Below, piece by piece: positions 1 through 64,000 of a DNA stretch of 64,000 nt (position 1 is the first letter of the stretch; every line of letters starts with the position of its first letter). Made by a program: the position numbers and the translations under genes. A model generated the notes under the pieces. The model was not told where the DNA came from, did no database searches, and saw only the letters and a list, made by a program, of their open reading frames with translations. Source of the DNA: Dictyostelium discoideum (lineage: Eukaryota); NCBI GenBank assembly GCA_000004695.1, contig CM000153.2, positions 256,001-320,000 of the forward strand. The letters are read 5' to 3'.

Positions 1-559
1 AAATGTAAACTATTTTGAATGATATCTAATTGTGAACAGAATGAATCTGTTTCTTTTGAAACTGTTTCAATATTATTTTTATCAAAAGGTAATGAAGAAT
101 GATTGTGTTGTTGTTGTGATTGTTGTTGTTGTTGTTGTTGTGATGATTGTTGATCGGATTGATGTGATGATGGTGGTGTATGTTGTATATGAAGTTTTTT
201 TAAATTTTGTAAACATTCTTGTAAAACTTCTAAACTTTTAATTTTAGTTTCAACGGCTGTAAATTTACAACCGGTTTGTTGCCAAATCGATTTTGGTATG
301 TAGAGACGTGGTGTTAAATATGCACCACTCTTTATTGTTTTACTAAGTACTCTCATTAGCCAAAATGGTTTATATGATGGAAAAGCTGGTATTGGGTCTA
401 AAAATCCTGATGATACAATTGGTATCTCTTCAACAAATGTAAAGTTTTCTTTAGTTGATGTTGCACCACCTTGTTGACCTTGTAATAATTGTTCTAACAT
501 ATCTGCTCTATCTAAATATTGTTTTGACTTTCAAAATAAAAAAATAATTATTTAATATA

Positions 560-590
<31 letters not shown>

Positions 591-804
591 TTATTTATTT
601 TAATAAACCTACTTTTTCAATCATAGTTTTATAATGTTCATCATTTAAAGTTGATAAATCCTCTGAAGCATTCAATAGATTTGATGCTTCTCTATAATTA
701 TGAATTGCAACTGCATAATCGCCTCTATTATCTGCATTTACACCAATTCTTGCAAGTGCTAAAGCTTGTCTAACTGAATTTAATACTGTTGGATTTTCGC
801 TCAT
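1..804 (-). CDS. MIT-domain protein, 5' part; join(804..613,527..<1), runs off the window start
   Basis: ATG at 804. Exon 1 (64 aa) folds as an MIT-like three-helix bundle (ALALARIGVNADNRGDYAVAIHNYREASNLL). GTAGGT donor at 612-607 and AG acceptor at 529-528. Exon 2 continues in frame (SKQYLDRADMLEQLL...FTFVEEIPIVSSGFLDPIPAFPSYKPFWLMRVLSK...) to position 1 without a stop. Confidence 0.55.
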
Positions 805-1273
805 TTTAAAAAATGTATTATGTGTATGTTACAAGTTATTATTATTATTATTATTATTACTAATTTAATGTTTATTATTATTATTATTATCGATTATAAT
901 AAATAAATAAGTGAATGAATGAATGAATGAATGAATGAATAAATAAATAAATATAGCTTTACAATAAAAATAAAAAATTAAAAAAAAAGGAAAAGTTTGA
1001 ATAATTTTTTTTTTTCTTTTTTTTTTTTTTTCTTTTTTTAAATTATAAATAAAAAACAAATAAAACAAAATGTTAATTGATTGGTTTAGTTGTTAATTAT
1101 TTGATATTGTTATTATTATTATTAGTAATAATTATTGATAATGTTTAAAAAAAAAAAAAAAAGATTTTTTTTTTATTATTTTTTTTTTGTGGTGGGTGGA
1201 TTTTTTTTTTTTTTTTAAAGCGGTCTTAATACAAAAAAAAAAATTTATTTATGTTTAATTTATAAATATATTA

Positions 1274-1323
<50 letters not shown>

Positions 1324-1952
1324 AATTACAGATTTAGTGTTTGGTGATTTTTATTTTTATTTTTATTTAATTATTTTATTTTATTTTATTTGATTTTAAA
1401 ATTTTGGTATTAGTATTGATTACTTTATACTAATCCCTTTTTTTTTTTTTGTGTAGATAATTTTTTTTTTTTTTTTTATGATGTGATGAGTGTAAATAAT
1501 AATTATTATGATGATTAATTTTACTATAAACAAACACACAAATTAAATATTTTTATTTTATTTTATTTTTTGGATTGCGAATCCTAATATAATATACACA
1601 TTCACCAATATCAAAAAAAAATAAAAAAAATAAAAAAAAAAGGGTGCAAAAAAAAAAAAATAAAAAAAAAAAAAATCTTTTTTTTCAAAAAAAAAATAAA
1701 AAATAAAAATAAAAAAAATAAAATAAAAAAAACCAAAAAAAAAAAATAAAATGAAAAAAAAAAAAAAAACCAAAATTTTGGGTTGTTCTACAGTCATTTT
1801 AATTAAAAAACAAAAAAAAAAAAAGGAAGGAATAGATAATAAACAAATAAATAAATAAAAAAACAAATAAATAAATAAATAAATAAATAAATAAAAAAAC
1901 AAATAAATAAATAAATAAAATTTTTTTTTAAAAAAAAAAAAAAGGTAAAACC

Positions 1953-3085
1953 ATGGAGGAAGATAAATATCAACTCGTTTTACACAATGATGATTTAGAG
2001 AGGATGGTATTATATGACCCAAATAGTAAATCATTATTAGTCAGAAATTCAACAGATATGTTAAGACAAAAGAGTAAACAATTAGTACTTCAACAACAGA
2101 TTGAATCACCTTATTCTCCAATGCCATCTTTAAGATCACCATCTATACCGACAACACCTACATTAGTTGGTGGTTTAAGTAGTCAATCTCACAATAATAA
2201 TCATCCTTCAACTTTACATATAATGTGTCCATATTGTAAACGTTCATATAATAATAATAATAACAATAATATTAACAACAATATTAGTACTAATAACAAT
2301 AATATCAATAATAACAGTAGTAATAATTTAAATAATTTAAATAATAATATAAATAATATAAATAATGGTATTTTTAATAATAATAACAACAATAATAGTA
2401 ATAGTAATAATAATAATATCAGTGGTGGTAATAATAATACAATGGATATTAATGGAAATAGTATTGTTAGTGGTGTAATTGCACCATTTAATCCATCACC
2501 ATATTATCGTTCACCAATTTCAGAACCACCATTCATATCAAGAGATTATTTCTTATTACTTCAAGATTCTTCAAAGAGTGGTGTTAATAATAATAATAAT
2601 AATAATAATAATGATTCTACAACAACAAATAATAATAATAATAATAATACAACACCACCACAACAACAACAACAACAAAATAGTAGTGGATTAAATAGTG
2701 AATTTTTAAATATTGGATATTATAAAAAATTCTTTAAAGAAGATATAAAGATTGGATCAGGTGGTTTTGGATCAGTTTATCTTTGTAGACATTTAATTAA
2801 TGGTGTTGATTTAGGAGAATTTGCAGTTAAAAAAGTACCAGTTGGTGAGAATCTTCCATGGTTATTTAGAGTTTTAAGAGAGGTTAAAGCATTGGAAACC
2901 CTAACAAAACATAGAAACATTATCAATTATAAACATTCTTGGTTAGAATATGATCAACCTGCTGATTTTGGTCCAAAAGTACCTTGTTTATACATTTTAA
3001 TGGAATATGCAAATAATGGAAATCTTCAAGATTATATGGCTGAAAAAAGAGATTTAATACCTGAAAATGAAATTTGGAGTTGTAT

Positions 3086-3175
<90 letters not shown>

Positions 3176-5035
3176 TATTATTTATTATTAATATTTTACT
3201 AATCTATTATTTAATTTTATTTAGTTTTTATTGATTTGTGTCATGGTATTGGTTATTTACATCATTCAGGTATAATTCATAGAGATATTAAACCACCAAA
3301 TATTTTAATTCATCAAAGTTATGATTCAATAACAGATAGAGAAGTAACACATTTAATGATTAGTGATTTTGGTACATGTGATACTATTGGCCCATTGGAA
3401 TCATTGGCACCACCACTATATAAGAATAATATAAAGAGAACTGGTAATACGGGTACAATTGAGTATTTAGCACCTGAACTATTACAAAAGGGTGTCAATG
3501 GTGAATATAATAGTGATTATGATGAAAAATGTGATATTTGGTCATTGGGTATCCTATTGTATCAAATGGCCTATGGAACATTACCATATCGTTACTCTGG
3601 TGACCCATTCATTGATGAAGATCCAAATAGAAATTTACCATCGCTAATTGATGAGATTGCAGGTTTCTCTAACAATAGATTAATATTCCCACAAATTCCA
3701 CAACGTTCACGTGATCTAAAAGATATGATCACAATTTTATTACGTGCAAAACCTCATGAACGTCCAACCATTTCACAAATTCTCTCTACTCATTTCATTC
3801 AATCAAAAACTAAACATTATACAATAAATCCAATTCATTTACCATTTACAAAGAGAAATAAATTTAAAAATACTTCAGTACATAATACAACTGCATCAAC
3901 TATTAAATTACGTAGAAAAGGTTCAATTAGTACAACTAATTCAACAACATCATCATCATCATCAACAGCAACATCATCGTCGTTATCATCAACCACAATA
4001 GCAACAACATCATCATCAAATGCTATTAATAATACTACAGCAACAACAACTACTAATTCAAATTTGGGTAATAATAATAATAATAATACAAATGCTTTAA
4101 TTAGTAGTAGAATTAGTCCAATTAGAAAAACTCAACTTGTTGAGGAGAATTCAGAAGATTCTTCAAATGAAATTGCAAATATTAATCCAAATAGGTCATT
4201 AATTCAACCAATAGTTTTATCAGATACTGATAATGATGATATTATAATTGATGATGATGATGATGATGACGACTCAACAAATAATAATGATACAAACAAT
4301 ACTGATAATACTGATGACGAGATGAATAGTGGTGATGTTGTTGGTATTGTAAATAATAAAAAATCATCATATAGTAGATCATCATCAATTAGATCACCTT
4401 CATCTTCAAATAAATTAAGACAAAGAACCATTTCAAATAGTGGTGGTAATAATGGTATAAGGAAAGCATTACCATCTTTAGAAGCACCAAGAAGTGGTAG
4501 ATTTAAAAGAGCAGCAATAGTAATTCAAAGAGGTGTTAGATCATCAGCAGTTTATCAAGCATTCTATATGTTACAGGCTTTATTTCAAGTTTGGTTATGT
4601 TTTGATCAATGTTCGACTTGTCCAAATACTTTTCCTAGTCCGATTTTATTATATCCTTTATTATTATTATCTTTAATTCCAATTTTAGTTGTAAATAATA
4701 ATAATAATAGCAACAATATGAATAACAATAATAACAACAATAATATAAACAGTAATGGCCAATTAGCACATCTTAATGGTAGTGGTGGTGGTGGGATTAT
4801 CAATAATGGAAATAGAGATACAAAGAAAATTAATACAATAATATCAATAATTAGATTTATTTATTATTTTGTTATTTCAGTTTTATTACCAAAAGAAATT
4901 AGTTGCAAATCAACGTCACACATCATCCCAATTTTACCACCAATCGCTGATTATGTCGTTTTCCCATTATTATCACTTTTCAAGAATCTTACTCTATTAA
5001 TTATAAATTTGATTTTCATATTTTATAGAGATTAA
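1953..5035 (+). CDS. Ser/Thr protein kinase with a long N-terminal N-rich region (possibly IKS-type); join(1953..3081,3225..5035)
   Basis: Kinase subdomains are present: GSGGFGSVY, AVKK, HRDIKPPNIL after splicing, DFG, TIEYLAPE, DIWSLG. The intron runs 3082-3224 (GTATGT...TTTAG) and consists of a (TAT)n microsatellite. Splicing gives EIWS-FFIDLCHGIGYLHHSGIIHRDIKPPNILI. The C-terminal roughly 150 codons (from about 4590) are hydrophobic and low-complexity and may not be genuine coding sequence. Confidence 0.7.
3088..3170. repeat. (TAT)n microsatellite, about 27 units, inside the kinase intron
   Basis: Perfect TAT repeats seen directly in the sequence. Confidence 0.95.
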
Positions 5036-5128
5036 ATTCAAAAAATAATAATAATAATAAAAATATAAATATAAATAATAATAAAGGAATGGTTTTTTTT
5101 TTTTTTTTTTTTCTTTCTTCAATATAAA

Positions 5129-5173
<45 letters not shown>

Positions 5174-5194
5174 TATTATTATTATTAAAGTTAT

Positions 5195-5708
5195 TTAAAA
5201 TATATCATTTCTTGTTTTAAAAGGAGTTTGATTAAATCTATTTATTGATGGTGAGAAACTGTAAACATCAGGTTGTAAAAAGTTTTTAAATGCTGCTGGT
5301 GTTTGACCTTTGGGTAATGGAGTTTTCTCCATTAGTCTTAACATATCTTTATCTTCTTCTGATAATACACGAGAATCATCATCGTCATCGTCAAATACAT
5401 CATCTTTTGAATTGTGATTTATTGGTTTAGTATTTTGAATTATCGGTTTAGGTTTAACATTTTTAGGATTATTATTGTTAAAATTATTGGATTGTTGTTG
5501 TTGTTGTTGTTGGTGTTGTTGTTGTGGAGAATCTTCGTTGTGAATATATTGATAAAATTCTTGATTTTGTTTTTCTTGTTCATTTTGTTGTTCTTGTTGT
5601 TGTTGTTGTTCTTGATGTTTATTATTATTTTGAGGTTGTTGTCTATTTTGTGTAGGTTGATAGAGTTTAGGTTGTGGTGGATTATTGTTGTTTGGGTGTA
5701 TATAGAAA

Positions 5709-5759
<51 letters not shown>

Positions 5760-6122
5760 GGTTGATTAAAATGATGATTTTGAGGTCTTTTTGAAATGAA
5801 TTTATTATTTGAAGGATATGCTCTGAATATTGGTTGATTTGAATTTATATCGAATGGAATATGATTAATATTATGATTGCTATCAATTTGTCTAGAAAGA
5901 TCAGATATTTTATTTTCAATCAATTGTATTTTATTATAAACTACAGAGGGTTGATTTTTACCACTATTATAATAAAACTTTCTTTCATTTGTATCATTTG
6001 TAAATTTCTTTTGTAAAACTGTAGTGGTAACCTTTTTATTATTATTTCCAATATTTCCAATATTTCCAATATTTCCATTATTACCCTTTTCACTATTTTC
6101 ATTATTTAAATAATTTTCATTG

Positions 6123-6207
<85 letters not shown>

Positions 6208-7057
6208 CCTCACTATTATCTCTAAAAGTAACAGTTTTCTTTATGCATGATGGATTGCTTGAATTATTATTATTTTTTGGTGGTGGAGGTGGTGTAATAT
6301 ATACATTTTTTGGGAAATTACTATTATTATTATTGTTATTGTTATTGTTATTATTATTATAATTTGTAATACCATTTTGAGTTTTAATCATAAAATTTGT
6401 ATTTGTTAAATCATTATTAATATCACAATCAAAAAATAATGGCCAACTAGTTGATAATGTATTATTACGATTAGAAGTGAAACTAGTTGAACGAGCATTA
6501 CTGTTATTAGTTTTAGTTAATTGATTAAAATCTAAAGAATTATATTCCAATTTCTTTGGGGTATCAATAACTATTGGAACTTGATTATCTGTATAAATGA
6601 TTTGAGTTGGTGCAGATGGTATATCACCTTGACCATGTAATGATATTTGTTGAATACCTTCATCTTCTGATGCAATTGATAATAGTGCTGTAAAATTACC
6701 TGGATGTAATGGTGTAAATGATATACTACTTTCAAAATCCATATTTGGTGGTATACTAATTGGAAATCTATTACTACTATTACTATTACTATTACTATTA
6801 TTACTATTACTATTATTATTGTTGGTGGAAACAATTGAAAATATTGGTTCTTGATAATATTGTTGTTGTTGTTGTTGTTTCATTGTATCATTCATTAAAA
6901 TAATTGGTTTAATTGATTGCTGTAAATATAAATCTGTAACTACAAATGGTGTTGAATTTGTATTTGCCACTTTATTTATTTATTTTTAAATTCAAGAAAG
7001 TAATTGGAAATTAAAAAAAATTAAAAAAAAATTAATTAATATTATGATGATGGTAGA

Positions 7058-7089
<32 letters not shown>

Positions 7090-7277
7090 AAACATGTAAA
7101 TTTTACAATTCTTTTTTTACCAACATTAATTCTATCAAAATCAATTCCACCAATCATCACAATGCCAGCATGTGATGATCTTAATAAATATTGATTATTA
7201 TTAAAGTTTTCATTTGAAATTATTTGTAGTTGTTGTTGTTGTTTAATTTGATTTTGTTTCTGTATATTTGAAATCAT
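5195..7277 (-). CDS. N/Q-rich protein of unknown function with a possible Ig-like beta-sandwich segment; join(7277..7094,6969..5195)
   Basis: The ORF at 5195-6970 has no ATG (its first codon is GTG). An upstream exon has its ATG at 7277 and a GTTTGT donor at 7093. An AAATAAAG acceptor at 6970 joins in frame (KRIVKFT-L-ANTNSTPFVV). Contains poly-N and poly-Q tracts and an acidic C-terminus. Confidence 0.55.
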
Positions 7278-7649
7278 AATAAATTTATGTAATTTTCAAT
7301 GGATTCATATATATGGTTTTCATTAAATTGAAATACCAAAAAAAAAAAAAAAAATTAAAAAAATTAAAAAAAAAATAAAAATTTAATTTTGTGAAAATTT
7401 TTTAAAAAAAGGAGGGAAAAATTTCAAAAGATTATAAAAAAAAAAAAAATAATATATTTTGGTATAAGGTGGGAAAATAATAAAAAAATATAAATAAATA
7501 ATAAATAATAAACAATAAAATAAATAAATAAAAATAGTAATATTCACAGAAAATTAACAGTTTCGTTTTATCGTTTTTTAAAAAAAAAAAAAAATCTCAT
7601 AAACTTCCCAAAATTTCAACACAAATATGAAAACATTAATTTTAGTTTT

Positions 7650-7695
<46 letters not shown>

Positions 7696-7706
7696 AAAAA
7701 AAAAAA

Positions 7707-8369
7707 ATGTCCACAACAACAACATCTACATCATCATCAACACCAACAACATCAGTAAAACAAAAATTTAAATATTTAATAGTTTTAGATTTTGAAGCAA
7801 CATGTGAAAAAGATGTTAAATTTCCAAATCAAGAGATTATAGAATTTCCAAGTGTTATAATTAATACAGAGACATTAGAAACGGTTTCAACATTTAGAGA
7901 ATACGTTAAACCAATAATTAATCCAAACTTAAGTAAATTCTGTACAGAATTAACAGGTATTAAACAAGAAACTGTTGAAAATGCAGCTTTATTTCCAGAC
8001 GTTTTAAAAAGTCATTGCGATTGGTTCTTTGAAAGTTTACCAAAAGATATTCAATCTGATGAATACTGTTTTGTTTGTTGTGGTGATTGGGATCTTTTAC
8101 AATGTTTACCAAAACAATTAAAACTTTGTAATAATTTATCAAAACCATCATACCTATCAAAATGGATCAACATAAAAAAACAATACACTCTTTTCTATAA
8201 CCGACCTTCCTTCGGTATGACAAACATGTTAAGAGAATTAAATATTCCATTAGAAGGTAGACATCATTGTGGTCTCTCTGATTCCTTAAATATTTCTAAA
8301 ATTTTAAAAAGAATGATTGAAGAAGGTTGTAATTTTGATTTAGTTTCAACAATGAAATCAGTAAAATAA
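7707..8369 (+). CDS. ERI1 / 3'hExo-type DEDDh 3'-5' exoribonuclease, single exon, 220 aa
   Basis: Motifs YLIVLDFEATCE, EIIEFPSVIIN, CCGDWDL and GRHHCGLSDSLNISKI match the ERI1 family exonuclease domain. Confidence 0.85.
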   Translation: MSTTTTSTSSSTPTTSVKQKFKYLIVLDFEATCEKDVKFPNQEIIEFPSVIINTETLETVSTFREYVKPIINPNLSKFCTELTGIKQETVENAALFPDVLKSHCDWFFESLPKDIQSDEYCFVCCGDWDLLQCLPKQLKLCNNLSKPSYLSKWINIKKQYTLFYNRPSFGMTNMLRELNIPLEGRHHCGLSDSLNISKILKRMIEEGCNFDLVSTMKSVK

Positions 8370-8435
8370 CACAAAATAAAACAAACAAACAAAACAAAAC
8401 AAATTAAATTAAATTATTATATTTTATTATTTTTT

Positions 8436-10040
8436 TTAAACTTTTTTAGTTTTTCTTTTTGTAACTTTTGAAGATGATGTTGATTCTTCCTCTTTTTCTT
8501 TTTCTTCTTCTTCTTCTTCTTGTTTTTCCTCCTCTCTCTCCTCAACCTTTTCTTTAATTTCTTTTTTATCTTGTTGTTGTACTTCTTCAGCTTCTTCAGA
8601 ACCATAATGTGATCTCTTTTTATCAACTGGATAAATCCATCTTTGATAGAGATAAACTATAAAGATAATATCATCACGAAGACAACTTAAACGATGAAGT
8701 AATGGCATTTTAATGATGAAAGCAAATAGATCATCTATAAAGGTATTCAAAGCACGATACATGAATACTCTCCAAGGTAAATGTGAAACTGATTTTAATT
8801 TATAATTGATGAATAATTGTGGTGTCATCATAATGAATTCAAAAGTGTAAACGGTACGTACTAAACTTGAAACTACCCAAGAATACCAACTCTTATGCTC
8901 GTGATAGTATAATGAGTAAATGGAAGTACCAATAACCAATGGGAATAGTAACCATGATAAATACTTCATTGCCATATCATCATATTGTTTAGTTTTTGAC
9001 ATGTATTCATCCTTATTAATGAATTCAATACGTTTTGGTAATGGTAAACTTGTCATCCATGTAATTTTAATTGTCATTGCTTTACCTAATTTCCAAAATT
9101 CAACTAAAAATCCAAATCCACTACTTGCTAAAATCATATAACTAGTTTCATTATCTAATAAATATAAAAATATAATACCCATGCAAACACAATTTAATGT
9201 AATAGTTTTAACTGATAAACCTTCCATTGATTTATTATTTTTCCAAAATTGAATATCTAGTAATAATAAAATAAAAAATAAATAAAATAAAAAAAATTAA
9301 TAATTTATTTATAACTATTTATAATTATTTATAATTATTTATAATTATTTATAATTTACCATTTTTAAAAGCTAAAAATTCAAAAATTGTATGTAAAACT
9401 GATACAATTAAAGTTAAACCTAAAATCCAAGGATCATTATCAGTTAACATTCTTTTGAATTCATCACCAACGCTAGCACCACCCATTGCAGAATTACCAC
9501 CACCACCAAATGATTCTTGCATATCTAATGATTTTTGCATTTGAATTTGTAATTGCCATTTAAATAAACCCATTGATGAATAGTTAATTTCAATACTTAA
9601 TTGTTTAACTGTTTCATTAACTGGTTTTAAATGTTCTCTATATAACCAAAATTCATTACAATAAATAATTGGCGAATAAAATCCATTTGTTATATTAAAA
9701 TCTAAAAAAAAAAAAAAAAAAAAAAAGGGGGTATTAATAAATATATATATATTTATATTTTAATAATAATAATAATATATTTTTTTATGAAATATTCTTA
9801 CAAGATACTATTTCTTTTGGAATTGAATCAGGTGGATAAATTGTATGATCAACAATAAGATGTAATGATAAAGTTGGTTTCCAATATGAAATTAATTCAG
9901 TTGGATCATATTCGACTTCTGGTTCATCTTTTGATTTTTCTTCTAATAAATTTTTACCCTTTGGTTTTGGTTTTGGTAAATAAACAATTAATGCTATTTA
10001 AATAATATATAAAATAGAATTAAAAATTAATAATTAATTA

Positions 10041-10097
<57 letters not shown>

Positions 10098-10640
10098 CAA
10101 TAAATTAATAATAATAATAAATAATAATAACTTACGATGAACTTTATGTAATTGTGATTTTGGTTGATTTAAATAAGCACGTCTTGAAGTTATAATGTGA
10201 GCGAATAATGAGCCATTATTTTGTAAATAAGGTGTTGTATCAAATGTAATGTTTTTAGTTGGAATTGTGTTACTATCTTTCCAATCATAAGATAATTTAT
10301 CTTGTTCCCAAACTAACCAATCTCCAACAGTTTCATTTGAAGTTGATAGATAAACTTTCATATTAAATTCAATACCTTCTGGCCATGAATTTGCTAATCT
10401 AACTGAATTTGATGGTATTGATGTATTTGTAGTACCATTATTATTATTTAAAACAACACCTCCATTATTATTATTATTACCTGTACCTAAAAATTTGGAA
10501 AAAGCAAAACTTGCAATATAATAAATTGCCATAAATCTAATTAATGTTGAAATAATTCCCATTATACCACCTTGTTGTTGTTGTTGTTGAGCTTGTGGTC
10601 TTTGGCCATTTGCTGCAACAGCTCCGCCTTGATTATTCAT
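8436..10640 (-). CDS. CLPTM1 (cleft lip and palate transmembrane protein 1) homologue; join(10640..10136,9993..9802,9701..9360,9256..8436)
   Basis: Four exons with GTAAGT/GTAAGA/GTAAAT donors and AG acceptors. All phases are consistent. Encoded segments align with CLPTM1: FNMKVYLS..., DIQFWKNNKSMEGLSVKT, YDDMAMKYLSWLLFP, MTPQLFINYKLKSVSHLPWR, TFIDDLFAFIIKMP, LYQRWIYPVDKKR. Acidic C-terminal tail. Confidence 0.85.
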
Positions 10641-11047
10641 TTTTGTGTGTATTATGAGTTCACTTTTCGTTTTGGCGATAAAATATGAAATTAAAAAAAA
10701 AAAAAAATAAAAAAAATAAAAAAAGTAAAAAAAAAAAAAAAATTAAAAATTAAAAAAATAAAATAAAATAAAAATAAATTAAAAAAACGAATTTAGATCT
10801 TTTAAGCAATGATTTTCTATTTTTAGTTAAAAATTATTATTGAACCTTTACTATTAAAATTCTAATATAAAATATATATATTTTGGAGACAGGCATGAAT
10901 ATAAGAAGATTTATGAATATATGTATATAAGGTATACTAATATAGTACCCAATTTTATTTATTAATTATTGCTTTTATTTGATGTTGTATTTTTCTTTTT
11001 CTTTTTTTTTTTTTTTTTTTTTTTTTTTGATTTATAAACTTTCCTAT

Positions 11048-12356
11048 TTAAATATTTAAAGAGAATGATCTATCATTACTACTGTATGTTGTATCTGTAT
11101 TTGAACTAAAACTATTTAAATTATTATTATTATTATTGTTATTGCTATTATTATTATTAATAGGATTATCAAAACCAGCACCAATACTATTTTCTAAAAG
11201 TGATTCTCTTTCTTTTCTTCTTTTAATATTATTTCTTTCAGTTTCAGTTTGATCTCTTCCATTATTAGTTGGACTTTTTGAACCCATGAAAAACATTAAT
11301 GCAGATGTTACTGCAATTGCTTCAGGTAAATAATTTAATGCATATAAATCCCATATACTCGATTGAAATGGTTTATCTAAATTAATTATATAATGTGCAA
11401 TCTTTACATCCAAACAAACTATAAAAATAAATGATAAAACTCCAAACTAAATTAATAAATATAAAATTTGTGTTAGTAATAAAATCATTATTAATTTATT
11501 TAATTTAATTTATTTAATTTATTTTTATAATAATTTATATAATTACTTTTCCTAAAAATCTAACTCTATTTGTATGTAAATTATTTGGAATTGACATAAT
11601 CATACGATGTAATCTAATCCAATATACCAAGAAAGCAATTGATAAACAAAATGAGAATGCTGAAATTGATATTAAACCATAACCAAATACATCCTCTGCA
11701 ACATCCATATCACTTTTAGTATAACATGCACTAACTATGAAAATTACTAATATGAATACTGCCGTAAAGATACAAAATAAATTTCTCCATCTCTTTATAA
11801 TATGTTGACCATGTCCTAAATTATGTACTAAATGTATTACCTCTATCCATGAGAACAATACAATATCATACATACAATAATAAGTTATCATTGATATCAT
11901 CTCTGCAAAATCAAATATTGTAACTGATAAATTTGTCGCATTCTCTAAACAAACAATAAATATTATATTTGAAACTATTTTTGCTATATAATATAATATA
12001 ATATAATTTAATTTATTTATTTATTTATTTAAATATGTTAATAAAATTAAAAGTGATTTAATTATTTAAATAATAATAATTTTATTTTTTTTTTTTTATT
12101 TTTTTTTTTAAAAATATTAATTTATTTTTTTTTTTAATTTTTCTAATAATTATTACTTACCAAATGAGTGAACTAAAATTATAATAAATACAGTATATCC
12201 TAAATTTGTATAGGATTTTTTATTTCTAACTAAATGAAAACATACTAAAAATAACATTGAATGCCAAATTGAAAACAATGTTTGAAATACTAATTGTATA
12301 CTTTTTGAAAGACCAGTTCCATCTCCAAAATAAATAAGGCTTATTACCTCAAACAT
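11048..12356 (-). CDS. Seven-pass transmembrane protein, possibly TOM1/THH1 (DUF1084)-like; join(12356..12161,11944..11547,11446..11048)
   Basis: Three exons: GTAAGT donor at 12160, GTTTAG acceptor at 11945, GTAATT donor at 11546, TTAATTTAG acceptor at 11447. Seven hydrophobic segments. The last three resemble the TOM1 family (VFGYGLISISAFSFCLSIAFLVYWIRLHR; LDKPFQSSIWDLYALNYLPEAIAVTSALMFF). The start ATG at 12356 is the first in frame; an additional 5' exon is not excluded. Confidence 0.5.
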
Positions 12357-12413
12357 ATTTAAGAGATATAATTTTTTTTTTTTTTTTTTTTTTAATTTTT
12401 TTATTATTATAGG

Positions 12414-12448
<35 letters not shown>

Positions 12449-12542
12449 AAACGTAAATCAAATTTTAATAAAAAAACAAACGTTGAAATTTTATATTATA
12501 TTTGTTTGATTAATTTTTTGTTTTTTTTTTTACTCGAGTAAC

Positions 12543-12579
<37 letters not shown>

Positions 12580-12954
12580 TTTAATTCGATTATTTTTTGT
12601 GTGTGGGTTATTATCTTCTTTTTTTTTTTTTTTTTTCTTTTTCTTTTTCTTTTTCAACAAAATTATTCTATAATTTTTTTTGATTAAACAAAAGTTCCTT
12701 TTATTTTTAAAATTGATTCGAATCTGATTAAATTTCTTTTTTTTTTTTTTTTTTTTTTTTATTTTTTTTATTTTTGCGCAAAAATTTAGAAAATAAAAAA
12801 AAAAAAAATAAAAAATAAATAAAAAATTAAAAAAAAAAAAAAATAAATAACAAAAAATTGAGATAATTTTTTTTTTTTTCATGTATCCAAAAAGTGTAAA
12901 TATAGATCCCCCAATACCAAAATTAAAAACAATTTTATTTTAATTATTTTTTTA

Positions 12955-12986
<32 letters not shown>

Positions 12987-13714
12987 GTCGGTAACACACA
13001 CAACTTAAATGAAATCATAAAATAAAGATCATTTGAATTTTATTTTATTTTTTGATGATCTACCCTCCTTATTTTTTCACATAAACTTAATAATTATTTA
13101 TAGTTTTTTTTTTTTTTAAAAAAAAAATAATTTAATTTAATTATTAATAACTCCCATAACCAAAAGTAAATTTTTTATTCCAATTTTTTATTATAATTAT
13201 TTCATTATTATTTTTTTTTTTTTTTAATATATATTTTAAAGATTTTTTTTTTTTTTTTTTATGTTGGAAATAAAAATAGTGAGCTGGAATTATTTTTAAA
13301 AAAATCTAAAAAAATAAAATATCTTTTATTGGAAAATTCCCACCACCAAAATTACCATTCCATTAACTTTTATTAGTTAAATCCTAATAAAAAAAAAATT
13401 ATAATTTCTTATGCCAAAAAGAAATCAAATAAAATTTAAATTGTTTAATTAATAATCCAGGAGGGGAGGGTATTTTATTTTTAGAAATTAAAAATAAAAA
13501 AATAAAAAAATAAAAAATATTTATAAATAAAAAAAAAATAAAAACAAATATTTTAAAATATAATTTATTTTAGAAAGTCCAAATAAAAAATGAACCTTTT
13601 TTTTTTTTTTTTTTTTTTTAAAAAAAATAAAATAATTCATAAATATAAATGTTATTGATATTTATGTTGATTATTATTTTATCTTTTTTCCTTTTTTTTC
13701 TTTTTTTTTTTTTC

Positions 13715-13790
<76 letters not shown>

Positions 13791-13842
13791 GTTTTTAACT
13801 TTTTTTTTTATGTATAGGAAAATACATATAGTTTTAATTTTT

Positions 13843-13873
<31 letters not shown>

Positions 13874-13910
13874 CAAAATTTTTTTTTTTATTACTATTTT
13901 TTTTTAATAC

Positions 13911-45717: not shown

Positions 45718-46135
45718 ATGGCCAGTAAAAGTAAAAGTAGTAATAGTAATAGTTGTAGTAGTAATAGTAGTAGTTGTAATAATAATAATAGTAATAAAAA
45801 TATAAATGATTTTGAAGAAATTGAACAACTCTTTTTTAAGGGTAAATCATTTTGTTTAGATTTTCCAACATCATTAGGACCAACCAAGAAATCACAATAT
45901 ACTCAATTCATTAAAAAGAATGGGGGTAAAATTGATTTCTCAATTACTTCAAAAACCAATTACTACATTACACATCTTCCAAATATTGAATCACAATCAT
46001 CTAGAACAAAAAATGCTTTAAAATTAAATATTGGTATACTTTTAGATACTTTTATTTATAATTGTTTTGATAATAAACTTAATTCATTAGATTTTATTAA
46101 TTATCTTTATATTAATGGTATTGTAAGTTAATTAA

Positions 46136-46181
<46 letters not shown>

Positions 46182-46379
46182 TCACAACCACCACAATCAA
46201 CCACAAAACATATTTCCAAAATCTTCAAATTATAAAAATAAACTAATTCCAGTTCTCAATTTTTTTTTTAAAAAAAAAAGCCAGCAAATCAAACAATAAA
46301 TGAAAATATCATTGAAAATTCAATTTCTGAAACATACTTTGTTCTTAATAATATTTTATCAACATTCAAACAACAAACT

Positions 46380-46415
<36 letters not shown>

Positions 46416-47846
46416 TCATCAACATCATTAAATACTATTAATATTAATACTATTAATAATAATTGTAATTATGGCATTGATGACAAAGAAATCTATGAAG
46501 AAGAATATGAATCAAGTGAATTAAGTTATGGTTTAGATATGTTTGAAGAATCATCATCATCATCATCATCATCAATATTCTCACCAGTTTCATTAATTTC
46601 CACAACACAACCATCACCATCATCATTATTAACATTTACCTCATTAAATTCAAATTTAACAAGCAATTTATATGAATCAATTACAAATGATTTAAATAAA
46701 CCAAGTAAACCATTATCAAAATTTGAGTTATTACTCTTACAAAAGAAAGAGAATAATGAAAAAAAGAAATTGGAAATTCAAAAGATTGAAGAAGAAAAGA
46801 AAAGAATTAAAGATGAACAAATTGAAATAAAGAGAAAAGAAAGACAAGATAAATTAGACCAATCTCAAAAAGAAAAACAAATTAAAATTGAATCTGAAAA
46901 AGAAAGAAGAAAATTAGTTTTAGAGAAAACAAAATCAACTTTAACACATGATCAATTAATTAAATTAACAAAATCAAATATTACAATTACCAATACAAAT
47001 AATACAAATACAAATACAAATAACAATAAAAATAAAAATAATAAATTAAAATCAACATCATTTGGATTACAAATTGATCATGAAGGTATTAGAATTAAAA
47101 AGGAACAATTAAAATTAGAAAGATTAAAAAAAATTGAAATTGAAAAAGAAGAAAAGAAAAGAGAAAAAGATGAAAGAACAAGATTATTTCATGATAATAA
47201 AAATGAATTGGAAAGAATTGAAAATGAAGAGAAAATAAGAAAACAAAAAGAAAGTTTAGAATCATTTTTAAAAAGACAAGAAAAAAGATTAGCAAAAGAG
47301 AAAAAAGAACAAAAAGAAAAAGAAGATGGTATAATTGATTCAACTACTACCATAAAAGAATCAGAACCAGAAGTTGATGAAGATTTAAGAAAATTATTTG
47401 TTGGTGGTATTAATTGTGATGATATTACTGATAGTAAAATTGTTAAAGATTTAAAGAAATTGGAAAAAATTCGTGATAAAAGAATTCAATCATTATTAAA
47501 ACTTTTTGATAAATTTGGTAAAGTTCAAAAACGTACTATTAATTCATCAAAAGGTTTATTCTTTATCACTTATGTCGATATTGAAAGTTGTACAAAAGCA
47601 ATTCAATTTTATTCAATTAAAGAAAATAGAAAAGCAGCAATTGACGAAATCTCAAAATTACCAAAAAAATCACCACTTTATAATCCAAATAAAAAATTCT
47701 ATGTTAAAATTGTAAAATCAAATGAAAAAGCTAAAAAGAAACAAATTTTTGATAAACAAAAAATTGAAAATCTTAAAGCCACTGCTAAAAATGAATTACA
47801 AAAAGAACAAGATGCTGAATTTGATGATTGGGAAATTGCAAAATAA
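45718..47846 (+). CDS. BRCT-domain protein with a long K/E-rich coiled-coil and a C-terminal RRM-like segment; join(45718..46122,46281..47846)
   Basis: N-terminal BRCT-like block (FFKGKSFCLDFPTSLGPTKKSQYTQFIKKNGGKIDFSITSKTNYYITH). Intron 46123-46280 (GTAAGT...AAAAG). The downstream exon is in frame, charged coiled-coil, then LFVGGINCDDITDSKIVKDLKKLEKIRDKRIQSLLKLFDKFGKVQKRTINSSKGLFFITYV. Confidence 0.6.
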
Positions 47847-47937
47847 AAAAAAAAAAAAAAAAAAAGAAATAAATATTATTTTTTTAATTATTAATTATTA
47901 TTTTTTTATTATTTTTTTATTATTTTTTTTTATTTTT

Positions 47938-48342
47938 TTAAAAAACAAATTTTTCTTTTTCATTTATTTTAATAATATCTTCTTCATCATATTGTTTACA
48001 AAATTTTTCTAAATAAACTGATCTTGGTGAAACTTCTTGTTTTTTTGGATAAATTCCAATAATGTATGCTTTATTTGTTTTAATTAAAATACAACCATGT
48101 TTTTCGTTTTGTGCATATACTTTATTATTATCGATATTATAAATTAAAAATTCTTCACCAATTATTTTTATAATTTTCCATTTTTTAATATTTTTAAAAC
48201 CTTTTATAATTGCATCACTTTCTCCAATTTGTGGTGATTTATTATATGCTATTGAACTACCATCATATCCTATTACAAATGATGCATAAAATAAATTATT
48301 TTCTAAAAATTCTCTATAAAATTTATCTTTTCTTTCAATCAT
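47938..48342 (-). CDS. Divergent profilin-like protein, 134 aa, single exon
   Basis: Profilin-fold spacing: IGYDGSSIA...GCILIKTNKAYIIGIY...LEKFCKQY parallels GHDGSVWA...GGITIKKT.QALVVGIYDEP...LGDYL. The N-terminus is not the canonical MSWQ. Confidence 0.45.
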   Translation of the reverse strand: MIERKDKFYREFLENNLFYASFVIGYDGSSIAYNKSPQIGESDAIIKGFKNIKKWKIIKIIGEEFLIYNIDNNKVYAQNEKHGCILIKTNKAYIIGIYPKKQEVSPRSVYLEKFCKQYDEEDIIKINEKEKFVF

Positions 48343-48997
48343 TTTTTTTTTTTTTGTTTTTTAATTTTTAAAGAAATTTTTCTATTTTTATTATTACTAC
48401 TATTATTGTTATAGTTATTTTCGAAATAATAATAATAATATTTAAAAAATAGAAATAAAATTAAAAACAGGGAAAAAAAAAAAAAAAAAAAAATATTTGA
48501 ATGTGTTAATTTAATTTGAAAGTATGATTTTGTTATTAATATTTTAAAAAATTATTATGAAGCAATAAAAATATGTTTTCTTAATTGTAAAATTATATAA
48601 AGTTAAATTTATACATACTGAAAGTTTTTTATAAATGAATAAATAAAAAAAAAATATTTTTTTTTTTCTTTTTTTTTTCTTTTTTTTTTTTTCTTTTTTT
48701 TTAAGTTATTACTAATTTTATAAATAAATAATCAATTTAAAAAAATCTATAAAATGAAAAATTAAAAAATAAATTGATTAAATGAAAAAAAAAAAAATAA
48801 AAAAAATATTTTGTTAGTTGGAAATAATTAAAAAAATAATAATTATGTACAATAATTAAATACCTGATTGTAAATTTAGTTGTAGTAATAGTAATAGTAA
48901 TAGCTATACAAACCCTCTAGATTTAAATTATACTGTAATTAATATTTTTTTTTTTTTTTTTTTTTTTGAATTAATGATGTATTATGATGAAATAAAA

Positions 48998-49035
<38 letters not shown>

Positions 49036-49327
49036 TTTTATTTTTTTATTTTTTTATTTTTTTTTTATTTATTTTTTTTATTTTTTAATACATACATACA
49101 CATATGTAGGGGTAAAATATAATTTAAATTTACCATTTGTGTTTATTATATAATTTTTTTTTTTTTTTTTTTTGATTATTGGGTGTTCGATAATGGGGTT
49201 GGAAAAAAAAAATTAAAGTTCCCACAGTTTTTCTCAATACCAACTTAAGAAAATAATTAAATTAAATTTTTTTTTTTTAATTTAATTTAATTATACCTCT
49301 TAAAGGTAATCCATACAGACTAAATTA

Positions 49328-49395
<68 letters not shown>

Positions 49396-49706
49396 TTATA
49401 ATTTTATAATTATTTAAGGAAAAAATAAACCTACTCATAATCTCAATATTAAAGATTTATTAAATTTTTTTATTAAATATCACATACACTATGGGTTTAC
49501 CAGTTTTTTTTTATTCGAATAAAAAAAAAAAACCGTACACATACACAAATTCAAATTATTTTAATTTAAAACAAAAAATGAAAATGGGAAAAAAAAAAAA
49601 AATAACAAATTAAAATAAAATAATAAAAACAAATATTCGTTCACACTAACAACAACAATAAAAACAATAACAATCAACAATAAAATCAAAAATAACAATA
49701 ACAGCT

Positions 49707-49744
<38 letters not shown>

Positions 49745-49803
49745 ATTATTTATTTTTTTTTATGTGTGAGTTAGATTTATTTTATTAAATATTAATATTT
49801 GAT

Positions 49804-49836
<33 letters not shown>

Positions 49837-50100
49837 GGATGATACCATGATACATCACCTACACTTCAAAATAATGACAATTCTCTATCTATAATGTATA
49901 AACCAAAATAATTATCAACAAGTTTATTATAATAATAATAATAATAAAATTATTATAATTATATTGTTGAAAATAAACTATTTATTATAAAATAATATAT
50001 ATATTTATATATATATATTTTTTTTTTCATCTTTTTATTTTATTTATTTATTTTTATTTTTAATATTAAACTTACAACAAATATTATTTGATTATTTGAT

Positions 50101-50134
<34 letters not shown>

Positions 50135-50163
50135 CTTTTCTTTTCCTTTTTAATTAATAATGA

Positions 50164-50562
50164 TTAAACAAGATCCATAACATGACCAACTATAATTTTC
50201 TTTATTACTTTAAATACAAATTCAATATTTTCAGTATCTACAGCTATTGTGAAATGAGTATAAATTTTCTTATTTGGATCAATTTTAACAGATTCAAATT
50301 TTCTTTGAATGTGAAGTGAAACTGCTTCAAAACTATTTTCACCAGTATATTTTTTATCATAAGTTTTGAATGGTACTCTTTTTAATTTTTCAATAAACAT
50401 ATCTTTTTTATTCAAAAAGAGAATAATTGAACTTGAATCAAACCATTTACTATTACAAATTTCTTTAAATAAACTTAATGATTCATCCATTTTATTTACA
50501 TTTATATCTTCTCTTAATGCTTGATCATATCTATATAAAAACTAATATTAGTTTTTTTTTTT

Positions 50563-50611
<49 letters not shown>

Positions 50612-51384
50612 ACTCACTTAAACCAGCAACATAAATTACAGCAGAAACTTTATCAAAACAATGAATCCATTTTCTTCTTTGTGATCTTTGACCACCAACA
50701 TCGATAATTTTCATATTTATATTATCAAAAGTAACATCTGCTTCAATGATACCTTTTGTAGTAACTCTTGCTCTTAATGCATCTTGTGGTGTTGGAATGT
50801 AATTATCTTGGGTAACACGTTGTAAATTATTAAAGAAATATTCTGCTGAATCATTTAATTGAAATTCTTTATCTCTCTTTTCAAATGTACTCTTTATACC
50901 TGAATCATTCCATAATCTTACACTATTCTCTCCAATTTCTTTTGTCCATGTAACTGATGAATGATTTAATTCTAAATAATCTTTTGAAAGTTGCTAAATA
51001 AATAAAATAAATAAATAAAATTATTATTATTATTATTATTATTTTGTGGAAAAAAAAAATATGTATATATATATATTAAATATTTACTATATTTTCAGGT
51101 TGTAATTGAATACCAATACTTTCAGCAGCATTAATTAAAACTTGCAATTGAGTTATTATATTTATATAAATTGTATTACTAAATTCTTGTAACTCTTTTG
51201 TTGTCCAAAGACCATTTTCTTGTAAAATTTTTAATTGTTTGAAAATTGTTGATTTACCAGACTCACCTGCTCCAAGTAATAGTACTTGTGTAATACCTAA
51301 AAATGTCCTTTTATCATCTTTGATTGATTTTTCAATCTCCATTGATACTTTTGTATTATCATTTGATTTACATAAAAATGCCAT
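50164..51384 (-). CDS. Heterotrimeric G protein alpha subunit; join(51384..51088,50993..50614,50530..50164)
   Basis: P-loop GAGESGKST. Switch regions RVTTKGIIEADVTF and DVGGQRSQRRKW. NKKD and TIAVDTENIEFVF motifs. GTAAAT and GTAAGT donors, TTTAG and TATAG acceptors, phases consistent. Confidence 0.85.
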
Positions 51385-51948
51385 TTTTTTAAAAAAAAAA
51401 AAATCAATAATTAAATATAAAAATAAATATTTATTATTATTATTATCACAAGCTTTTTTTTTTTTTTTTTTTTTGAATTGGAACTATTATTATCACTGGC
51501 AATATCTTTTTTGATTTTTGATTTTTGAATTTTTTTTTTTTTTTTTTTTTTTGAAAAAAAAAAAAAAATTTGATGGTTTTGGGGTGGCTTAAAAAGTGAG
51601 AAAATTTGTGAGTTTTTATTGTGAAGTTATGTTTTTTTTTTTTTTAGAATAAATATGAATAATAATTATAATTTTATTGAGGCGTTGTGTTTAAATAATG
51701 ATGATGATGATGATAGTGTTGAGTGTGATTAATTAATTTTTTTTTTCTCATTATTTTTTTTATAATTTTTTTTTTAAATTTTTTTTTTTTTTCCCCAAAA
51801 ACTATAAAAAAAAATTAAAAAAAATTAAAATTAAATAAAATTAAATAAAATTAAGAGAATTTTATAAATATCTTTTTCTTTTTTTTAATTTTTTTAATTT
51901 TTTTTATTTTTTTTTTTTTTATTTTTAATTTTTCCAATCACCCAAAAA

Positions 51949-51997
<49 letters not shown>

Positions 51998-52199
51998 TTA
52001 ATAACCAATATAATTTGATGTTTAAAATTTTTGATCATGAAGTTTGCGAATTTGGATATTATTGTTTTGTTTAAAGATGGATTTTTATTGGATAATTATT
52101 ATTACCACACTTTGAATTTTTTAAAATTAAACACCAATTATAAAAAAAAGAATATTTTATTCTAAAAAAAAAAAAAATATTAAAAAAAAAAAAAAAAAT

Positions 52200-52700
52200 A
52201 TGTTTGGTGTTTTATTTGTTTCTTCAATTAAATCTAGTTCAGGTTTGGTTTACAAAATGATATTAGTGTACAAATTTAAAAGTTAATTTAATTGTTGATA
52301 GTTCTAATAAAAACAATTCATATTCAATTGAATATGTTGTGGATAGTTCATGTACTAATATGATTAATGCAGTAAATTATTTTAATAGTTATTTAGATCA
52401 CCGGAAAAAGCAATTTATAATTGTATTTGGAATATGTTGATGTTTATGAATATTTATTTCTCCATACACAAAATCCCAAGGAGTAATTATTGATGGATTA
52501 ACCCATATGGAAATTTCTTTGACTATGGTAGTTGTTAAAGGTGTAGACCCACTTCCAACAATAAATACATAATTACAAGTATCAAATATTACTTTTGTAA
52601 ACTTTGTCAGATTATCACTTCTTTTATTATTTGAGAAAAAGGTTAATTATAAGAATTCCTGCGTAATTTTAATTAATTGTAATAAAATCTAAATTCGTCA
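52200..52700 (+). pseudogene. Degenerate partial copy (5' region) of the 55593 surface-protein gene
   Basis: DNA-level similarity to 55610-56000 (TGTTTTATTTGTTTCT.C.ATTAAATC.AGTTCA...TTAATTTAATTGTTGAT...CAATTCATATTCAA.TGAATGTG...). Multiple stops and frameshifts. Encodes residual MFGVLFVSSIKSSS... and ...ISLTMVVVKGVDPLPTINT. Confidence 0.5.
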
Positions 52701-53163
52701 TTTATTGAATCAAGAGATGTTCAACTCCTGGATATTTTTTAAAATTTTCTAATAGCACTATCCAAATTTAAAAAATTCGATTCCCTTACAAGAAAATAAA
52801 AAAACCATTTGAGATTTTTCACTTGTTTTTCAAATTTATGGCTTAAATTTTTTATAATTGTTTTTTTTTTTTTTTTCACATTTTAACAAGTGTGTATTAT
52901 TATTAAAAGATTGGAAATCTTGATTTTTACCAATCACTGGTGATGATGCTGCATTAACACTATCAAATCTAATACAATGTTATTGAATTTGATTTTGAAA
53001 AATTTGCTAAAATCTGACCTCTCTACCACCTAAACTATTACTAATATCCACTATTTTCTTATACACAACCAATACTATTTCCATTAACAGAATTTAAACT
53101 TGATAAACTTATTGAATTGGTTGTTGGTGCTACTATTGCTGTTGTTGATGTTGATGTTGGTGG

Positions 53164-53201
<38 letters not shown>

Positions 53202-53437
53202 CTTGTGCTTCTGTTACTATATTCACCTAACTTTGTTAATTCAGTTAATTCATCGCTATCTCCCATTCCAAAATTATCTTTGATTTCTTCAAGTAACTCT
53301 GTTGCAGTTACATTAGTTTCTAACTATATCTGCTTTTGTTAAATTATTACCATGAACTAATAAGAGTAAATGTTTGAATTTACTAAATGATAAACCTTTC
53401 CCATCAGCAGAGAAAATTATATTTTCAATAATAATCC

Positions 53438-53469
<32 letters not shown>

Positions 53470-53689
53470 TATATTTATTTGATTGAATAATACTATTATA
53501 AATTTGATAACTTTATATTTAAAATATTTTATATTTTATAATGAGTTGATAAAATTATTATTATTATTATTTAAATGTGCGTCAACTATAAAGTGTTTTA
53601 ATTCACTTATTTAATATTCACTTATTTGTGACTAACTTCCTTACATTAAAAAATTAAATGGAAAAAAAAAAAAAAAAAAAATATAAAAT

Positions 53690-53984
53690 ATAAAAATAAA
53701 ATAGTCTTTTCAATAGTTGTGGGGAATTTTTTTTGAAATTTGAAAGGACTAAATTTTTACTTTTTTTTTTTTTTAGTGAAATTAAATAAAATTCACTGCG
53801 CAGTGGAAAGAAATTTTATTGAAATTTCCCTGCAACAAATTTCCATATAAAATTCAGTGCTGGGAAAAATACTCAGAGTAACGCCAAAGTACTTTTGAAA
53901 TTTTTTAAAAAAAATTGAAAAAAATAAAAAAAGTACTGTAGTACTCTCATACTTTGAAGTACTTTATTACTTTTTCTCAATTTG

Positions 53985-54022
<38 letters not shown>

Positions 54023-55250
54023 ACATATATTTTATACTATTATTTATTTTATTATTATTATTTATTTTATTATTATTATTTTTTTAATTTTTTGTTTTTC
54101 ATTAAAAAAATAAGAATAGATGCGTACTTGTCAGTGGTTGAGCATTTATCTTTAGTTAAAATTCTACCAGCAGATGAAAATAATCTTTCGGATTCTACAG
54201 AGGAAAGAGGTAAAGACAAAAGAATGAATGCTATTCGTGATAAAATCGGATATTTACTATTGATTGTATTATTTGACCACCATTTAAAATTATTTGTAAA
54301 TTGACTAGCCACATGTTCATCGTAAACTTTATATAGTTCTTGAATTTCCTGGTGAGATACCAACCTCATTTATTTGAGAGTTTTCATTATCATTATCATT
54401 ATCTTTACTTGTTATATTATCTACTTTATCTATATTATCTATTTTATCATTATCTATATTATCATAATCTAAATTATCATTATCTAAATTATCATTATCT
54501 AAATTATCATTATCTAAATTATCATTAAATAAATTATCATTATCTAAATTATCATTATCTAAATTATCATTATCTATATTATTATTATCATTATCTATAT
54601 TATCATTATCTAAATTTCCAACTCTATCTACATTACTATGATTAACATCATCATTAAAGAATCTATCCACTTCTCTACTATTATTATAATTTTGTTCATC
54701 TTCATCATCTAACTTTCTTTTTTTTTTTTTTCTTTTTTCAGAAAGTGATTTTATTTGGTCCGTTGTAAATAATTTACTATTAAAATAATATCTTCTCTTA
54801 AAAATTTAATATTTGTAAAAGATGGTAAAGGTAAATTATTTAATTCATATAATTGTTCAATTCTAGCTTTTCCTAATTTTTCAATGCTAAAAATTTGAGG
54901 CCTACTCATTTTATAATAAATTTATATCTGTATATCTTTTTCAGTTAAAAAAAATAAAAAATAAAAAATAAAAAAAATAAAATAATAATTTTTTAAAAAT
55001 TAAAAGAACTGAAAAGAAAACTAAAAAGTAAATTACCGAAAGTACTTTTTAATTTTTGAAAATACTTTTTTTTTTTTTGGTGAAAGTCATGATTTCCTTT
55101 GCAAGAAAAAAAAAAAACAAAAAAAAAACAATTTTTTTGATTTTTTTTTTTTTTTTTTTGGTGAAAGTCATGATTTCCTTTGCAAGAAAAAAAAAAAAAA
55201 AAAAAAATATCAAATTTTGAAAAAAAAAAAAAAATTTTAAATTATGGCTT
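53690..55250 (-). mobile_element. Degenerate hAT-superfamily DNA transposon remnant (boundaries approximate)
   Basis: ORF 54369-54076 (minus strand) encodes a textbook hAT C-terminal dimerisation domain (WWSNNTINSKYPILSRIAFILLSLPLSSVESERLFSSAGRILTKDKCSTTDKYASILIFL). Upstream fragments are out of frame and interrupted by a (DNDNL)n-encoding repeat at 54400-54650. Both flanks carry AGTACT-core subterminal repeats (53885-53975 and 55035-55070) and local tandem duplications (55078-55196, 55278-55460). A CACTGCGCAGTG palindrome sits at 53795. Confidence 0.5.
54076..54369 (-). pseudogene. hAT transposase C-terminal (Dimer_Tnp_hAT) domain ORF fragment
   Basis: See the mobile element feature. The isolated ORF is 97 codons and the N-terminal transposase parts are missing or frameshifted. 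Confidence 0.6.
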
Positions 55251-55592
55251 GTTTCGGTATTTCTAAAAATTATTATCTGAAAGTGTGTTTGGATACCATT
55301 TTTTTTTCTTTGTTTTCCAAGATTATAGAAAAAAAAAATAAATTATTTTTTTAAAGACAATAAAATTTTAGAATAATTTGAAACGTGTTCTAAATGTCTG
55401 AAAGTGTGGTTGGTTATCCGATTTTTATTCTTTATTCTCCAAGATTATAGAAAAAAAATAAGAATTCTTTTTTTTTTAAAATCAAGAAAATTTTAATATA
55501 AATTAAAAAAAAAAAAAAAAAAAAACATCAAATCATTTTTCAACATCAAGAAAATTTTAGTATAAATTAAAAAAAAAAAAAATTAAAAAAAA

Positions 55593-57110
55593 ATGTTATC
55601 AAGAAAATTTAATATCATATTATTACTTTGTGTTTTATTTGTTTCTGCTATTAAATCAAGTTCAAATTTAGTTTCTAATCCAAATGCCAACCCTACAATT
55701 TTAAATTTAATTGTTGATTCTAACAAAACCAATTCATATTCAAGTGAATGTGGTAGTTCTTTTGAAGACTCATGTAACAATATTGTGGACGCTGTGAATT
55801 ATTTCCATGAATATAAGAGCAAACCAGAAAACTATAATTCTGCATTGGTTTTGAAATTAGCTGATGGAATATATTCTGGTAAAGTAAATTATATACATAG
55901 TGGATTGGGTTTACATATAACAATTTCAACATACACTTCAAACTCCAATGATGTCATTATTGATGGATCTGATCTCCAAAATGATTTGATTGATTTTGAT
56001 AGTAATTGTTTTAATCCACCTTCTTCAAAAACATATTTAAAAGTATCCAATGTTGCCTTTGTAAACTTTTTCAGCCTTAACTATGACATCTTACATTCAG
56101 ATACATATGGAAAGATGGAAACACAATATATTTTTGATAGATGTAAATTTTTAAATTCTACAAACTTGAGATTCACAGGATATGGGGAATCAAAAGAAGT
56201 AAATTCAATTAGTTTTGAAAAATCAATTTTTGAAAACGTTACTTTCAGAAAATATTCCTTTTTTGCCACAAATTACACAACATCTTTTACATTTACAAAA
56301 TTCAATTCAGTATCCTTTGACGATTCTTTTATTGTTGAAGAGATAGATTCAAAAAAAAAATTAATTGGTTGTTCTTTTAATCAAGTTTCTTTTGGCACTA
56401 AAACCCAAAAGTTATATTTTATCGAGGCAAAGGACCTATCAATTGAATCTTCAACTTTTAATCAAATTATAGGTCCAAAAAGTTCAACTCCTGCTTCTTT
56501 GTTAAAAATTTCAAATAACGTAAATATTACTTTAATTATGTTAAATTCTTTTAATAACTTTGATGGTGTTTTGGCAGAATCAAATAACTCTATGATTTTA
56601 TTCAGTTCAAACACATTTTCAAATAGTAATAGCAAACCAATCATCAAATCATTGAATTCAAATGTAATGTACCATTCCAATACTTTTAAATATTCCAGAA
56701 ATTTAAATGATGATCAATTAATTGATTGCACAGACTCATCAATTTCATTTACATCAAATAATGATGGTAGTGAGATTTTTGAAAAAAATCCACTTTGTAA
56801 AGATTGTTTTATATCTATTGGTTCTAAAACAGTTTGTTCTAAAAAAACAACAACAACATCCTCAACCTCTTCTTCAATTGCAACCACCGGTGAAACCACT
56901 TATACTTCTACCACTGGTGATGATGATGATCATCCAAATGGTTCAGTTGATGGTAAATCTGATTCATATCAATTTTTAGTTATTATTTTAATAATAATTT
57001 CTTATTTTTTTAATTTTACTTTATTTTATTTTATTTTATTTATTTTATTTTATTTTATTTATTTTATTTTAAAATATTATAAAAATGCCAATAATAATAC
57101 TATAGCTTGA
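55593..57110 (+). CDS. Secreted, probably membrane-anchored surface protein with parallel beta-helix-like repeats, 505 aa
   Basis: Signal peptide MLSRKFNIILLLCVLFVSA. N-glycosylation-rich body with repetitive N.T/S beta-strand patterning. The hydrophobic C-terminal tail could be a TM or GPI signal, or partly non-coding AT-rich read-through. Confidence 0.6.
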   Translation: MLSRKFNIILLLCVLFVSAIKSSSNLVSNPNANPTILNLIVDSNKTNSYSSECGSSFEDSCNNIVDAVNYFHEYKSKPENYNSALVLKLADGIYSGKVNYIHSGLGLHITISTYTSNSNDVIIDGSDLQNDLIDFDSNCFNPPSSKTYLKVSNVAFVNFFSLNYDILHSDTYGKMETQYIFDRCKFLNSTNLRFTGYGESKEVNSISFEKSIFENVTFRKYSFFATNYTTSFTFTKFNSVSFDDSFIVEEIDSKKKLIGCSFNQVSFGTKTQKLYFIEAKDLSIESSTFNQIIGPKSSTPASLLKISNNVNITLIMLNSFNNFDGVLAESNNSMILFSSNTFSNSNSKPIIKSLNSNVMYHSNTFKYSRNLNDDQLIDCTDSSISFTSNNDGSEIFEKNPLCKDCFISIGSKTVCSKKTTTTSSTSSSIATTGETTYTSTTGDDDDHPNGSVDGKSDSYQFLVIILIIISYFFNFTLFYFILFILFYFIYFILKYYKNANNNTIA

Positions 57111-57714
57111 AATTAATTTTGATGATGTTGAAGAATCGGGGAACGATTCGTAGCAAGATAAATATTGATAGTTTTTAGCTTTTGAAAGTAAATCATTCTT
57201 ACAATCAATTGAACCATAGGATTCAGTACTTCCAATTCCGGTACAATCTTTAGAAGTGTAGGTTGAAATAGTGTAATTTTGGAAAGGATCATAATTGATT
57301 TTAATATTTGTACCACATACTGATGAACATAAACCAATTGTAACATTTTTATCATCGACACAAGAACCTTTAACAAATTTGAAAGAATAATATTTTGGAT
57401 TCAATGTTGAACAAGTAACTTTCCCATCTGATCCAAGACTATTAATTTCATTATTGCAACCAAATGAAATAATAAAAGGAGTGTTTGTGTTTTGATAGTA
57501 ACCAATGGTTTCGTAATCATAATCTGTATAGAAAGAAATTTTTTTATTTTTTCCATCATTCTGGATCCGGATCTTTGCATATTTATTACAAAATCTACCA
57601 CATTCACTCGAGTTTAATGTATTATCTTCACAACCATTTGCTTGTAATTTAAATACTTCTTGATGTGATGATACAATTAAAAATATATCAAATAAAAATA
57701 AAAATAAATTTCAT
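57069..57714 (-). CDS. Cys-rich secreted protein whose start is disrupted by a frameshift or sequence error
   Basis: The ATG at 57714 gives MKFIFIFI then TGA. The -1 frame is open for 213 codons to 57069 but has no ATG for its first 102 codons (LFLFLFDIFLIVSSHQEVFKLQANGCEDNTLNSSECGRFCNKY...). Its 3' end is convergent with, and overlaps, the 55593 gene by about 40 nt. Confidence 0.4.
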
Positions 57715-57918
57715 GGTTATGATGATGATTGTTTGAAAAAAACGAAATTGTTTAAAAAAAAAAAATTAATTTAAATTAGAAAGCAAGATTTTTTTTTTTT
57801 TTCTAGGAAAAGTTCGCCAAAAAAAAAAAGATTTTTTTTAAATTGATTCTATTTTTTCCCACCATTCCTAAACTATGATTTTTTTTTTTCTTTCAAAGTT
57901 TTTTCTTTATTAACTACA

Positions 57919-59274
57919 TTGGTAATAAACTCTGGGAGTTATGTTGATAATTACTTTTTTATTTCTCTTTTTGATAATAAATCAGAAAGCTATCCAATTT
58001 TAAAACCACAACAACAAATGGAATTAAGTTCATATATTAATGCTTTTTTATACATTAATTGTACAAATTGTGATGGAGCAAATTTAATAGGTTTATCAAA
58101 ATTATACAAAAATAGAGGAAAAGATATTCATGTACACATTTATGATGTCTCTTTGAATGATAGTGGAATTTATTTGGAGGCTCCAATTATCCATTTAAAA
58201 GATCTGGTGCCTTACAATTACTAACTGATTTTAGAATCTTTGACAATCAAATATTTCAATTTAATGGTAGTTCAATAGTATCAATAAGTAGCTTTTTCAT
58301 TCCAAAAGTTTATGATTTTCAACCATATATTATTGGAAAATTAGAATTTTCAAATGGTACAATTTATAACTTGGATTATAATACTTTGAATAATTTTTTA
58401 TTATACACAAGGCATATTCAATATTCCAAGTTGTTATGGTAATGGTAATTTTTCAATTTATATTAAAGATAAATTGGTACATACAAATCCATTTAGTTAT
58501 CAACCACCATCAAAGTGGATATCATCATTCACTCAAAATCAAGAAAAGGTACAATTACATCTTTCATTCTCACTTTCTTTATTACAATAACAAGTATTAA
58601 ATATAATGATAAAAATGGAAAAGATTTAGATTATAATTTAATTGAACCAAATATTATTTCATTGACACTAAATACATATTCTACAAATGCATTTTCATTT
58701 AATGATGATTATCATAATGAAACTTTACCAAATGGACTTCTTAATTAGTCCGTCCAATTATTTATAGTTATCCAATTGAAAATGATGTAATAACAATGGA
58801 GGGTCTCTTTTTTTAAAAATTATCAAATTATAAATTCTATCAAGGTGATAGTAAAAATGCTGTTTCTTTTGATCAAGTAACCTATTTCGACATTTCAAGG
58901 TTAGGTTTAATTATGAATCAGGCTTCACGTGTATATGTTAATAGTGATGATTATTCGTTCATAAGGGTACCAGATCTAACTTTTACGAGCGTGCAAGACC
59001 AATTATTGTTTACATGTAGTAATTGTTTAGGTGGATATATCAATATAAATGAACCAGAAAGTAATCAAGATTCTCAATTCTCTCAAATTGGTACAATTGT
59101 AAAACAATTTAATACAAATACAATTTTTAATAAATACAATATTTTACATTTACTAAAGATTCAAAAACAATAGTTATTCAACCACCATTACCTACAAATG
59201 TAATAGTTCACGAAGATTCAGCTCAATATTCAACTTTCAGTAATAATACTATTATAGTTAGTGCTGATTTTTTA
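57919..59274 (+). pseudogene. Upstream part of an IPT/TIG-like surface protein gene, broken into at least 3 reading frames (frameshifted pseudogene or unresolved introns)
   Basis: ORFs 57919-58224, 58515-58748 and 58913-59173 are contiguous in sense but in different frames. At least one junction (59120-59160) can be bridged by a plausible 83-nt GT..AG intron; others cannot. Confidence 0.35.
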
Positions 59275-59895
59275 ATGGATAAATACAATGGTTTTGATAA
59301 TATCGATTTCCAATTTAAATTTGATAATGGTATAATTTATTCAGCAAATAAACAACTTTTATCTAAATCGGTTCAAAACTATAAATATCAAATAAATGCA
59401 CCATTTGCATATGGATCTGGTAATTTTAGTGCATTTGTTACTTTTGAAAATAGTAATAAGTCAATAACAAATTCGATCCCATTCTATTATCCAACAAAAC
59501 CAATAATCACTTCAATGTCATCAATCAAGGATCAAGAACTTATAATAAGAGGTGATGGTTTCTTTGGTGTAAAAATAGTTGCTTCTTTTAAAACAATTGA
59601 TCGAATTACTGTCGAATGTGAATATAAAACTTATAACCAAGATACAAATAGAAAATTTTATTGTCAGTTTAATCATATGTCCTATTACATACAATATTCC
59701 CCAGATGATCCAATTACAATTCAATTAAGAAATAATGGTGAATTAAATTCCAAATTTGAACCAGCTTATACCCAAACCTTTTTTTATGATTCAAAATCTA
59801 ATTCAGAAATGTTAAACAATGATATTAGTTTACATTCAGTTTTCTCCAAATTACTTGTAACTCTTTTTATTCTAATATCAATATTGCTTCAATAA
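59275..59895 (+). CDS. IPT/TIG-like domain plus probable GPI-anchor signal (3' part of the surface protein gene)
   Basis: PTKPIITSMSSIKDQELIIRGDGFFGVKIV is IPT/TIG-like. The C-terminus EMLNNDISLHSVFSKLLVTLFILISILLQ is a hydrophobic GPI-type tail. Paralogous to the gene at 63419-64000. Confidence 0.55.
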   Translation: MDKYNGFDNIDFQFKFDNGIIYSANKQLLSKSVQNYKYQINAPFAYGSGNFSAFVTFENSNKSITNSIPFYYPTKPIITSMSSIKDQELIIRGDGFFGVKIVASFKTIDRITVECEYKTYNQDTNRKFYCQFNHMSYYIQYSPDDPITIQLRNNGELNSKFEPAYTQTFFYDSKSNSEMLNNDISLHSVFSKLLVTLFILISILLQ

Positions 59896-59944
59896 ATAAA
59901 TAAAAACAAATAAAGACACAAAAACATTATTTTGATATCTAAAC

Positions 59945-60018
<74 letters not shown>

Positions 60019-60029
60019 TTTAAGTTCAG

Positions 60030-63300
<3,271 letters not shown>

Positions 63301-63418
63301 TCGAAAAAAAAAATATATAAATAAAAGATGCAACAATATAATGTTTTTTAGTGTCTTTGTTTATTTATTGTTTTAATTATTGAAAGTTAATTTGATTATT
63401 TTATTAATTTATTTTTAT

Positions 63419-64000
63419 TTATTGAAACAATATTGATATTATAATAAAAAGAGTTGCAACCAATTTGGAGAAAACCGAATGTAAACTAATATCATTGTTT
63501 AGCATTTCTGGATCAGTATTTGAATTAGAATTAGAATTAGAATTATTAAAAAAAGTTTGGGTATAAACTGTTTCAAATTTGTGCTGTGAGAATTTGGAGC
63601 TTTTAATTTGTATTGTAATTGGAGCATCACGAGAATATACTAAACTTAAGTTTTGATTCAATGTAAATTGGCAAATAATGTTTTGATTTTGTTGAATTAT
63701 TTGAGAATGACATTCGATTGTATCTGAAAAAAGACCAGTTATTATATTTTTAAATGTTGTTTTAAAAGAACCAACAACAGTTATATTAAGGAAACCATCT
63801 CCATTTATTTTAAGATTTCCATCTTTAATTTTTGATATTGAATTAATTATTGGTTTTGTTGGATAATTGAATGGAGTCGAATTTATTATAAACTTTCTAC
63901 CATTTTCTAGAGTAATGAATATACTAAAATTACCAGATCCATATGCAAATGGTATATTTAATTGATATATATAGTTTTGAACTGATTTTGATAAAATTTG
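63419..64000 (-). CDS. IPT/TIG-like GPI-anchored surface protein, 3' part (continues beyond the window end); paralog of the 59275 gene in inverted orientation
   Basis: The frame is open from 64000 to the stop at 63419: ...PTKPIINSISKIKDGNLKINGDGFLNITVVGSFK...EMLNNDISLHSVFSKLVATLFIIISILFQ*. Confidence 0.6.
   Translation of the reverse strand, partial: QILSKSVQNYIYQLNIPFAYGSGNFSIFITLENGRKFIINSTPFNYPTKPIINSISKIKDGNLKINGDGFLNITVVGSFKTTFKNIITGLFSDTIECHSQIIQQNQNIICQFTLNQNLSLVYSRDAPITIQIKSSKFSQHKFETVYTQTFFNNSNSNSNSNTDPEMLNNDISLHSVFSKLVATLFIIISILFQ

Follow-up and report, generated by a model that had tools for sequence, protein, structure and literature searches.

Does the 97-codon open reading frame (ORF) on the minus strand of this stretch of Dictyostelium DNA belong to a hAT transposon and, if so, how much of the element remains, and in what condition? 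The window, by which we mean the whole 64-kb stretch analysed here, has a GC content of 22.4%, typical of Dictyostelium. The ORF runs from ATG to TAA and bears the signature WWSNNTINSKYPILSRIAFILLSLPLSSVESERLFSSAGRI, which is evident on direct reading of the sequence. On this basis the initial annotation proposed a degenerate hAT-like transposon with an intact-looking dimerisation domain, frameshifted upstream transposase parts, and AGTACT subterminal repeats on both flanks.

The identification of the domain is well supported. In a profile search against transposase models, the 97-codon ORF matches the Pfam family PF05699 (Dimer_Tnp_hAT) with an E value of 1.9e-15 and a score of 56.9 bits (cut-off 21.4), covering positions 4-80 of the 84 in the profile, and a search of the PDB aligns it with residues 535-600 of the Hermes transposase (E 6e-9). 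The dimerisation signature originally claimed for the ORF is therefore confirmed by both profile and structure database. In the PDB alignment, S60, E61 and R62 of the ORF fall on the SER motif of Hermes, such that E61 occupies the position of E572, which we take from the published Hermes structures to be a catalytic residue within that motif. The ORF in the window thus has the C-terminal region of hAT transposases that bears the catalytic glutamate, the third of their catalytic residues.

Relatives of the ORF are numerous, and the closest is found in the same group of hosts. A scan of 1.84 billion representative proteins with a cut-off of E<=1e-3 yielded 2173 relatives, all of which aligned via their C-terminal ends. 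The best of these (E 2.9e-19) is P0002 (KAN0000854.1), which is annotated in Dictyostelium cf. discoideum as a 'hypothetical protein' and has 765 aa. The hAT dimerisation region spans codons 8-95 of the ORF (54348-54085) and is 55% identical over 88 aa to the C-terminal part of P0002 (aa 674-759), with which it shares the family-specific motif AGR[VI][IL]TKDKCS.TDKYASILIFL. No protein nearly identical to the ORF is present in the protein collections searched. A word-index homology search with the ORF gave a single match, a metazoan-like hAT sequence from a metagenome with 38% GC, and the same type of search with P0002 returned P0002 alone.

Other parts of a transposase were not detected. In a six-frame Pfam scan of positions 52801-55600, the hAT dimerisation domain was the only transposase domain found; there was no match to zf-BED in any frame, and none to DUF659, the ZBED1 RNase-like domain or DDE. 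Checks for a BED finger and a DDE profile, which the initial annotation had suggested, thus found neither in the window. When P0002 and 16 other full-length hAT transposases were compared by tblastn with the whole 64-kb window, matches were confined to 54085-54393, and a second Dictyostelium hAT locus (L005), compared with the 64 kb by tblastn and tblastx, likewise matched only the C-terminal domain. An RNase H-like DDE core with its insertion domain was absent from the window both by six-frame Pfam search and by tblastn with these 17 transposases. The window keeps the last ~90-95 codons of the transposase, about 12%, and no other part. Because the catalytic core is absent, the window holds a transposase fragment and not a functional hAT member.

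The locus that encodes P0002, hereafter L004, provides a reference for the complete element. It lies in assembly GCA_054859235.1 (contig JBTAPI010000007.1, about 2,029,039-2,031,750; element at 9841-12552 of the extracted locus) and contains an apparently intact hAT element of 2712 bp with one uninterrupted ORF. The terminal inverted repeats (TIRs) of this element, CAATGCTGGGTAA[T/A]AGTACTAAAAAGTAT, are identical at 28/29 positions, and the element is flanked by a perfect 8-bp target-site duplication, ATATTTTC. Its ORF shows the canonical order of a weak BED match (aa 166-193), a weak DUF659 match and a strong hAT domain. Like the window sequence, the L004 element has the terminus CARTGCTGGG..A..TACT, AAAAAGTAYT/AGTACT subterminal repeats and a T-rich spacer. 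The two differ in completeness: of the ORF, the window retains only about 12%, and its reading frame is shifted; a single TIR is left, and the interior contains foreign sequence. Identity of the coding DNA is 62%, with saturation at synonymous sites (pS 0.76), so the window and L004 represent sister families or distantly related members of a single family, and dN/dS relative to P0002 is uninformative.

Comparison with P0002 also reveals how the reading frame was broken. Directly upstream of the homology contained in the ORF lies the peptide NEVGISPG, which is encoded in another frame and in tblastn is collinear with SKIGIEPG of P0002 (aa 659-666). The pattern 'GI.PG' occurs only once, at this site, among the 128,000 residues of the six-frame translation of the window. 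Transposase homology upstream of the ORF amounts to these approximately eight codons, with nothing further. The two reading frames share 2 nt at CCAGGAAAT, and because they overlap in this way, an intron cannot account for the change of frame. The frame has been broken at the 5' edge of the domain by a frameshifting deletion, which measures about 10 or 23 nt against L004. The first seven codons of the ORF, including the ATG, are transposase sequence read out of frame, and the start codon is fortuitous. The description of the ORF as intact-looking therefore holds for its 97 open codons between ATG and TAA, but not for its start, which lies outside the ancestral frame and makes the ORF partly accidental.

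An ORF of 97 codons and an overlapping stop-free stretch of 159 codons exceed what would be expected of very old junk in DNA of 22% GC, which implies that the relic is either young or somewhat constrained. That the remaining 90 codons are open can be explained without selection. With 41 codons a single step away from a stop, the probability that no stop arises is 0.15 for 0.1 neutral substitutions per site and 0.02 for 0.2. On these figures, the time since inactivation of the relic is probably not very long.

Beyond the stop codon, the 3' end of the element can be recognized by its likeness to L004. The sequence CAGTGCTGGGAAAAATACT starts at 53855, which is 221 bp past the stop codon (versus 254 bp in L004), and when aligned tip-to-tip with the L004 terminus, CAATGCTGGGTAAAAGTACT, it matches at 17/20 positions. 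CARTGCTGGG occurs once in the 64-kb window, and the terminus in the form CAGTGCTGGG is unique to 53855. From base composition, we estimate a chance of about 2e-5 that an exact, correctly oriented match to the terminus would occur within 300 bp of the ORF. Inward of this tip, AGTACT hexamers are located at 53888, 53932, 53940 and 53958, all within 80 bp. In the window as a whole, AAGTACT occurs 18 times, compared with an expectation of 6.3 +/- 3.5, and none of 100 shuffles (0/100) reaches 18. The L004 3' end is built in the same way, with AAAAAGTA-type repeats, a T-rich spacer carrying TTTTTTTCRA, further repeats, and then the TIR. Because both the terminus and the inward repeats match L004, the left AGTACT repeats are genuine hAT subterminal repeats and 53855 is the 3' tip. 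The proposal of a degenerate hAT-derived element is thereby upheld on two grounds, the significant profile match and the homology of terminus and AGTACT repeats to an intact Dictyostelium hAT element. Immediately outside the tip, the octamer ATAAAATT is a candidate target-site duplication; at the opposite side, its counterpart is at most a possible AATT half-remnant at 55051-55054, seen in a short AT-rich alignment.

The 5' side of the element is far less well preserved. Neither degenerate patterns nor mismatch scans turned up a second, inverted TIR between 53000 and 56500 or anywhere else in the window, and with <=3 mismatches allowed on the correct strand, the interval 54400-56500 contains no match to the initial 10 nt of the TIR. 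A check for TIRs and 8-bp duplications thus recovers one L004-like terminus in the window but no inverted partner. Of the subterminal repeats initially reported on both flanks, the left cluster of four stands, but on the right AGTACT occurs at one site only, as AAAGTACTTT at 55041. The adjoining AAAATACTTT at 55059 is part of a local host repeat, and the right flank therefore carries at most one transposon motif. Even the single AAAGTACTTT could be part of a host repeat and not of the element. At the right edge, AAAAAGTACT (55050-55041, minus strand) is inverted relative to the motif at 53928. The AT-rich leader that ends in this sequence is presumed to be the eroded 5' subterminal end, from which about 20 bp of TIR would have been lost along with half of the ATAAAATT duplication.

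The sequences that flank the relic allow its limits to be placed more closely. A repeat unit, termed repeat B, consists of a T-run, GGTGAAAGTCATGATTTCCTTTGCAAG, an A-run and AATTTTTTTGA; one diverged copy is present on the left and two tandem copies on the right, all in the same orientation. The right copies form an 81-bp tandem pair (55053-55214) with 86% identity which, together with the 18-bp array at 54028-54086, bears out the tandem duplications reported initially. The pattern ATTTCC(N1-3)TGCAA occurs three times in the window, once in the left copy and at 55092 and 55173. Because repeat B is absent from the intact relative, it represents host spacer DNA. The possibility that the GGTGAAAG...TTTGCAAG repeat marks an end of the transposon was considered and rejected: this repeat is not in the intact relative, has a direct orientation on both sides, and exceeds a plausible tip.

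When 53854 is joined to 55055, the resulting sequence, ...CCATATAAAATT+TTTGAAAATAC-T13-GGTGAAAG..., can be aligned over its whole length with the junction of the two right copies. Because the joined flanks recreate a unit-unit junction, 53855-55050 (1.2 kb) has the character of a single insertion within a short tandem array. If there was a single insertion, the empty site before it would read ...CCATATAAAATTTTTGAAAATAC.... Short AT-rich alignments suggest where the right boundary lies, that half of a target site remains, and in which order the events took place. The block 53855-55050 is single-copy within the 64-kb window, and it lies in a spacer bounded by a decayed paralog fragment at 52200-52629 (E 3e-9) and, at 55593-57110, by an intact signal-peptide/transmembrane gene of 505 aa. 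Rfam and tRNA scans detected nothing in this region, and scans of metagenomes with the protein pattern and the TIR pattern gave chance matches only. Exact look-ups of nine window proteins, along with a search using a neighbouring G-alpha exon, identified no close orthologue in the collections.

The sequence upstream of the domain is not the frameshifted transposase that the initial annotation supposed. Beyond the ~8 homologous codons, it comprises a minisatellite, together with sequence that probably derives from a host gene of the CLPTM1 family. The (DNDNL)n repeat that had been noted there is real: Tandem Repeats Finder resolves it as a 15-bp tandem array of 11.8 copies, and this minisatellite (54434-54616) is similar to no transposase. 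We also tried the upstream ORFs as a transposase N-terminus, and rejected them: in Smith-Waterman comparisons with P0002 aa 1-200, the similarity did not exceed that of shuffled sequences, the best p of about 0.04 being driven by low complexity.

In the 52-codon ORF farther upstream, KLGKA...LPLP aligns with aa 46-65 of a CLPTM1-family gene encoded in the same window. The best match of this ORF in the window by tblastn is that gene, at 9092-8988 (25.4 bits, E 0.004; 0/200 shuffles reach this score). A second part, LREDIILIVNYLQR, is collinear with LRDDIIFIVYLYQR (aa 182-196 of the gene; 8681-8640), which is the top match of this sub-query but is not significant alone. Relative to the gene, about 115 codons are missing between the two parts. 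Both matches are short (25 + 20 bits) and reach significance only when the two collinear parts are combined. At the DNA level, 9111-9036 and 54894-54823 align with a z of about 4.6, and blastn gives 76% identity over 59 nt. Pfam and PDB searches gave no confirmation of the fragment, which is too short and whose second part is outside the Pfam model. On these alignments, a CLPTM1-derived fragment within the relic is likely. The last exon of the CLPTM1-family gene is the closest available source-like sequence for it. Read in the direction of the transposase, the CLPTM1-like fragment is followed by K/D/N-rich sequence and then by the expanded minisatellite.

Features of the hAT relic and its surroundings, in window coordinates
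Feature	Position	Strand	Basis
Last exon of CLPTM1-family gene, not part of the element	8436..9227	-	Pfam PF05602, E 1.1e-43
Repeat unit B-left: T14, core AGTGAAA...TGAAATTTCCCTGCAAC at 53775-53836; abuts the 3' TIR	53727..53846	+	Signature count, alignments
Candidate target-site duplication copy, 8 bp, ATAAAATT, just outside the tip	53847..53854		Direct sequence reading
3' terminal inverted repeat, tip 53855, CAGTGCTGGGAAAAATACT	53855..53873	-	Homology to L004 terminus
3' subterminal region with AGTACT/ATACTTT short repeats	53874..53975	-	L004 3' end of equal architecture
3' untranslated stretch: A35/T35 homopolymer (53985-54019) and 18-bp tandem repeat, 3.4 copies (54028-54086)	53985..54086	-	Tandem Repeats Finder
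97-codon ORF with hAT C-terminal dimerisation region	54076..54369	-	PF05699, Hermes and P0002 alignments
NEVGISPG, out of the ORF frame, at the 5' edge of the domain	54347..54370	-	tblastn, motif count
15-bp minisatellite reading (DNDNL)n, within the 159-codon stop-free stretch 54805-54329	54434..54616	-	Tandem-repeat search
Probable CLPTM1-family host-gene fragment, KLGKA..LPLP and LREDIILIVNYLQR, within the 52-codon ORF 54909-54751	54760..54894	-	tblastn, blastn
AT-rich leader, 11% GC, ending in AAAAAGTACT (presumed 5' subterminal end)	54910..55050	-	Boundary inferred from flanking-repeat reconstruction
Repeat units B-right1 and B-right2, cores GGTGAAAGTCATGATTTCCTTTGCAAG at 55079 and 55160	55051..55214	+	Tandem-pair detection, alignments

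We consider it likely that the minus-strand block from 53855 to about 55050 is an immobile, non-coding, internally deleted fossil of a hAT cut-and-paste transposon. An autonomous element would have inserted at ATAAAATT in a short tandem repeat, within the spacer that separates two tandem paralogous genes. An internal deletion or repair event of the Ac-to-Ds kind, involving abortive gap repair with template switching, would then have taken out about 660 codons, and the same event may have brought in the ~135-bp CLPTM1-family host fragment. Conversion of Ac to Ds through abortive gap repair is established for hAT elements. The 15-bp minisatellite would have expanded afterwards, and the 5' tip would have been lost in a ~24-bp deletion that immobilised the relic. 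The relic cannot supply transposase and, because it has one end only, it is not mobilisable in trans. The suggestion that a captured fragment might be present was pertinent, but in the opposite sense: the element appears to hold a captured piece of the host.

That last point depends on whether the CLPTM1-like segment was acquired by the element. It sits within the reconstructed insertion block and a parent-like gene is present in the window, but the element has lost its 5' end, and the fragment might be an independent pseudogene beside the hAT landing site rather than cargo. In a fuller version of this history, a truncated hAT element lies beside or within a pre-existing decayed CLPTM1 duplicate, and one deletion took both the 5' four-fifths of the element and the rest of the pseudogene, so that nothing was captured and 53855-55050 is not a single insertion. 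Such a course of events predicts exactly the absence of the 5' TIR and of the second target-site copy, and it suits a region that is decaying spacer with other gene debris. We nonetheless judge it unlikely, since excision of 53855-55050 restores the junction between repeat units end to end, the inverted AAAAAGTACT lies exactly at the right edge, and a separate pseudogene within a short repeat array would require an insertion event of its own.

Retention of all conserved residues of the domain and of the native stop position, in 97 codons that lack a stop in 22% GC DNA, might alternatively reflect an exapted small gene. The host would then express the dimerisation domain either alone (97 aa) or spliced to the CLPTM1 fragment (134 aa), and the product could act as a possible dominant-negative partner of hAT transposases. 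An in-frame GT...AG pair for such splicing does exist, from GTAAAT at 54777-54772 to CAG at 54351-54349. However, the ancestral frame is broken and the ATG lies outside it, survival of the ORF fits neutrality at <=0.1 substitutions per site, and no near-identical protein exists in the collections searched. The putative intron, moreover, resembles decayed coding DNA in its GC content (19%) and differs from the leader (11%). These observations make exaptation very improbable. With its ancestral frame broken and a TIR still attached, the locus also does not resemble domesticated host genes of the ZBED or DAYSLEEPER type. Also improbable is the broader proposal that the relic is one trace of a hAT family which is absent from the classical catalogue, is still active in the D. 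discoideum group, where D. cf. discoideum has an apparently intact autonomous copy, captures host fragments, and yields an expressed 97-aa or 134-aa product that interferes with transposase assembly. We give hardly any credence to the idea of a still-mobilisable Ds-like element whose 5' end is present yet too diverged to recognize, and which a related transposase could move. The inverted AAAAAGTACT at the right edge would fit such an element, as would the T-rich leader and the distance from leader to first ATG, both of which resemble L004. However, hAT transposases, including those of Ac/Ds and Hermes, require both terminal repeats, and no sequence within three mismatches of the first 10 nt of the TIR was found on the correct strand in the interval scanned. 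Lacking the 5' TIR, the relic does not have the two termini of a mobile Ds-like derivative.

For annotation, the locus is best masked as a transposon remnant or pseudogene, and not listed as a 97-aa 'hAT dimerisation domain protein'. The relic is an ordinary transposon fossil without plausible present function, and it changes no open question. It does add evidence that hAT elements are past residents of the D. discoideum group, and it draws attention to the apparently intact relative in D. cf. discoideum, a candidate for testing as a native cut-and-paste tool. What makes the relic notable is only that hAT elements are absent from the classical catalogue of D. discoideum transposons.

That catalogue lists Tdd, DDT and Thug as the only DNA transposons, with transposases that resemble no known family (PMC5633606). 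These are class II elements from the same host group as the relic, which differs from them by its clear hAT signature. The view that hAT lies outside the usual Dictyostelium repertoire is thus correct for the classical D. discoideum list but not for the genus, since D. purpureum carries 105 kb of hAT sequence, corresponding to 9.5% of its transposons (PMC3188802). At least as summarised in one account, the hAT superfamily is present in all eukaryotic supergroups (PMC3942097). A literature search, with Repbase outside its scope, located no published description of the CARTGCTGGG hAT family. Assemblies of the D. discoideum group encode hAT transposases annotated as hypothetical proteins. A further example is P0018 (KAM9975721.1), the transposase of L005, which is encoded on a transposon-rich contig of a D. 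discoideum assembly. P0018 matches P0002 over aa 285-759 and shows 40% identity to the window ORF, but L005 belongs to another lineage, with 27-42% identity and without the CARTGCTGGG terminus.

Among well-studied hAT systems, Hermes (PDB 2BW3, 4D1Q, 6DWW, 8EDG) has a BED domain, an RNase H-like fold with D180 and D248, and an insertion domain, all of which the relic lacks. Ds of maize retains both ends and is mobile in trans, whereas the relic in the window has lost one end. The relic resembles internally deleted hAT elements of the Ac/Ds type in having lost the core but kept terminal and subterminal sequence; in such elements, filler or host DNA at the junction is a typical sign of abortive gap repair.

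The hAT relic, a decayed transposon remnant, lies in the spacer between the two members of a tandem pair, a 505-aa signal-peptide/transmembrane gene (window 55593-57110) and a decayed paralog fragment of it. The fragment aligns with the gene over aa 11-167 at 37.5% identity (E 3e-9). Local repeat B, which occurs on both sides of the relic and gave no match in Rfam or tRNA scans, is spacer DNA. The same spacer holds interrupted ORF pieces, in which there is a run of Asn residues as well as a segment that resembles an EF-hand, FSADGKGLSFSKFKHLL. These pieces have no Pfam match and are probably further gene debris.

Just upstream of the relic region are a profilin-like ORF and the gene for a G-protein alpha subunit. 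A search of the protein collection with the G-alpha exon turned up no close orthologue. Elsewhere in the window, a CLPTM1-family gene is parent-like sequence for the relic's host fragment, a probable scrap of a gene of this family.

Features of the window and of the loci carrying hAT elements compared with the relic
Feature	Location	Strand	Details
CLPTM1-family gene	window 8436-10640	-	at least 2 exons; Pfam PF05602, E 1e-43 and 3e-16
Assembly gap	window 39036-39135		100 N, within 1464-codon ORF 35263-39657 (minus strand)
Profilin-like ORF	window 47938-48342	-	PF00235, E 1.6e-10
G-protein alpha subunit gene	window 50164-51384	-	PF00503, E 8e-33
Decayed paralog fragment of 505-aa gene	window 52200-52629	+	
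ORF pieces	window 52870-53430	-	broken by stops
Local repeat B	window 53727-53846, 55051-55214		T-run + GGTGAAAGTCATGATTTCCTTTGCAAG + A-run; three copies, same strand, flanking relic
Direct-repeat pair	window 55276-55474		~122 bp each, TCTGAAAGTGTG..TTTCCAAGATTATAGAAAAAA; upstream region of 505-aa gene
Apparently intact autonomous hAT element	L004 9841-12552		2712 bp; Dictyostelium cf. discoideum GCA_054859235.1, JBTAPI010000007.1, about 2,029,039-2,031,750
Second, distinct hAT lineage	L005 5600-10700		Dictyostelium discoideum GCA_054859355.1, JBTAPG010000003.1
Intron-bearing hAT element	L001 950-4125		eukaryotic, 38% GC; JGI metagenome 3300042108

The apparently intact element at L004 has a single ORF, which encodes the 765-aa transposase KAN0000854.1 (annotated 'hypothetical protein'), the closest relative of the relic ORF. 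Its terminal inverted repeats match at 28/29 positions and it is flanked by a perfect 8-bp duplication, ATATTTTC. Together, the uninterrupted 765-aa frame, the near-identical termini and the perfect duplication suggest that elements of this type have been active recently within the D. discoideum species group.

Gene calls for the L005 lineage comprise ZBED1_RNase-like and Dimer_Tnp_hAT, with 27-42% identity to KAN0000854.1. This lineage sits at a contig end rich in transposons, alongside DDE_Tnp_4 (Harbinger-type) and reverse-transcriptase genes. The metagenomic element, present on 8 contigs, combines zf-BED, ZBED1_RNase-like and Dimer_Tnp_hAT domains, and its kinship with the Dictyostelium hAT family is at the superfamily level only.
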